Positions 1 to 64,000 are shown, numbered from the stretch's first letter. The stretch is DNA of 64,000 bases from Bacillota bacterium (GCA_050952065.1 JBMNKF010000007.1:76412-140411), one strand, 5' to 3'. Numbers and translations are program-made. The notes: generated by a model from the letters alone, not told the origin.

Positions 1-2
1 AT

Positions 3-857
3 CCCGCGGAGTTTTTTGCTTCGATCCTGAACAACGAACCCATGGGGTTTTACCCGGTTTCCACAGTGTGCGTTGAGGCCAAACGACACGGAGTAGGGAT
101 ACGAGGGGTTTCAGTCAATCATTCTTTCAAAGACGTTACTATCGAAGATGGAGATATACGCTTGCCGCTGAAAATGGTTAAGGGAATGTCTCAGAAAGAT
201 ATCGAGTCTCTGGTGTCGGAGCGAGACACGGGTGGGCCCTTTAGATCCTACAGCGATTTTCACAGGAGGGTATGGCTGGATTCGTCTACCGTAAAATCCC
301 TCATACTGTGCGGGGCCTTCGACGAGTTTGGCTTGCCGAGAAAAGGACTTCTTTGGGCCCTTCCTGATATAGTGCGGGATGCGTTTTGGGAGTCACAGGC
401 AGAAAGGCTCTTGGATGCTCCTGAGTCTCACGGAGTATCCGAGTTTCTTAGGAGCGAAAAGATAGCTTACGAGTGCCAGATATTAGGGTTTGGGGTATCA
501 GGTCACCCAATGGAGATCTGGCGAGGAGTCCTGAGTGGCAGAGGGTTTGTAAGGAGTGACCATCTCGGAAAGGTGCGTCCAGGCGAGTTCATAAAAGTCG
601 GGGGGATACCCGTGCGTCCTCATAGACCTCCAACAAAAAGCGGCAGGACGGTTGTCTTCATGTCATTGGAGGATGAATGCGGCTTAATAGATGTCACTTG
701 TTTCGAAAGCGTGTACAAGCGTTACGGTAAGTTCCTATTCCCCGGGGAAATTCTACCGTTGGGGATCTGGGGACAGCTGCAGAAAAGGGGCAACGCACTT
801 TCGATCAACGCCCGCACCGTGTTTCCTCTGTCTTATGTCTTGAACTCAAGGGCTTAG
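3..857 (+). CDS. dnaE: DNA polymerase III alpha subunit (DnaE-type), C-terminal ~285 aa; 5'-partial, gene continues upstream of window
   Basis: Frame is open from nt 3 (PAEFFASILNNEPMGFYP...). It contains the conserved DnaE 'NxxPMGFY' motif followed by HhH and OB-fold-like region (VEAKRHGVGIRGVSVNHS...IRLPLKMVKGMSQKDIESLV...GGPFRSYSDF). The ORF-track start at 42 is internal. Confidence 0.8.
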   Translation, partial: PAEFFASILNNEPMGFYPVSTVCVEAKRHGVGIRGVSVNHSFKDVTIEDGDIRLPLKMVKGMSQKDIESLVSERDTGGPFRSYSDFHRRVWLDSSTVKSLILCGAFDEFGLPRKGLLWALPDIVRDAFWESQAERLLDAPESHGVSEFLRSEKIAYECQILGFGVSGHPMEIWRGVLSGRGFVRSDHLGKVRPGEFIKVGGIPVRPHRPPTKSGRTVVFMSLEDECGLIDVTCFESVYKRYGKFLFPGEILPLGIWGQLQKRGNALSINARTVFPLSYVLNSRA

Positions 858-1427
858 GTATGTGGTGATCTTGGTCTCTCCGTATGAGTAGGTTCGATTC
901 ATGCGAAGGTTTCCGTAGGCTTCAAGGGTCTCTTCTCTCTTGTGCTGCTGCAACACCACAATTCCACCAGGCTCAAGTAAAGACGATGAGCCCAAAATAT
1001 CCATGGCACTCTTGTCGAGCCCTTCGAAATAGGGAGGAGCATTTATGATTATGCGAAACTTCTCTCTTGACAACTCAAGGGTTCTAGCCAATCTCAGGGC
1101 GTCGCCGAGCATAATCCGCACGCGGCTCCCTATCTTCAAAGAGCTGACGTTTTTCTTGATGACCTCTATTGCACGGGGGTTCTTGTCTATGCACACCGCA
1201 GACAGCGCGCCTCTAGACAGAAGCTCTATGGAGTAACTGCCGGTGCCCGCAAAAAGGTCCAGTATCTTGGCTCCCTCTGTGTACTCTGCAAGGATGCTTG
1301 CCACTGCGGCTCTAACCCTAGCCAAGGGGGGGCGTGTGCTCTCGCCCGGCACCGACACAAGGTTTCTGCCTCGAAACTCGCCTCCGACGACCTTAATCAG
1401 TTTCCTCACCCCGTCCCAGACTTCCAT
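846..1427 (-). CDS. rsmD: 16S rRNA (guanine966-N2)-methyltransferase RsmD
   Basis: 193 aa. N-terminal RPxxxRVREAxFxIL-like segment (RPPLARVRAAVASIL), SAM motif LDLFAGTGSYSIELLSRGA, and DPPY-like NAPPY motif. Confidence 0.8.
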   Translation of the reverse strand: MEVWDGVRKLIKVVGGEFRGRNLVSVPGESTRPPLARVRAAVASILAEYTEGAKILDLFAGTGSYSIELLSRGALSAVCIDKNPRAIEVIKKNVSSLKIGSRVRIMLGDALRLARTLELSREKFRIIINAPPYFEGLDKSAMDILGSSSLLEPGGIVVLQQHKREETLEAYGNLRMNRTYSYGETKITTYLSP

Positions 1428-1501
1428 ACAATATTACCAGATAGTCCCCAATGCTATAATCAACTTGAACTGGAAAACCCTTTGACCGGAGGAAGACCGC
1501 C

Positions 1502-2512
1502 TTGACGAGAGTCTTTGATGCTGGGAAACTCCCTCTTGATACGTTAAAACAAGTGGTGTTTAGGAGAGGCGGATCCAAAAGGCCCGAGGTGCTCGTCTAC
1601 CCATCTATAGGTGAAGACACCTCGGTAGTTGATGTTGGCTCGGAACTCTTAGTCATAAGCACCGACCCCATTACCGGAGCACAAGAAAACGCAGGTTGGC
1701 TGGGGGTGAAAGTGGCCCTGAACGATATTGGCGCTTCAGGTGCAGAGCCAATCTGCATTATGGTGACACTTCTGCTTCCGGAGGGAACGATCCATGACGA
1801 TTTCTCGGCCATTATCGACGATATCCACCGCGCATGTGTGGAAGAAAACGTGGCTATCGCAGGCGGACACAGCGAGGTCACTCCGGGTTTGTCAAAACCC
1901 ATCATCAGCGTAACCGCTGTAGGGAAGACTGTAGGAAGAAAGGTGTTGCGGGCCAGCGGTGCTAGACCCGGCGACGACATAGTGATGACCAAGTGGGCGG
2001 GCATGGAAGGCACAGCCATCCTGGCCAAGGACTTTCGAGGCGTCCTTCAAGAGAGAATTGACCTGGAACTGTTGGACCAGGCGGAGAAGCTTATGGCCTG
2101 GGTGAGCGTGACCAAAGATGGACGCATTGCTCTTCTGAATGGGGCTACAGGCTCGCACGATGCCACCGAAGGAGGCGTTCTGGGAGCCATTTACGAAGTG
2201 TGCGAAGCTTCGGGAACAGGTGCGCGGGTTGACGTCCAAGCCATCCCGGTACTCCGATGTACCCAGGAGATCTCTAGAATTGCGGGAATAGACCCGTTGA
2301 GGTTGGTTGCGTCGGGTTGTCTTGTGATAACAGCGCCAGACGGACCGAGTCTTTGCGAAGCGTATAGACAAAACGGTATCAACGCACAGGTGGTGGGCAA
2401 GATTACGTCAGGGGACAGATGCCTCGTGGTATCTGGAGAATTGTTTCCCCTGGAGTCTCCCAAGTCCGATGAGCTGTGGCGAGCAAGGCAGTTTTTCGAG
2501 GGAATGCGATAA
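1502..2512 (+). CDS. AIR synthase-related protein (PurM/HypE/SelD/ThiL superfamily), function unknown
   Basis: 336 aa. N-terminal PurM-like fold motifs (GEDTSVVD, STDPITGA, ALNDIGASGAEP) and C-terminal AIRS_C-like half. TTG start 6 nt downstream of GGAGGAAG. Confidence 0.6.
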   Translation: MTRVFDAGKLPLDTLKQVVFRRGGSKRPEVLVYPSIGEDTSVVDVGSELLVISTDPITGAQENAGWLGVKVALNDIGASGAEPICIMVTLLLPEGTIHDDFSAIIDDIHRACVEENVAIAGGHSEVTPGLSKPIISVTAVGKTVGRKVLRASGARPGDDIVMTKWAGMEGTAILAKDFRGVLQERIDLELLDQAEKLMAWVSVTKDGRIALLNGATGSHDATEGGVLGAIYEVCEASGTGARVDVQAIPVLRCTQEISRIAGIDPLRLVASGCLVITAPDGPSLCEAYRQNGINAQVVGKITSGDRCLVVSGELFPLESPKSDELWRARQFFEGMR

Positions 2513-2539
2513 TGACGAGCAGCAAGAGGTGAACCGGCC

Positions 2540-3400
2540 ATGTGGGTTACTTGGACACTGGTAGTCTTGGCGGTTCTCCTGTGGTTTGGAGTCTCCTGGC
2601 TGTCGGCGCTTGTTGAAAAATACTCCCACAGTCTCGAATCGATCTCGGTATTGGCTATCCTAGGCGTGGCTTCCCTATGGTTCGGGAGGCAAGCTGTTGG
2701 GAAACTCGCCCCTGAGTGGACGATGGGCCCTACCCTTGGAGCGTCTTTAGTGATAGGACTTGTGGTGTTTTCCCTTCTTTCGTATGTGGTGGTCAACCTA
2801 TGGCTGGCTCTTCTGACTAAGGAATACGACCAGCGTATTGCCTCTTTGGAGGAAGAAGAGGACTCTATACTGCGGACTCTTGAGTCCATGCGATGGCAGT
2901 CGCTGAGGGCAGGTGCGTCAGAAGGTCCGATGATAAAGGAGACCCCGAAGGTTTCTCCCAAACAGAACGAAGCCGACGTCCTCGCCGACTTTGTGGCCCG
3001 ATGGGAGCAAGAAGGAGGGGCCGCTCGTATTCGGTCTTTGAAAGTATTGGAGTGGAAGGATGAGGTTTCTGCCAAGTCAGAAGATGATCTGCGGCAGTTC
3101 ATCAGCCAATTGCGCCAGGTAACCGAGACGGAGACTGACGACATTAGGAAAGAGCAAGCGAGAGTAAGGCTGGCTCTTGCAGAACTTGAGGCGTTATCCA
3201 GGACTCCCGCCAGGCGGGATTCCGAGGAATCGTGGGTGTCAAAGGACGTCAGGGACCAGAGCCCCGCACCTATAGACCTAGATCAGTCAGCCTTGAGACA
3301 GCGCCTCCAAGAGATTAATCGGTGCATCAATGTCGCCAGATCCGAAAAAGCTCTCTTTCTTAGACACAAGGTCTCCTTAAGATGGGGGAGAAGGCAATGA
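2540..3400 (+). CDS. Hypothetical membrane protein: 3 predicted TM helices plus long acidic coiled-coil region
   Basis: 286 aa. Hydrophobic N-terminus (WTLVVLAVLLWFGVSWLSALV..., ILGVASLWF, LVIGLVVFSLLSYVVVNLWLALL), then E/R/K-rich heptad-like sequence. AAGAGGTG RBS before ATG 2540. Its stop overlaps the next gene start (ATGA at 3397-3400). Confidence 0.5.
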   Translation: MWVTWTLVVLAVLLWFGVSWLSALVEKYSHSLESISVLAILGVASLWFGRQAVGKLAPEWTMGPTLGASLVIGLVVFSLLSYVVVNLWLALLTKEYDQRIASLEEEEDSILRTLESMRWQSLRAGASEGPMIKETPKVSPKQNEADVLADFVARWEQEGGAARIRSLKVLEWKDEVSAKSEDDLRQFISQLRQVTETETDDIRKEQARVRLALAELEALSRTPARRDSEESWVSKDVRDQSPAPIDLDQSALRQRLQEINRCINVARSEKALFLRHKVSLRWGRRQ

Positions 3401-3837
3401 GCCACATGAGTTCATACAAGGCGGACATAAGACTTCAAAGTGCTCTCGAAGAGGGAAGGCCCGTGGAAGAAGACCCGGGGTGGGAGATTCTTGAAGAGGC
3501 GGTGATGACAGCCGCCCAGGAGATGAATCTCGACGTCAGCCACACCATACACGACTACTATGGCCGGGGAATCTTCTGTGATTGGGCTATGACCGGACCG
3601 GAAATCCCAAGAGGGCTGGGAGTCAGTGTGGACCGGAAGACCGGAGAAGTCACTTTCGTGTGCGACACATATGGAGGGTACGAGAGGATTGCGGGTGAGA
3701 TCAAGGACAGGGTCATCCAAAACTACTCGGCCCTGTGTGTGACCAAGGCTCTGTCGGCACTGAACTACACAGTCGACGTGGATGAAGTACAGCATCCTGT
3801 TCACGGCAAGAAGGTTATGGTTAGAGGAGTGCTGTGA
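3397..3837 (+). CDS. DUF1257 (Ycf35-like) family protein
   Basis: About 146 aa from ATG 3397 (MSHMSSYKADIRLQSALEEG...). The MSH-S-IKT-I-D type N-terminus and size match my recollection of the DUF1257/Ycf35 family. ATGA overlap with upstream gene. The ORF-track start at 3382 is also possible. Confidence 0.55.
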   Translation: MSHMSSYKADIRLQSALEEGRPVEEDPGWEILEEAVMTAAQEMNLDVSHTIHDYYGRGIFCDWAMTGPEIPRGLGVSVDRKTGEVTFVCDTYGGYERIAGEIKDRVIQNYSALCVTKALSALNYTVDVDEVQHPVHGKKVMVRGVL

Positions 3838-4064
3838 TGACCAGAAGAATTGACGTGGAGGTATCCCGGGGTGGCAGAGTGAAAATGGAGTTCTCAGGCT
3901 TTCCCGGGGAAGAGTGCTTTGCCGAAGCGGAGGTCCTGCAAAATGCCCTTAGGGAACTGGGTCTTTGGGCTTTGCCCGTGACGATCACTCCCAAGACAAC
4001 AAGGGAGATCGAGTCCGAATTGCCCAGAAAGACTGCGGAAAAGCAGAAGGTGCCCGTATCATGA
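3834..4064 (+). CDS. DUF2997-like small protein (copy 1)
   Basis: 76 aa (MMTRRIDVEVSRGGRVKMEFSGFPGEECFAEAEVLQNALRELGL...). Pattern I-x-V-x(4)-G-x-V-x(3)-G-F-x-G-x-x-C-x(n)-LExxLG is typical of the ~60-70 aa DUF2997 family. GTGATGA start/stop overlap with DUF1257 gene. Confidence 0.5.
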   Translation: MMTRRIDVEVSRGGRVKMEFSGFPGEECFAEAEVLQNALRELGLWALPVTITPKTTREIESELPRKTAEKQKVPVS

Positions 4065-4243
4065 CGGCCAATGGAAACGAAGCGAATTCCCAAGTTGCCA
4101 AGTCCTATTTCGAACTGGAGATCAGAGGGGATATCATAAACGTCTACGAAAGAATGGGAGACGGCGCTACATGCCTGCTGGCTAAAGCCCTAGAAAGGCT
4201 GGGGCTCAGACTGAGAGTCCGCGTGAGTTCTCCCTGCGGTTAG
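4061..4243 (+). CDS. Second DUF2997-like mini-protein (copy 2), 60 aa
   Basis: ATG 4061 overlaps the stop of the previous gene (ATGA). Sequence MTANGNEANSQVAKSYFELEIRGDIINVYERMGDGATCLLAKALERLGLRL repeats the same E-x-E/I-x-G-x(n)-G-x-G-x-x-C-x(4)-LExLG pattern. It is embedded in the longer ORF-track entry 3965..4243. Confidence 0.4.
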   Translation: MTANGNEANSQVAKSYFELEIRGDIINVYERMGDGATCLLAKALERLGLRLRVRVSSPCG

Positions 4244-4269
4244 GAACTGGGAGAGGGAGGCCCGGGTGT

Positions 4270-5976
4270 TTGATGAGGTTTCTTGACGAATCCTGGATAC
4301 AGTCTGGTATTCTCAAGCGAAGGGCGAACTACTCGCCTATTCTGTGTTTCGAGACCGTGGATCCCAAGAGGATATATCAACTGAAGTCGTTCTTGCTGTC
4401 TTCGCCTGAATTTTCCCAGACGGAGCACTTCTTCCTGTACGACCCTTGGGAAGGTCTCGGCACGCTTCGAAAAGGTGTGGACGGTCCCCTCTTTGAGCCA
4501 TACCGAAAAAGGTCTTTAAGGGATACTCCCCTGACTTCTAGAATACGCCCGGAGGGCGGCATAGAGTTTGGTGCCTTGAAGAGTGTCTTGAAAGAGGTTG
4601 ACCCGTTCCTTAAGACTTCTCAGACTGTGTTCCTCCTCCAGAACGTTTCTGACGTGAGAGAAGCCGACACGGGGTTTCAGGCCGCTATGAGGGCGTGGGC
4701 TATCGATCCCAACATCTTGTCCAGAGGTTCCACCGTGATAATCTTGACCTCAGATGCCTCTCGCATCATGGACGATTTTACAAAGGAGTATGTTGTTGTC
4801 ATTGCCATTGACCCATCCACCAGCCAGGAGCGCGAGAGCCTTATCATGTCTGTCGGGAGAGAGTTGGGGGTAAGTCTTGACGAGTCCCGCTTGGAAAGCG
4901 CCGCGGTGGCTCTGTCGGGGCTCAACCTCCATCAAGTAGAGAGCATCCTACTCGAATCGTACCAGCGCGTCAAAGATTTCGAACCTGACATTATGAAAGA
5001 GCTCAAGTCAGAATTGGTGAAGCGGTCCGGAGTGCTGGAGGTTAGGGATCCGCAGTTCAGCTTCAAGGATATTGGCGGTTATCACGCCATCAAGGATTTC
5101 GTCTCGAAGTACATCATAAACGTCCTCAAAAGACCTGAAAAGGCCAGGCGTTTTGGCCTTGGCTTGCCCAAGGGCCTCTTGTTCTTCGGTCCCCCCGGGA
5201 CAGGGAAGAGCTTGTTTTCCAACGCTTTGGCAAGCGAAGTCCAGCTCCCGTTCATAAACCTGGTCACAGAAAACATCTATTCCAAGTGGTTGGGGGAGTC
5301 GGGCCAGAACATGAAAAACGCCATAATCATGGCGGAAAAGATGTCCCCGGCTATCGTTTTTGTTGACGAAATTGACAGATTCGGCAAAAGGACCGGCAGT
5401 TCTGCCGGTTCAGCTGAAGAAGAAACCCAGCGCGTGTTCTCGCAGTTCCTGGAGTGGTTGGGGCGACCAGACAGGGAAGCCATCATTGTTGGAACGACTA
5501 ATGTGCCAGAGCACCTCGATGAAGCTTTTCTCAGAGCGGGAAGATTCGACTACAAGATCCCCTTTCTATACCCGGGGCCTGAAGCGCGTCTGGAGATACT
5601 TCTTGTGCACCTTGGACTGTCGCCCGGTGGCAGGAGACCTCCGGTGCCTCTGGACATGAAGCCCGAAGATGTGCGCGGGTTCCTGATGGAGGCAGTTGTG
5701 CCCCTCACCAAGAATTTCTCTTGCGCGGAACTGGAAGAGCTGGTGACTAGGGCCAAGAGGATAAGTTTCGACAAAGACAGAGAGCATGTATCTGGTGATG
5801 ATCTAGTAACGGCCGCGACAACTTTTCGGATTGACTATTCGGCCCGCAGGCGAACGGTTGAGACTTGCATGATCCAGGCAAGACACTTTACCGATGATCA
5901 AACGTTCCTTGATGCTATTGAAGAAGAGAACAAAGTGTATGAGAATGGTGCTACATCTTCTAGAAATGAGGGATGA
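4270..5976 (+). CDS. Classical AAA-family ATPase (single AAA domain, CDC48/Vps4/FtsH-like clade) with unique ~270 aa N-terminal domain
   Basis: 568 aa. Walker A GPPGTGKS, Walker B VFVDEIDR, SRH region TTNVPEHLDEAFLRAGRFDYKIPF. TTG/ATG start after GGGAGG. Confidence 0.85.
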   Translation: MMRFLDESWIQSGILKRRANYSPILCFETVDPKRIYQLKSFLLSSPEFSQTEHFFLYDPWEGLGTLRKGVDGPLFEPYRKRSLRDTPLTSRIRPEGGIEFGALKSVLKEVDPFLKTSQTVFLLQNVSDVREADTGFQAAMRAWAIDPNILSRGSTVIILTSDASRIMDDFTKEYVVVIAIDPSTSQERESLIMSVGRELGVSLDESRLESAAVALSGLNLHQVESILLESYQRVKDFEPDIMKELKSELVKRSGVLEVRDPQFSFKDIGGYHAIKDFVSKYIINVLKRPEKARRFGLGLPKGLLFFGPPGTGKSLFSNALASEVQLPFINLVTENIYSKWLGESGQNMKNAIIMAEKMSPAIVFVDEIDRFGKRTGSSAGSAEEETQRVFSQFLEWLGRPDREAIIVGTTNVPEHLDEAFLRAGRFDYKIPFLYPGPEARLEILLVHLGLSPGGRRPPVPLDMKPEDVRGFLMEAVVPLTKNFSCAELEELVTRAKRISFDKDREHVSGDDLVTAATTFRIDYSARRRTVETCMIQARHFTDDQTFLDAIEEENKVYENGATSSRNEG

Positions 5977-5979
5977 GGC

Positions 5980-6210
5980 GTGAAGGCTAAGATAGAAGCT
6001 GCGCTCAACCAGATTCGCCCGTCATTACAGGCGGACGGCGGAGACGTCGAACTCGTTGATGTTTCCCAAGATGGCGTAGTCAAGGTCAAGCTTACCGGGG
6101 CTTGTGGAACCTGTCCCTTTGCTACAATGACTCTGAAAGCCGGGATCGAGAGAATCTTGAAAAAGGAGATCCCGGAAGTCAAAGAAGTCGTGGCGGTAGA
6201 TCCTACATAA
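5980..6210 (+). CDS. NifU-like (Nfu-type) Fe-S cluster domain protein
   Basis: 76 aa with GACGTCPFATMTLKAGIERIL containing the CxxC motif of the NifU C-terminal/Nfu domain. GTG start only 3 nt after the AAA ATPase stop, preceded by GAGGGATGAGG. Confidence 0.7.
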   Translation: MKAKIEAALNQIRPSLQADGGDVELVDVSQDGVVKVKLTGACGTCPFATMTLKAGIERILKKEIPEVKEVVAVDPT

Positions 6211-6552
6211 GAAAACCGTCAATCGTAGCGTAGGTTCAGGCACCGGGGTGTCCTGAACAGGGAATTCAATAGGGCCTTCGAGGAGGCTCGTCTTCGGTGG
6301 ATGAGCCTTCTACATTGATCCCTCGCTTTGATCCTTCGCATACAATTTGCTTGCGTCTAGTGTTCCGATGGCTGCCCGATTGCGGAAATGCATGTCCTGA
6401 TCCGGTTAGCTACAAAGCCGCCCTTCACACCCGAGTAGAGCCTGGCATATAGATGTTCTAGCCAAACGGCATTCTTTGTCTTCAACGAAAGGAGGGTAAT
6501 TGCTCTGGATACCCTCGAAGTCAAACGCGAAGAACTGCGGCTAGAAGAAGTA

Positions 6553-8097
6553 GTGGGGGAAGGGACTTCACAAGTAATCGTCAGTGAAGCCGTAACGGTG
6601 CCTGAGGAAAAACCCCCGGTTAGGGCGGTCATTGACTTTGTGGCGAGGACTAGGATAGACAAAGTCACGGTGTTGCCCGGCAAGGTGATTGTGGACGGTA
6701 CGGTGGACTTCGCCATCATCTACGAAGCTACTGTGGAGACTCAGACGGTTCACGTGTTTCATGCGGAGGTCAAGTTCAGTACGTTTGTGGAGATCCCAGG
6801 TGTCGAGCCTGGTATGACTGCGACCCCCACGCTTGCCATTGAGCACGCGGTCTTCCAGGTTAGCCCGGATGGAAGAACAATCACCATCCGAGCGGTCGCG
6901 GCCCTCTCGGTAAGAGTGACTCAGTCGGTGGTTATCGACGTCATAACGGACGTTTCGGGCCTGCCCGGACTCCAGGTCACCAAAGAGGTTGTGAAGGCTG
7001 AAACAGTGCTGGGTGAGGGAGAAGCCCAATACGTGGTACGGGAGAACTTGCAGATTCCCGACGCTAAGCCTGACGCGGCGCGAGTGATAGACTTCGTGTC
7101 GACCATACAGGTGAACTCCACCACAGTTCTGCCCAACAAGATAATAATCAACGGCACCATCAGCCTAAGGGTCATCTACGAAGCGGCCGTGCCCAGCCAG
7201 TCGGTTCACGTGGCTCACTTCACCATCCCCTTCGAAGCGTTTGTGGAAGTCCCGGGAGCGCAGCCGGGGATGGCGGTAATCGCGGCGGCTCAGGTTGAGT
7301 TCATCTCTATCGATGTGAATGCTACTGGTCGAGTGCTTCAGGTGAGGATCATTCTTAAGGTTACGGCAAAGGTCATCCGAGTCCAGAAGGTCCAGGTTGT
7401 GACCAACGTAGCCGGTATAGCAGATTTGGTGCTCTGGAAGGAGCTAATCAGGGTCCAAGAGGTCTTGGGTGAAAACAAATCTCAGGGGATCGTTCGAGAG
7501 ATTGTGGACGTTCCTGACGAGAAGCCATCTGTGGCTATGGTGATTGATTCCAGTTCTTCTCCGGAGGTCAAGAGAGTTATCGTGGCCCCAGGGAAAGTCA
7601 TCGTTGATGGCGCCATAGCTCAGAGGATCATCTATGAACCGCTGGATTGCCCGATGCAACAAGTGCATACGCTGCACTTTACGGTTCCTTTCTCCGAGTT
7701 TGTGGTGTTGCCAGAGGCTAAACCCGGCATGGTTGCCAGAGTGGATGTTCAGGTGGAACACGCCAATTTTGAGGTACCGCCTTCGGGAGATCCCGTTATG
7801 GCCACCAAAATCATCCAGCTCGTAGCAAGAGTGTTTAAGACCAGGGTCATCAATGTAGTGGTCAAGATTCAATTAGGCAAACCGAAACCCACCTGTACCG
7901 GTACAGTCACCGGGAACCTGGTTAACGTCAGGCAAGGTCCCGGAACCACCTATGCAGTTGTTGCCCAAGTCAATGCTGGTACGGTGGTCGCGGTACTGGA
8001 GTTCTCGCCCGATTGGGTTAAGGTAAGACTACCCAACGGAGTGGTGGGATGGATTTCCTCCGCATACTTGCGGCATGACTGCAAGCCGTTGGGGTAG
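6553..8097 (+). CDS. Secreted/spore-associated repeat protein: three ~125 aa DUF3794/SipL-like repeats plus C-terminal bacterial SH3 domain
   Basis: Internal repeats (VLGEG-x-Q-x-VV-x-E-x-V-PD-KP...V-x-VLP-KVI-x-G-x-IYEA...VH...F...F-x-FVE-PGA-PGM) recur three times. C-terminus GTVTGNLVNVRQGPGTTYAVVAQVNAGTVVAVLE...WVKVRLPNGVVGWISSAYL is SH3b-like. The true start is probably upstream of 6553 (see findings). Confidence 0.7.
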   Translation: MGEGTSQVIVSEAVTVPEEKPPVRAVIDFVARTRIDKVTVLPGKVIVDGTVDFAIIYEATVETQTVHVFHAEVKFSTFVEIPGVEPGMTATPTLAIEHAVFQVSPDGRTITIRAVAALSVRVTQSVVIDVITDVSGLPGLQVTKEVVKAETVLGEGEAQYVVRENLQIPDAKPDAARVIDFVSTIQVNSTTVLPNKIIINGTISLRVIYEAAVPSQSVHVAHFTIPFEAFVEVPGAQPGMAVIAAAQVEFISIDVNATGRVLQVRIILKVTAKVIRVQKVQVVTNVAGIADLVLWKELIRVQEVLGENKSQGIVREIVDVPDEKPSVAMVIDSSSSPEVKRVIVAPGKVIVDGAIAQRIIYEPLDCPMQQVHTLHFTVPFSEFVVLPEAKPGMVARVDVQVEHANFEVPPSGDPVMATKIIQLVARVFKTRVINVVVKIQLGKPKPTCTGTVTGNLVNVRQGPGTTYAVVAQVNAGTVVAVLEFSPDWVKVRLPNGVVGWISSAYLRHDCKPLG

Positions 8098-8409
8098 TAG
8101 AGGCGCCGGGGTAGCAATAGCAAAACTGAGGAAGCGATAGGCAGACTGACTGGAAGCCGACCAACGTGGTCGGCTTGGGGCCGGGCGATGCCAACAAGGT
8201 GTCCCCGGCCTCTGGTGTCTTGCCAGATGACACCAGTGACCAGATATTCCGCGCATATGTGACAATATTAGAGAGATCATCCTGCGTCAATATCTCAGAC
8301 TACTCATCCAGACCTATTTGTCCTGCTAGACAGGTTTTTGAAAGGGCTTACGATCATATATTATGTTTATGCACTCTGGTAGTTCGACCCAGGAAAGGAG
8401 AAGCAAGAC

Positions 8410-9222
8410 ATGGGAACCAAAAGAAAGGTAGCACTTACAGCGGTCCTGGTCCTGTCTTTGGTGCTTCTATCAGGAAGTGCCCTGGCCGGCGGCTATGCGC
8501 GGTACATGACGCCGGCTCCCGATGGAGGCACACTCTTCATCTTCACTCGAGGGTCTCGTGGCCTTGACCTCATTATGAGGCTTTTCTATGGGTTTGGTGC
8601 CTACCCGTGGGACTTCCTCAAGCCTGTCAGGCCAGACACGCCGCCTCTGCCTGCGGATCCAATCGAGGCTCCGGACCCCACTCCGGAGCCGGAGCCCGCT
8701 CCCGAGCCTGATCCGGTCCCAGACCCGGTGCCGGAACCAGAACCTGAACCTGAGCCGGAGCCTGTTCCAGAGCCTGATCCGGAGCCCGACACTGAACCCG
8801 AGAAACCGGCTTCCGAAGAAGAGCCCTCAACTCCCGGCCTTACTGATATGGAGCAAGGTATGGTGGATCTGGTGAACGAGGAGAGGGCGAAGGCAGGTCT
8901 TAAGCCTTTGGCAGTAGACATGAGATTGGTGGAACTAGCTCGAAAGAAGAGTCAGGATATGATCGACAAAGGATACTTCTCTCACAACTCGCCTACCTAC
9001 GGTTCGCCCTTTGACATGATGAAGGCAGCCGGCATTTCGTACCGGATGGCAGGAGAGAACCTGGCAGGGGCGCCCAGTCTCCAATCTGCTCACAAGGGGC
9101 TGATGGAGAGCGAAGGCCACAGACGGAACATACTCAACCCGGCTTTCGACCACATAGGAATAGGCATCATTCAGGGCGGCCCTTATGGCTACATGTTCAC
9201 GCAGATGTTTACAGGGCAGTAG
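8410..9222 (+). CDS. Secreted CAP/SCP/PR-1 (YkwD-type) domain protein with Pro/Glu-rich linker
   Basis: Signal peptide (KVALTAVLVLSLVLLSGSALA), (PE)n/(PEP)n linker, C-terminal CAP domain motifs (GYFSHNSP, GENLA, GHRRNIL, HIGIG). Confidence 0.75.
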   Translation: MGTKRKVALTAVLVLSLVLLSGSALAGGYARYMTPAPDGGTLFIFTRGSRGLDLIMRLFYGFGAYPWDFLKPVRPDTPPLPADPIEAPDPTPEPEPAPEPDPVPDPVPEPEPEPEPEPVPEPDPEPDTEPEKPASEEEPSTPGLTDMEQGMVDLVNEERAKAGLKPLAVDMRLVELARKKSQDMIDKGYFSHNSPTYGSPFDMMKAAGISYRMAGENLAGAPSLQSAHKGLMESEGHRRNILNPAFDHIGIGIIQGGPYGYMFTQMFTGQ

Positions 9223-9290
9223 CCTTGGTACCCTGGAATGCAGGAAAAGTTCAGAAGAGGTGGGCTTTGGGTCCACCTCTTCCTGCCCGC

Positions 9291-9668
9291 TTAGTCTGTG
9301 CCCCGGACATAGTCTCGAAACACCCAGCCGAGTCTGCCGTCGTACAACTGCACTGCTGTCCAGTTGCCCCTCTTCTCTGTGAGGATGACAGGGGTACCCT
9401 TCTGCAGGACACTGAGCACGTAGGCCTGTGGGCTAGGAGACTCGCGGAAGTTTACATCGTCGTCGGTTATGGTGCCAAATCCTATGAACGTGTCTGGCAC
9501 TTTTCCGCTCTTCAGGAGCTTAAGCGTTTCGATCTCGAATCTTTTCTGCGTTAGAATCCGCTCCAAAAGCTGGCGACCGGTGCCTCCTGGCAGACGGCCT
9601 ATCAAGGCGTGGTACTGTTGCCTGGCATCCTCTTCTCTTTCCAGAAGTTCGGCTACAGTCTCATCCAT
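9291..9668 (-). CDS. Hypothetical protein with C-terminal bacterial SH3 domain
   Basis: 125 aa. C-terminal ...FRESPSPQAYVLSVLQKGTPVILTEKRGNWTAVQLYDGRLGWVFRDYV resembles SH3_3. N-terminal helical segment. Confidence 0.5.
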   Translation of the reverse strand: MDETVAELLEREEDARQQYHALIGRLPGGTGRQLLERILTQKRFEIETLKLLKSGKVPDTFIGFGTITDDDVNFRESPSPQAYVLSVLQKGTPVILTEKRGNWTAVQLYDGRLGWVFRDYVRGTD

Positions 9669-9819
9669 TGTCTTCGCCTCCTTACAGTCATCACACTATG
9701 CGCCCGATTTAGTAAACATGCCCAAGCTTCCGATTTGGCTTTATGACGCTGGTGGGCTGCTGATACAATCAATGTGACTGGTCACGAGTCAAAGGTTGAG
9801 GCCGGTTGACCGGGGGTGG

Positions 9820-10497
9820 ATGCGTTTGAAGATCTTAGTAGTAGACGATGATCAGGTACTGGTTAAAGGGCTCACTAGGAGCCTGTTGGCTGTTGGGCAC
9901 GAGGTTTGGGCATGCTTCGACGGGCAAGAGGCTATGACCAACATTGATTCTCTCAGCCCAGAAATGGTCATCCTGGACGTTATGCTTCCAGGCAAGGACG
10001 GGTTCGCTATATTGCAGGACATTCGCCGGCGCTATCCGGATCTTCCGGTGATCATGCTTACTGCAAGAGCCGAAGACATCGACAAAGTCCTCGGGTTGGA
10101 GATGGGGGCAGACGATTACATCTCTAAGCCATTCAGTGTCAGGGAGCTAGAGGCAAGGCTCAAGGCCTTGGCCAGGCGGCTAGGGCCAACAGGGGGTAAA
10201 GCGCAGGTTCGTAAGGGTGACCTTCTTCTGGATCTGGATGGACGGCGCGTGTGGAAAAGAGAGCGCGAGGTATACTTGACGCCTAAGGAGTTTGACGTTC
10301 TGGCTTTCTTGGTGAGGAACTCGGGTACTGTCATGACCCGGGAAAAACTGCTTGAACACTGCTGGGGTTATGATTTTTTTGGAGACACCAGGGCGGTGGA
10401 CATTCAGGTGTCGAGGCTGAGGGAGAAGATTGAGGACGATCCTCAGAAGCCGACGATTATTCTTACAAGGCGAGGAACGGGCTACTACTGTGAATAG
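9820..10497 (+). CDS. OmpR-family response regulator (REC + winged-helix)
   Basis: MRLKILVVDDD..., phospho-acceptor D in ILDVMLPGKDG, C-terminal trans_reg_C (VYLTPKEFDVLAFLVRNSGTVMTREKLLEHCWG). ATG 9820 after GGGGGTGG. The ORF-track start at TTG 9796 is less likely. Confidence 0.85.
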   Translation: MRLKILVVDDDQVLVKGLTRSLLAVGHEVWACFDGQEAMTNIDSLSPEMVILDVMLPGKDGFAILQDIRRRYPDLPVIMLTARAEDIDKVLGLEMGADDYISKPFSVRELEARLKALARRLGPTGGKAQVRKGDLLLDLDGRRVWKREREVYLTPKEFDVLAFLVRNSGTVMTREKLLEHCWGYDFFGDTRAVDIQVSRLREKIEDDPQKPTIILTRRGTGYYCE

Positions 10498-11914
10498 GTT
10501 TGTCAGGCGCCTGAGTGTAAGATGGCATCTTGCCCTGACGTATCTTCTGATTATCTGGGTTACCCTTGCTGTCCTAATGTGGGTGTTTGCCAGAAGCCTG
10601 GAAAAATCGGGGTTGGACGGGCGTAAAGCATATCTGTACGCTCAAGCTCATTTCCTGGCTTCAGCCATTGAATCCAGGGGCGGTCCCGACAGAGCATCCA
10701 TAGCCTCGGTCGGGGGAATCCCCGCGAGAGGTCGGGTCTTGGTAATAGATGATAGAGGAGTGGTGTTGCAGGATTCGGCAGCTGACCCGGATATTCTGGG
10801 AAAGGATCTATCGGGACTGTCGGAAGTTAGAGGCGCCCTGAGTGGTGAACAGATGGCCAACACCTATTACTTGGAAGACGGCACCTATGTTATGTATCTG
10901 GCTGTTCCAGGCGTTTGGGGTTCTGGCACGGGCGCCATATTCATATCCCAGGATCTGAACGACATCTTGAGCCAACATAGGAGCCTTATGAGGGCTGTGA
11001 TCTTGGGAGGGATTGCGGCTTCGCTTGCTGCACTGCTGGTGGCCTGGGTCCTGGCGGGAGTGGTAACGGGTCCTATCACCGAGATGGAGACCACTGCAAG
11101 GAGGATGTCCGCCGGTAGGCTTGACCTTAGAGTGAAGCCGGGCGGCCCCAGAGAAACCAGGATGCTGGCTGAGTCTTTCAACTCCATGGCACGAGGGATT
11201 GGGGAGTCTCTCAAGAGGCAACAGGAGTTCCTGTTGGCTGCTGCCCATGATCTCAGGTCCCCTCTGGCGGCTGTGAGGGTGCTGGTTGAGTCGATGCAGA
11301 TGAAAGCGCCTAACCAAGACGAATTGCCTGAGCTTCTATTGGATATCCGAGGCGAAGTTGACCGGACAATTAGGACCACCGAAGGCATCTTGAACTTACT
11401 CAGGACGGAAGGGCAGTTTCCGGAGGACACTGTCGACCCGCGGGAGATACTGCACGAACTGGTGGAGACGAGGTCGAAGACAGCGGTTGGGGTGACTGTC
11501 ACTCTGAAATCCGATTCGGGTAAGTGTCGCATGAGTGCTTTGGCTCTACGCCTAGTGGCCGCCAATCTACTGGAGAACGCCATAAGGTATTCGCTTCCAG
11601 GCGGACAAGTGGACGTGGAGTGCAGTATACAGGGGAGTGACCTTGTGTTGGTGGTGAAAGACTGCGGTATAGGAATAGACCCCAAGTACATACCCAGGAT
11701 ATTCGACCGTTTCTATAGGGTGGACGAGGCCCGGCAAAAGTCTACGGGCGGTGCGGGGCTGGGCTTGGCGATTGTCAAGGAGGTTTGCGACAGGACCAAT
11801 GCCACCATAAGCGTGGAGAGTGCTCCCGGCCAAGGCTCGACCTTCACTGTGAAGTGGGCCGCGTGCGGGACTGAGGAAACCCCGGAAAACCCTGACAGTC
11901 GTCTGGAACCCTGA
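10490..11914 (+). CDS. Sensor histidine kinase (TM-sensor-TM, HAMP, HisKA, HATPase_c)
   Basis: H-box AAAHDLRSPLAAV, N-box LLENAIRYS, G boxes DCGIGIDP and GGAGLGLAIVK. GTG 10490 overlaps the RR stop by 8 nt (coupled pair). Confidence 0.85.
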   Translation: MNRFVRRLSVRWHLALTYLLIIWVTLAVLMWVFARSLEKSGLDGRKAYLYAQAHFLASAIESRGGPDRASIASVGGIPARGRVLVIDDRGVVLQDSAADPDILGKDLSGLSEVRGALSGEQMANTYYLEDGTYVMYLAVPGVWGSGTGAIFISQDLNDILSQHRSLMRAVILGGIAASLAALLVAWVLAGVVTGPITEMETTARRMSAGRLDLRVKPGGPRETRMLAESFNSMARGIGESLKRQQEFLLAAAHDLRSPLAAVRVLVESMQMKAPNQDELPELLLDIRGEVDRTIRTTEGILNLLRTEGQFPEDTVDPREILHELVETRSKTAVGVTVTLKSDSGKCRMSALALRLVAANLLENAIRYSLPGGQVDVECSIQGSDLVLVVKDCGIGIDPKYIPRIFDRFYRVDEARQKSTGGAGLGLAIVKEVCDRTNATISVESAPGQGSTFTVKWAACGTEETPENPDSRLEP

Positions 11915-12051
11915 AAGTCCCACATGTCCCTTGAGATGATACACAACTGTTACGAAACGATAACGCGGCGATACGTTCAGGCGGCACAATAAGGCTAACG
12001 TCGAGGGTTTGGCATAGGTGTTGGGTCGAAACCGACCGAGGGGGTTATGTC

Positions 12052-12894
12052 GTGAAAAGCGTTAGAAGCGTGAAGAGCATCATCCCTCTATTCTTTGCTG
12101 GGCCAGTCATCTTGGCCCTGCTGATGTCCGGGTGCCTGCCCAGAGCGTCGGGAGATCCCAGTGACTCAATACCGCCTGTACCATCAAAAAGTTATGCGGA
12201 CCTGGTGCTCTTTTTTGGCGATGACCAGGCCATGGAAGTGTTGCCTGAGTACAGGCGCGTGGAGATTCCCAGTGACCCTTCACAGCGCGAGTCCGAGGCT
12301 GTCTTGGCAGTGAAGGAACTCTTATCGGGTCCCAAGGACGCCTTGTTGAGGAAGACTCTTCCGCCCGAAGCCAGACTACTCTCTCTAGAAGTGACCGACG
12401 GCGTTGCCCTGGTCAGCTTCAGTAAGGAGATTCAGACGAAGCATTGGGGTGGGTCCGCAGGGGAAACCATGACAGTGGATTCTCTGGTGCTCACTCTAAC
12501 GGGCATCGAAGGTATAGAGAAAGTTCAGATATTGGTGGAAGGCAAGACCATAGACACGATCGCAGGGCATCTGGATGTTTCAAGGCCATTCTCCCGACAG
12601 ATACGTTTGGGCCCCTTCTTTACCAGTGATTATCGGGCTGAGGAACTGCAGAAGCGGGTGGGTGGGGGTCAAGATGCTTGGCGCAAGGATTTTCTCGAAG
12701 TGGCCAACCGCGAATCCCAATCTCGAGGGCTAAGCCCGGACCTAACGTACAATCCTGTGTCCAGTGGGCAAGGAAAAGCCACCGTGGAAGCCGTGGGCGA
12801 AGATGGGGGCAAGGACTACCAGATCAACCTCGTTCAGCCCCAAAAGCAGGGCGAAGACGGAGTCTGGGTTATTTCGGAGATTAGGGAGAAGTAG
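12052..12894 (+). CDS. Lipoprotein with GerMN (germination/sporulation GerM-like) domain
   Basis: Lipobox LLMSGC, followed by sequence resembling the GerMN domain (VLFFGD...EVLPEYRRVEIP..., VKELLSGP..., LSLEVTDGVALVSFSKE...). Confidence 0.6.
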   Translation: MKSVRSVKSIIPLFFAGPVILALLMSGCLPRASGDPSDSIPPVPSKSYADLVLFFGDDQAMEVLPEYRRVEIPSDPSQRESEAVLAVKELLSGPKDALLRKTLPPEARLLSLEVTDGVALVSFSKEIQTKHWGGSAGETMTVDSLVLTLTGIEGIEKVQILVEGKTIDTIAGHLDVSRPFSRQIRLGPFFTSDYRAEELQKRVGGGQDAWRKDFLEVANRESQSRGLSPDLTYNPVSSGQGKATVEAVGEDGGKDYQINLVQPQKQGEDGVWVISEIREK

Positions 12895-12909
12895 AAGACT
12901 GGCCTTCCG

Positions 12910-14547
12910 TTACCACAGAAGACGGCAATACCTCCAGAGCATCTCACACACTTCCGCTCGGGTGATGGTGCCCTCAAGGCGAAGGGTATTGTCTGGGTAA
13001 CCTTTCAGGAGTCCTGAAGAAGTTGCCCATGAGGCTACAGCGAGCAACTGGGGGTCCAGCTCCGCCAGATCCGAGAACCTTTCTGTTGCGTTTGGGCTGC
13101 CGTCCGGAGTCGCAGGGCATCCTTTCGCCATCCACATGATTCGAGCCACATCTCCCCGACTACATGGTAGATCTGGTACCCAGGATTGGTCGGATGGTGA
13201 GATCCATCCTTGTGACGCCAGATAGCGCAGGTAGGGGTATGCCCAGTGGCCAGCCGGGCATAGGTCAAAACTTTCGGGATCTGTAGCGGATTCCAATTCT
13301 TGAGGCTCAGCCATGGCTCGAGAGAAAAGCGCCGCAAACTCGCCTTTGGTTACCTGGCGCTCCGGTCGGAACTTGCCGTCATCGTATCCCTCAACTATTC
13401 CTATCCGGGACATTCTTGCCACCGTAAACCTGGCCCAGTGTCCCCACATGTCCGCGAAAGAGATGGGGAGGACGAACCCTTCCGGATCCAGATCGGCGCC
13501 GAAAGGTCTGGATAGGACGGCAAGGGATGCTATGGCAGATGACTTCTCTTGACCGCTCACCATGTGAGTCTTGCCCCAGACGATCTTGGTGGGCAGGAAC
13601 TGTACCTCCCGGATCCCCTTACTGGACACACTGATCCTAAGAATACCTCCTGCTTGGCAAGCCGGGAAATCGTCTCGAGTAGTGAACACGAAATTGCCCA
13701 GACTATGGGCGGTTACGGTCTCGCCATCGTATCGAATGCCTTGGAGAACGTGGGGATGAGTGCCGATGATGATGTCTGCGCCTGCCTGTCTCAGAGTCTC
13801 CTCCATTCTGACCACCCAGTCTTCGAGCTGGGTCTTTCGCTCCTCTCCCCAGTGTATGAGGACAACGACTATGTCCGCTTCGTTGGACAAGTCTCTGATC
13901 CGGCTCACAATGTTGTCATTCCACTCGCTGTAATCCACAGCCATGCCCGGAGTCTGACCTTTGGCTGCCCAGGCTATCGTGGGCACCACCATGTTCGTTG
14001 CGAGGAACCCGATCTTGATTCCGTTCTTTTCCAGAATGTGCGGTGCTCTTGCTGAGGCTTCATTTTTGCCCGCGCCAATAGGCACTATTCCTGCCGCCGA
14101 GACGTGCCCGATGGTTTCTAGCATGCATTCGGTTCCAAAATCTAAAGTGTGGTTGTTAGCCAAGGACACCAAGTCGAAACCGGCTTCTACTAGACCCTGG
14201 ACCGATACTGGGTCGGCTCTGAAAGTATAGGATTTGTCAGGCGTAGGTGCGCCTGTAGTCCCCACAGCGCATTCCAAGTTGCCTACGGTGAAGTCGGCTT
14301 CGGCTAGGGTGGCCTTGACGCCTTCCCAGGGGGCCACAGGGCCTTCTCTGGCTATGAGGGTTCCAACTGAACTGGCAAGGAGGATATCGCCCACGAAGTT
14401 CAGAGTCACAGAGGGCTCTTGAGTGCAAATCTCTGCTCTTGGAGCCAGGACCATGCCCGTGAGAAGTGTGACTGACGATACGCTCGCCAAAACGAGCCAA
14501 GCCGCGCCAGTCAATCGACGACTCTTCGCCCTGGTTCCTTCAGTCAT
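12910..14547 (-). CDS. CapA-family (PGA-capsule-synthesis-like metallophosphatase) protein with C-terminal SLH domains
   Basis: N-terminal signal/TM, CapA-like core (NFVGDILL, GNLE, NNHTLDFG, HWGEE, GAD..IGTHPHV), C-terminus with about three S-layer-homology repeats (FADMWGHWARFTVARMSRIGIVEGYDDGKFRPERQVTKGEFAALFSRA...). Confidence 0.75.
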   Translation of the reverse strand: MTEGTRAKSRRLTGAAWLVLASVSSVTLLTGMVLAPRAEICTQEPSVTLNFVGDILLASSVGTLIAREGPVAPWEGVKATLAEADFTVGNLECAVGTTGAPTPDKSYTFRADPVSVQGLVEAGFDLVSLANNHTLDFGTECMLETIGHVSAAGIVPIGAGKNEASARAPHILEKNGIKIGFLATNMVVPTIAWAAKGQTPGMAVDYSEWNDNIVSRIRDLSNEADIVVVLIHWGEERKTQLEDWVVRMEETLRQAGADIIIGTHPHVLQGIRYDGETVTAHSLGNFVFTTRDDFPACQAGGILRISVSSKGIREVQFLPTKIVWGKTHMVSGQEKSSAIASLAVLSRPFGADLDPEGFVLPISFADMWGHWARFTVARMSRIGIVEGYDDGKFRPERQVTKGEFAALFSRAMAEPQELESATDPESFDLCPAGHWAYPYLRYLASQGWISPSDQSWVPDLPCSRGDVARIMWMAKGCPATPDGSPNATERFSDLAELDPQLLAVASWATSSGLLKGYPDNTLRLEGTITRAEVCEMLWRYCRLLW

Positions 14548-14758
14548 GGACAGTCACTCCTTTACACCTAAGCGAACGAGAGCCTCTCAATAGTGACCTA
14601 GATGATCGGGCGTGGAGTCTGTTGCCGGCTGATTCTACGCATCACTTGTCATCTCCTCTGTCTCGACTGTCCACCACTGTATTGTGACGTCTCTCTAGAC
14701 AAGATGGTTGCCATGCGCTGCCGGAAGCACTGCAGGCACTCAATTGCCAAAGATTCAT

Positions 14759-14787
14759 TTGACGAGGTGATTGACGTTCGCTATACT
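14759..14787 (+). promoter_or_regulatory. Candidate sigma-A promoter for tRNA cluster (TTGACG-17 nt-TATACT)
   Basis: TTGACG at 14759-14764, 17-nt spacer, TATACT at 14782-14787, about 36 nt upstream of the first tRNA. Confidence 0.45.
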
Positions 14788-14823
14788 AGGAATCGACGTC
14801 GGTCCGCAACCGGGCTGGATTCA

Positions 14824-14898
14824 GGGCGAATAGCTCAGCGGGAGAGCACCTGCCTTACACGCAGGGGGTCACAGGTTCAAACCCTGTTTCGCCCACCA
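14824..14898 (+). tRNA. tRNA-Val (anticodon TAC)
   Basis: Cloverleaf by eye: acceptor GGGCGAA/TTCGCCC, anticodon loop CTTACAC, T-loop GGTTCAAACC, encoded CCA. Confidence 0.85.
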
Positions 14899-14908
14899 TA
14901 GAGAACGC

Positions 14909-14986
14909 GGAGGCGTGGTGTAGCTGGCCTAACATACGTGCCTGTCACGCACGAGACCGTGGGTTCGAATCCCATCGCCTCCGCCA
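14909..14986 (+). tRNA. tRNA-Asp (anticodon GTC)
   Basis: Acceptor GGAGGCG/CGCCTCC, anticodon loop CTGTCAC, GGTTCGAATCC T-arm, CCA encoded. Closely parallels the canonical bacterial tRNA-Asp sequence. Confidence 0.85.
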
Positions 14987-15022
14987 CCTTAAGTTAGACA
15001 GTCTCGGTTCAGACGAGGTCTT

Positions 15023-15098
<76 letters not shown>

Positions 15099-15104
15099 TG
15101 GCTA

Positions 15105-15179
15105 GCGGAAGTGGCTCAGTGGTAGAGCATCGCCTTGCCAAGGCGAGGGCCGCGGGTTCGAATCCCGTCTTCCGCTCCA
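15105..15179 (+). tRNA. tRNA-Gly (anticodon GCC)
   Basis: GCGGAAGTGGCTCAGTGGTAGAGC, anticodon loop TTGCCAA, GGTTCGAATCC, CCA encoded. Confidence 0.85.
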
Positions 15180-15190
15180 TTTGTCATCAT

Positions 15191-15264
15191 GGCGAGATAG
15201 CCAAGCGGTAAGGCAGGGGTCTGCAAAACCCTCATCCCCGGTTCGAGTCCGGGTCTCGCCTCCA
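15191..15264 (+). tRNA. tRNA-Cys (anticodon GCA)
   Basis: GGCGAGATAGCCAAGCGGTAAGGC, anticodon loop CTGCAAA, GGTTCGAGTCC, CCA encoded. Confidence 0.85.
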
Positions 15265-15271
15265 AGGGCGT

Positions 15272-15348
<77 letters not shown>

Positions 15349-15353
15349 GAGAA

Positions 15354-15381
15354 AACAGCCGCTCGAAGAGCGGTTTTTTGT
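15354..15381 (+). terminator. Rho-independent terminator closing the tRNA cluster
   Basis: CAGCCGCTC-GAAG-AGCGG hairpin followed by TTTTTTGTTTG. Confidence 0.7.
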
Positions 15382-15557
15382 TTGTCAACTCAATGCGCCA
15401 GTACCACGAAACCACACTTCAATGCAGTCTCGCTGCAATTGGGAGTCCGTTGCTCCACGTCATGGAGAGGAAGAGGCATATTGATTAGTACGGGACGAGA
15501 AGAACCAATGGAAAGTCCTGGTCAACGCCATGGAGCGCATACTGGGGAGGGAACTAA

Positions 15558-16280
15558 GTGAGCAATCCTAAATGGATGGAGGATTACGTCAACGACATCC
15601 TTGTGGATGTAGACGACGCCTCCTATCATCGGAGAGCAAAAGCTCAGTTGACGGACCATCTGTCCGAAGAGTACCAGGTCTTGGTTGATCGGGGATATAA
15701 ACCGGAAGAAGCCAGAGCCAAGGCAATTGAGCAGATGGGTGGCGTAGAGAGTCTACGGAAGGACTACAAAGTGGCCTGCTTACATGTAGTATCTTCTCGC
15801 AGAGGGTATTACTTCTGGCATGTCTTGATCGGGTGTTTGTTAATGGCTATCACCTACGTAGCGTCCCTTTGCTGTCTTGCTGCAGCAGGTTACACTTATG
15901 ATGCACGCCCAGGAACTCCTATCATCGGTAATCCCAAGGCTCTTCTGCTGTTCAGATGCATACTGTTCATAGTTCCGTTCGGCGTAGGAGCTCTGTACTT
16001 TCGAAAGGCGTTCAGGTATCGGCCAGATCGTTCGGTAGCCATCACATCCGCGCTCTTGTTTGCTTGGGCCGGCGAGAAAGCTGCCATACTGGGGCTCAGT
16101 TCTCTTATATACGATGTAAGCATATGGAGACTGCCCGAACTGATAGACAGGATCAGCGGAGGGGGCGATCAAACAGCGCCTTGGTTCACTGTGAAGTACA
16201 TACTGGCCACAATGATTGGCTGTATTGTTCTCGGCTTGGTCTCAGACTTTGAGAAACGGAGGAGTGAGTGTCGCAGATAG
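15558..16280 (+). CDS. Hypothetical polytopic membrane protein with soluble N-terminal helical domain
   Basis: 240 aa. N-terminal approx 70 aa resemble the 'permease prefix/DUF1700-like' helical domain (HRRAKAQLTDHLSEEYQ...EEARAKAIEQMG), then 4-5 hydrophobic helices. Confidence 0.45.
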   Translation: MSNPKWMEDYVNDILVDVDDASYHRRAKAQLTDHLSEEYQVLVDRGYKPEEARAKAIEQMGGVESLRKDYKVACLHVVSSRRGYYFWHVLIGCLLMAITYVASLCCLAAAGYTYDARPGTPIIGNPKALLLFRCILFIVPFGVGALYFRKAFRYRPDRSVAITSALLFAWAGEKAAILGLSSLIYDVSIWRLPELIDRISGGGDQTAPWFTVKYILATMIGCIVLGLVSDFEKRRSECRR

Positions 16281-16464
16281 AAGTCTTTTGCCACTTTGAC
16301 TATGGCTTCCAAGGAGCGTCAGAAGCATGTGGCAACTTGTGACCTCAAATATCTCCTGATCACGGCAACGACCCAGTACCTGCAGGCTTCGTACGGTAGT
16401 ATCGATGTGTATGGACAGGCATGTGATTGCTTCAGAGCACAAGACAGACCGGAGGAGGAGCAAT

Positions 16465-17292
16465 GTGGTTTTCATCTCATGGAATATCGATTCGCTAAAT
16501 GCGGCACTAACGGGAAATTCACCACGTGCTTTGTTGTCTCGAACTGTACTGAATACTGTCAAGGAGCAAAAACCAGAGGCTATTGCCCTACAGGAGACGA
16601 AGTTGGCTAGTGATGGTCCCACCAAGAAGCACCTAGAGGTGCTTAAGGATATGTTTCCGGACTATGAGATAATCTGGAACTGCTCAGTGAAACCGGCGCG
16701 CGAGGGATATGCGGGTACTATGTTCTTGTATAGGGACTACCTGACGCCATCTGTCACTTTTCCCGTAATCGGAGCTCCAGGCACCATGGATGCCGAAGGT
16801 CGAATCATCACGCTGGAGTTTCAGGATTTTTACTTGACGCAAGTATACACGCCCAACGCAGGGGACGACTTGAGCCGCCTCGAAGAGCGCCAGATCTGGG
16901 ACATCAAGTATGCCGATTATTTGGAAGCCCTGGACAAAAACAAGCCGGTTATTGCGTCGGGTGATTTCAACGTAGCACACCGAGAGATAGACCTGGCGCA
17001 TCCCAACAATAACCGTCGTTCAGCAGGCTTTACTGATGAGGAACGTGAGGGTTTTACCAACCTTCTTGCAAGGGGGTTCACAGATACTTTTCGTCACCTA
17101 CACGGGGAGGTAACCGGGGTTTATTCTTGGTGGGCTCAACGTGCTAAGACAAGCAAGATCAACAACTCCGGCTGGAGAATCGACTACTGGATAGTGAGCA
17201 ACCGCATCGTCGGTAGGGTGATCAGATCTGAAATGCTTGATTCAGGTCCAAGACAAGACCACACTCCGGTGTTACTTGAGATCGACCTATAG
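16465..17292 (+). CDS. xth: Exodeoxyribonuclease III (Xth/ExoA family AP endonuclease)
   Basis: GTG 16465 four nt after GGAGGAGGAG gives MVFISWNIDSLNA... Conserved QETK, SGDFN, the catalytic H in DHTPVLLEIDL, WWAQRAK... The ORF-track start at 16405 adds an unlikely leader. Confidence 0.8.
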   Translation: MVFISWNIDSLNAALTGNSPRALLSRTVLNTVKEQKPEAIALQETKLASDGPTKKHLEVLKDMFPDYEIIWNCSVKPAREGYAGTMFLYRDYLTPSVTFPVIGAPGTMDAEGRIITLEFQDFYLTQVYTPNAGDDLSRLEERQIWDIKYADYLEALDKNKPVIASGDFNVAHREIDLAHPNNNRRSAGFTDEEREGFTNLLARGFTDTFRHLHGEVTGVYSWWAQRAKTSKINNSGWRIDYWIVSNRIVGRVIRSEMLDSGPRQDHTPVLLEIDL

Positions 17293-17398
17293 AACGAGTT
17301 GGACGTTGACAGTGATGGTAGGCTGGCACTCCAGAAAGGCCGTCTCTAACTTGACAGACAGGTTCGTTTTTCATAGCTGTTAGCGTCTCGGAGGGCGT

Positions 17399-17959
17399 TC
17401 AGCGAAAGTCTCGTGGTGCCATGGACCGCAATTGTTCCAGATCTTCTAAGGTCGTTGGCCAGTCGTCCTTCAGGAGCCGCGACAGTGATCGGTCGGCGAG
17501 TGCCCTCCCTCTCGTTTGGCACTCGGGGCAGTAGTTTGCCTCGTTTTCGGCGTAAACGATCCGTTGGACCGGTGAACCGCAGATAGGGCAGGGTTGCCCG
17601 TATTTGCCGTGGACAGCCATCTCGAGATGAAAAGCGGTGACCTTTTCGGGGATGGTCGCACCTGCTTGCTCCCGCAGCCTGCCTATCCACTCAGACAGCA
17701 CTTCCTTGCATGCCCCATGGAGCCCCACGATTTCGTGCGCTTCGAGGCTACGTGTAAGCGCAAACGGAGAGAGCCTCGCCCTGTGCAGGATTTCATCAGA
17801 GTAGGCGTTTCCGATTCCGTCTACGACCGTAGAGTCGGTCAGAGCCCGCTTCAAAGTACGATTCTGACGCGTCATGGCTTTGCGGAAGCCATCGGAGCTG
17901 CAACTGAAGATGTCAATCCCTCCCCGATCGAACACCTTAAGTCCGTTTCTGCCCTTCAC
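17399..17959 (-). pseudogene. fpg: Fpg/Nei-family DNA glycosylase remnant: only H2TH and zinc-finger (C-terminal ~185 aa) retained
   Basis: H2TH (VVDGIGNAYSDEILHRARLSPF) and C4 zinc finger (CPICGS...YCPECQ) are present. The N-terminal catalytic domain (PELPEVE...) is absent. Upstream minus-strand frames carry stops within ~100 nt before the IS21 end. Confidence 0.55.
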
Positions 17960-18178
17960 GAGGTGAAGCGAGGCACGGCGTCTCGGCTAGCTCGGCCCTT
18001 CCCTTCTTGGTTGCACATGCCTCTAGCAGCGCTTCGACCGACTTCACCCCTGCGGTGTTACGGCCGGTTGTAAAATCCGCCATTAGGGCCGGATGAAAAA
18101 TCCCCCACCCCCTCGAAGAAGCACTCCGTAACGAGCCAAGTTTCGGAGGTGCGATTCTTGCTAGGAGGCGGGGAAACT

Positions 18179-19384
18179 TTGGATATCAAACTCATGCGCA
18201 GCCAAGGACTCAGCATCAGGGAGATCTCTAGGCGGACCGGCAGAGACCGGAAGACCATCGCCAAGTATCTCCAGTGCCAAGAACTGCCCAAGTACAAACC
18301 CAGGCCACCGCGGCCGTCCAAACTGGATCCCTACAAAGACTACCTTAGAGCCAGGATGGCCGAGGGCGTGTTCAACGCCAACCGCCTGTTTAACGAGATC
18401 AAGTCTCTCGGGTACTCCGGCGGTAAGACAATTCTCAAAGACTTCCTAAAACCCTTCCGTCCTTTGCAAAAAGCCCAGGCTGTCTCACGGTTTGAGACCA
18501 AGCCCGGGGAGCAAGCCCAAGTAGACTTCGGTGTGTTCAAGTACGAAGAACAGGGCCGTGAGCGGAAGATCTACGCCTTTATCATGGTGATGAGTTACTC
18601 GAGGGCGATGTATGTGGAGTTTGTGGACAGGCAGGACACAGCTACACTGATACGGTGCCACATCCATGCCTTCGAGTACTTCGGAGGGGTGCCTGAACAC
18701 ATCCTGTACGACAACCTCAAGCCGGTAGTGCTTGGACGGGATGAAGGTGGTCAACCGGTGTGGAACCAGAGGTTTCTAGACTTTGCCCTGGTAGCCGGCT
18801 TCTACCCTAAAGCCTGCCGGCCTTACAGGGCCCAGACCAAAGGCCGGGTCGAAAGAGCGATCCGTTACCTCAGGCAGAGTTTCTGGCCGGGGCTTAGGTT
18901 TTTCGGCCTGGAAGACTTGAACGCTCAAGTTAGGGCATGGTGTGATGCCGTTGCAAACAAGAGAGTCCACGGTACTACTCAGAAGAGACCTTGCGACCTC
19001 TTGGCTGAGGAAAACCTTCATGCCTTGCCAGATAGGGCAGCGTTGGTGGTTTTTCTCGCTGAGGAGCGCAAGGTCAGTCGGGACGGGTTCGTGAGTTTCG
19101 GCGGAAGCAGGTACGGAGTGCCTTGGGCTTTCGCTGGGAAGACGGTGGAAGTCAGGGAGAACGGCTACCACGTTGAGGTGTACTCGGGAGGGGCAAGAGT
19201 GGCTGTCCACCCCAAGGCGCTGGTACCGGGGACCGTTGTGCCCCTAGCAGGCCAGTGGGACGGCGTACCTCTCGGTACCGACCGAAAGCCAAGACAAGTG
19301 TTGGCCACACGAGTAGAGAGCCCCGAGGTTGAAGTGAGGCCTCTCAGAACCTACGAAGTCTTGGCGGAGGTGAGCAGCACGTGA
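18179..19384 (+). CDS. istA: IS21 transposase IstA (HTH + DDE integrase core)
   Basis: N-terminal HTH (RSQGLSIREISRRTGRDRKTIAKYL), DDE-type core (QVDFG...YDNLK...), typical approx 400 aa size. TTG 18179 lies 10 nt after AGGAGG; the ORF-track start at GTG 18149 is also possible. Confidence 0.85.
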   Translation: MDIKLMRSQGLSIREISRRTGRDRKTIAKYLQCQELPKYKPRPPRPSKLDPYKDYLRARMAEGVFNANRLFNEIKSLGYSGGKTILKDFLKPFRPLQKAQAVSRFETKPGEQAQVDFGVFKYEEQGRERKIYAFIMVMSYSRAMYVEFVDRQDTATLIRCHIHAFEYFGGVPEHILYDNLKPVVLGRDEGGQPVWNQRFLDFALVAGFYPKACRPYRAQTKGRVERAIRYLRQSFWPGLRFFGLEDLNAQVRAWCDAVANKRVHGTTQKRPCDLLAEENLHALPDRAALVVFLAEERKVSRDGFVSFGGSRYGVPWAFAGKTVEVRENGYHVEVYSGGARVAVHPKALVPGTVVPLAGQWDGVPLGTDRKPRQVLATRVESPEVEVRPLRTYEVLAEVSST

Positions 19385-20214
19385 TAGCCGTCGAAAAAGC
19401 CCGCCAGCAACTACTTGATTTAGGTCTAAGCCAGGCCGCGAGCATCTTGGACAGCAGGTTGGAAGCTGCCTCTCAGAAAGACCTCACATACGCGGACTTC
19501 CTGACTGACCTTCTTGACACCGAACTGGCTGCTCGAAGAGAGAGGTACATAACAGCGAGAACCAGGCTAGCCCACCTGCCCTTTCACAAAACGCTGGACC
19601 AATTCGATTTCTCCTTCCAGCCCTCCATCGACGAGAGGCAGGTGAGGGAACTCGCGACACTCACCTTTGTGCAGGAAGCGTCCAACATCATTCTGCTGGG
19701 ACCTCCCGGGGTTGGGAAAACCCATTTGGCAGTCGCTCTAGGCATCGAGGCCATCCGACAAGGAGTCGGTGTGTACTTCGTCACTGCTCACACTTTAGTG
19801 GAAGACCTGAAGAGAGCTTACGCCGACAACAGGCTCGACAGGAGGATGAGAGTCTACATCGCGCCCAAAGTGCTGATCATTGACGAGGTAGGTTACCGGC
19901 CCTTCGATTCTGTGGGCGCAGCCATGCTCTTTCAGCTGGTGTCTGCCAGGTACGAACGCGGGGCGATTATCTTGACCTCAAACAAAGGGTTTGGAGAGTG
20001 GGGTGAGATATTCGGAGACACAGTAGTGGCCACAGCGATCCTGGACCGCCTGCTTCATCACTCCCACATCATCAACATCCGAGGCGAGAGTTGGCGGCTC
20101 AGGGAGAAGAAGCGAGCCGGTCTGTTCGGAACCACCTATTCACGACCGGCCGTGAAGTCTGGGGTGGGGGAAAATTCAACCGGCCAAAGTGGAGGAATTT
20201 TCGACCGGCCTTGA
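19381..20214 (+). CDS. istB: IS21 helper ATPase IstB
   Basis: Walker A GPPGVGKTHLAVALG, Walker B VLIIDEVGY, IstB-typical C-terminus. Start overlaps the istA stop (GTGA). Confidence 0.9.
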   Translation: MIAVEKARQQLLDLGLSQAASILDSRLEAASQKDLTYADFLTDLLDTELAARRERYITARTRLAHLPFHKTLDQFDFSFQPSIDERQVRELATLTFVQEASNIILLGPPGVGKTHLAVALGIEAIRQGVGVYFVTAHTLVEDLKRAYADNRLDRRMRVYIAPKVLIIDEVGYRPFDSVGAAMLFQLVSARYERGAIILTSNKGFGEWGEIFGDTVVATAILDRLLHHSHIINIRGESWRLREKKRAGLFGTTYSRPAVKSGVGENSTGQSGGIFDRP

Positions 20215-20466
20215 CAGCGGCAACGAGCTTCGATTCATATGCCTCTCCAATTCCTTCAATGGTGCTAAGCTTTGACACGTTTTTCACTCCTTTCCGGTTT
20301 GGAACGCCCCTACTTATACACATCAGTGCGTCTGTGTGTTTCATAGTATAGCATCAGCGCCCGTTGGGAAATCGGGACGGTTGTGGAGATAGGTTGGAGG
20401 TTCTCAGAGAGATGCTCGGCCCGTCTAACACACTATCGATGCTTCCTTAGACGTGGGAATCGAGTC

Positions 20467-21354
20467 CTAGAGTCCTGGAAGTTCCTCGAACAAACTCATT
20501 TGCTCCGCTCGCTCATGCGACTCGTACGTTCGCAGGTACTTGAAAACCTCATCGCTATTGTGCAGAATGCCATGTTTCTCGCACTCCGTGTGGAAAATGT
20601 CCATGAGCCGGTCGTTGTCGTCGCTCACGACCTCATAGCGGTACCCGTACTTCATCTGGTATCTTTCCCTAAGGCCGGGGAAATGCTCATCCAGTCTCTC
20701 GTAGAAATATTCTCGGTTCCCCTCGCGCAAAGTGAGACCCATGCAGAAACAAATGATGCCGTACACGCGTGCTTCAAAGCAATACCCCAGTACACCCCTG
20801 AGGTTTTCCTCCGTGTCATTAATGAAAGGGAGGATCGGGTCGAGCCAAACTACAGTCGGGATGCCGTTGTCCAGGAGGGTTTTCAGGACCTCGAAACGCG
20901 CCCTGGTCGTGGATACATTGGGCTCTATGAGTCTGCACAGATCTTCGTCATAGGTGGTGAGCGTCATCTGAACCACGCACTTCGATTTCGCGTTTATTCT
21001 CTTGAGAAGATCTAGGTCCCTCAGGATTCGTGCCGACTTGGTCTGTATGGCGAGTCCAAACCCGTGCTTCTCTATGATTTCGAGACACCTTCTTGTATGA
21101 TTTAGCTGGAGTTCAGCGTGGATATACGGGTCGCACATCGCTCCCGTACCGATCATGCACTTCTTACGCTTCTTTGAGAGAGCGAGTTCAAGTAGCTCCG
21201 GGGCATTGCTCTTGACCTCAACGTCTTCGAAGTCGTGGTCCATGCCGTAACACTTGCTGCGGCTGTCGCAGTAGATACATCCGTGAGTGCAGCCACGATA
21301 GATGTTCATCCCGTTTTTCGGCGACAGTATTGACTTCGCTTGTCTGAAATGCAT
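20467..21354 (-). CDS. Radical SAM protein, SplB/DNA-photolyase-like (COG1533 type)
   Basis: CxxxCxxC cluster (GCTHGCIYCDS) near the N-terminus, then TIM-barrel-like radical SAM core; size 295 aa. Confidence 0.65.
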   Translation of the reverse strand: MHFRQAKSILSPKNGMNIYRGCTHGCIYCDSRSKCYGMDHDFEDVEVKSNAPELLELALSKKRKKCMIGTGAMCDPYIHAELQLNHTRRCLEIIEKHGFGLAIQTKSARILRDLDLLKRINAKSKCVVQMTLTTYDEDLCRLIEPNVSTTRARFEVLKTLLDNGIPTVVWLDPILPFINDTEENLRGVLGYCFEARVYGIICFCMGLTLREGNREYFYERLDEHFPGLRERYQMKYGYRYEVVSDDNDRLMDIFHTECEKHGILHNSDEVFKYLRTYESHERAEQMSLFEELPGL

Positions 21355-21671
21355 GATGTCACCTCTGAATCACTACAGCCTCGCGAAGGTTCAAGCGACT
21401 CAGTTTGTGGTGCAGGCCCTTATAATGTACGAGGTGTTTGTATCGGTTTTTCGTACAGAAGGCTTTTTCCTGCAGCCATGACGGCGCCACTTTGACTCAC
21501 AACTTACAAAAGGCGTGAAGCCTTTCCGCCGATTTCAGCCAAGCGCTAAGTATTGTAGAACGGTACGTTTGCACCTATGATTGTTCTCAAGAGGGATGAC
21601 ATCTTTGGGAGGGGAACACCGCGATAACGAACATATTAGTTGCTCTAGACAATTCCGCTTACGCGGACAAG

Positions 21672-22052
21672 GTGATGGAAGAGGCGGTAGGACTTGCCAA
21701 GGTATTTGGGGCAAAGCTGACTGCCTTGTCTGTGGTCGATTATTCCGCTGTAGCCTGGATCCACGACTCCGGGGTCATGGTAGTTCCCGAAATCCTCGAC
21801 GGAATGAGGGATTCCTTCAAGGCGTGCCTCGAGAGGTGCAGCGTACTGGCAAAAGAAGCCGGTGTGGCTTTTGAGCAGGTGCTCTTGACAGGTAGTCCGG
21901 CACACTCAATCGTTGAGTACGCGGATAAGAATGATATCGACCTCATCGTTCTGGGCCACATCGGTAGAACCGCGGCAGCGACTCTCCTTCTCGGAAGTGT
22001 CGCGTACAAAGTCACGAATCAAGCCAAATGCAGCGTGTTCGTGGTGAAATGA
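21672..22052 (+). CDS. Universal stress protein (UspA family)
   Basis: C-terminal ATP-binding motif (DLIVLGHIGRTAAATLLLGSVAYKVTNQAKCSVFVV). The conserved N-terminal strand (ILVALDNS) lies in frame upstream of the first canonical start (see findings). Confidence 0.7.
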   Translation: MMEEAVGLAKVFGAKLTALSVVDYSAVAWIHDSGVMVVPEILDGMRDSFKACLERCSVLAKEAGVAFEQVLLTGSPAHSIVEYADKNDIDLIVLGHIGRTAAATLLLGSVAYKVTNQAKCSVFVVK

Positions 22053-23056
22053 TGCTTTGTTAATGCGAGACGAAAAACACCGGGAGTTGCGCGACGGCTG
22101 AAACCCCTCTGGCCAACGTGGCTTTGAACGCTGGGTTGAATAACGGAAGAGTGATTCTTTGACAGTGTTCTTCCCGGCCTGGGGTTTCGGCGTTCCTTGG
22201 GTAGTGGCCATATTGTCCCTCGTAGGTACGGAGGAACCCGCCATGTTGCTGTGGGTGGATAGGGAGTACCTACGCTCCAGAGCTCACTTCCAGAGTCAGC
22301 AATCATAGATAAGTGATGGGGATTGAGTCCCAACTCATGAAGCTTCCAGTGTGGGGAGTATTCTATCGATTAGTGACAGAAGATGCCTATTGAGGCCAAC
22401 ACCACCGGGTGGCCGCATATCATACAGCCGAACGCGGAGGGAGTGATTGGTATGGCAGCTCAGTTTAGAGTGAGAATTGGTGCCGGAGCTCAGGCGGTTC
22501 ATCACACGCTGAGGGAATGCATGGCTCACGTGGAGCTCGTTAGCGAGGATGTCTATCGGAGCGCCGGCGGAAAGGACTACATCGCCGTTCTCCTTTACCA
22601 GCAGTACTTCATCCGAGTCGGGAACCAGGTGGCCCTCATGCTGCTAATCTCAGGAGACTCTCAGACGACCACAGTGAAGTCTGTGGCTTGCGCGTCAAGC
22701 AGGGATATCTTGCTAAGCTTCGATCTGGGTGCCGCAGGCGACTTTGCCGCGGAGCCCATCAACCTACTGCGAGACCTCTATCCGGGGAGAGTCTACGAAG
22801 TCCCTTCTCAAGGGTAAGGCAAGGCTCTATGAGAGCACTTGGCGACCTCATAGGTTGAACGTCACCTTCAGCGCCAACAGCGTCAATGCAGAGACAGACC
22901 TATAGATACCACCACGACAAGATTTCAATAAGGCGGCGTAGTGGGACTTGTGGTGTTCAGAGAACCAACCTTGTCTCGACTCCGGTGTTCCAACAATCGG
23001 GGTTTATCTGTACATTAGGTCTGAGGCAGGATACGAACAGGAACGGAGAGGTAGAC

Positions 23057-23977
23057 ATGAATCTACTCAAGAGACGTTGTGTTGGTTTCGGCAGGCAGGT
23101 TCTGCTCAATGGAGCATTTGTTGGAATGGCAGCGTTATTCGTCGTCGGGAAGACGGCATTGAATGTGCTGGTTGGAGCCAGGCCGGCGACTGCTGCGCGT
23201 AGCGGACTCATGGGTCTAGCCATGTACGTGCTTGGTGCGTTTGTCATTCACCTGCTATCAGAGGAACGTGCAATTCATAATAACGACGGTGGTGTCGCAA
23301 GCAGAGGCTCGACTAATGTCTATTTAGCTCTAGCCCTATTTAGCTTGATCGGAGTCGTCCTAACATGGACTGTCCTTCACAGCATTGGCTCAATTGGATC
23401 CGGGGTTCCATTATGGAGCGGAATCCGAGCCGCTTGGGAAGAGTGGGTAAGGGGTTTGACGGCCAGCAGTCCGCATTTCGAGGGAACCGGCCTTATCGGG
23501 TTCCCCAATTTGCTGCTCTATGTGGCCCTGCCGGCTTTGGTATACGTCGCATCGCGGCGTTCGCTTCCTAACGTCGGAGGACTAAAACCAGCCATTCCGT
23601 CCATGCCATTTGTCATACTGTATATAGTGGCGTTTTGCGTTGTCCGAGGCATCTCGACGACAAGCCTCCTTACTTTGTTCTTTGTAATGTTGTGGCCCGC
23701 TCTGGGGGAGGAATTCCTGTACAGAGGGATCCTTCAGAACACTCTGACTGACTTCTTTGGCAACGCCGTTACTGGGATCGTGACCACCTCGTTTCTCTTT
23801 GCTGCCAGCCACATTCCCGCATACGTCATAGCAGGGAGCGGCCCGGTTGTACTCAGGTGGTCAGCGCTTCTGCCGGTCCTACTGACGTCTTTTTTCTGGG
23901 GTTACGGTTACCACCGCACAGGCGTGCTGTGGCCGTGGGTCTTCATCCACGCCGCCAGCAATCTTGTGGGGTTCTAG
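23057..23977 (+). CDS. CPBP-family (CAAX/Abi) intramembrane metalloprotease
   Basis: Polytopic membrane protein with the three CPBP motifs: EEFLYRG (EExxxR), FAASHIP (FxxxH), HAASN. ATG 23057 after GGAGAGG; the ORF-track start at 22886 adds a non-membrane leader. Confidence 0.7.
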   Translation: MNLLKRRCVGFGRQVLLNGAFVGMAALFVVGKTALNVLVGARPATAARSGLMGLAMYVLGAFVIHLLSEERAIHNNDGGVASRGSTNVYLALALFSLIGVVLTWTVLHSIGSIGSGVPLWSGIRAAWEEWVRGLTASSPHFEGTGLIGFPNLLLYVALPALVYVASRRSLPNVGGLKPAIPSMPFVILYIVAFCVVRGISTTSLLTLFFVMLWPALGEEFLYRGILQNTLTDFFGNAVTGIVTTSFLFAASHIPAYVIAGSGPVVLRWSALLPVLLTSFFWGYGYHRTGVLWPWVFIHAASNLVGF

Positions 23978-24031
23978 CCGCGCCCGAAGCATCGCAATTG
24001 GTATGGTGTTCTGGCGTGTCGCGCCTTGGCC

Positions 24032-24973
24032 CTACTTGGGTGCGAAAGACTCGTTGTTGACAGTACGACCCTTGTCTCCCCGATAGGGGGTAGGGACGTA
24101 CTGAACAGATGGTCTTGTCTGGGCAGGCTGCGGGTACAGGTCCATCAGTTCGAACACTTCCCTAGGCATTTCCTTACAAATGGGCGGGAACCCCAGTTTG
24201 CTCAGCTCCTCGCAAGTGAGGGGGTAATCGTGGGTCCAAACGCCCGAAGTGAGTTTTGTTGCCAGTCTCCTTGCGTCCTCAGCGTCCATTCTCTGGCTAA
24301 GCATGTCGGTTACTGTCTGGGCTACCTGTCTCACAGCCTTTTCAGCCATATCTGCCAGGATAATTGTCTCGTCATCAATGTCTTTCGGGTCTTTCTGTCT
24401 CAGAACCCTCAAGATAGACGATGCGGCATACTTACCTACCTGCGGGTCTACCGGTCCAAGGACTGCATTGGGATCCATGACTATCTCGTCTGCTGACAAG
24501 GCTATAAGCGACCCGCCTGACATCGCATAGTGGGGGACGAACACGGTTACCTTGGCCTTATGGCGGAGGAGAGCCCGTGCGATCTGCTCCGATGCAAGTA
24601 CCAGTCCGCCGGGTGTATGCAAGATGATGTCGATGGGCATGTCATCGGGCGTGAGCCTGATGGCGCGGAGCACTTGTTCAGAGTCTTCGATGCTAATGTA
24701 GCGAGTAAGCTGCACTCCAAGAAAGTTGACGGATTCCTGGCGGTGTATAAGAGTGATCAGACGAGATTTACGCTTCCTTTCGAAGGCCCTGATCAGGTTA
24801 ACCCTGGAAGAATCCAGAAACCTTTTCTGGAGTGCCGGAACGAACATAGAAATCAGGAATAGGCTCCAGATGATGGTGGATAGGTCCAGTTTGATTCCCT
24901 CCTCTGGAAGAAGTCTGTCTGGTATTGGCCAATAACATGTCCCGGTCGGCACATCTATTGTATATTGATTCAT
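24032..24973 (-). CDS. ClpP-class serine protease of the SDH ('serine dehydrogenase proteinase') family, membrane-anchored
   Basis: N-terminal TM segment, then LITLIHRQESVNF...IDIILHTPGGLVLASEQIARAL...YAMSGGSLIALSADEIVMDPNAVLGPVDP (ClpP/crotonase-fold Ser-protease signature). Confidence 0.6.
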   Translation of the reverse strand: MNQYTIDVPTGTCYWPIPDRLLPEEGIKLDLSTIIWSLFLISMFVPALQKRFLDSSRVNLIRAFERKRKSRLITLIHRQESVNFLGVQLTRYISIEDSEQVLRAIRLTPDDMPIDIILHTPGGLVLASEQIARALLRHKAKVTVFVPHYAMSGGSLIALSADEIVMDPNAVLGPVDPQVGKYAASSILRVLRQKDPKDIDDETIILADMAEKAVRQVAQTVTDMLSQRMDAEDARRLATKLTSGVWTHDYPLTCEELSKLGFPPICKEMPREVFELMDLYPQPAQTRPSVQYVPTPYRGDKGRTVNNESFAPK

Positions 24974-26277
24974 CGCGCCACAAAGAGAAACCCTAATACC
25001 ACAAACATGATCCGTAAGATGTTGCCGGTTAGTCTCCCAAGTTTCATCCTCTTGGCCTTGACAAATAGATCAAACGCAAAAAGGCCACAGGACAGCACGT
25101 AGAATACCAGAACAAAAAGCCATTTGCTGGCCATTAACCATCCGGTCAAAACGGTTGCAGCGGCGTAAAGGAGGCACCCCCAAAAGACGTAGCTCATAGC
25201 GATATGGTGGTCTCCGACAGGCAGAAACAGACCCTTTCGGCGCTTTTCCAGCAAAGTGCCAAGCTGTCGTTTCAGCATTTCGCCAATGTTTGCATACGCG
25301 GTCATGATGAGAATGACGCTGATAGGGGCCGCTGTCGCTGGATCTCCAATGAAAGGTATTTCAGCGAACACAGGTGTTCGGAAGACCAGTACGCCCAAAA
25401 GCTGCAACCCAAAAAGGACAATCCAAATCTGTCCGCCCGCCCTAATGGTTTCTATGGCCCCTTTAAGAAAGATGGCGTTTTCTCTCTTGAGGGGGAGATT
25501 ATGTAGGAGAAGACTGCGCTTCCGATTGGCGTTATGTTCGGCGGTTATTCGGATCATCTGCGCTATGTCAAAACGGCTTGCCGCCGCTGTGGTTTCGTCT
25601 ATCAGAGCCATGTCTCGGCTGTACCTCAAGAGATTGAGATCGTGTATCCCTACAAAGATTGAATGTGTCGCCCACAATAAAGCGCTCCAGACGAGAACGT
25701 GGCGTACGGCCTGGGTTTTTGCCAATATGCCCATTGAAGACAGGATGTAGCCTGCACCTGTTACAAAACTCGCGTTTCCAATGCGATGATAGTTTATCCA
25801 CGACAACGTGCTGCCTGAGAACATGTATCCTCCAAGTAGCAACGCGTTCAGCAAAGTCAAACCGGAGTATCGAAACCCATCCATCAATCCCGATAGAAGC
25901 AAGGCCGTTAGAAGGCTTTTCACCAAAACCCATGCATACTCAGCTATTAGGATTTTGTTGAAGTGAGATGTGCCGCGCAGATAATGAACAGTCGCGGCGT
26001 TTACCGCTATTGCGGGCGTCCTTGTGATGAACACACGATAGCCGTTGAGGATGACGCAAGCCAAGAGCACGTAGCAGACGGATTTGGGCCCTAGAGTGAT
26101 GCCGATCCCGCCGCCCAGGACCGCGACTAGGAACCGATAGCCGAGGTAGGCAAAGCCCAATGACATCCCAAGAAACGAAGGCCAGTAATGCTTAAGCATG
26201 TTCTTTGTCGTTCGGAGTCTATGCCTGATAATTGCGCCATACACTGCGGTATTCACGACGGGCCTCCCACGAGCCAC
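24970..26277 (-). CDS. ecsB: ABC-transporter membrane component, EcsB-like (multi-TM, approx 435 aa)
   Basis: About 8 hydrophobic helices and no ATPase motifs. 4-nt overlap with the downstream protease gene and 25-nt overlap with the upstream ABC ATPase. Size and context fit EcsB. Name is inferred. Confidence 0.45.
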   Translation of the reverse strand: MARGRPVVNTAVYGAIIRHRLRTTKNMLKHYWPSFLGMSLGFAYLGYRFLVAVLGGGIGITLGPKSVCYVLLACVILNGYRVFITRTPAIAVNAATVHYLRGTSHFNKILIAEYAWVLVKSLLTALLLSGLMDGFRYSGLTLLNALLLGGYMFSGSTLSWINYHRIGNASFVTGAGYILSSMGILAKTQAVRHVLVWSALLWATHSIFVGIHDLNLLRYSRDMALIDETTAAASRFDIAQMIRITAEHNANRKRSLLLHNLPLKRENAIFLKGAIETIRAGGQIWIVLFGLQLLGVLVFRTPVFAEIPFIGDPATAAPISVILIMTAYANIGEMLKRQLGTLLEKRRKGLFLPVGDHHIAMSYVFWGCLLYAAATVLTGWLMASKWLFVLVFYVLSCGLFAFDLFVKAKRMKLGRLTGNILRIMFVVLGFLFVAR

Positions 26278-26978
26278 AGATAGACTTTCTCCAACGTGCT
26301 GTCGAGGCTCAATGAGTGGCTTTGGATGATTTCCTGTTTTGTGCCGTTGGCCATGACTCTGCCCTGATGCAGCACTACATAGCGGTCACACAATCCGTCC
26401 ACCACATCTAAGAGGTGTGTGGACAGCAAGACGGCCATTTGGCTCTTTCTGCATTCCCTCAGAATTTGTTTGAAGACGCTGATTTGCTTTGGGTCAAGTC
26501 CTGTGAAAGGTTCATCGGCAATCAGTAGTTCGAACTCTCTAAGAAGAGACAATGCGATCATGAGTTTCTGTTTGGTGCCTCTGGAGAGCGCTGCCGGCAC
26601 TTTATGCAGATGACCGTGGAGCTCAAGCACATCAATTATCTTTTCAATAGACACCTTGTTATTGGGGTATAGCGCCTTCAGGAAGTGCAGATGCTCTAGC
26701 AGGGTAAGCTCCTCATAGAAGATGGGCTCGTCTGGTATATACGAAACCGGGAAGTCCTCGCCCTTGAATCTGGAGATATCCTGTCCATTTACTCGTATAG
26801 AGCCTTCCTGAGGTCGCACATAACCGATGGCGTTGAGGATGGCTGTACTCTTACCGGCACCGTTTGCCCCTATCAGGCCGACGATTTCGCCTCGCTGCAG
26901 GCGAAACGAGACATTGTCCAGCGCCAGTACGTGTGGATCAGAATATGAGAAGGAGACCCGCTGAAACTCAAGCAGCAT
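26253..26978 (-). CDS. ecsA: ABC transporter ATP-binding protein, EcsA-like
   Basis: 241 aa. Walker A GANGAGKST, signature LSRGTKQKL, Walker B LLIADEPFTGLD, H-loop STHLL. Confidence 0.8.
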   Translation of the reverse strand: MLLEFQRVSFSYSDPHVLALDNVSFRLQRGEIVGLIGANGAGKSTAILNAIGYVRPQEGSIRVNGQDISRFKGEDFPVSYIPDEPIFYEELTLLEHLHFLKALYPNNKVSIEKIIDVLELHGHLHKVPAALSRGTKQKLMIALSLLREFELLIADEPFTGLDPKQISVFKQILRECRKSQMAVLLSTHLLDVVDGLCDRYVVLHQGRVMANGTKQEIIQSHSLSLDSTLEKVYLWLVGGPS

Positions 26979-27095
26979 TCTGTCACCTCGAAGCCGTACA
27001 TTTCAGCATGCTTGTTTTCCGTGTTTATTCTTTTGTAGATGTGCGGACCAATTGGCCAAGTATAAGTATACTTGATCGTGAGCGGCTTTCCAAAA

Positions 27096-28040
27096 CTATC
27101 CTTCATGAAGGTGACACCATACAATGTGGCCGGGGTCGTGTCTTACGCGTGATGGTCCCGGTGTCTCGCTCTCACACATACTTATCTTCCTATGACATCG
27201 CGACTGGTATTTGCACCCGGGTGGAGGACTTACAGCTGTTGGCACCTGCTCCAGCGTTGTTCCGGAAAACGACCTTTTCTCGCCTAGCCTTGGAATAGAT
27301 GACAGAAGAGCCTGAGTATAAGGGTGTCGCGGATCTCGGAAAATCGATTCTGTAGGCCCCATCTCCATAATTCTTCCAAGGTACATGATCGCGATCCGAT
27401 CGCTTAGGTGATGCACCACGGCTAGGTCGTGGGAGATCAAGAGGTACGATAGACCTAGTTCTGCCTTGAGCTCCTCAAGCAGATTTAGTATTTGAGCCTG
27501 CACTGACACATCCAAAGCCGAGACAGGTTCATCGGCCACAATGAAAGACGGCCTGGTGGCCAACGCTCTGGCGATTCCGATTCTTTGCCGCTGTCCGCCG
27601 CTGAATTGCCTCGGATATTGATCAATGTGTCCGGGGCGCAGTCCTACTCGATTCAGGAGATGCAGAGTCTCCTCACGGACTCTTTTCCCCGTCACGCCAC
27701 GTTTTCTGAGGGCCGTCCCGATGATCTGCCCTACGGTGTGCTGGGGATTCAGAGAGCTGTAAGGGTTTTGGAAAATCATTTGCATATTGTCCCCGTAGAA
27801 ATCCACCCTTCCTTCTGTTGGAGGGTACAGCCCCGTTATCACTCGCCCCAGAGTGCTCTTGCCGCAGCCTGATTCACCTACCAGTCCCAGGGTCTCACCC
27901 TTGTGGATGAGCAGGTTCACGCCGTCAACGGCTTTGGTTACCTTCGTAGCCGCGCCTGCCAAGTATCGCTCCAGAAATGTGGGTTGGACCCAGAAATACT
28001 TCTTTAGGTCCTTGACTGACACAATAACAGTTGACTCCAT
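27096..28040 (-). CDS. oppF: Oligo/dipeptide ABC transporter ATP-binding protein (OppF/DppF type)
   Basis: Walker A GESGCGKST, signature FSGGQRQRIGIARAL, Walker B IVADEPVSALD, C-terminal oligopeptide-ABC extension. Start chosen at internal ATG (MESTVIVSVKDLKKYF) just downstream of the oppD stop. Confidence 0.8.
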   Translation of the reverse strand: MESTVIVSVKDLKKYFWVQPTFLERYLAGAATKVTKAVDGVNLLIHKGETLGLVGESGCGKSTLGRVITGLYPPTEGRVDFYGDNMQMIFQNPYSSLNPQHTVGQIIGTALRKRGVTGKRVREETLHLLNRVGLRPGHIDQYPRQFSGGQRQRIGIARALATRPSFIVADEPVSALDVSVQAQILNLLEELKAELGLSYLLISHDLAVVHHLSDRIAIMYLGRIMEMGPTESIFRDPRHPYTQALLSSIPRLGEKRSFSGTTLEQVPTAVSPPPGCKYQSRCHRKISMCESETPGPSRVRHDPGHIVWCHLHEG

Positions 28041-28044
28041 AGAT

Positions 28045-29112
28045 TTAGCCTCTGCCGTAATCATAGTCCACCGCCACTTCTTCGCCAGATTCAACCATCT
28101 CTTGAGGAGGGCTGGTTATTGCCCAGCGCCAGCACCTTACCGAGCGCCCGTCAAACGTCTCGACCACGCTATCCTTTCCGGCCCGTTTGCACTGGGGGGT
28201 TCCCTTGAAACACCTTGGGTAGAACCAGCACCCTTCATGCTCCGACATGAGATCAGGCACATCCCCGGGTATGGGGGTTAGGATGCCGCCTCTCTCCATC
28301 CGGGGAACGCAGTTCAGGAGGCCCCGAGTGTAAGGATGCAGCGGGTCCCGAAGCACAAGGTCAACGGGCCCTTCTTCAACTATATGCCCTGCATACATCA
28401 CTGCAATCCTGTGGCAGAACTGAGAAGCCACCGCGAGGTTGTGGGTCACAAACAGTATTGCGGTCCCGTTTCGCCTGTTGATCCGGCGGAAAAGGTTCAG
28501 TATTTGGGCCTCAATAGTCACATCTAGGGCCGTTGTGGGCTCGTCCGCTAAGAGTAGATTTGGCCTGCACGCCAGAGCGATTGCAATGAGCACTCGCTGC
28601 TGCATGCCTCCGCTCAGTTGATGAGGGTAGTAGTCCAGGATGTCTTTGGGAGACGGTATACCCACTTCCCGGAGCAACTTGATGAGAGTCTCTTCTCGGC
28701 CTTCTGTAGGGATTTGCTGCCAAAGCCCGTGCACCTGTAGCGCTTCGCGAATCTGTGCGCCAATCTTATGAGCAGGGTTAAGCGTTGACATGGGGTCCTG
28801 AAATACCATAGATACAACACGTCCGCGAAGGCGTTCCATGCAAGCGCGGTTGAGATTGGTCGTTTCTTGGCCCAGTATCTCAATTCTGCCTGATGTGATT
28901 ATGCCAGGGTGGGGGAGAAGGTTCATTGTTGCCAAGAGCAGGGCGCTCTTGCCGCAGCCGGATTCGCCTACCAGCCCAACTATCTCTCCTTGTCTGACCG
29001 AGAGATTGACGCCGCGCAAGGCGCGCACCGTCCCGCGTTTGGTCGGATAGTGCACCTCAAGATCCTCTATGGTCAACACATCGTGAGCGAGTGGATTGTT
29101 CATAAGAGCCAC
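28045..29112 (-). CDS. oppD: Oligo/dipeptide ABC transporter ATP-binding protein (OppD/DppD type)
   Basis: GESGCGKS, LSGGMQQRVLIAIAL, LLADEPTTALD, C-terminal Cys-containing TOBE-like tail. Confidence 0.85.
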   Translation of the reverse strand: MALMNNPLAHDVLTIEDLEVHYPTKRGTVRALRGVNLSVRQGEIVGLVGESGCGKSALLLATMNLLPHPGIITSGRIEILGQETTNLNRACMERLRGRVVSMVFQDPMSTLNPAHKIGAQIREALQVHGLWQQIPTEGREETLIKLLREVGIPSPKDILDYYPHQLSGGMQQRVLIAIALACRPNLLLADEPTTALDVTIEAQILNLFRRINRRNGTAILFVTHNLAVASQFCHRIAVMYAGHIVEEGPVDLVLRDPLHPYTRGLLNCVPRMERGGILTPIPGDVPDLMSEHEGCWFYPRCFKGTPQCKRAGKDSVVETFDGRSVRCWRWAITSPPQEMVESGEEVAVDYDYGRG

Positions 29113-29116
29113 CTCC

Positions 29117-29977
29117 TCATTTTGAGCCGTCTTCCTTCCAAAAGGCCTTGAGCTCGGGGTTCACCGCCTCTCTGAGGGTCTCCCCGAACACGTTGAGCGA
29201 GAGGACTAGAATTACCAGGAAAAGCCCAGGAAGAGCAGAGAGCCACCAAGCATTCAGTAGAAAGCGGTAACCATCCTGTATCATCGACCCCCATGCGGGT
29301 ATCCGAGGAGGGATGCCGATCCCCAAGAAACTCAGGGAGGCTTCCATAACCATCATCGAGCCAACCCTAAGGGTTCCCACCACAAGCAAAGGGTTGATGA
29401 TGTTAGGGAGGATCTCGATGAGAAGAATCTCAGGGCCTGTTCTATTGAGGATCTTTGCGGCTTCAACGTACTCTTTGGTTTTCTCCTGCAGCACTCCCGC
29501 TCTTGCCAACCTGTAAAACTCCACCCAGCCTTTGAACGAGAGAGCCCAGACTAGGTTCCAGAATCCTGGTCCCAGCATGGCCATGGCGCCAATAGCGAAT
29601 ATGAGGTAAGGAAAAGCCAGAAGAATCTCGGTAAGACGGCCCAAGACGGCGTCCAGTAGTCCTCCGTAATACCCTGCAGTCATGCCCAAAATGCAGCCAA
29701 TCACCATTGAGATAGCCACGGTAGTGACACCGATCAGAATCGAAACTCTGGCTCCGTGCACGATTCGGGTCAAGATGTCCCGTCCCAAGTGGTCAGTTCC
29801 CAAGGGGTGACTTCCTACCCAGGAAGGGGGCAAGAGCCTTTCCGAAAGGCTTGTGCTATCGGGTTCCGATGGTGTGATAAAGGGTGCGAACACCGCGCCC
29901 AGGATGTATACGAGTACTACTATCCCTGCAACCACGGCGGGCTTGTTGCCCTTGAGATCTTCCGCAAGCTCCTTCAT
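29117..29977 (-). CDS. oppC: Oligo/dipeptide ABC permease (OppC/DppC type)
   Basis: BPD_transp_1 permease with EAA-like loop. ATG 29977 (MKELAEDLKG...) overlaps the oppB stop (ATGA). The ORF-track start at 30148 adds an implausible leader. Confidence 0.8.
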   Translation of the reverse strand: MKELAEDLKGNKPAVVAGIVVLVYILGAVFAPFITPSEPDSTSLSERLLPPSWVGSHPLGTDHLGRDILTRIVHGARVSILIGVTTVAISMVIGCILGMTAGYYGGLLDAVLGRLTEILLAFPYLIFAIGAMAMLGPGFWNLVWALSFKGWVEFYRLARAGVLQEKTKEYVEAAKILNRTGPEILLIEILPNIINPLLVVGTLRVGSMMVMEASLSFLGIGIPPRIPAWGSMIQDGYRFLLNAWWLSALPGLFLVILVLSLNVFGETLREAVNPELKAFWKEDGSK

Positions 29978-31002
29978 GGCTGCACCTCTCTTCCCAGTGT
30001 GATCCTGGGGTTCAGCCACGTGTACAAGACGTCGGCAGAGAGGTTGGCTATGACGAAGGTGAGGGCATACACCATAACTGCCCCTTGCACTAGAGGGTAG
30101 TCTCTTCCGAAGATCCCGTCTACCACAAGTCGTCCCATGCCTGGCCAACCAAAGATAGTCTCAACGATCATATTGCCCCCCAACAACCCGCCGATCTCGA
30201 GACCCGCTATAGTAACGGCTGGTATAAGGGCGTTCCTCAGGGCATGCCGGACGATCACAGAGAACTCTCTGACCCCCTTTGCCCTGGCAAAGGTGACATA
30301 GTCTTTCTTCATGACTTCAACCATGCTTGACCGAACAACTCTCGTCATTACAGCCAAAGGCCCTGCTGACAACGTGATCGCCGGGAGGATCAGGTGTTTG
30401 AGACTTGCCTTGAGCGCTGGCAGATTTCCCGCAAGGATGGAGTCCAGAACGTACAACCCGGTAATGTGTTCAGGGATGAAGCCGTAAGGCGCCCTACCGG
30501 ATGTCGGGAGCCACCCCAGGTAGACAGAGAAGACCATCATGAGCACGATCCCAAACCAGAAGGCGGGCATGGATATGCCCAAGAAGGCACCCGACAGACT
30601 GAGCCTATCCAGGATCGAGTTGTGTTTGACAGCCGACGCGACGCCCAAAGGTACGGCCACCACAATCGCCAACAGAGTCGCGGCCAAAGCCAATTCTACA
30701 GTGGCGGGGAATGCCTCACGGATCAGTCTTGAAACGCTTTGCGACCGGGTTATGGAATGTCCAAGGTCACCTCGGAACACCCGCGAAAGATAGCTGGTAA
30801 GCTGATGGAGAATCGGCTTATCCAAATCGAATTGCCTCTTCAGTGCATCGATCTCCGCCTGAGTCACACTTGAGGCTTCGCCAAGCATGATATCAACCGG
30901 GTCCCCCGGCAAGAGGCGCATGAATAGAAACACCACTATGGCTACGCCCAGCATTATGGGTAAAGCCGCCAATACTCTTTCTAAGATCCGTACAGATCGC
31001 AA
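29974..31002 (-). CDS. oppB: Oligo/dipeptide ABC permease (OppB/DppB type)
   Basis: N-terminus RILERVLAALPIMLGVAIVVFLFMRLLPGDP is canonical OppB. Likely TTG start at 31002; alternatives are ATG 31029 or the ORF-track 31104. Confidence 0.75.
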   Translation of the reverse strand: MRSVRILERVLAALPIMLGVAIVVFLFMRLLPGDPVDIMLGEASSVTQAEIDALKRQFDLDKPILHQLTSYLSRVFRGDLGHSITRSQSVSRLIREAFPATVELALAATLLAIVVAVPLGVASAVKHNSILDRLSLSGAFLGISMPAFWFGIVLMMVFSVYLGWLPTSGRAPYGFIPEHITGLYVLDSILAGNLPALKASLKHLILPAITLSAGPLAVMTRVVRSSMVEVMKKDYVTFARAKGVREFSVIVRHALRNALIPAVTIAGLEIGGLLGGNMIVETIFGWPGMGRLVVDGIFGRDYPLVQGAVMVYALTFVIANLSADVLYTWLNPRITLGREVQP

Positions 31003-31177
31003 ATGACACCGGTCCCTTCCAGATACCATAGGCCGAAGCACTATGCATTTACTTCCGCGCTTTGCGCTGCTGTTTGGCAGGATATGGGGGCAGTCCGCAA
31101 GCAAGACCCATGCGGTCTGCCCCGGCTTCTAATGGGGATCACCGAGACCTCAAGAGGTTCCCCGAGACCTGCCCATA

Positions 31178-32761
31178 CTACTTCGGAAGCGATGCTTGAA
31201 TTCCGGCTTCTTGGAGCAATTCCACCGCTTTGGCCGGATCGTAGGGGTAAGGCTCCAGGTTTTCGCTATAGCCAAAACCGCTGGGTATCAAGGCTGTTGA
31301 TACTCTCTCGCCATACCCTCCGTAGATCGATGAGAGGATAGAATCCCAGTCGATAGCGTAGTTCAGGGCTTTTCTCACTCGCACGTCGTCAAAAGGAGGT
31401 TTTGTATTGCAGATTTCTATAGCGTAGACTCTCGTGCCGGGTACTGAATCCACTGTTACATTCTGGTCGCTTTTCAGGACCTCGGCGATATCGGGAGGCA
31501 GTTTGTCTATTATGTGTACTTCGCCGGCCTTCAAGGCCGCTACCCTTGTGGCAGGGTCCGGCATCAGGCGGAAAATCGCGGTCTTGATGGCAGCGGGGCC
31601 CACAGGAGGAAGGTCGGGCGACCCACCGTAGTAGTCATCGAATCGCTCCAGGACTACTTGGTCATCCAGCCTACCTTCTTTGAACTTGAAAGGTCCTGTT
31701 CCAATGGGTTTCTCGGCGAATACCTCATCGCCTACTTCTTCCACATAGGCCTTTGGGACAATTTGAAAGTGACACAGTGCCTGTAAGAACACGGGGAATG
31801 GGTTTTCTAGGACAAATTCTACGGTGCTTTCATCCACTTTTCGAACTTCCTTTAGGGGTCCCAAAAGCCCTTGACGCGGCGAGGTATTGCCGCCTATACC
31901 GTTTTCCTTTAGGACGCGGTCAAAGGTGAAGACCACATCGTCTGCGGTTAGGACTTCTCCGTTATGGAACTTTACTCCGTCACGAATCTTAAAAACGTAG
32001 GTTGTCGGGTCAGGGATCTCCCACGACTCGGCGATTTCCGCCACCACTTCTCCCTCATGGGTGCGGGTTACCAAAGCGTCAAATATGTTCCGGATCAGTG
32101 TTTCGGTATCTCTGTCTCTGTAGTTACCAGGATCTAGAGTGATAAACTTGTCCGTGCCCATTCCCACGGTTATGGTGTCACCGTCATCGAGGGTTACGTC
32201 GTGCAGGTTGATCCGGGAGTCCATAGCGACCTTCCAGTTGCCCACGCTCTTGGATGCCGCTCCGGTTTCTTGGAGGCAGTAACCGAAAACCCAGGGCGCG
32301 TCCTCATACAGAATATCCTGGACCCGGCGGTACAGATTCCTGCGGGACTCCTCGTCGGTGGTGGTTGTCACCTGATCCAAAAGGCTGTCAAGCTCGCTGT
32401 TGGAGTAGTGGGAGTAGTTGCCCCTATCGCCCGTCTTAAGTTTGGGAATCACCAGGTCGAAGGGGTCGAAATATGAGCTTCCCCAATCGGTCATATACAG
32501 TTGGCGGTTTCCTTCCATGAACTCGGCCTTCAGTGCGCTCCATTCCCAAGTTCGGGCTTCCGCCTGTATGCCGATTTTGCGCAAATCAGCGGCAACTGCC
32601 TCAGCTTCGTCCTTTCGGTTGGCTTCGCAGTCGATGACCACTGACAAGGTCTGAAGCTCCGGAGCAGGTTCGTCTTTGCATCCTGCCAGAGACAAGACTA
32701 GAAGCGATACCAAAAACGCGGCCAAGACGGCAAACCCACGGCTCCTCCTAGACATAAACAC
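31178..32761 (-). CDS. oppA: ABC transporter substrate-binding lipoprotein, family 5 (OppA/DppA/NikA-like)
   Basis: Signal peptide plus lipobox (LSLAGC), SBP_bac_5-like core. AGGAGG RBS on the minus strand before ATG 32761. Confidence 0.85.
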   Translation of the reverse strand: MFMSRRSRGFAVLAAFLVSLLVLSLAGCKDEPAPELQTLSVVIDCEANRKDEAEAVAADLRKIGIQAEARTWEWSALKAEFMEGNRQLYMTDWGSSYFDPFDLVIPKLKTGDRGNYSHYSNSELDSLLDQVTTTTDEESRRNLYRRVQDILYEDAPWVFGYCLQETGAASKSVGNWKVAMDSRINLHDVTLDDGDTITVGMGTDKFITLDPGNYRDRDTETLIRNIFDALVTRTHEGEVVAEIAESWEIPDPTTYVFKIRDGVKFHNGEVLTADDVVFTFDRVLKENGIGGNTSPRQGLLGPLKEVRKVDESTVEFVLENPFPVFLQALCHFQIVPKAYVEEVGDEVFAEKPIGTGPFKFKEGRLDDQVVLERFDDYYGGSPDLPPVGPAAIKTAIFRLMPDPATRVAALKAGEVHIIDKLPPDIAEVLKSDQNVTVDSVPGTRVYAIEICNTKPPFDDVRVRKALNYAIDWDSILSSIYGGYGERVSTALIPSGFGYSENLEPYPYDPAKAVELLQEAGIQASLPK

Positions 32762-33270
32762 GCCTCCTATTATTGTTGTGGTCGGTCGAAGAGTCGGTTT
32801 TCGAATGAAACGTGCCTATGACCCTGTACCGCAGGATCGCGGCAGGGTATAGAGAAAAAGCGATACAGGGTTCTTCGAGACAACCGGAATGACAGGGGTG
32901 AAACGCAGAGTCTACTCCGGAGCACTTGCTTACCGGGCATTTACCTCCGCTTCTTTATGCTCTTGCGCGCGCTTATCGGCAAGGGCCCCCATCAACGCTT
33001 GCGAGGTTAGCTGACGGGCTCGGGCCGATGAAGTAGCCCTACCCTGGGAAGGATTAGCCCCAAAGAATGGGTCCCCCGCTCCTCATTTGAGGATTCAGCG
33101 CAAAACGGAACTCCGGGTGCCGACGGCTTGTTGAAAACCGTGTAAACTCGACCAAATAAATCCTATCATTTGTGTCAAGCCGGAGTCAAGGAAATGTGCC
33201 GACCACAGAGGGAACGGAGGAGTGGATGCCGCTTAGGTGATAGGATATTAGTGTTCAGGAGGGGATCCGC

Positions 33271-34038
33271 ATGTCAGCTAAGTACCTTCAGAATATGACC
33301 TGGGAAGAATTTGGCGAAGAGGTTTGGCGCGGGACTGTGTTGATTTTGCCGGTCGGAAGTACCGAGCAGCATGGGCCGCACTTGCCTGTAGGAACCGATA
33401 CCATGGTGGCCGTTTCCCTCGCCGAAGCTGCGTCGGAGGAGACCGGCGCAGTAGTCGCCCCGCCCCTATGGTTCGGATGGAGCCCGCATCACATGGTCTT
33501 GCCCGGGACAATCACGGTCCGCCCAGAAATTCTCATAGAACTCCTCTACGACGTGATTGAGTCCCTAGCCAAACACGGATGCACCAAGATGGTGATAGTC
33601 AACGGCCACAGGCTGGTCAACATACCCTGGCTCCAGATCGCTTGCGAGAGAGCCAGGCGCGTGTTGGGAATCCATGTTGTCGTGTTCGACCCGGCATACA
33701 TGTCGAAGGAGATAGTCGATAAGCTGGGCTTTGGTCCGATTGGGCATGCCGAGGAGATCGAATCTTCTCACATGTGGTATTGTCGTCCGGAGCTCTATCG
33801 CGAGGATCGCGCCAGGGACTACGTCCCGCCGGCGAGGGAATTGTACAGCGTGGATCCCAGGTATCCCGGAGACACTTTGTGCTATGTTCCAGCCACGGCG
33901 AAAGAGATGGCCAAGTCGGTGGAAGCCTCCGGCGGCACAACCGGCAGCCCCTCAAGAGCTTCTCGCGAGAGGGGCAGGGAGTACCACGACTACTTGGTTC
34001 GTCGGTTAGTGGAAGTGGTGGAGAAAGGGGTTCAGTAG
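33271..34038 (+). CDS. Creatininase-family amidohydrolase (creatinine amidohydrolase/ArfB-like)
   Basis: LPVGSTEQHGPHLPVGTD, WFGWSPHH, IVNGH motifs. GGAGGGG RBS. Confidence 0.8.
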   Translation: MSAKYLQNMTWEEFGEEVWRGTVLILPVGSTEQHGPHLPVGTDTMVAVSLAEAASEETGAVVAPPLWFGWSPHHMVLPGTITVRPEILIELLYDVIESLAKHGCTKMVIVNGHRLVNIPWLQIACERARRVLGIHVVVFDPAYMSKEIVDKLGFGPIGHAEEIESSHMWYCRPELYREDRARDYVPPARELYSVDPRYPGDTLCYVPATAKEMAKSVEASGGTTGSPSRASRERGREYHDYLVRRLVEVVEKGVQ

Positions 34039-34234
34039 GTCGTGGGGTTTTTCGGCTACTGGCCGTGACGCAGCATGTGTCTGAGACTACTCTCCATCGC
34101 AAGTCAACGTTCTTGACACCGGGGCTGCGTTGCACCGTCGTGTTTCACGATCTGGCATCGCGTGGCCCAGTGTATCATAAGCCTGGAGAGGCGAAACATG
34201 GATCCGACGCACTCTGCCGAGGGCCTCGCTGGGA

Positions 34235-36259
34235 GTGGATACCATGGATTCTGTGGTGAATCGGGCGCTCCGCAAAGTCCCGCCTTCCGTGGGTGTGGCG
34301 AGAATCCTAAGTGTTGTCGTTGGGGCACTCGTGCTATGGGCCGTGTATGCCGAACACTCCTACGTAGAAGAACGGCAGATCCTTGACGCTCTAAGAACCG
34401 TCGGAGTTCTAGCGTGGCCTGCGGTTCTTGCCCCATGGCTGGGAGAGAGGTTTACTCTGGGTGTCCGATTCGTTCTAGGGCTACTGGGGATCGTGGCGGG
34501 TTATTGGTTCACGGGCCAGCCGTTGCTTATCTTCACCTATTATACAACGCTTTCCAACGTAAAGTTGTTGCCCTATCTGGGAGGGGCAGCAATCGTTCTA
34601 CTAGTCTTGTTGGCTATGGCGCCACAGCCCAAGGCCTTTTCGACAAGAACTCCTCGTGTCGCTTCTCGTATCGCAGTGTGGCTTCCCTGTGTTGTCCTGT
34701 CCGCCTCTCTTGGATGGACGCTGAGCATCCTGACGCCTGTCATGGGTTTTGCCAGAGTGAAGCCGGGCGAAGTGGCCCTTTCCACACTTATGGTGGTGGA
34801 GACTTACCTCATGGAAGCCCCGGATAACACGGATCTCGTAGGTTACGCTACGGACGAGGTAATCGTTGTTTGCAGCGCCAACGAAGCGCTCATTCGTTTG
34901 CCTGACGGGACTGCCAAGGTTGTTGACTTGAGCCTCAACCTTGAAGCGCTGGAGATCGTTGAAGTCGGTAGTCAAGTCTTCATCCTCGACAAAGAGGCCG
35001 GTGAGTTGCACTGCTTTGATTCGGGGACCGGTGATCGACTGTGGACTGCGGTCGACCTGGGAACGGTACATCAGGTCAGATGGTCTCTTGACGGCTGGTT
35101 CCTCAATTACCCTGAAGAAAGTGATTTCGACCCAGCGGTCGGTGAGGTATCCCTGACCAAGGTGGACCTATTGTCTGGAACCTCAATGACTTGGGCTCTG
35201 ACGCCTCCAGACAACTGGTTTTGGCCGGAGGCGACGGAGTCCCACCTTGGCGATTGGTTTGGTGCGGAACTGGGGCTTTCTGGCGATCAGGCATTTGTGC
35301 GAATGGGACTTCGATCTGACGCTCATTCCGAAGTCTCCAAGTATAGCATGTTCCTGGCCCTGCCATCAGAAGACCTCGGCCGTTCGTGGTCTTTGGTGCA
35401 GCTACCCGGAAGTCGCTCGAGCACCGAACTCATGGGCGTAGCCAAGGCAATGGCAGTCTACTTGAGTTACCGCGATGATGGGTTGTGGCTTGTTGCTCGG
35501 GATATAGCCAGCGGAATAGAGGTGTGGAATATCCACATCGGGGCCGGTAGTCATAGGGCTAAGCCCCTGAAGGTGCTTCCAGACAGAATTCTGTTGGACT
35601 GGGACAGTCTCGACACTCCTATTGAAACCGGTTTGGCATGCCTAGATCCAGTTACCGGCCGCGAAATGTGGCGATACCGTGAATCAGAGCGCTGGATTCG
35701 CTCTATGGTGTCGGTGGGGGCAAACACGGTCATACTTGCCCAAGACTATGTTTTCTCTGAAGACCCACGAGATACTCTGATCTTTCTGGACGCGGATGGG
35801 AAGCCCGTGTGGTCTTATGAGTTCAAGAACTTGGCACATATAGTGGAGATTGACGCCGAGAAAGACCGCATCAGACTTCTAGAAGGGGTCGATTCCCAAC
35901 TATCGACATGGTCCGGTATGTGGGGAACCGAGACCGTGCTTAGCCTCTCGAACGGGCAACCGATAACGCTGCCGGATGAGGGGCCACGTGGGAAATCGGG
36001 CGATGGATTCGGTCGAGAAGATCTAGGGAACTACCGGTATCTTGTCATCGACAATGCGCTTTATCGAACAAGGGAAAAGATTACCGGGGACTATGCCAGG
36101 TACCGACCGGTGATGAGGCTGGAAGGGAGAGGCGTAGGCATTCGTGATCTGGTGCGTGGCACCGACAGTGTTCTAGCCCGGCCTGACATGGTCGTTGTCG
36201 CGTGCAGGGTTGCCTCGGGTGTGAAGGTGTCTTTGCTGAAACCAGTGTCTCCCAAGTAA
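34235..36259 (+). CDS. Membrane-anchored PQQ-like beta-propeller repeat protein
   Basis: About 5 N-terminal TM helices, then repeated motifs of the PQQ/BamB-like propeller type (TGDRLWTAVDLG, SGIEVWNIHIG, DPVTGREMWRY, DADGKPVWSYEF). Confidence 0.55.
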   Translation: MDTMDSVVNRALRKVPPSVGVARILSVVVGALVLWAVYAEHSYVEERQILDALRTVGVLAWPAVLAPWLGERFTLGVRFVLGLLGIVAGYWFTGQPLLIFTYYTTLSNVKLLPYLGGAAIVLLVLLAMAPQPKAFSTRTPRVASRIAVWLPCVVLSASLGWTLSILTPVMGFARVKPGEVALSTLMVVETYLMEAPDNTDLVGYATDEVIVVCSANEALIRLPDGTAKVVDLSLNLEALEIVEVGSQVFILDKEAGELHCFDSGTGDRLWTAVDLGTVHQVRWSLDGWFLNYPEESDFDPAVGEVSLTKVDLLSGTSMTWALTPPDNWFWPEATESHLGDWFGAELGLSGDQAFVRMGLRSDAHSEVSKYSMFLALPSEDLGRSWSLVQLPGSRSSTELMGVAKAMAVYLSYRDDGLWLVARDIASGIEVWNIHIGAGSHRAKPLKVLPDRILLDWDSLDTPIETGLACLDPVTGREMWRYRESERWIRSMVSVGANTVILAQDYVFSEDPRDTLIFLDADGKPVWSYEFKNLAHIVEIDAEKDRIRLLEGVDSQLSTWSGMWGTETVLSLSNGQPITLPDEGPRGKSGDGFGREDLGNYRYLVIDNALYRTREKITGDYARYRPVMRLEGRGVGIRDLVRGTDSVLARPDMVVVACRVASGVKVSLLKPVSPK

Positions 36260-36485
36260 TCTGTCAAGTAGTCTGTCCAATAGTCTGTGACCCCATCCAG
36301 GCATGGCGGGACTATTCATCAAACGTTTGAGCGCAGTCTTCACGGAGACTGCCCAGTGGAACTGGAGGTGGTCGGGGAATCGCGTCAATACCGATCATCA
36401 AAACAGACCATGTTGAGATCGCATCGTAATGATAGCATGGTGGTTGGCTGAGAATCGAGAATCTAGGATTGGTAGAGGGTAAAGC

Positions 36486-37799
36486 ATGGCCAGACGAGGT
36501 GGTTCCGGGGGAAGGAGCAGTGGCGGCTCTTTTGGAGGGAGTCGCAGCAGCGGCGGGAGGAGCGGCGGTTCCTTCGGTGGAGGCAGGAGCGGTGGCTTTG
36601 GCGGAAAGCCGCCCGGTAGATCGGGCGGTTCAGGTGGTGGCATTTTCGGCGGCGGCGTTTTTGGCGGAGGCAGGAGCGGTGGTTCGGGCGGCGGCGTTTT
36701 CGGCGGAGGTGGAGCCACCAGGCCGGGTGGAGGTTGGTTCGTCCCCAGAAGGCCGCCGGTGGTTCTCGTACCTACTCCCATATCTGGGAGGCCTGAACAG
36801 CCTCAATCCCAGGGGATGGCGCAAGAACGAAATATGAATTCAGGCGGTCGCGGAGGCTCTGTGCATCGATCAACCCCAGGAAATACCGGGAAGGCAAGGT
36901 CAGGCGCAGGTTGCGGAACGGTCTTGCTCGTCCTTGCGATCCTCGTTATCTTGGGCGTAGTCGTGAGCGCCGTAATGGGGCAGGGGTTCTTTTTCAGAGG
37001 GTACAGGAGCGACAGGGGGATTACGTGGTCCACTATACAACGTAAGCCTCTCCCGGCGGGTTCGGTCAACGAAACCGAATACTACACCGACACTCTCGGT
37101 TGGATCGGCAACCGGACCCAGATGTTGTCAGGGCTCAAGCATTTTTACAAGAAGACCGGGGTGCAGCCGCATGTCTACATTACGGATAAGGTTAGCGGGC
37201 TCTACAGCCCCACGGCGGATGATCTGGATGAGTTCGCCAACGGTCTTTACGATGAGTTGTTTACCGATGAGGCGCATCTATTGTTGGTGTTTTTCGAGTA
37301 CGGTGACGGACGATATCAGACTCGATATGTCTGCGGTACACAAGCCAAGACGGTGATCGATCAAGAGGCGGCAGACATTCTCCTTGATTATCTTGACAGA
37401 TACTACTACGATAAGAGCCTCACCGACGAACAGTTTTTCAGCGTGTCTTTCGCCGATGCGGCGGATCGCATAATGACTGTTACTCGGTCGCCATGGATTC
37501 CGGTTCTTGTGTGGATTAGTATCGCCACGGTGGTAATAGTGGTGTTTGTCTGGTGGAGGCAGGCTAAAGACCGGAAGATGTTGGAGGCTCAGAAGACAGA
37601 GGAAATCCTAAAGACCCCGCTAGAGCGGTTCGGTACCACCGAAGCGGAGCAACTTGCCAAGAAATACGAGAGTCTCGATGCCAAGGGTGGTGCAAAACCC
37701 GATCCTAAATCAGAGATGGCAGAGATCGAAGAGCCCAAGATAGATTCTGATCCCGGTCAAGAGGAACTGGATCCGAGCAAGAGGGGTCCCAGTTTGTGA
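36486..37799 (+). CDS. Bitopic membrane protein: N-terminal Gly/Arg/Ser-rich (RGG/FGG) low-complexity region, TM, TPM-like domain, second TM, acidic C-tail
   Basis: GGRSGGSFGGG-type repeats in residues 1-100. TM (VLLVLAILVILGVVVSAV). Domain KKTGVQPHVYITD...LDEFANGLYDELF...HLLLVFFEYGDGRYQTRYVCGTQAKTVIDQEAADILLDYL resembles the TPM (TLP18.3/Psb32/MOLO-1) fold. Second TM (WIPVLVWISIATVVIVVFVWW). Confidence 0.5.
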   Translation: MARRGGSGGRSSGGSFGGSRSSGGRSGGSFGGGRSGGFGGKPPGRSGGSGGGIFGGGVFGGGRSGGSGGGVFGGGGATRPGGGWFVPRRPPVVLVPTPISGRPEQPQSQGMAQERNMNSGGRGGSVHRSTPGNTGKARSGAGCGTVLLVLAILVILGVVVSAVMGQGFFFRGYRSDRGITWSTIQRKPLPAGSVNETEYYTDTLGWIGNRTQMLSGLKHFYKKTGVQPHVYITDKVSGLYSPTADDLDEFANGLYDELFTDEAHLLLVFFEYGDGRYQTRYVCGTQAKTVIDQEAADILLDYLDRYYYDKSLTDEQFFSVSFADAADRIMTVTRSPWIPVLVWISIATVVIVVFVWWRQAKDRKMLEAQKTEEILKTPLERFGTTEAEQLAKKYESLDAKGGAKPDPKSEMAEIEEPKIDSDPGQEELDPSKRGPSL

Positions 37800-37842
37800 A
37801 ATTGAATGCCACAAGAAGCGAAACATGTGAGGAGGAGAACGC

Positions 37843-38538
37843 ATGGGAATCCTAGATAGATTCAGTGACATCATCAAGGCCAATATCAATGCTGTGCTCG
37901 ACAAGCTTGAAGACCCATCGAAGATGATCGATCAGTATCTGGTCCAGATGTCCGAGGACCTGGCCGAGGTCAAGCGCAGTACCGCGGGGGTCATGGCCGA
38001 GGAAGCGCGCACCAAACGCTTGGTGGATGCCAACCAAGCAGAGGTAGCCAAGTATGAGGCTTTTGCTAAGAAGGCTCTCGCCGCAGGTAACGAAGGCGAT
38101 GCTCGGGTTTTCATCGCAAAGAAACAGGAATTGGAGAACGTAGGAGCAGGTCTGATGACGGCCTATGCCGCAGCCCACGAGAACGCAGTGAAAATGCGGC
38201 AGATGCACGACAAGTTGGTTGCCGACATCGAGGCTCTTAAGGCCCGCCGAGAGATGATCAAGGCCAAAATAGCCGTGGCCAAGACTCAGCAGACCATTAG
38301 CGACATCGGTGCTGCCGCGGCTAAGGCTCAGGGTACCATGGGCGCCTTCACGCGAATGGAGGAGAAAGCCGCAAGGATGCTCGATCAGGCCAACGCCATG
38401 GCAGAACTCAACGCCGAACCCGTGGACGCCGCTAAGGCATTGGAGGAGAAGTACTCCGGGAGGGACTCGGCTTCTGTGGACGAAGAGATTGACAGGCTTA
38501 AGGCAGAAATGGGTCTTCTGGAGAAGAAACCCGAGTAG
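37843..38538 (+). CDS. pspA: PspA/IM30 family protein (phage-shock protein A / LiaH / Vipp1-like)
   Basis: 231 aa all-helical protein. MGILDRFSDIIKANINAVLDKLEDP...IDQYLVQM..., long coiled-coil characteristic of PspA/IM30. GGAGGAG RBS. Confidence 0.85.
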   Translation: MGILDRFSDIIKANINAVLDKLEDPSKMIDQYLVQMSEDLAEVKRSTAGVMAEEARTKRLVDANQAEVAKYEAFAKKALAAGNEGDARVFIAKKQELENVGAGLMTAYAAAHENAVKMRQMHDKLVADIEALKARREMIKAKIAVAKTQQTISDIGAAAAKAQGTMGAFTRMEEKAARMLDQANAMAELNAEPVDAAKALEEKYSGRDSASVDEEIDRLKAEMGLLEKKPE

Positions 38539-38567
38539 CATTGTAGGTAGCACGCGTAGAGTGAAGA

Positions 38568-38605
38568 CCTCCCCGGGCCTTGCGACCATCCGGGGAGGTT
38601 TTTTG
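38568..38605 (+). terminator. Rho-independent terminator after pspA
   Basis: CCTCCCCGG...CCGGGGAGG hairpin followed by TTTTTTG. Confidence 0.65.
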
Positions 38606-38672
38606 TCGAACTTCGCTTGCCTGGCCACATTTGCAGTATGATTAAGGATATAAAGATGCCGGAGGCCCTGAC

Positions 38673-39893
38673 ATGAGAGATCGAAAGCAGGTATTCATGT
38701 TTTTCGCCGTATCATTTCTGTTCTACATGGCTGCGAACTTCGCTCATCCGGTTACTCCAACGATTATCAAACACCGAGGCTTTGGCGACTATATCTTTGG
38801 AGTTGCCCTTGCTTCTATGATGACTGCGAACTTCCTTGTTTCTCCGTTCTGGGGGAAAGCCATCACCGTCTTCTCTAGCCGAAAGACTCTGCTGATCTGC
38901 AGCATAGGGTACGCGATAGGTCAACTAATGTTTGGACTTGCAAAGGCCGAGACGATGATATTGGCTGCTAGGGTTTTCGCGGGCGCTTTCACGGGCGGCC
39001 TTTTCACCGCATGCCTAACGTACGTGGTCAATACCTCCCCAGAGGATGTAAGAGGAAGCTATCTGACTGCGTCTGCGACGCTCCACTTGGTGGGCGGTAG
39101 TTTCGGTTACTTCATTGGGGGTATGCTGGGAGAGATTCATGAAAACGTGGCGGTAGGGGTCCAAGTGGTCACCTTGATGGTGGTTGGGGTTCTGTTCTAC
39201 CTGGTCTGTGAAGATGACTCCATACAGGACATGCCAAATGTGGGTCGTGGATCGTTCTTCAGGGAAGCCAACCCGTTGGCTGCTTTTATCGCGGCCAGAC
39301 ACATAATGACGCCCCTGTTCATCGCCATATTCGCCGTCAGTGCTCTGTCGAACCTGGGCGGCATAGCCTTTGACCAAAGCCTAAACTACTACATGAAAGC
39401 GCAACTGGGCTTTTCGTCAGGCTATAACGGGGTAATCAAGGCTATCACTGGTTTTGTGGCGCTGCTCGTAAACAGCACCATCGGAATCAGACTCATCAAC
39501 AACTCCGATGCTCGCAAGTCTTCCATCTGGGTGTATTCGCTTTGCTCGATCGCCATGGCTGCAATCGTTCTTCTCAATTCCATAGTGCCGCTTGGGATCG
39601 TTGTTGTAGTCTATTTTGGGCTGTATGCAGTGTCAGTTCCGCTTACTCAGAGCATCGTTGCGGATAAATCCAGTGGGTATGACAGTAATCTTGTTATGGG
39701 CTGCTACAATGGGCTTAGATCCCTCGGCGGCATTTTCGGGGCGCTGGCTTCCGGTCTTCTGTACACGGTGAACCCGAAAGGCCCGTTTGTCCTCGCGTTT
39801 GTGGCTTTTTCCCTAACCACAGCCGCTTCTGTTCACTACTATTCCGCAAGCGTAAGGGAAGATTTTGAGGTTCAGAACGGGGCAGATGATTGA
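38673..39893 (+). CDS. MFS transporter
   Basis: 406 aa, about 12 TM helices, MFS-type cytoplasmic loop after TM2 (FWGKAI...SRK). Confidence 0.75.
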   Translation: MRDRKQVFMFFAVSFLFYMAANFAHPVTPTIIKHRGFGDYIFGVALASMMTANFLVSPFWGKAITVFSSRKTLLICSIGYAIGQLMFGLAKAETMILAARVFAGAFTGGLFTACLTYVVNTSPEDVRGSYLTASATLHLVGGSFGYFIGGMLGEIHENVAVGVQVVTLMVVGVLFYLVCEDDSIQDMPNVGRGSFFREANPLAAFIAARHIMTPLFIAIFAVSALSNLGGIAFDQSLNYYMKAQLGFSSGYNGVIKAITGFVALLVNSTIGIRLINNSDARKSSIWVYSLCSIAMAAIVLLNSIVPLGIVVVVYFGLYAVSVPLTQSIVADKSSGYDSNLVMGCYNGLRSLGGIFGALASGLLYTVNPKGPFVLAFVAFSLTTAASVHYYSASVREDFEVQNGADD

Positions 39894-39958
39894 CTCCAGC
39901 AGATGATTGACTCCCAGCAGATGAACGACTCCCGACTAGGAGGGAGGTTGCAGCATGT

Positions 39959-40723
39959 CTACTGCTGCGGCAGACTCTTTTCTATTAGTCGCATGCTTGC
40001 CCGGTACTTGGCCGATTCCTGCTCAAGGCATTGGATGTATGGGTCTTTGGGGTTGATAGGGCGTCTAGGCAAGTCTTTGGGTATCTTGTTGGACATTCCT
40101 CTGAGAGACAGATCTCGCCATGTGATGGTCACGAGTTCGATGTCGTTCCAATGGCTCATCCCGAGTTTGGCCCAATCGCGTAGTCTCTGTTCTTTGGCTT
40201 GCTTCGGATCTGGGTATTTATAAGTGGGGCCGAAATGTTGCAGTCCCTGATTCTCAAAGGCTTTTCTGTATCGCGGGTAGAATCGATCATATTCCATGGG
40301 CTGGCCAGTGACTGGATTCGTGAGCAGACTCGGCCTTGCGTGGTCGACATAGTCCAGGCATGGTATCAGCTCATCCAGCCAACTAAATGAGAGGAATTCG
40401 CCAATGAACGGCTTCATGGGCAAGACTTGTTTGAACCAGCAAGCTTTGCGTTTTCGCACTTCAGGTGGCTCGGTGGGACAGAGTCGCCTTCCTTCTGTAT
40501 AGACAACCCATCCTGCGTCTTTAAGGGCTCTGACGTGAATGGATACCGTCTCTCTATGCGCATGCAGTAGTTCACCTAGTTCAGAGATTGACAAGTTTGG
40601 CCTAACAAGAATCGCCATGTAGATTGCTTTGGCAGTCAATCTCAGTTTGGGTTCAAGGACGATGTCCGGATAAAGGATGGTAGATTGTGTCTGTACCCAT
40701 TCGGACTCAGTTTTCATAGACAT
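39959..40723 (-). CDS. Hypothetical winged-HTH protein with uncharacterised C-terminal domain
   Basis: N-terminal MarR/Lrp-like wHTH (LSISELGELLHAHRETVSIHVRALKDAGWV). C-terminal approx 150 aa with no recognised motifs. Confidence 0.45.
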   Translation of the reverse strand: MSMKTESEWVQTQSTILYPDIVLEPKLRLTAKAIYMAILVRPNLSISELGELLHAHRETVSIHVRALKDAGWVVYTEGRRLCPTEPPEVRKRKACWFKQVLPMKPFIGEFLSFSWLDELIPCLDYVDHARPSLLTNPVTGQPMEYDRFYPRYRKAFENQGLQHFGPTYKYPDPKQAKEQRLRDWAKLGMSHWNDIELVTITWRDLSLRGMSNKIPKDLPRRPINPKDPYIQCLEQESAKYRASMRLIEKSLPQQ

Positions 40724-40892
40724 ATTTTACCATACCCACCGAATTCCCGCCAGATGTCGGCTTTTTCGACATGTATCCATGTTGCTATCGCAAATCCCGA
40801 CGCGGTCGGCGATCTTTCATCGTTTTTTCCGGCATGGGTTAGGTAAACCCGTCGGATAGTCCGACAGGCCGGGATTATGTCGCCCTTGGCCT

Positions 40893-40945
40893 ACGCAGAC
40901 TAGGCAGATCAGGCAGCCTAGACAGACCAGGCAGCTCATACAGAG
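40893..40945. repeat. Short imperfect tandem repeat (CAGAC[T/C]AGGCAG / AGGCAG units) in the intergenic region
   Basis: CAGACTAGGCAGATCAGGCAGCCTAGACAGACCAGGCAGCTC seen directly, upstream of the HTH gene on the minus strand. Confidence 0.3.
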
Positions 40946-41011
40946 GAGGATTTCTCGACACCCGAACAGAATCTGCTGGCAAAATCAAGGCGAGAATGGG
41001 AGTGGTGGAGT

Positions 41012-42409
41012 ATGGAGTCCAGGATCCGGGAAGCTGAGAAAGACATCATCGTCGAACTGGCAACCTCGACCGAAGGCTACAAAAACCTCGCTGTGCTCTG
41101 CGAGGAGTATGGAAGCAGATTCGGAGGCACCGAGGAAGATAGGCGGGCTGTGGATTTTCTGGTATCCAAATTCCGAGAATACGGGTTGGAGAACGCCCAC
41201 AAAGAAGAGTTCATGCACAGCGCATGGACCCGCGGTCCTGCAGTTCTCCGCACCATAGCACCGAGTTCTCAGGAGTTCAAATGCATCTCCTTACCCTACA
41301 ACGTGGCGTCAACCGTCGAAGGCGAACTGATATACGTTGGTCACGGTACTCCCGATGAGTACGAAGCCCTGGGTGATGCGATCCGGGGGAAGATTGTAAT
41401 GGCCAATGCCAAATCCCCGTCTTACTATCCGAGAGGTGTGCACAGGGCGGAGAAGATCGGGAGAGCCATAGCCGGAGGCGCTATAGGTTTCATCTGGATG
41501 CGGTGGGATCCAGGCTTGCTGGAGGAAACCGGGTCTGCGCGCTGGGGGATGCCGGTTGAGATACCTTGCATTGGGGTTTCCCGCGAGGTAGGTGAAAGTA
41601 TGATCAGGATGCAGGCCAAAGGCCCCGTGCGAGTCCGTATAGAAACAAGCGATTCAGTGAGACCTGCCCCCGTGTGGAATGTTGTCTCGGAGATTAAAGG
41701 ACGCACCAACCCTGACAAGGTTATTCTCATAGGAGCCCATTACGATGGCCACGATATTGCTCCAGGCGCCATGGATGATGGAGCAGGGGCCATGGTTGTC
41801 ATGGAGACTGCCAGAGCCTTGGCTAGGCACAAAGATCTCCTCGGCAAGACTCTCAGGTTCGTGCTTTTCCCCATCGAAGAGATAGGTCTCGGCGGGTCCT
41901 ACAACTACGTAGATATGCACCGGGACGAACTGGACAATATCGAGATGATGTTTAACTTGGACGGCGCGGGCAGGAGCTACTCTCAGCCCGGCATAGTTTT
42001 GTACGGCAAATGGACCCAACTGTTTCGGTATTTCTGGGATTTGGGAAAGGCCATGGGACAGCCAATTCAGGTTGCAAATGCAATTAGCATGTACAGCGAC
42101 CATTTTCCTTTCCAGCTAATGGGCATACCCGCCGGCGGCGTCGCCGAGTTTAGCGACACCGCCAGAGGCACACGTGGATGGGGTCACTCCGCTGCCGACA
42201 CCCTGGATAAGGTCTCAGCCAGGGCTTTAGAGGCGACAGCGACTTTCATGGCCAGGCTGCTTCTGCACATGTCCAACAGAGACTTGCCTGCAAAACGAAT
42301 AAGCGAAGAAAAGGCACAGGAGATCTTGGGGCCGGTCTACTTGGAAGTCCTTAGACTGGAGAAGCGATGGCCTTTCGCTGACTGGATACCGAAGCTGGTC
42401 ACTATGTAA
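41012..42409 (+). CDS. M28-family Zn aminopeptidase with PA domain
   Basis: AHYDGHDIAPGAMDDGAG (metal ligands), EE pair in VLFPIEEIGLGGS, DHFPFQ motif. 465 aa. Confidence 0.8.
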   Translation: MESRIREAEKDIIVELATSTEGYKNLAVLCEEYGSRFGGTEEDRRAVDFLVSKFREYGLENAHKEEFMHSAWTRGPAVLRTIAPSSQEFKCISLPYNVASTVEGELIYVGHGTPDEYEALGDAIRGKIVMANAKSPSYYPRGVHRAEKIGRAIAGGAIGFIWMRWDPGLLEETGSARWGMPVEIPCIGVSREVGESMIRMQAKGPVRVRIETSDSVRPAPVWNVVSEIKGRTNPDKVILIGAHYDGHDIAPGAMDDGAGAMVVMETARALARHKDLLGKTLRFVLFPIEEIGLGGSYNYVDMHRDELDNIEMMFNLDGAGRSYSQPGIVLYGKWTQLFRYFWDLGKAMGQPIQVANAISMYSDHFPFQLMGIPAGGVAEFSDTARGTRGWGHSAADTLDKVSARALEATATFMARLLLHMSNRDLPAKRISEEKAQEILGPVYLEVLRLEKRWPFADWIPKLVTM

Positions 42410-42542
42410 CTTGATAGATTGAGTCCCTCTAGTTAGCGCAAACCGGGGTTTTGACATCTGTGAAACAGAAACCAGAAGCGGCGGCGCATCGGGGCTGGCA
42501 ATGACAGCCCTCGCGTTGCCGCTACGATTTTCTGGGAAGGTG

Positions 42543-43544
42543 CTAGTCCTGACCCCGGTGAGTAGATTCGGGGCGCAATTCCTCCACGAGCCTCAGTATT
42601 GCAGGCGCACTCTGTTCTGCCGCGATTTCGCCTAATTCGATCAGCCTTGCAGCCCAATAAAACTGATGGCCGTGAAATCTCTTGACCGCGGGACGCACTA
42701 GGACATCGGAGGATTCTTCGATCCGGTGCACAACCTCCTGAGACTCAATGGCGAGCCACGAATTCATGACGTCCATTGCCCGAAATAGCGACGTAAGGGT
42801 AGTCCACTTCTGCCGGGCGTCCGGTTGGCCCGATTCACGGTGCTGCTTTCTTCCATTCTGGACCACCTTGGAGAGGAACGAGCGGATGGGTCCCTGCCTG
42901 CCATCGACAACCAGTTCTCTCAGGCGGGTCCGCAGCTCCCTTGCCCCGGCTACTGAAAGCCGCAGCCCGTCTGCGGCCCGCATCCAAATGTCCTTTGGGT
43001 GGTAAACGTCCACCGCCACAACTCTTGATGCACCCATGGCCCTGGCGGCGTCGACCGGCACCAGGTCCACAAGTCCTCCGTCTACGAGCAGGCGATTATC
43101 CGTAGATACGGGTTTGAAAATGCCCGGAATAGACATGCTTGCTCTCACAGCTTCGGCCACCGAACCCTTATTGAGCCACACCGGTTCTCCTGTGTTGAGA
43201 TCGCACGCCAAGACAGTCAATGAGATGCCGCGTTCCCGGAGTTCTTCGAAAGTCATATCCCCAGTTAACCTGCGTAGAATGGCCGCTATGGCATCACCTT
43301 TGAAAAGACCGCATTCAAAGTCAATGTCTGCCCATTCTGCCATACTCGCAGGCGTAACCGACCTCGCGATCTCCTCGGCTTTGCCAAGTTGCCCGCAAGC
43401 GTAGGCTGCCCCAATAATGGCTCCGATGCTGGTTCCTGATACTACGCGGAATCCTATGCCGTGAGACTCCATGCTCTTAAGAAAACCGATGTGGCTTAGT
43501 CCTCTGGCTCCTCCCGCTCCCAGTGCAATTCCCAACTGGTTCAC
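42543..43544 (-). CDS. Patatin-like phospholipase
   Basis: GGARG oxyanion motif, GTSIG nucleophile elbow (GxSxG), DGG (VDGGLVD) catalytic dyad Asp. GTG start. Confidence 0.8.
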   Translation of the reverse strand: MNQLGIALGAGGARGLSHIGFLKSMESHGIGFRVVSGTSIGAIIGAAYACGQLGKAEEIARSVTPASMAEWADIDFECGLFKGDAIAAILRRLTGDMTFEELRERGISLTVLACDLNTGEPVWLNKGSVAEAVRASMSIPGIFKPVSTDNRLLVDGGLVDLVPVDAARAMGASRVVAVDVYHPKDIWMRAADGLRLSVAGARELRTRLRELVVDGRQGPIRSFLSKVVQNGRKQHRESGQPDARQKWTTLTSLFRAMDVMNSWLAIESQEVVHRIEESSDVLVRPAVKRFHGHQFYWAARLIELGEIAAEQSAPAILRLVEELRPESTHRGQD

Positions 43545-44300
43545 AGGTAATGACGAGTTCTTCGTACTGCATGCACCTCAGGCCCATGTTATGGGAGTTT
43601 CCTTTGGAGATCAACCAAGGGGAGATCACCCTAGAGCCTGCCACTAGATCCCATATGAGATTCTTGTTGCACAGGCCGTTTGTTTTTGTTACCATGCAAT
43701 CTAATATCCTTAGTAGGTAAGGTAGGGCAAGAGGTTTCAGGGAAGAGTACCTTAGGGTTCCGTTCCAGAAGAAGTCGCGTGCCCGATGGCTTGGCCTTCT
43801 ACACTGGGAGTCTGGACCGAGCGGTACTAGCTTTGCCAGACAGAGGCAGAGCACACCGTGGGTGTAAGAGACCCGAGCGGCAAGTTCCTTGTACCAAACT
43901 GGTGCTGGGTTGTCGCGCGGGTTTTTGTTTAATTCCAGCCTCCTACCGGGGGAAGGTGGTAGAAGTGGGGATTACCGAGATGTCGGCATACCTCGTGGGT
44001 CTTGCGGGAGTCATCTTGCGGGCGGAAAGTGGGGGAGAAAGGAAAGCCTGCATCAAGTAGTGAACTTGTTTGTGCCTTCCATAGACGCGCTTTTCCTCGT
44101 CCCAGGCCTTCCAACTGACACAATGCTTGTGTCTGGGTTACCCTCTTCCATTTACGCCACATCCTGCTTTTAGGCTCCCAATCGCGATAATCTGAACGTC
44201 AAAATGCCGTGCTGCAATGGCAAACGATAGCTTTGCTATATCCCTCGTGGCGCGTAGGGCATTTAGCAATGTGGATCTACAATTAGGGAGGGTTAACAGT

Positions 44301-45443
44301 ATGTCTGGAAAACGGGCTTGGATGGCTGTGGTAGTCGCAGCGTTCCTAATCGCGCTTCTATCAGGGTGTGGAACTCAGGCCGGTAGCGATAATCAGGGCA
44401 ACGGTGAGAAAACCATAAAGATCGGTATGGTTGGACCCTTAACGGGCGACTATGCCACATACGGAAACAGCGTGAAGAACGGCATCCAGGTTGCCATTGA
44501 TGAAGTCAACGCCCAAGGCGGCGTGCAGGGATACAAACTGCAACTTATAGCCGAAGACAGCAAAGGTGATTCCACTGAGGCGGCCAACGCAGTTCAAAAG
44601 CTCATCGACCAAGACAGGGTGACAGCCATCGTTGGCGCAGTCTTGAGCGGGGAGACTGCTACCGCTGCACCCATCGCTCAGGATTCGGGAGTACTCATGA
44701 TAACCCCTTCTGCCACTGCTCCCGGGATTGCGGATATCGGCGACTTCATATTCCGCAACGTGATTACTGACGATATCCAGTCGGCTCAGATGGCAGAGTA
44801 TGCAGTTACCACCCTCGGTATAAAGAAATTCGGGATTCTGTATGCCAACAACGATTACGGGGTAGCTCTCAAAGACAACTTCGTCCAAAGAGCCGAATCC
44901 ATGGATGCCCAAGTCATCGGCATAGAATCGTACCTGGATGGCGACGAGGACTTCCGGGCTCAACTCACCAAGTTGGGCAACGACATTGAGGGACTCTACA
45001 TCGCCGGTTATTACACTGAGGCCTCCAAGATCGCCCAGCAGGCAAGGCGGCAGGGCATGAACGCTCAGATCCTTGGGGCTGACGGGTTCTTTTCCGAGAA
45101 ACTTGTTGAGCTAGGCGGAGACTCAGTTGAAGGCGCTTACTTCACGGCCGGGTTCTACTCGGGAGACGAGTCGGAAGCGGTCAGATCTTTCGTTGAGACA
45201 TACAAAAACGCATACAAGTCAGAGCCCGACATGTTTGCAGCCAATGCCTACGACTCAATGAAGATAGTAGCACAGGCTTTGGAGCAGTCGGGTGACGACA
45301 GAGCCAAGCTCAAAGACGTCATGGCCACAATCCTAGATTACCCTGGAATCACCGGGGTTACGTCGTTCACAGAAAGCGGCGAAGCTCTGAAAGAAGTCAT
45401 CATCCTCAGAGTCGAGGGAGGCAAGTTCAACCGGGCTCGCTAG
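44301..45443 (+). CDS. livJ: Branched-chain amino-acid ABC transporter substrate-binding lipoprotein (LivJ/K-type, PBP type 1)
   Basis: Signal plus lipobox (LLSGC), Peripla_BP_6-like core. ATG 44301 after AGGGAGG; the ORF-track start at 44217 is too early. Confidence 0.85.
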   Translation: MSGKRAWMAVVVAAFLIALLSGCGTQAGSDNQGNGEKTIKIGMVGPLTGDYATYGNSVKNGIQVAIDEVNAQGGVQGYKLQLIAEDSKGDSTEAANAVQKLIDQDRVTAIVGAVLSGETATAAPIAQDSGVLMITPSATAPGIADIGDFIFRNVITDDIQSAQMAEYAVTTLGIKKFGILYANNDYGVALKDNFVQRAESMDAQVIGIESYLDGDEDFRAQLTKLGNDIEGLYIAGYYTEASKIAQQARRQGMNAQILGADGFFSEKLVELGGDSVEGAYFTAGFYSGDESEAVRSFVETYKNAYKSEPDMFAANAYDSMKIVAQALEQSGDDRAKLKDVMATILDYPGITGVTSFTESGEALKEVIILRVEGGKFNRAR

Positions 45444-45563
45444 AATGCTCGGGACAAGGGCCTCCAAAGGCGAAGGCCGAGCGCAGAAACGGCAGGAGTG
45501 GGGACGAATTGCCCTCTCTCCTGCCCAGAACCGAAACCAGTTGATTTTTGGGGGTGACGGCTT

Positions 45564-46433
45564 GTGTTGCAGCAAGTTCTAAACGGCCTTACTCTGGGAA
45601 GCACCTATGCGTTGATAGCCTTGGGATACACCATGGTTTATGGCGTGCTTCAGTTGATCAATTTCGCTCATGGCGAGGTCTATATGGCAGGGGCGTTCAT
45701 GGGGCTCCTTCTCATACAGTCTGGGGGTGTTCCGTTTCCTTTGGCGCTTGTCCTCGCTATGGGCGGCGCTGCTCTTCTTGGAATGGTTATCGAGAGGGTA
45801 GCCTACAGACCTCTTAGGAAGTCGTCGCGACTGGCCTGCCTAATCAGCGCCATAGGAATGTCAATCTTGTTGCAGAATCTCTTCCTAGTTATCATGGGAC
45901 CCGAGACAAGAAGATTTCCGGTCCCTTTCAAGGTTGTGCAATACTCTCTGGGTGGCTTGCGGATTGGTTCCCTGGACATTCTCATCCTATTGGTTTCTTT
46001 AGGTCTCATGATCGGACTTCATCTATTGGTCCACAGAACCATGATTGGAAAAGCCATGAGGGCCACCGCCCAGGACAGTAATACCGCAGGGCTGATGGGG
46101 ATAAGCGTCAATGGTGTGATTTCTGTCACCTTTGCAGTTGGTTCGGCTCTTGCTGCAGCAGGCGGAGTGTTCGTGGGTATGAACTTCAACGCAGTTGAAC
46201 CGGGCATGGGTACGATGCCGGGGTTGAAAGGGTTCGTTGCTGCGGTCCTGGGAGGGATAGGCAGCATCCCCGGGGCCATGGCGGGAGGCGTTCTTCTCGG
46301 TATGGCTGAGGTGATGGGGGTAGCCCTGCTTCGTTCCGAGTGGAGAGATGCCATTGCCTTCGGAATCTTGACGGCAGTCTTGCTGCTGAAACCATCCGGC
46401 ATCTTCGGAAGAACAACCCAGGAGAAGGTATAG
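45564..46433 (+). CDS. livH: Branched-chain amino-acid ABC permease LivH
   Basis: MLQQVLNGLTLGSTYALIALGYTMVYGVLQLINFAHGEVYM... canonical LivH. Confidence 0.85.
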   Translation: MLQQVLNGLTLGSTYALIALGYTMVYGVLQLINFAHGEVYMAGAFMGLLLIQSGGVPFPLALVLAMGGAALLGMVIERVAYRPLRKSSRLACLISAIGMSILLQNLFLVIMGPETRRFPVPFKVVQYSLGGLRIGSLDILILLVSLGLMIGLHLLVHRTMIGKAMRATAQDSNTAGLMGISVNGVISVTFAVGSALAAAGGVFVGMNFNAVEPGMGTMPGLKGFVAAVLGGIGSIPGAMAGGVLLGMAEVMGVALLRSEWRDAIAFGILTAVLLLKPSGIFGRTTQEKV

Positions 46434-46436
46434 ACC

Positions 46437-47318
46437 ATGTTAAGCCCTTACTATTACCAGATAATGGTCATCATCTGCATCAATGTTATCTTGGCTCTCA
46501 GTCTGAATCTGATTACGGGCTTCGCAGGCCAACTGTCGCTGGGACATGCCGCATTCATGGGAATTGGGGCATATACTTCGGGAATCCTCACGTCGATCTT
46601 GGGAGCGCCATTCCCATTGGCTCTCTTGGCAGGCGGCGTGGCCTCGGCTGCATGCGGATTGGGGATCGGCCTACCGACACTGCGATTGAAGGGAGATTAC
46701 CTGGCCATCGCGACCCTGGGATTTGGGGAGATAATCAGAGTGGCCATTCTAAACATGAAGATAACCGGCGGACCATTCGGTCTGCGTAGCATACCCAAAT
46801 CTACCAACTTGCCAATATCGCTGGTGCTCGCGGTCTTGGCGTGTATTGTGCTTCGGAGGATCGCCGCATCTCGCTTCGGGCGTGCGCTTGTAGCCATAAG
46901 AGAAGATGAGGTTGCCGCTCAGGCTATGGGTATCGACACCACCAGACACAAAGTCATCGCGTTCATGATAGGGGCGTTTTGGGCGGGGATAGCAGGTGTT
47001 CTCTTTGCCCATTGGTTCCGATACCTAAACCCGTCATCTTTCACGTTTGTGAAGTCAGTGGAGATTCTCAGTATGGTCGTGTTGGGCGGGATGGGGAACC
47101 TCGCCGGTTCCGTGCTGGGGGCGCTTGTCCTCACGTATGCGCCCGAGTTCTTACGAAACATCTCACCCTTTGTGTCTCAGTACAGGATGCTTTTCTACGG
47201 TGCCCTCTTGGTGATCATGATGCTAGTCCGTCCCCAGGGGTTACTGGGAAGAAGCAAAAAGAAAGGCGCTCGTCACGATGATGACAGAAAAGTAGGTGGT
47301 TGCAGTGTCGTTTCTTGA
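46437..47318 (+). CDS. livM: Branched-chain amino-acid ABC permease LivM
   Basis: [21 protein letters not shown]... canonical LivM. Confidence 0.85.
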
Positions 47319-48078
47319 GATCACCCAGGTCACAAAGTCTTTCGGTGGGATCGTCGCCGTACGCGATGTCGACTTGTCCATAGGCAAGGGGGAGATACTT
47401 GGGCTGATCGGTCCCAACGGCGCGGGCAAGACCACCTTGTTCAACCTTGTCACAGGAATCTACCGCCCCACAGTGGGGGAGATCTCATACCGCGGAAGAA
47501 GCCTATCCCGACTCAAGCCCCATGAGATAACCAGACTTGGAATGGCTCGAACCTTTCAGAACATCCGGCTGTTCGGCGAAATGTCCGCGTTGGAGAATGT
47601 CATGATCGGCAGACACTGTCGCACTACGGCTGGGGCGTGGGGCTCGGTCTTCCGCTTCCCTTGGGTTTTTCGGGAGGAGAAAGCGTCGCTTGAGCTATCC
47701 TTGGAGCTTCTGGACTTTGTGGGGCTTCACGTCGACCCGGACGAGAGAGCAGCGAACCTTTCCTATGGTCAACAGCGCCAGCTGGAGATCGCAAGGGCAT
47801 TGGCCACAGAGCCCGATCTGTTGCTCTTGGATGAACCGGCTGCCGGTATGAACCCCCAAGAGACCAAGGAACTGATCAGTCTCATCGGTAGGGTACGAGA
47901 CACGGGCAGAACCATACTTCTCATCGAGCACGACATGAAGGTGGTCATGGGGACTGCAGACAGGGTTGCTGTCTTGGAGTACGGAATCAAAATAGCGGAT
48001 GGTACTCCCTCTGAGATTCGCCGGAACGAGAAGGTCATCAAGGCCTACCTGGGAGATGATTCGGATTTTAGTGCTTAA
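47296..48078 (+). CDS. livG: Branched-chain amino-acid ABC ATPase LivG
   Basis: [39 protein letters not shown]. Confidence 0.85.
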
Positions 48079-48769
48079 GGGATTAGTGACCCACTATGGT
48101 GCAATCAAGGCTCTTAAGGGCATTTCCCTTGAAGTAAGGCAAGGGGAAATCGTGGCTCTTATCGGCGCAAACGGCGCCGGAAAGACAACGACCCTGAACG
48201 CCATCTCGGGGCTCATTCCCCCGTCTGAGGGTGACATTGTGTTTCAAGGACGGAGTATCGGCGGCGTCTCTCCAGAAAACATCGTGAAGATGGGGATCTC
48301 TCATGTGCCAGAAGGACGAAGGGTGTTTTCGCAGATGACCGTCATGGAGAACCTGGAGCTGGGAGCGTATTCACGGTCCGACACTAGGGAAGTGAAACAT
48401 GATCTGGACCAGGTTTTCCAAAGGTTTCCCCAGCTGGCCGACCGCAGGAGACAAGCCGCGGGCACCTTGAGCGGGGGAGAACAGCAGATGCTGGCTATCG
48501 GACGGGCGCTCATGGCGCGTCCCAGACTTCTTTTGATGGATGAGCCTTCTATGGGTTTGGCGCCCAAGATCGTTCAGACCATATTCGAGATTATCAGAGA
48601 CATCAACCGTGCGGGTACAACAATCCTTCTGGTTGAGCAAAACGCACATCTTGCTCTGGCTACCGCCGGGCGCGCCTACGTGTTGGAGACTGGAGCCATA
48701 GCGCTTCACGGCGATACCAGAGAATTGGCCAAGAACGAGCGAGTCCGTGAGGCGTACCTGGGTGAGTGA
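48056..48769 (+). CDS. livF: Branched-chain amino-acid ABC ATPase LivF
   Basis: GANGAGKTTTLN, LSGGEQQMLAIGRAL, LLLMDEPSMGLAP. ATG 48056 ([10 protein letters not shown]...) overlaps the livG 3' end. Confidence 0.85.
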   Translation: MIRILVLKGLVTHYGAIKALKGISLEVRQGEIVALIGANGAGKTTTLNAISGLIPPSEGDIVFQGRSIGGVSPENIVKMGISHVPEGRRVFSQMTVMENLELGAYSRSDTREVKHDLDQVFQRFPQLADRRRQAAGTLSGGEQQMLAIGRALMARPRLLLMDEPSMGLAPKIVQTIFEIIRDINRAGTTILLVEQNAHLALATAGRAYVLETGAIALHGDTRELAKNERVREAYLGE

Positions 48770-48876
48770 ACTCAGGTTTACTGAGCAGGTTCACTGAGTT
48801 TTCAAAAGGGAAGGCAGACTGTGGTAAGAGATGCGGACAAACTGGTAAGATGGGCGCACAAGGCAGGTGGTACCGG

Positions 48877-50145
48877 GTGATTCTCTCAAGCCAAGAGCGG
48901 GACATGTTGGAAGGCAAGTTCGGTGAAGGCGCGAGACTTGCTATGCAGGTCGTCACCGAAGTCGGTCAGCTGTATGGGGCGGAAAGACTAGTCGCAGTCA
49001 GTCAGGTGCACATTGATGGGTGTCTCTACGGGGCGGTGGGAGACGCGGGGTTGGAATTTGCAGAAAAACTGGCTGCCGTGGGAGCCAAAGTTAGAGTGCC
49101 CACCACTTTGAACGTTACGTCACGAGATATTGAACGGTGGCGAGAATTTCGGATACCAGAGGATTTCTCCGAAAAGTCCCGGCGAATGGAAAAGGCGTAC
49201 TTGGCGATGGGCTGCATTCCCACATGGACTTGTGCACCTTATCAGGTGGGTATCGTCCCCAGATTCGGAGAGCAGATCGCCTGGGCCGAGTCTAACGCCA
49301 TATGCTTCGCAAACTCAGTGTTGGGGGCCCGCACCAATCGCTACGCGGACCTTGTGGATATTTGCTGTGCAGTGGTTGGGAAGGCACCCTACTTTGGGCT
49401 TCATATTGCGGCCAACAGAAGGAGTCAGGTTCTCATAGAGTTTGACTTGTCTTGTCGAGAGATCTTGACAAACGATAGAGCGTACTCAGCAGCCGGTTAC
49501 CTGGTGGGTGAGATAGCTGGGAGCCGGATACCCGCCATACTTGGTATACCCCACGACGTCTCAACTGACCATCTCAAGGTTTTTAGCGCTGCCGCGGCTT
49601 CATCCGGCGCTGTAGGTCTGGTTCACATCGTCGGCGTAACTCCTGAGGCCAGAACCTTGGATGAGGCGTTTCATGGGGGTGTGCCGGAGGAGACAGTAAA
49701 GGTTGACCGAGCGGCTTTGGAAGATGCCTGTCGAAGACTGGATCGGCCCAGTCTTGCTCCCGGGGCGAGGATAAGCGTGGACGTGATCATGATGGGCTGT
49801 CCTCACGCTTCTTACAGTGAGATCTGCAGCGTGGTTTCTGCCATGGGTGATAGGAAAGTCAAGCCCGGGGTTGAGTTTTGGATTCAGACCAGCAAAGCAT
49901 GCTACGACCTTCTCGAGAGATCAGGAGTCTTGGAAAAGGCGGAAAGGGCCGGTATCAAGCTACTTCGGGACTCTTGCATGCTGGAGTTTCCACTTGAGGA
50001 GTGGGGCTTTTCCACCCTAGTCACTAACTCGGGAAAGGCCGCTCATTACGCACCGGGGCATGTCGGTCTCGACACCTACTTACGAGACACTCTGGGTTGT
50101 GTGGAAGCGGCGGTTACTGGGGAGGTGGCTTCATGGATCCCATGA
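48877..50145 (+). CDS. Aconitase X catalytic subunit (AcnX, DUF521), type IIb large subunit
   Basis: ML-GEYGEA-like N-terminus (MILSSQERDMLEGKFGEGARLAM...), aconitase-like Cys/Ser-containing core. GTG 48877 after GGTGG; the ORF-track start at 48766 is less likely. Confidence 0.7.
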   Translation: MILSSQERDMLEGKFGEGARLAMQVVTEVGQLYGAERLVAVSQVHIDGCLYGAVGDAGLEFAEKLAAVGAKVRVPTTLNVTSRDIERWREFRIPEDFSEKSRRMEKAYLAMGCIPTWTCAPYQVGIVPRFGEQIAWAESNAICFANSVLGARTNRYADLVDICCAVVGKAPYFGLHIAANRRSQVLIEFDLSCREILTNDRAYSAAGYLVGEIAGSRIPAILGIPHDVSTDHLKVFSAAAASSGAVGLVHIVGVTPEARTLDEAFHGGVPEETVKVDRAALEDACRRLDRPSLAPGARISVDVIMMGCPHASYSEICSVVSAMGDRKVKPGVEFWIQTSKACYDLLERSGVLEKAERAGIKLLRDSCMLEFPLEEWGFSTLVTNSGKAAHYAPGHVGLDTYLRDTLGCVEAAVTGEVASWIP

Positions 50146-50582
50146 GAGAGTGTTTCAATGCCAGAGCGACAGTAGCAGGTGAAGCCTGTGGCGAAGCTTT
50201 GGTATCTCGTATGCCCCTCAGTCTGTGGGGAGGGTTAGATCCCAAATCCGGAAAGGTCACAGACGTGAGGCATGATCTTTTCGGTCAATGTGTATCGGGC
50301 AAGGTCTTGTTTGTACCCGAGGGTAAGGGGTCCAGCAGCAGTTCAAGCGTGTTGTTGGAGACCATACGCGCGGGAACCGCGCCTGCCGCCATAGTGAACG
50401 TGGTCACTGAGCCCATATTGGCCACCGGTTCCATCATTGGCCGTGTTCTATATGGAAGGACTGTGCCGATCTTTACGTTAGATCGGGAGGATTACGCCCG
50501 CGTCAATACGGGAGACCGGGTTACCGTTACGATGCTCCGTTCCCATCTCGCCGCGCTCATTGTAGATCGCCTGGCACAGTGA
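50133..50582 (+). CDS. Aconitase X swivel-domain subunit (DUF126), type IIb small subunit
   Basis: About 150 aa with GKVLFVPEGKGSSSSS...AIV swivel-domain pattern. ATG 50133 overlaps the large-subunit stop. Confidence 0.65.
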   Translation: MDPMRECFNARATVAGEACGEALVSRMPLSLWGGLDPKSGKVTDVRHDLFGQCVSGKVLFVPEGKGSSSSSSVLLETIRAGTAPAAIVNVVTEPILATGSIIGRVLYGRTVPIFTLDREDYARVNTGDRVTVTMLRSHLAALIVDRLAQ

Positions 50583-50647
50583 GACCGAGACCCCATCTAA
50601 AGAACTAGGAAGTTTAAGGAGACCATGAGTGTGGGACATCGCATTCT

Positions 50648-51640
50648 GTGACGATGATTCCCCTTTGTAAAGATAACCCACATGTTTGCCTGGAATTTCC
50701 CTCAAAACGGCCAACACATACTACTTTCGGAGGTGCGACCCGACTGCAAACCTTTTCCGTAGCATCCGGCAAAGCCCTGGACTCAATAAGGCACCTCGTG
50801 AATCAAGAGATACAGTTGTGGGAGACCCGCGGGGTAAAGATAGGTGTTACCGAGAATCGAGCAGGCGATTTGCTGGTCTTGCGCTGTGAAGTGCCCAAGG
50901 TCAGAGAGTGGGAAGCCCACGAAATTCTCAAAACCATCAAGGCGTCTATCGCAAATGGCTTGTCCCACGTCATCATAGACGAGTACGAGAAACTCCTGGT
51001 TGGGCGAATCATCGACGACAACTATGCATATTTGTCTGACCTCGATCGAGCGATCCTTAAGCGTAAAGTGTCTTCAAAGCTCTCGGGTCAAGACAGCCCT
51101 TCGCCATCCCAAAGGCACGATGGGGAAAGCCAGAGAAAGAGCAGAGTCTGGGCCAAACTAGCCGAATACTTGGAAAGGGAAGACGAGATAGTTGTTGAGG
51201 GATTCATCACTTTTCGCTTGAAAGAGTACCTGGAGAGTCTTTTCGATACTGTGGAGGATGTAGTCGAAGACTATCTCACAGAGCGTGAATACCGGGAATT
51301 CCTGAGGCTTCTACGGCATTTTATGTCAAGGCAGAAGAACCCCATCCGGTCAGTCAACGTGGTGCGCATAGAAGACCAGTATCGGTTGCTTGATGACAGG
51401 CAAGAATCTGTGAAAGGTGATGTGGCTAGATTCTTGCAGAAGCCTCCAAGGGGCATGGACTTGAGCCTAGATGATCTGATAGTAAGCGCAGTGGTGACTT
51501 TGGCGCCTGAGACCGTCATCTGGCACGGGGATATCGGCGGTTCGCCGTGCCATGATCTGCTTCGCGATCTATTTCTTGATCACTTTTTGATTTGTCAAGG
51601 ATGCCATCTGGAGGCCAAAGACCCGGTTCAAGAAGAGTAG
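50648..51640 (+). CDS. ytxC: YtxC-like sporulation protein (start uncertain)
   Basis: Sequence resembles the YtxC family and sits immediately upstream of thrS, as ytxC does in Bacillus. The N-terminal approx 60 aa of the ORF-track model may be spurious. Confidence 0.5.
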   Translation: MTMIPLCKDNPHVCLEFPSKRPTHTTFGGATRLQTFSVASGKALDSIRHLVNQEIQLWETRGVKIGVTENRAGDLLVLRCEVPKVREWEAHEILKTIKASIANGLSHVIIDEYEKLLVGRIIDDNYAYLSDLDRAILKRKVSSKLSGQDSPSPSQRHDGESQRKSRVWAKLAEYLEREDEIVVEGFITFRLKEYLESLFDTVEDVVEDYLTEREYREFLRLLRHFMSRQKNPIRSVNVVRIEDQYRLLDDRQESVKGDVARFLQKPPRGMDLSLDDLIVSAVVTLAPETVIWHGDIGGSPCHDLLRDLFLDHFLICQGCHLEAKDPVQEE

Positions 51641-51658
51641 ACAACGGCTCGCTCTCTA

Positions 51659-51687
51659 TTGATCTACATTTCTCCTCACGATATAAT
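51659..51687 (+). promoter_or_regulatory. Candidate sigma-A promoter of the thrS T-box leader (TTGATC-17-TATAAT)
   Basis: TTGATC at 51659-51664, 17-nt spacer, TATAAT at 51682-51687. Confidence 0.5.
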
Positions 51688-51699
51688 CCGTGAAAGTCT

Positions 51700-51985
51700 A
51701 ATCGTAGTGGCATTGAAGAGGACAGTACCGAAAGGTTCAGTCTCAGAGAGGGAAGGTCACAGGTGAGAGCCTCCTACGAGCCCTAAGGGAACACCACCTC
51801 GGAGCCTCCGGCGGAGACAGTAACGCCGGCGCAAGGAGCCCGATAGAGCTTCGCTTGAGGATGAGCATGAGAATTGAACGTGCCCTACAGGCATAAGGGC
51901 ATCCTTGCCTAACATGAGGCAGAGGCTCACTCATCGATAAGGGTGGAATCGCGGTACCCCGCCCCTTAAGGGCGGGGTTTTTGTT
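51700..51985 (+). promoter_or_regulatory. T-box riboswitch leader of thrS (tRNA-Thr responsive)
   Basis: AGAGAG stem-I motif around 51744-51749, ACCA candidate specifier in GAACACCACC, conserved T-box sequence AAGGGTGGAATCGCGG (51938-51954), immediately followed by the terminator. Confidence 0.75.
51956..51985 (+). terminator. Intrinsic terminator of the thrS T-box (attenuator)
   Basis: CCCCGCCCC-TTAA-GGGCGGGG followed by TTTTTGTTTG. Confidence 0.75.
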
Positions 51986-52027
51986 TGTGTGTACTTGGCT
52001 TTCTACTTCGGAGGGAGGAGTCGCGAG

Positions 52028-53983
52028 ATGGACAAGAATCCGGAATACAAAGTGTCATGGCTAGAATCGATATGTTCAGTGCCTGCCGACAGCACCTATC
52101 TGGACGTCAAGGAGTCCTTTGGATGGAAGAACGATGTCCTGATGGTCGATTTGGGCAGTGAAGTGAAGGAACTCAGGTCTAAAGTATGCGGAGACTGCGA
52201 TGTAGTTCCTCTCACATTTGATGACACCAGGGCCCGATGGGCTTTGAGGCATACAGCCGCCCACATACTAGCTCAGGCCGTTCTGCGTTTGTACCCTGAG
52301 GTGCGCCTGGGTATCGGCCCGGCTATTGAGGATGGTTTCTATTACGATTTCGACTCGCCTGTGCCCTTTGGACCTGACGCACTGGTCAAGATCGAAGAAG
52401 AGATGAAGAAAATAGTCTCGGAGAACCTTCCGGTCAATAGAGAAGAAGTCGACAGGGAGACGGCTCGGGCCATATTCGCCCAAAGCAATCAAACCTACAA
52501 ACTTGAGCTTCTGGAGGATTTGCCTCAAGGAGAGACCATTTCTTTATACAGGCAAGGGGAGTTTGTCGACTTGTGTGCCGGGCCTCACGTGCCCTCAACG
52601 GGCTATGTGAAAGCTTTCAAACTTCTGAGCGTGGCGGGTGCCTACTGGCGTGGAGACGAGAAACAGGCCATGTTGCAGCGCATTTACGGAACCGCCTTTG
52701 TTAAACAACATGACCTCAAGGAGTATCTGGAACGCCTCGAGGAGATCAAGAAGCGCGATCACAGACGACTGGCCAAAGAACTTGACTTGTTCAGTCTGCA
52801 GGAAGAAGGCGGGCCCGGTCTCGTGTACTGGCATCCTAAGGGCAGTATTATCAGAGAAGAAGTCGAGAACTTCTGGCGGCAGGAGCACCGCAAAAGAGGC
52901 TACGACATCGTGTATTCACCTCACATAGCCAAGATTGACCTGTGGAAAACCTCTGGCCACTGGGATTGGTACCGGGAAAGCATGTACTCGCCAATGGCAG
53001 TTGAGGAGGTGGAGTACCTTCTCAAACCTATGAATTGCCCGTTTCATATTTTGATGTTCAAGAACGACACCCGGAGCTACCGCGACCTGCCAATCAGGAC
53101 AGCCGAACTGGGCACGGTCTACCGCTACGAGAGATCCGGCGTGCTCCATGGAGCGCTCCGCGTGCGAGGATTCACTCAGGACGATGCTCACCTCTTTGTG
53201 AGGCCGGACCAGCTTGTGGATGAACTTGTGGGGGTCTTGGATCTCACTCAGTTCATGATGGAGGCTTTCGGGTACAAAGAGTATGAATATATGTTGTCGC
53301 TTAGAGATCCCCACGATAAGTCCAAGTATGTGGGCGACGACGATGTATGGGAGTCTGCCCAAGAAGCATGCGAGACTGCCCTCAGACATAAGGGGATTTC
53401 CTACAAGGTGGACTTGGGCGAGGCCAAGTTCTATGGGCCCGCCATCGATGTGAAAATCAAAGACGCGTTGGGAAGGATGTGGCAAGGGCCCACAATTCAG
53501 GTGGATTTCAACCTACCTGAACGATTTGACATAGCCTATATCGGTGAGGATGGGGCGCGTCATCGTCCTGTCATGATTCACCGGACGGTCCTTGGGAGTA
53601 TGGAAAGGTTTATTGCCGGATTGGTTGAACACTATGGCGGCGCTTTCCCGCTGTGGCTTGCACCTGTGCAAGTTCAGGTGATTCCCATATCCGAGAAACA
53701 AGCGTCCTATGCCGAAGAAGTTGCCGCTGCGCTGAAGGATGCCGGTCTCCGGGCGATCGCGGATTTGGGATCGGCCAAGATGGGATACAAGATTAGGCAG
53801 GCTCAGCTGCAGAAAGTTCCGTATATGCTTGTTGTTGGCGCAAGAGAGGCCGAAACAGGCACTGTATCGGTAAGGCATAGGGCCAGAGGTGACATAGGTG
53901 CCGTAGCCCTGGAATCTTTCATCAGGCAGGCGACGGAGGAAGCTCGAACAAAGGCTCTTGACCCTATGGTGACTCAGGCGTAG
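52028..53983 (+). CDS. thrS: Threonine--tRNA ligase
   Basis: Class II aaRS motifs, HxxxH editing motif (LRHTAAHILAQA), GPAIEDGFYYDF, C-terminal anticodon-binding domain. ATG 52028 after GGAGGGAGGAG. Confidence 0.9.
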   Translation: MDKNPEYKVSWLESICSVPADSTYLDVKESFGWKNDVLMVDLGSEVKELRSKVCGDCDVVPLTFDDTRARWALRHTAAHILAQAVLRLYPEVRLGIGPAIEDGFYYDFDSPVPFGPDALVKIEEEMKKIVSENLPVNREEVDRETARAIFAQSNQTYKLELLEDLPQGETISLYRQGEFVDLCAGPHVPSTGYVKAFKLLSVAGAYWRGDEKQAMLQRIYGTAFVKQHDLKEYLERLEEIKKRDHRRLAKELDLFSLQEEGGPGLVYWHPKGSIIREEVENFWRQEHRKRGYDIVYSPHIAKIDLWKTSGHWDWYRESMYSPMAVEEVEYLLKPMNCPFHILMFKNDTRSYRDLPIRTAELGTVYRYERSGVLHGALRVRGFTQDDAHLFVRPDQLVDELVGVLDLTQFMMEAFGYKEYEYMLSLRDPHDKSKYVGDDDVWESAQEACETALRHKGISYKVDLGEAKFYGPAIDVKIKDALGRMWQGPTIQVDFNLPERFDIAYIGEDGARHRPVMIHRTVLGSMERFIAGLVEHYGGAFPLWLAPVQVQVIPISEKQASYAEEVAAALKDAGLRAIADLGSAKMGYKIRQAQLQKVPYMLVVGAREAETGTVSVRHRARGDIGAVALESFIRQATEEARTKALDPMVTQA

Positions 53984-54182
53984 AACTGGTGGAAAGTGAC
54001 AGGCTAATGACATCTGTGCTATACTAGGCGCGCGAAGTAGAAGCCATCCGCTTCTCACCTTACGGTCAAATAGGGCTGGTAAGGTTACATGACTAAGCGT
54101 TCATGCGAAGAACATGCGTATTGTCGTGGGCGGGTGGATTACCTGCCCACGATTCTTATGTTTGAAAGGAAGGTGGCACGCA

Positions 54183-54758
54183 ATCAGCCAGGACCAAAGA
54201 ATTAACGAGTACATTCGTGTCCGAGAAGTGAGGCTGGTTTCCCAAGACGGGGAACAGCTTGGGATAAAACCTACTCATGAAGCGCTGCGGATTGCCAGAG
54301 AATTGGGCTTAGACCTAGTGGAAGTGGCGGCTCAAGCCAAGCCTCCAGTATGCAGGCTTATGGATTATTCCAGATGGAAGTACGAGCAGTCAAAGCGGAT
54401 GAAAGAGGCCCGAAAGAAGCAGAAGATGCAAGATGTGAAAGAAGTCAAGATGAGGCCCACCATCGATGATCACGATTTCGAAGTCAAAGTCAGAGCCGCA
54501 GAGAGGTTTCTTCGAAGCGGCGACAAAGTCAAGGCTACTATTATGTTCCGTGGTAGGGAAATGTCTCATCTGGACATCGGCCAGAGAGTTCTAGAGAGAC
54601 TGCTTGAGCGGGTCAAGAGTATTTCCGTCGTTGAGAGGGCCCCCCGGATCGAGGGCCGGAACATGATCATGGTTCTCTCTCCTAAGCCCCAGCCTCAAGC
54701 TCAATCCGGAGCACAGAAGTCTCTAGACGTAGGACCAGCACAAGATATCGGGGTTTAA
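54183..54758 (+). CDS. infC: Translation initiation factor IF-3
   Basis: INEYIRVREVRLVSQDGEQLGI... canonical IF3. No ATG/GTG/TTG at the conserved N-terminus; a probable AUC start at 54183 lies 7 nt after AAAGGAAGGTGG (see findings). The ORF-track 54114..54758 adds a non-conserved leader. Confidence 0.7.
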   Translation: MSQDQRINEYIRVREVRLVSQDGEQLGIKPTHEALRIARELGLDLVEVAAQAKPPVCRLMDYSRWKYEQSKRMKEARKKQKMQDVKEVKMRPTIDDHDFEVKVRAAERFLRSGDKVKATIMFRGREMSHLDIGQRVLERLLERVKSISVVERAPRIEGRNMIMVLSPKPQPQAQSGAQKSLDVGPAQDIGV

Positions 54759-54772
54759 GGAGATGTTTTGAC

Positions 54773-54976
54773 GTGGCCAAGAACAAGATGAAAACTCACA
54801 GCGGGGCCAAAAAGCGCTTCTTTGTGACCGGTACCGGGAAGATCCGACATTTCCACTCGGGACACAGCCACAGGCTGGCGGGCAAGGATGCCGCCCGCCG
54901 ACGCAGACTGAGGAAAGACTCCGGGATCAACGAAGTCTCGACGAGGAGAATCCGGACTCTCATCCCTTACAAGTAG
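54773..54976 (+). CDS. rpmI: 50S ribosomal protein L35
   Basis: KMKTHSGAKKRF...GKIRHFHSGHSHRLAGK. Confidence 0.9.
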   Translation: MAKNKMKTHSGAKKRFFVTGTGKIRHFHSGHSHRLAGKDAARRRRLRKDSGINEVSTRRIRTLIPYK

Positions 54977-55009
54977 GTACATTAAAGAAGCTGAAAGAGG
55001 GTAACGCAA

Positions 55010-55369
55010 ATGCCTCGCGTAAAAACCGGTATGACCAACAGACACCGGCATAAGAAGATACTGAAGCTCGCCAAAGGCTATTGGGGCAAGAGATCGAAGT
55101 CGTTCCGCATGGCCAACGAGACCGTGATGAAAGCTCTTCATTACGCCAGACGTCACAGGCGTGAGAAGAAAAGGGAGTTTCGCAGCTTGTGGATTGCACG
55201 CATTAACGCGGCCGCAAGGGTCAACGGCATGAACTACAACACCTTCATAAGCGGTCTGAAGAAGGCCGGAATCGATATCAACAGACAGATGCTTGCAGAT
55301 TTGGCTGTCGCCGACGCCAAGTCTTTTGCGGATTTGGTGTCGGTAGCCAAGAGCCAATCTTCGCTCTAG
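55010..55369 (+). CDS. rplT: 50S ribosomal protein L20
   Basis: [37 protein letters not shown]... canonical L20. Confidence 0.9.
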
Positions 55370-55373
55370 TCAG

Positions 55374-56183
55374 TTGACGATGGACGTACCGTGGCGGCTC
55401 ATAAGCAGTCTGCAGGCCAAGAAGGAACGGACTAAGTCGCGCCTTACAGTGGCTGAGGGGCCGCCTTCGGTGCTCTTGGGCTTACTCTCTCAGGCGGTAT
55501 TTGAGTTTTTGATCCTAGATACCGAGATGGAAGCCACGGCTAGGGGGCGTGAGATAAGAGAAGCTTTAGCCCAGCACCCTAAGCCGGGCAAGGTATTGAC
55601 GGTTAAGCCGTCTTTGTATCGCAAGATGTCTGGGACGAAGACTCCTCAGGGCGCCCTTCTGGTGCTGCCTTTCCCTTTTGAGTTTGTGTCCCCGCTTCCC
55701 AAAAGTCCCTGGCTCGAACCGCTGTCAGTAGTTGGGGTTGACCTGCAAGACCCTGGCAACGCCGGTACTCTCATCAGGAACGCCGCAAGCGTGGGAGCAT
55801 GGGAAGTCTCGTTTACCGGCGATGCGGTGGATCCGTATTCCCCCAAATGCATTCGGGCATCTGCGGGGGCAGTTTTCCAAGTGCCCGTCACTTACCACAA
55901 AGACCCAGTACTCTACATTCGCGATCTCCTGGACACGGGGTCAACTGTCTACAAGACGCTTCCTGAAGGCGGAATTGTGCCGTGGGAAGCTCGTCTGGAT
56001 AAAGGCTGTGCCTTGGTGCTGGGAAACGAAGGACAAGGCTTACCCTGGAAAGTCGATTCACTCATAACTCAGGCCATATCTATCCCCATGCCCGGAGGCA
56101 CTCAATCCCTCAATGTTGCCGCGGCTTCAGCCGTGGTATTGTACGAGGCCGCCAGACAAAGGATGACCTGCCCCTCTCAGTGA
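55374..56183 (+). CDS. TrmH/SpoU-family RNA 2'-O-methyltransferase (with N-terminal substrate-binding domain)
   Basis: SpoU motifs VDLQDPGNAGTLIRNAASVGA, LVLGNEGQGL, IPMPGGTQSLNVAAASAVVLYE. Confidence 0.75.
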   Translation: MTMDVPWRLISSLQAKKERTKSRLTVAEGPPSVLLGLLSQAVFEFLILDTEMEATARGREIREALAQHPKPGKVLTVKPSLYRKMSGTKTPQGALLVLPFPFEFVSPLPKSPWLEPLSVVGVDLQDPGNAGTLIRNAASVGAWEVSFTGDAVDPYSPKCIRASAGAVFQVPVTYHKDPVLYIRDLLDTGSTVYKTLPEGGIVPWEARLDKGCALVLGNEGQGLPWKVDSLITQAISIPMPGGTQSLNVAAASAVVLYEAARQRMTCPSQ

Positions 56184-56189
56184 ACGTTT

Positions 56190-56217
56190 TTGTGACCAGT
56201 GTTTGACGTGCTATAAT
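56190..56217 (+). promoter_or_regulatory. Candidate promoter with extended -10 (TTGTGA-16-TGcTATAAT) for pheST leader
   Basis: TTGTGA at 56190-56195, TGCTATAAT at 56209-56217. Confidence 0.45.
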
Positions 56218-56224
56218 ACGAAAA

Positions 56225-56625
56225 AGGGAACTGAGAAAGCGGGGGCTAGTCTTGAAGCTGGCAAAGGCGTTCTGGTCTGTCTTTGAGAAGACCGGTTCAG
56301 TGATGGCTTACTTGCTCTACCGCCACTACCTCGAGCTCTCCACACGCTTTGAGAAGAGCGAGGTTCAGTAATACCCTAACCGCATAAGGGGTCATGAAAG
56401 AGAACGTGGGTCGGAGGAAGCGGACAGAGAGGGGAAGGTGCGGTGGAACTTCCCTACGATAGACCGGCCGGAATTCGCTCCGGAACCCCCGGGCTGATAC
56501 TGTAGGTCCGGCGTGATCTTCGCGATAAGAAGACCTTGAGAGGGTCAAGACTTGACCAAAATGTGGTGGTAACGCGGAAGCGAGAGCTTTCGTCCCGTTG
56601 TTTGGGGCGAAAGCTCATTTTGTTT
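56225..56625 (+). promoter_or_regulatory. T-box riboswitch leader of pheST
   Basis: Conserved T-box sequence AATGTGGTGGTAACGCGG (56560-56577) overlapping the 5' arm of terminator GAGCTTTCGTCCC...GGGGCGAAAGCTC followed by ATTTTGTTT (56583-56625). Confidence 0.7.
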
Positions 56626-56651
56626 ACGACTATGGAGGAGGACTGAGCGCC

Positions 56652-57689
56652 ATGGACAAGAGTCGCATGGATGCCCTTTTAGAAGAAGCACGAGAAGAAA
56701 TGGCCAGTGCTTCTACTTTGGCCGAACTCGACCAGGTGAGACTTCGTTTCTTGGGAAAGAAGGGCCAAGTTACGGCACTTCTTAAGACCATTGGCTCGTT
56801 ACCCGCCCATGTCCGGCCGGCTTTCGGCTCCGAAGTGAACTCTTTGCGGGCCACTATGGAAAAAGAACTGGAGGATAGGCGAAAATGCATAGAGACCGAA
56901 GCGCTCTTGGACAAAGTCAAGAGTGAGTCTTTGGACGTCACCTTGCCCGGCACAAAAGTCGAAGTAGGAGGGCTTCATCCCATCACCAAAGCTCTCCGGG
57001 AAGTCCAGGCGATATTCTACGGCATGGGTTTCACCGTCTACGAGAGCCGGGAGACGGAGACCGACGAGATGAACTTCGTCCTGCTCAATCTTGCACCTGG
57101 TCACCCTGCTAGAGATATGCAGGATACCATGTATCTTACAGAATCCACGCTGTTGAGAACTCATACGTCTCCTGGACAGATTCGGGCCATGCGAGATAAG
57201 AAGGGTGCGCTCCCGGTCAGGATCATCGTTCCCGGTAGAGTGTACAGGCGAGACCCTGCGGACGCATCCCATTCGCCCGTTTTCCATCAGGTAGAAGGGC
57301 TAGCCGTTGACAGGGGAGTCACGTTTCGCCACTTAAGAGGGGTGTTTGGGGCATTTGCCCGCAAGTTTTTCGGCGAGGATACAGAAATCCGAATGCGCCC
57401 AAGCTACTTTCCGTTTACCGAACCTTCCGTGGAGATCGATGTTTCCTGCGTTCTTTGTCGCGGAAAAGGCTGTTCGGTATGCGGTCAATCGGGATGGTTG
57501 GAGCTGTCCGGCGCAGGCATGGTTCACCCCAGAGTCATTCGAAACGGCGGATACGATCCTAAGGAGGTAACGGGGTTCGCGTTTGGTTTCGGCCTGGACA
57601 GGGCGGCTATGTTGAAATACGGTATCGACGACATGAGAGTGTTCTTAGGTAACGACAAGCGTTTTCTTTCGGAATGGCGCGGCCTCTAG
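56652..57689 (+). CDS. pheS: Phenylalanine--tRNA ligase alpha subunit
   Basis: ATG 56652 after GGAGGAGG. Class II motifs (FRHLRG, YFPFTEPS, GAGMVHP). Confidence 0.9.
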   Translation: MDKSRMDALLEEAREEMASASTLAELDQVRLRFLGKKGQVTALLKTIGSLPAHVRPAFGSEVNSLRATMEKELEDRRKCIETEALLDKVKSESLDVTLPGTKVEVGGLHPITKALREVQAIFYGMGFTVYESRETETDEMNFVLLNLAPGHPARDMQDTMYLTESTLLRTHTSPGQIRAMRDKKGALPVRIIVPGRVYRRDPADASHSPVFHQVEGLAVDRGVTFRHLRGVFGAFARKFFGEDTEIRMRPSYFPFTEPSVEIDVSCVLCRGKGCSVCGQSGWLELSGAGMVHPRVIRNGGYDPKEVTGFAFGFGLDRAAMLKYGIDDMRVFLGNDKRFLSEWRGL

Positions 57690-57768
57690 GCATGGCCCCA
57701 ATCCGTTCTAATCCTGGCGAGGAGGGAAGGGTCTCGTCTCACATCCAGTGGGGCGCAGGCGTGCTTAC

Positions 57769-60222
57769 ATGAACGTAGTATGGAAATGGCTAAACGATTA
57801 CGTAGATATCCCCTGGGACCCCCAAGAGGCAGCAAAGAGGTTTACGATGGCGGGGCTCAAAGTTGAGTCCCTGACTCACCAGCGTCTGGAGATATCGGGG
57901 GTTGTATCCGCAAGAGTGCTGGAAGTGGAGCGACACCCCCACAGGCCAGATCTTAAGGTGGGCATTCTCCACGACGGGAGCCAACGTCTTTCTGTGGTCA
58001 GCGGGGCGCCCGGGTTCGCCCAGGGCAACGTAGTATTCCTGGCCAGGCCGGGTTCGAGGCTTCCTGGAGGGCTCGCCATTTCGGCCATGGAAATCGACGG
58101 AGTTCCATCTCAAGGGATGGTCGTGTGTTCCAACGAGATACTGGCAGGGGAGCCTCACAGACCTGGCGAAGACATAATCGTCCTGTCGGGAGAAACGCGC
58201 CTTGGCAAGAGCATTCAGGAGCTTCTGGATCTAGACGATTACGTGATCGAACTCGAACTGACTGTCAATTATTCCCACTGCCTCTCCATGCTAGGGGTGG
58301 CAATAGAGGCTGCGGCTCTCACAGGAAGACCCCTCAAGCTGCCTAGAGTCCTGGAATCATGGGATTTCGCAGGGCCTTTGGGAAGTCGTCCGCCTGCCGA
58401 ACACTCCGATTACACCGGGAGACTCAGAATCGAGTTGCCCGACCCCGACCTTTGTCCTAGGTACATTGGCAAAGAGGTTAGGGATGTCGCTTTCGGGTAT
58501 TCCCCTATATGGATGGAAAGGCGCCTAATGCTTGCCGGGATGAGACCGATTAACGCTGTGGTGGATATAACCAACTACGTAATGCTAGAAACCGGGCAAC
58601 CTCTTCACGCTTTTGACCTCGACAAGATTCAAGGTGAGACCATAAGCGCCCGCCGGTCACGGCCCAAAGAGACCATACTCACGCTTGATGGAGAGACAAG
58701 AGATCTTGTTCCCGGCACTCTCGTCGTAGCCGATGAAAGCGGTCCGGTGGCTGTAGCTGGGGTTATGGGGAACCTGACTACAGAAGTCACTGCTTCAACA
58801 AGGAACATTCTATTGGAATCGGCATATTTCGATCCGCTCTCGGTGAGACGAACCTACCGCCAGATGAAACTCCGCACTGAAGCGGCCATTAGGTTCGAAA
58901 AGGGTATTGACCCGTCGGCTCAACCTGCAGTTGCCGAGAGAGCCGCATGTCTCATGGCTGAAATCGCCAACGGAAGACTAGGTCAGGGTTACGCGGAAGC
59001 GGATCACATGGATCACGCCGCAAAGTGCCTCAGGTTCCACGTAGGCGAGTTGCGGAGGACCCTTGGTATGGACATAGGTCAAGAAGCCTGCAGGCACATT
59101 TTGGAGTCCCTCAGATTCGGTGTGACTCCCATCAAAGAACGAGGAGGTCTTGTACTGGATGTGCGTGTTCCCCCCAGAAGGGTTGACATCGAGGAGGAGA
59201 TCGATCTTACCGAAGAGATAGCCCGGTACTATGGAGTCAACTATTTTGAGCCCCTTGATCTGGACAGAGCTGTACCCGGCGGACCGCCTGACAGGAGCTT
59301 TGTGAGAAAAGAGCGCATAAAAGACGTTCTGGTCTCTTTGGGCGGACTGGAGTGCGTCACCAATTCGCTCCTGGCGCCATCTGATGTTCAGGGGATGGGG
59401 TGGGACGAGGATGACCCAAGACGGAAACCTGTCCAGTTAATGAACCCATTGTCCTCCAACGAGTCTCTGTTGAGACCCAGTCTTCTGCCGGGGCTTCTCA
59501 AGGTAGCAGTCTCAAACCAACGTTCTAAGGTAGAAGGAGGACTGTTCTGGGAAATCGGGCGTGTGTTCTTCGACTCTTTGGGAGAGGAGTTACCCAGAGA
59601 AACCACTCAGCTTGCCATAATGGCCTACGGTGTCACTAGGCGCAAGACGTGGATACAAGACCAAGATGAAGCGTCCTTTTTTGGCATGAAGGGCATACTG
59701 GAGTCGTTTCTGTCTCTGATGGGAATGAGTGACGTCGTCTACATGCCCCGGGCAGGAATGCCGTTCCATCCCGGAAAATCTGCTAAGATCGCCGTAGGAG
59801 GGTCCACTCTAGGCGAGATGGGCGAGATTCACCCTTTGTGCTTGAAGAATTTCGATGCACAGGGGCCCTTGGTAATGGCATGGTTCTCGGTGGATGCTCT
59901 GTTGGCTCTCGCGACCGAGCCTTCCTATGTAGAGATCTCACGATTTATGCCGGTGGAAAGAGACTTGGCTGTGGTAGTGAGCGATGATACCCCGGTTGGA
60001 GACATCCTTCAGTGCATCCGGGCAACGAGCGAGAACCTGGTGTTGTTGGAGGTCTTCGATATTTGGAGAAAGCCTCCGGTGCCGGCAGGTAAGAAGAGCG
60101 TGGCCATGCGCCTTGTGTATCAGTCAAAGGAGAAAACTCTGACCGAAGAAGAGCTTGCAGGGGATAGAAAGAGGGTGCTGCAGGCCTTGTCCGCGGAGTT
60201 CGGCGCGGAGCAAAGGCTGTGA
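57769..60222 (+). CDS. pheT: Phenylalanine--tRNA ligase beta subunit
   Basis: MNVVWKWLNDYVDI... N-terminal tRNA-binding domain, B3/B4 and B5 domains, C-terminal FDX-ACB domain. Approx 817 aa from ATG 57769. Confidence 0.9.
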   Translation: MNVVWKWLNDYVDIPWDPQEAAKRFTMAGLKVESLTHQRLEISGVVSARVLEVERHPHRPDLKVGILHDGSQRLSVVSGAPGFAQGNVVFLARPGSRLPGGLAISAMEIDGVPSQGMVVCSNEILAGEPHRPGEDIIVLSGETRLGKSIQELLDLDDYVIELELTVNYSHCLSMLGVAIEAAALTGRPLKLPRVLESWDFAGPLGSRPPAEHSDYTGRLRIELPDPDLCPRYIGKEVRDVAFGYSPIWMERRLMLAGMRPINAVVDITNYVMLETGQPLHAFDLDKIQGETISARRSRPKETILTLDGETRDLVPGTLVVADESGPVAVAGVMGNLTTEVTASTRNILLESAYFDPLSVRRTYRQMKLRTEAAIRFEKGIDPSAQPAVAERAACLMAEIANGRLGQGYAEADHMDHAAKCLRFHVGELRRTLGMDIGQEACRHILESLRFGVTPIKERGGLVLDVRVPPRRVDIEEEIDLTEEIARYYGVNYFEPLDLDRAVPGGPPDRSFVRKERIKDVLVSLGGLECVTNSLLAPSDVQGMGWDEDDPRRKPVQLMNPLSSNESLLRPSLLPGLLKVAVSNQRSKVEGGLFWEIGRVFFDSLGEELPRETTQLAIMAYGVTRRKTWIQDQDEASFFGMKGILESFLSLMGMSDVVYMPRAGMPFHPGKSAKIAVGGSTLGEMGEIHPLCLKNFDAQGPLVMAWFSVDALLALATEPSYVEISRFMPVERDLAVVVSDDTPVGDILQCIRATSENLVLLEVFDIWRKPPVPAGKKSVAMRLVYQSKEKTLTEEELAGDRKRVLQALSAEFGAEQRL

Positions 60223-60225
60223 CAT

Positions 60226-61953
60226 ATGCACAAACGGGAAGTCGCTCAGTTGCTTCGGGCTATGGGAGCCCTTCTTGAGATAAAGGGTGAAGCAGGTTTC
60301 AAGGTTAGGGCTTACGATAGGGCTGCCCGGACTATCGAGCGCGGCGACTTTCCGCTTCTGGAGATGGCCACATCAGGCAGGCTTTCGGACATCCCCAATG
60401 TAGGCAAGAACCTTGAGCCAAAGATACGAGAACTCATCTTAACGGGGAGTTCTTCGTATCTGGAGAACCTCACAAGAGAGGTACCTTTGAGTTTGCTGGA
60501 CCTTCTCAAGGTTCCGGGCATTGGGCCAAAGACTGCAAGGATTCTGTACGAACGCTTGGGTGTGGCCGGCTTGGACGATCTTCAGGAGGCTCTAGAGACC
60601 CAAAAAGTGCAGTTCTTGCCTGGAATGGGTAAGAAGCGGCAAGATGAGATAGCCGCCGGTTTGCGGGAGATCCGCGAAAATGCGGGCAGCCTTAGTCTAG
60701 GGATAGCGCTGCCCGTGGCCGAAGACATCTTGGCTTCGTTGGCATCCAAAGACGTATCGGGAATCCTCGTGGGTGAACTGGGGCGCGGCCTGGAGACCGT
60801 TTCAGCCTTGGAGATCCTACTGGAACTCCGACCTGAGGATACCCCTGTGTCACTAGTGAGACGCTCTGGTATCATCCCTGTCCGAGATGGAGACATGCTG
60901 GAACGATCTTGGGATGCTGCGGGGGAGAAGCTTGTGTTCAGCACCGGACTTGGCATACCCCTGGTATTCCACTTCGCCCAGAAGGAAGATTTTTGGCCCA
61001 GGGCCATTTGGCTTACGGGGCCAAAGGAATACATCGAGCGTCTTGTACATAGGGGGTCACTGCGAGGACTGTGTTTTGATTCAAGGGGACTATTTCGTGA
61101 CTCATGTCGAGTTTTCGTTGAAGACGAAGAATCTTTCTTCGAGTTGATGGATTCTTCTCGGGTCCCGCCAGAAGTCAGGCATAGGGAGGAATTCCTGGCT
61201 TTGGCAGAAGCCGGAGAGAGTATCCACCTTGTTGGCCCACAAGACTTAAAGGGAGATCTGCACACTCACACGGTATGGTCCGATGGGATGGACTCCGTTG
61301 AGGCAATGGTCATCAAGGGCATCACAATGGGATACTCGTATATGGCCATCACTGATCACGCCACTTTCATGAAGATGATAGGTGGGGTTACTCCCGAAAA
61401 CATTGACGCTTACCTCGAGGACATCACCGAAGTTCAAGAGAGGCACCCGGATTTTCGGGTTCTGGCAGGGGTGGAGGTCGACGTGGCCAAGGATGGATCG
61501 CTTTATCTCGGTTCAGACGACTTGGCCCGTTTTGACCTGGTTGTTGCTTCAGTCCATCAAGATATCTCGAACGCAGGAGATCTCGTGGGGCGGTTAACAA
61601 AAGCTTGCGAGAACCCTCACGTTGACATCATTGGGCACCCTACCGGACGGCTCCTGGGAAGCCGTCCCGGAGTCACTTCGGGCCTTGAGCCCGTTTTTGA
61701 GGCGGCCGCAAGATGTGGCACCATGTTGGAGATCAACGCATCTCCTGATAGAATTGATCTTCCCGAAACCCTTGTGCGCCGCGCCTACGATCTAGGTGCG
61801 GGACTTGTAGTCTCATCAGACGCACACGGACCGGGCACCTTGGAGAATGTACGGTACGGTGTGGTTGCGTCACCAAGACGGGCAGGCCTGCCTCCAAAAG
61901 GAATAAAGAACACCCTTAAGCGGTTACCCCGGCTTCTGTGCAAGTTTTCATAA
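60226..61953 (+). CDS. polX: DNA polymerase/3'-5' exonuclease PolX (Pol-beta-like N-terminus + PHP domain)
   Basis: HhH motifs (GIGPKTA), Pol-beta palm, C-terminal PHP metal motifs (HTHTVWSDG, ITDH, SDAHG). Confidence 0.85.
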   Translation: MHKREVAQLLRAMGALLEIKGEAGFKVRAYDRAARTIERGDFPLLEMATSGRLSDIPNVGKNLEPKIRELILTGSSSYLENLTREVPLSLLDLLKVPGIGPKTARILYERLGVAGLDDLQEALETQKVQFLPGMGKKRQDEIAAGLREIRENAGSLSLGIALPVAEDILASLASKDVSGILVGELGRGLETVSALEILLELRPEDTPVSLVRRSGIIPVRDGDMLERSWDAAGEKLVFSTGLGIPLVFHFAQKEDFWPRAIWLTGPKEYIERLVHRGSLRGLCFDSRGLFRDSCRVFVEDEESFFELMDSSRVPPEVRHREEFLALAEAGESIHLVGPQDLKGDLHTHTVWSDGMDSVEAMVIKGITMGYSYMAITDHATFMKMIGGVTPENIDAYLEDITEVQERHPDFRVLAGVEVDVAKDGSLYLGSDDLARFDLVVASVHQDISNAGDLVGRLTKACENPHVDIIGHPTGRLLGSRPGVTSGLEPVFEAAARCGTMLEINASPDRIDLPETLVRRAYDLGAGLVVSSDAHGPGTLENVRYGVVASPRRAGLPPKGIKNTLKRLPRLLCKFS

Positions 61954-62004
61954 ACCTCTTAAGCCCGACATAGTCTACCTACGTGACTTCAGCGCACAAG
62001 AGGT

Positions 62005-62955
62005 GTGAGAGAGTTGCCTGCAAGACGGTTGGCGCTCACGATACTTGCCGTATTTGTGGCGTTTACTGCCTTTTTTTCCTTGGCGGTCTCTGATAGAGTG
62101 CCCGACTACCTTAGAGCACACGAGTCAGACGACCCTCTGCTTCCCGAAGATCCCCCTATGAGGCGCAGAGATGTGTACGAGTTAAAGTTGCGCTTGAGAG
62201 ACCTCGGTTTCTTCGATGGGGATATGGACGAGGAGTACGATGCAGAAGCCGTTCTGGCTGTGAAGGAATTCCAGAGTTCCTTCTGGCTTGCCCCTACGGG
62301 AATCGTAGACCAGGCCACTTGGAGGGCTTTGGGATACGGGGTTACGAGGGATGTAAGCGTTGCTACGGGCCCGCTTCCCGAAGGCGTAGTCCATCTTGAG
62401 GTGGATACCGACAGGCTTGAACTGACCGTGTATGTGGATTCGAAACCTTGGAAGACATATCCCGTGGCAGGAGGCAAATGGAGTGCTCTCACTCCCGTAG
62501 GAGAGTGGAAAATAGTCGATAAAGGTTACGAACAAGGTGGAGCTTTCGGAAGTCGTTGGATGGGTCTGGATGTACCGTGGGGCGGGTATGGGATACACGG
62601 TACAAATCGCCCTTGGTCCATAGGGACTTATGCCAGCGTAGGTTGCATTCGGATGTTCAACGAGGATGTGGAAGAACTCTACGAAATAGTTGAGATCGGC
62701 ACAAGAGTGGTAATCCGGGGACCTAGACCTTACCTCACTCTTGAGGCTCCTTTGGGAAAGGGAGCGATAGGACCTGAAGTGGTCATGCTGCAGGAGTGTC
62801 TAAAAGCTGCCGGCTTCGACCCAGGGGCCTGCGACGGCAGACTGGGAACCTTGACCGAATCGCAAATAGAAGAGGCAAGTTGGCTGTTCGGGTTGGGAGA
62901 CTCCCGTGTAGCCACAGCGGACCTCTACACGCTTTTGGGGATGAAAGGGAGGTAG
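62005..62955 (+). CDS. L,D-transpeptidase (YkuD) with PG_binding_1 domains
   Basis: N-terminal TM/signal, PG-binding domain (LGFFDGDMDEEYDAEAVLAVKEFQ), YkuD catalytic motif (HGT...SVGCIRM), second PG-binding-like segment. True start may be TTG 62014. Confidence 0.8.
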   Translation: MRELPARRLALTILAVFVAFTAFFSLAVSDRVPDYLRAHESDDPLLPEDPPMRRRDVYELKLRLRDLGFFDGDMDEEYDAEAVLAVKEFQSSFWLAPTGIVDQATWRALGYGVTRDVSVATGPLPEGVVHLEVDTDRLELTVYVDSKPWKTYPVAGGKWSALTPVGEWKIVDKGYEQGGAFGSRWMGLDVPWGGYGIHGTNRPWSIGTYASVGCIRMFNEDVEELYEIVEIGTRVVIRGPRPYLTLEAPLGKGAIGPEVVMLQECLKAAGFDPGACDGRLGTLTESQIEEASWLFGLGDSRVATADLYTLLGMKGR

Positions 62956-62957
62956 CT

Positions 62958-64000
62958 ATGGCGAAGAATCTAGCCCTCCGTAGAAGGTGCCTGATGACAC
63001 TTGTCGGTGCCGTGTTTTTCGCGCTCCCATTTGCGCTCTCAAGTTGCACATTGCGGCGCCAGGTCTTGCCTCAAGAACTTTCTTTTCAAGGACTCGTCCT
63101 TACGGTTTGGGACTGTATGGAACCATCGTTTCAGGGAACCGATGCATACCAGACCCGGGTCAAATCGGTGGTGGACAGGTTTTCCGAAGAGTACCAGGTC
63201 AAGGTCGAAGTCGAGTTCAAGGAAAGACGAGAAATACTCAGTCTCCTTATGGGCGAAAGCCAAGAACTGGATCCTCCGTGTCTGTCATATTCCACGGAAT
63301 GGCCTGTCATCTCCGACGACGCTCAAGGTCTTACAGAGCTTTTGAGCGCCGATGACTATTTGGATGGAGCGGCGACGTATTGGATGCTTGACGGCAAGCT
63401 CATGGGTGTCCCGTCTTACGTTCATTGGGTGGGCATGGCCGCTAGGTCGTCTATCTTGCCTCTCACGGGCATTCCGTCTGACTCGGGCTACTGGTACGAT
63501 TCCCAATGGTTTCTCCCCTCGGCCATAGAAGGCCCCGGAACTGATTACAGTGCTGCGTCGGCCATCTCGTATCTTGAATACCTGAAGTCGTCGTGCAAAG
63601 AAGCGCTGAGCGATCCTCTGGATGCGTGGGATCGTGGTGTTGTTTCAACCTTGTTTCCGGTGACGCCGCACCTATACAGATGGCTTCGGACATCCTATGA
63701 GGATGAAGTTGGCCTCAGTCCAATTCCCGGCGCCTCGGGCGAGATGCGTTTTCACTGTACCGTACCGGGGTACATGGTCTTTTCAGAGGAGGAGCCCCAT
63801 CGTTCTTGTGCTTTATTATTGGCCAAAGAGCTAGCCGCCAACCGAGGGGTCTGGGTAGCAAGAAGCATAGGGGGAGTGCCTGCGGCCGTCCAGGATATGC
63901 CCGTCTACGATCTGGAAGCAGGTATCCCAGAGGACTACAGACAGATCATTCGCGGCCTCGATAGCCAGATCGCACAAGCGGCTTTGACTTCGGGAGAGGG
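62958..64000 (+). CDS. ABC-transporter solute-binding lipoprotein (family-1-like), 3'-partial; not in supplied ORF track
   Basis: ATG 62958 preceded by AGGGAGG. Open frame continues to the window end without a stop. Signal plus lipobox (FALPFALSSC), then LVLTVWDCMEPSFQGTDAYQTRVKSVVDRFSEEYQVKVEV typical of SBP_bac_1 N-terminus. Confidence 0.6.
   Translation, partial: MAKNLALRRRCLMTLVGAVFFALPFALSSCTLRRQVLPQELSFQGLVLTVWDCMEPSFQGTDAYQTRVKSVVDRFSEEYQVKVEVEFKERREILSLLMGESQELDPPCLSYSTEWPVISDDAQGLTELLSADDYLDGAATYWMLDGKLMGVPSYVHWVGMAARSSILPLTGIPSDSGYWYDSQWFLPSAIEGPGTDYSAASAISYLEYLKSSCKEALSDPLDAWDRGVVSTLFPVTPHLYRWLRTSYEDEVGLSPIPGASGEMRFHCTVPGYMVFSEEEPHRSCALLLAKELAANRGVWVARSIGGVPAAVQDMPVYDLEAGIPEDYRQIIRGLDSQIAQAALTSGE

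Follow-up and report, generated by a model that had tools for sequence, protein, structure and literature searches.

The question raised by this locus was which membrane proteins act together with the PspA protein encoded there. Targeting of PspA/ESCRT-III-like proteins on bacterial membranes has been understood for only a few model systems (PspBC, LiaI, and YdjGHI). We analyzed a window of 64,000 nt, namely the whole stretch taken from a Bacillota bacterium genome (GCA_050952065.1 JBMNKF010000007.1:76412-140411). According to the original prediction, pspA was the last of three closely spaced genes on the same strand, and the two upstream genes, hereafter ORF1 and ORF2, encoded its membrane partners in a possible envelope-stress module. 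All three open reading frames were present with the predicted boundaries (Table 1), and the strong terminator expected after pspA was recovered as well. However, the 226-nt gap between ORF1 and ORF2 was not short, in comparison to 43 nt between ORF2 and pspA.

Table 1. Genes, ORF2 segments, and putative regulatory elements of the locus (coordinates counted from the first nucleotide of the window).
Feature	Coordinates	Strand	Description
ORF1 (GTG start)	34235-36259	+	674 aa
ORF1 (ATG start)	34244-36259	+	671 aa; start used by gene callers and the NCBI record
Promoter-like extended -10 element	36430-36438	+	TGATAGCAT; 48-56 nt upstream of the ORF2 start
ORF2	36486-37799	+	437 aa
ORF2 residues 1-141	36486-36908	+	Gly/Ser/Arg-rich disordered head (composition, pLDDT); predicted cytoplasmic
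ORF2 residues 142-166	36909-36983	+	TM helix 1 (AF2 helix 143-166)
ORF2 residues 180-336	37023-37493	+	Divergent TPM domain (predicted fold); predicted extracytoplasmic
ORF2 residues 337-360	37494-37565	+	TM helix 2 (AF2 helix from residue 337)
ORF2 residues 361-395	37566-37670	+	Conserved helical tail motif; predicted cytoplasmic, candidate docking site
ORF2 residues 396-437 and stop codon	37671-37799	+	Variable acidic disordered tail (conservation 0.14, pLDDT ~50)
pspA	37843-38538	+	231 aa; PspA/IM30 (ESCRT-III-like) protein
Intrinsic terminator	38563-38605	+	15-bp stem (38563-38603), -24.7 kcal/mol, z = -3.4, followed by a U-tract

The identity of the pspA product was clear from its full-length match to the Pfam family PspA_IM30 (PF04012; 135.9 bits with a cut-off of 33.9), where residues 2-222 aligned to profile positions 1-217 of 220 and the N-terminus MGILDRFSDIIKANINAVLDKLEDP aligned from the first profile position. 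Assignment to the E. coli-type PspA or B. subtilis LiaH equivalogs was rejected since the scores stayed below the respective cut-offs (89.4 vs 242.95 bits for TIGR02977, 64.5 vs 336 for NF007974, and 48.3 vs 380 for NF045984). The PspA proteins encoded next to an ORF2-type partner were 61-91% identical to each other (median 71%), and the protein from the window appeared to belong to a separate, tight clade dedicated to this type of partner. A strong ribosome binding site for pspA (GGAGGAG) was located in the short spacing after the ORF2 stop codon.

The co-occurrence of ORF2 with pspA, which had been named beforehand as a check of the prediction, was found in both directions. Among 80 species-level genomes retrieved via ORF2 homologues, 79 had pspA directly downstream on the same strand, and the sole exception was a contig end. 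A reverse search that started from PspA and covered an independent set of metagenomes revealed an adjacent ORF2-type partner in all 70 assessable loci; it was directly upstream in 68 of them and adjacent in a different arrangement in the other two. The median intergenic gap of the pair was 30 nt, and the pairwise distances of the ORF2 and PspA proteins were correlated (r = 0.77, Mantel p <= 0.001). Thus, in numerous anaerobic and lactic bacteria, a tight clade of PspA has the ORF2-type protein as its obligate partner in the genome. No third gene was co-conserved across the 80 loci (the next most common family was present in 14), and ORF1 had a homologue in just one of them. Therefore, the three-gene module could not be maintained, and only ORF2 and pspA formed a unit. 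This pair was found, with unrelated flanks, in Clostridia, Carnobacteriaceae, Amphibacillus, Cryosericum/Caldiserica, and Kosmotogaceae.

The pair also seemed to possess its own expression signals. The promoter-like element in the gap between ORF1 and ORF2 suggested that ORF2 and pspA had their own putative promoter, and the motif CGTAnTGATAGCATGGTG at this element was also present in the relatives L007 and L012. A generic sigma-70 scan made no call at this position. In other lineages, the regions upstream of ORF2 were enriched in AAATTGACA (at about -69) and TG(A/C)TAGATT (at about -46); the enriched 8-mers occurred in 10 of 31 non-redundant regions, while the maximum for shuffled sequences was 5. 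Judging from these motifs, the promoter resembled the housekeeping sigma-A type and not an obvious stress-sigma type, so stress induction was not evident from the sequence. Terminator-like hairpins followed pspA in 32 of 74 related loci, in comparison to 4-8 of 74-79 in the controls. Taken together, ORF2 and pspA would constitute a self-contained two-gene operon with a promoter-like element and a terminator.

ORF1 had been described as a protein with five transmembrane helices and a PQQ-like propeller, and this description proved apt. Namely, about five N-terminal helices were followed by an all-beta region, and the Pfam PQQ_2 match reached 42.6 bits (cut-off 27.6), covering residues 467-535 only. 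The AF2 model was of low confidence (mean pLDDT 52) and retrieved beta-propellers such as BamB with a probability of 1.0 and low TM-scores. ORF1 scored as neither a BamB equivalog (15.9 vs 285.2 bits for TIGR03300) nor a PQQ-dependent dehydrogenase (13.2 vs 26.7 bits for PF01011). A BamB role was implausible because the host genome was from Bacillota, a phylum that typically lacks an outer membrane. ORF1 shared with BamB and other PQQ_2 propellers the above-threshold match and the fold class. It was set apart by the approximately five TM helices at its N-terminus and by having just three known relatives. The suggestion that ORF1 was a PspA partner did not survive the comparison of genomes. Only three clusters of homologues were found among 5.8 billion proteins; the relative with 58% identity (L007) was located at a distance of about 5.8 kb from the ORF2-pspA pair, with three genes in between, and the one with 44% identity (L087) adjoined an unrelated gene. 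We consider ORF1 to be a lineage-restricted polytopic membrane protein with a domain of the beta-propeller class and an unrelated neighbor outside the module.

The ORF2 protein agreed well with the predicted order of an FGG/RGG-rich head, a TPM-like domain between two TM helices, and an acidic tail. Its head contained 37% Gly, 14% Ser, and 11% Arg, with 6 FGG, 4 RSGG, and 2 RGG motifs and a net charge of +16; the pLDDT was below 50 except for residues 21-30 (about 70). The heads in the family had a median length of 96 aa and a median net charge of +12. They began with the conserved motif MxRxGGSGGRSSGGSFGGSRSSGGRSGGSF, and the conservation (mean majority fraction) was 0.72 for the N-terminal 35 residues and 0.33 for the remainder. 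The first TM helix was preceded by an invariant G142 and a nearly invariant C143, and the second one was framed by an SPW...WW pattern with invariant S335, P336, W337, W356, and W357. Two C-terminal helices were predicted at residues 337-376 and 379-399. The tail motif KxLEAxKTEEILKTPLExFGxTEAEELAKKYE (conservation 0.78) was on par with the TPM core (0.79), the most conserved region of the protein, and its PLExFG..L.xKY part was kept in relatives with only 28-33% identity. This motif may be a docking site. The net charge after the second TM helix (residues 361-437) was -5, with a family median of -4. According to the positive-inside rule, this charge distribution pointed to a bitopic protein with both termini in the cytoplasm and the TPM domain facing outward. 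Moreover, the head and tail motifs were conserved as strongly as the TPM domain, which suggested that ORF2 had cytoplasmic partners.

The presence of a TPM-like fold, another point that the prediction had left to an HHpred/Pfam check, was borne out by the model. The domain was predicted with pLDDT above 90 and had the beta-alpha-beta-alpha-beta-beta-alpha-alpha order of elements; its top five Foldseek matches in the PDB were all TPM domains (2KW7, 7TBR, 2KPT, 5ANP, and 2LT2) with probabilities of 0.91-1.00 and target TM-scores of 0.50-0.64. ORF2 itself matched Pfam TPM_phosphatase (PF04536) below the threshold (16.6 bits, cut-off 22.1, E = 0.008), as did most family members. However, 29 of 46 members matched the profile at E < 0.1 (best 5.6e-06), and precomputed PF04536 matches existed for some relatives (P0180, P0181, and P0185). 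On the basis of the family-wide matches and the predicted fold, rather than of its own score, the ORF2 core was assigned as a divergent TPM domain. Its invariant acidic, His, and aromatic residues included E196, D202, D261-E262-A263-H264, D292, and E294.

The architecture of ORF2 had been regarded as unusual, yet it was standard across a large, uncharacterized family without a name of its own: the Gly/Ser/Arg head, TM, TPM, TM, and PLExFG..KY tail were found in at least 1,174 clusters at 50% identity. Distant branches of this family kept the head and the PLExFG..KY tail without an adjacent pspA; one branch from the gut was located among GGDEF/EAL genes, and another one adjoined ispF. Thus, the head and tail motifs could not be exclusively PspA-binding unless PspA was encoded elsewhere in those genomes. 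The sister branches in c-di-GMP and isoprenoid neighborhoods suggested a broader role of the ORF2-type protein that PspA would plug into.

As the original prediction stated, membrane proteins with a TPM domain are encoded near pspA in Firmicutes, as in the ydjF-ydjGHI type (PMC11237479; PMC8581546). In B. subtilis, YdjH (SIG+TPM+TM) was called "the conserved partner of PspA" (PMC11237479); it interacted with PspA in two-hybrid assays and was required for PspA membrane foci, and the recruitment of PspA also required YdjG and the SPFH protein YdjI (PMC8581546). The pspA-ydjG-ydjH-ydjI operon (also pspA-samGHI) and our pair shared the tight linkage of pspA to a gene for a TPM membrane protein in Firmicutes. 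Both YdjH and ORF2 had a low-complexity Gly-rich segment, and we likened the two by domain content and gene context, the outward TPM domain of ORF2 being predicted from charge. On the other hand, the pair had two genes rather than four, and its TPM gene preceded pspA, which was the first gene in B. subtilis. No YdjG-like (ZnR + TM) or YdjI-like (SPFH/Band-7 + ZnR) gene was co-conserved in the 80 loci or present among the scanned genes of the window. ORF2 combined a low-complexity head, a TM helix, TPM, another TM helix, and a helical tail instead of SIG, TPM, and TM (with a low-complexity tail), and its promoter appeared to be sigma-A-like and not sigma-W-like. Thus, the partnership of PspA with TPM proteins was already known, and the ORF2-pspA pair was a pared-down variant of it that differed in the order of the genes and in the architecture of the TPM protein.

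Other membrane partners are E. coli PspB/PspC for PspA and B. subtilis LiaI for LiaH. The proposed role of ORF2 follows the logic of these systems, in which a small integral membrane protein, its gene next to that of a PspA-family member, is an anchor or sensor for the polymer of PspA. ORF2 had no sequence or fold relationship to these partners; genes for PspB, PspC, PspF, LiaF, or Toastrack proteins were absent among the scanned genes of the window. The TPM fold of ORF2 was common to E. coli YgcG/COG1512, the plant TLP18.3, the cyanobacterial Psb32, Bizionia BA41/BA42, and mycobacterial AscF/AscG. YgcG likewise had a Gly/Ser-rich tail (GGFSGGGGSSGGGGASGRW) in addition to its TPM domain and TM region, and its gene adjoined the envelope-stress gene yqcG. 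TPM proteins frequently served membrane complexes as assembly or adapter factors (PMC11237479; PMC13456599). Unlike in the canonical members, the Gly-rich segment of ORF2 was N-terminal, Arg-rich, and carried a conserved motif, the TPM domain was between two TM helices and followed by the PLExFG..KY tail, and the partner was PspA rather than a photosystem or respiratory complex.

In light of these data, the ORF2-pspA pair is probably a membrane-maintenance or envelope-stress operon where ORF2 would serve as the dedicated membrane-integral partner (an anchor or sensor) of its cognate PspA. From outside the membrane, its TPM domain would sense the condition of the envelope or act upon it, and the ESCRT-III-like PspA polymer would be recruited to, or nucleated at, that site by the cytoplasmic head, tail, or both. 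Experiments in B. subtilis demonstrated this role for the TPM protein YdjH (PMC8581546), and we infer the physical contact of ORF2 with PspA and the direction of signaling from sequence and by analogy. More speculatively, and with a rather low probability, the ORF2 family could be a single-polypeptide sensor-nucleator that stands in for the three B. subtilis accessory proteins in a minimal bacterial membrane-repair machine. An outward TPM sensor would then be coupled through the membrane to the Arg/Gly-rich head and the helical tail, which might directly nucleate the PspA polymer at damaged membrane or concentrate it there by multivalent or condensate-like binding. On this reading, horizontal transfer would apparently have carried the two genes into different phyla.

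It was rather unlikely that ORF2 acted mainly via its outward TPM domain, as a phosphatase/nucleotidase or an envelope assembly chaperone, and that PspA was co-expressed only for membrane protection without direct contact. TPM domains were indeed reported as phosphatases, ATPase/ADPase, or assembly/adapter factors (PMC13456599; PMC11237479), although enzymatic activities varied between TPM proteins and were missing in some (PMC13456599). The core was rich in invariant acidic, His, and aromatic residues, which would fit such a function, and the relatives of the same architecture without an adjacent pspA implied that the protein had a function independent of PspA. However, the adjacency was nearly absolute in both directions and, with gaps of about 30 nt, exceeded the usual linkage of co-expressed genes, the conservation of the head and tail motifs on par with that of TPM suggested cytoplasmic partners, and YdjH bound PspA directly in two-hybrid assays (PMC8581546). 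Even less probable was a negative regulator whose cationic head and acidic tail tether inactive PspA in unstressed cells and release it upon envelope damage. The opposite charges (+16 for the head and a moderate -5 for the tail) could form an electrostatic switch, a housekeeping-type promoter would fit constitutive co-expression with post-translational control, and partner switching was common in Psp systems, where SamI restrains SamG-SamH signaling in B. subtilis (bioRxiv 10.64898/2026.02.06.704340). This reading was purely inferential, however, and the linkage fitted an activating anchor equally well.

The two remaining alternatives concerned the meaning of the neighborhood. An envelope-stress module with both ORF1 and ORF2 as PspA partners was very improbable, even though all three genes were on one strand, ORF1 and ORF2 had no predicted terminator between them, and the near-identical metagenome contigs L001, L003, L005, and L006 kept the order of the genes. 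ORF1, with its three homologue clusters and its relatives distant from the pair in L007 or beside an unrelated gene in L087, was missing from 79 of the 80 pair loci and non-adjacent in the remaining one, and the promoter-like element was inside the 226-nt gap. It was hardly conceivable that the adjacency of ORF2 and pspA was inherited synteny without functional meaning. Many of the loci came from related Bacillota, but the flanks lacked any conservation, in contrast to the pair, which was kept in 79 of 80 loci and occurred in several phyla, and the reverse search (70 of 70) and the operon-like gaps agreed with this.

The PspA clade with an ORF2-type partner occurred in many anaerobic Clostridia, in Carnobacteriaceae, and in a few other phyla. 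Since it had only two genes, the pair would lend itself to reconstitution more readily than the Bacillus operon with its four genes, and the head motif, the TPM core, and the tail motif were defined elements for mutation. With respect to annotation, the propeller gene ORF1 should not be grouped with the ORF2-pspA module. Additionally, we noticed that the Gly-rich head of ORF2-family proteins was frequently missed because of wrong start calls.

ORF2, the gene of a TPM-like membrane protein, and pspA appeared to form a self-contained bicistronic operon, judging from their linkage, gaps, terminators and an upstream promoter-like element of their own. The three same-strand open reading frames of the original prediction, the first of them being the propeller protein gene ORF1, were found in their expected places (see the table). 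The pspA product matched PspA_IM30 at 135.9 bits in Pfam and scored below the NCBIfam cut-offs for both E. coli PspA and LiaH. ORF2 and pspA were separated by 43 nt with a strong ribosome-binding site (GGAGGAG), and ORF1 and ORF2 by 226 nt. The terminator proposed 3' of pspA was real, with a 15-bp stem, -24.7 kcal/mol and a U-tract (z = -3.4 vs shuffles), and terminator-like hairpins followed pspA in 32 of 74 loci, compared with 4-8 of 74-79 in controls. A riboswitch or leader RNA in the 226-nt spacer was rejected since there was no Rfam match at E <= 1 and its folding was not above that of shuffles (z -0.44).

Open reading frames of the locus (window coordinates)
Feature	Position	Strand	Product	Start codon
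ORF1	34235-36259 as GTG ORF; ATG at 34244	+	671 aa from the ATG	gene callers and NCBI record use ATG
ORF2	36486-37799	+	437 aa	
pspA	37843-38538	+	231 aa	

Scanning the GTDB set (one genome per species) with the family alignment, we found 153 species that had an ORF2 relative, from which 80 loci were fetched. The pspA gene was located directly downstream on the same strand in 79 of the 80, and the other locus ended at a contig edge. The median gap between the two genes was 30 nt (13-81 nt in 69 of the 71 measured). Conversely, 80 loci of an independent metagenome collection were approached from the side of the PspA clade: the TPM partner was directly upstream of pspA in 68 and the upstream sequence was too short in 10, while in the remaining two the partner was directly downstream or rearranged yet adjacent. 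Thus, adjacency was found in all 70 assessable loci, and the proposed co-conservation of ORF2 with pspA was borne out in both directions. The pair was present in Clostridia, Carnobacteriaceae (Trichococcus, Desemzia, Alkalibacterium and others), Amphibacillus, Cryosericum/Caldiserica and Kosmotogaceae. Among its cultured hosts were Trichococcus, Desemzia, Alkalibacterium, Amphibacillus and Sedimentibacter saalensis. The partner PspAs were 61-91% identical to that of the window (median 71%), and pairwise distances of ORF2 and PspA were correlated (r = 0.77, Mantel p <= 0.001). When neighbouring ORFs within 6 kb were clustered, no further conserved gene was found beside the pair; the next real family was confined to 14 of the 80 loci, where its position varied. 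An MFS gene 3' of pspA was confined to the closest relatives (L007, L009 and L013); in the window, the protein encoded convergently to it (39959-40723, - strand; 254 aa) had no matches beyond weak winged-helix ones (MarR/Crp-like).

A sigma-A-type promoter upstream of the pair was common to several lineages, with AAATTGACA at about -69 and TG(A/C)TAGATT at about -46; its 8-mers occurred in 10 of 31 non-redundant upstream regions, and no shuffle exceeded 5. At the equivalent place (36430-36438), the sequence in the window and in its closest relatives was TGATAGCAT. An ECF-type interpretation of the CGTA-containing upstream motif of the window was disfavoured because any -35-like element was poorly spaced from it, and a putative extended -10 sigma-A element was preferred. 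In the upstream regions of nine comparison loci (L036, L056, L060, L062, L070, L075, L020, L029 and L085), conservation exceeded the canonical hexamers, reading AAATTGACA-N17-TAGATTG from about -70 to -40 relative to the start of the ORF2 homologue. Additionally, several lineages had ATTGAC/ATTGNN as a direct repeat, with one copy at the -35 position and another immediately 3' of the -10. The promoter was similar in Carnobacteriaceae and Cryosericum, and such likeness between lineages could mean either that the operon was transferred along with its promoter or that the sequence is bound by a regulator.

A search with the ORF2 core, leaving out the low-complexity head, returned 852 homologues. 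Among the 120 matches listed, identity was 53-95% (mostly 55-70%), the organisms named were Clostridia, Trichococcus and Cryosericum, almost none had a precomputed Pfam domain and a few bore the UniRef name 'TPM domain-containing'. When 1.84 billion cluster representatives were scanned exhaustively with HMMER, 1,174 clusters matched at E <= 1e-3, of which 345 reached E <= 1e-30. Thus, ORF2 and its relatives defined a large unnamed protein family. The alignment showed that the entire architecture was a family trait, and therefore it was not unusual, as had been thought, but common to the whole family. A Gly/Ser/Arg-rich head starting with the conserved motif MGRSGGSGGRSSGGSFGGSRSSGGRSGGSF was followed by a Gly-Cys motif and TM1. 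Next came a domain of about 155 aa with high conservation, TM2 within its SPW...WW frame, the conserved tail KTEEILKTPLEKFGDTEAEELAKKYE and a variable acidic end. Conservation was 0.72 in the head motif and 0.33 in the rest of the head, 0.79 in the domain, 0.78 in the tail motif and 0.14 in the acidic end. The invariant residues of the domain included E196, D202, D261, E262 and H264. G142 was invariant and C143 nearly so (36909-36914); TM1 began, on its cytoplasmic side, at these two residues, which often formed part of GCGC or GCGT and did not occupy a lipobox position. In the otherwise disordered head, AlphaFold2 placed a beta-strand (pLDDT about 70) at residues 21-27 (36546-36566), where the conserved SSGGRSG was found.

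The original prediction of a TPM-like fold was upheld. ORF2 itself reached 16.6 bits against TPM_phosphatase, below the Pfam cut-off of 22.1; this was the sole meaningfully recurring Pfam family, found in 29 of 46 members (best E 5.6e-06). In the AlphaFold2 model, residues 180-336 had a pLDDT above 90 and were arranged as beta-alpha-beta-alpha-beta-beta-alpha-alpha between two long helices. The top five Foldseek matches in the PDB were solved TPM domains (2KW7, 7TBR, 2KPT, 5ANP and 2LT2) with probabilities of 0.91-1.00, and those that followed had 0.23 or less. By sequence alone, the family profile gave nothing except low-complexity noise against the PDB. Taken together, the Pfam recurrence, the model and the Foldseek matches indicated that the ORF2 domain is a divergent TPM domain. 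The net charge of the head was +16 in the window (family median +12) and that of the domain between the TM helices was -8, and a Lys/Arg-rich stretch followed TM2. According to the positive-inside rule, the head and tail would be cytoplasmic and the TPM domain outside.

That PspA is associated with TPM-domain membrane proteins, as the original prediction stated for Firmicutes, has already been published (Ravi et al.). In B. subtilis, the TPM-domain protein YdjH interacts with PspA and YdjI, and PspA membrane foci require YdjG and YdjH (Scholz et al. 2021, PMC8581546). More recently, ydjGHI was renamed samGHI, and SamG-SamH was treated as a membrane stress sensor (2026 preprint, bioRxiv 10.64898/2026.02.06.704340). 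In the literature searched, there was no further link of 'TPM domain-containing protein' with phage shock protein and no documentation of a LemA-TPM operon parallel. Unlike the four-gene pspA-ydjGHI operon, the module of the window had two genes with the TPM gene placed before pspA; the ORF2 architecture differed from that of YdjH, and most members of its family were below the Pfam TPM threshold. No zinc-ribbon or SPFH gene was co-conserved beside the pair in related loci or present among the window genes scanned. Thus, ORF2 and pspA represented a previously undescribed form of a known PspA-TPM partnership and defined a minimal two-gene module. A Gly-rich cytoplasmic segment was also found in E. 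coli YgcG, showing that it is a recurrent accessory of TPM membrane proteins. In E. coli K-12, ygcG was 13 nt downstream of yqcG, annotated 'cell envelope stress response protein' (L176:3558-4584), making this another TPM gene adjoining an envelope-stress gene.

The best-supported reading was that ORF2 serves as a dedicated membrane anchor or sensor for its cognate PspA, where the TPM domain would be outside and the head and/or tail would meet PspA inside. While the gene-level facts of the pair were observed directly, we infer the contact and the direction of signalling from the YdjH precedent. Alternatively, ORF2 might be a TPM enzyme or chaperone merely co-expressed with PspA, or a negative regulator that sequesters it. 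Mimicry of the PspA C-terminal motif (DEAKALEEKYA) by the ORF2 tail (TEAEELAKKYE) was rejected: hhalign of the two alignments gave a 6-column match with a probability of 1% (0.1% in the reversed control). A role as a defence system was also rejected since PADLOC gave no meaningful match, the weak coiled-coil matches of PspA to Cas6 models being noise.

The comparative data contradicted two other explanations, namely that the adjacency of ORF2 and pspA was meaningless synteny and that ORF1 belonged to a three-gene envelope-stress module. The description of ORF1 as TM helices plus a propeller did hold: PQQ_2 matched as a single stretch (42.6 bits in Pfam), and a low-confidence model from three sequences (mean pLDDT 52) had about five helices at its N-terminus, while its all-beta region matched BamB, tetrathionate hydrolase, NirF and other propellers. 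However, only three homologue clusters were found among 5.8 billion proteins (its own at 100%, one at 58% and one at 44%). The 58% relative (L007) was separated from the pair by three genes and about 5.8 kb, and the 44% relative (L087) adjoined an unrelated protein that resembled none of the window proteins tested. Thus, ORF1 was a neighbour restricted to the lineage rather than a partner of PspA. Overall, the original prediction was confirmed in its observation and partly supported in its interpretation. In the NCBI record, ORF1 carries the name 'MAG: ... [Bacillota bacterium]'.

Relatives at 28-33% identity retained every part of the architecture, among them the R/G/S head and a PLExFG..L.xKY tail. 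A human-gut branch of them was located amid GGDEF/EAL genes with no pspA nearby, and another branch was monocistronic and divergent from ispF. Since full-architecture relatives were found in pspA-free contexts, this type of membrane protein has a role for which an adjoining pspA is not strictly required, and tight coupling characterises the clade of the window. These branches also tempered the claim that the conserved head and tail serve PspA binding alone. The divergent member P0192 (28.5% identical to ORF2) had pspA immediately upstream, followed in L175:3116-6814 by the TPM-like gene and two unannotated genes (293 and 256 aa). In L163, pspA likewise came first. The order of the P0192 locus may be a transitional arrangement towards the ydj type.

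An apparent frameshift in a gut-branch gene was a gene-calling artefact, the reading frame being continuous. Gene callers split L169:3741-4744, L171:3723-4762 and L173:3708-4723 in two: a truncated core of about 250 aa and a spurious ORF of 85-97 aa, read from the G-rich head in an alternate frame. The same head loss was seen in the short database entries P0003, P0012, P0138 and P0161; thus, some family entries lacked the Gly/Arg-rich head as a result of wrong start calls. Carriage on mobile elements was rejected because there were no plasmid matches and the sole 'phage' record shared the neighbourhood of bacterial gut-branch contigs. This 23.7-kb record (L168, MT835703.1, 'UNVERIFIED: Bacteriophage sp.') contained GGDEF/EAL genes and a TPM-family gene, as did the corresponding region of L169 and L170 (183 and 225 kb), which also encoded the bacterial housekeeping genes glutamine synthetase and DAP epimerase. 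It was probably bacterial rather than viral.

Elsewhere in the window, an IS21-family insertion sequence (18149-20214) encoded an IstB-like ATPase alongside an IstA-like transposase that had rve and a Mu-transposase C-terminal domain. The gene at 24032-26277 (- strand) encoded a ClpP-like SDH-type protease whose N-terminal domain was NfeD1b, and was preceded by a 435-aa ORF without a Pfam match and an ABC ATPase. Although NfeD proteins are usually encoded together with SPFH/stomatin, no SPFH gene was seen here. The sporulation genes SipL, Germane-domain and YtxC-like (6553-8097, 12052-12894 and 50648-51640), together with thrS-infC and pheST, indicated that the window was core chromosome of a spore-forming member of Bacillota.
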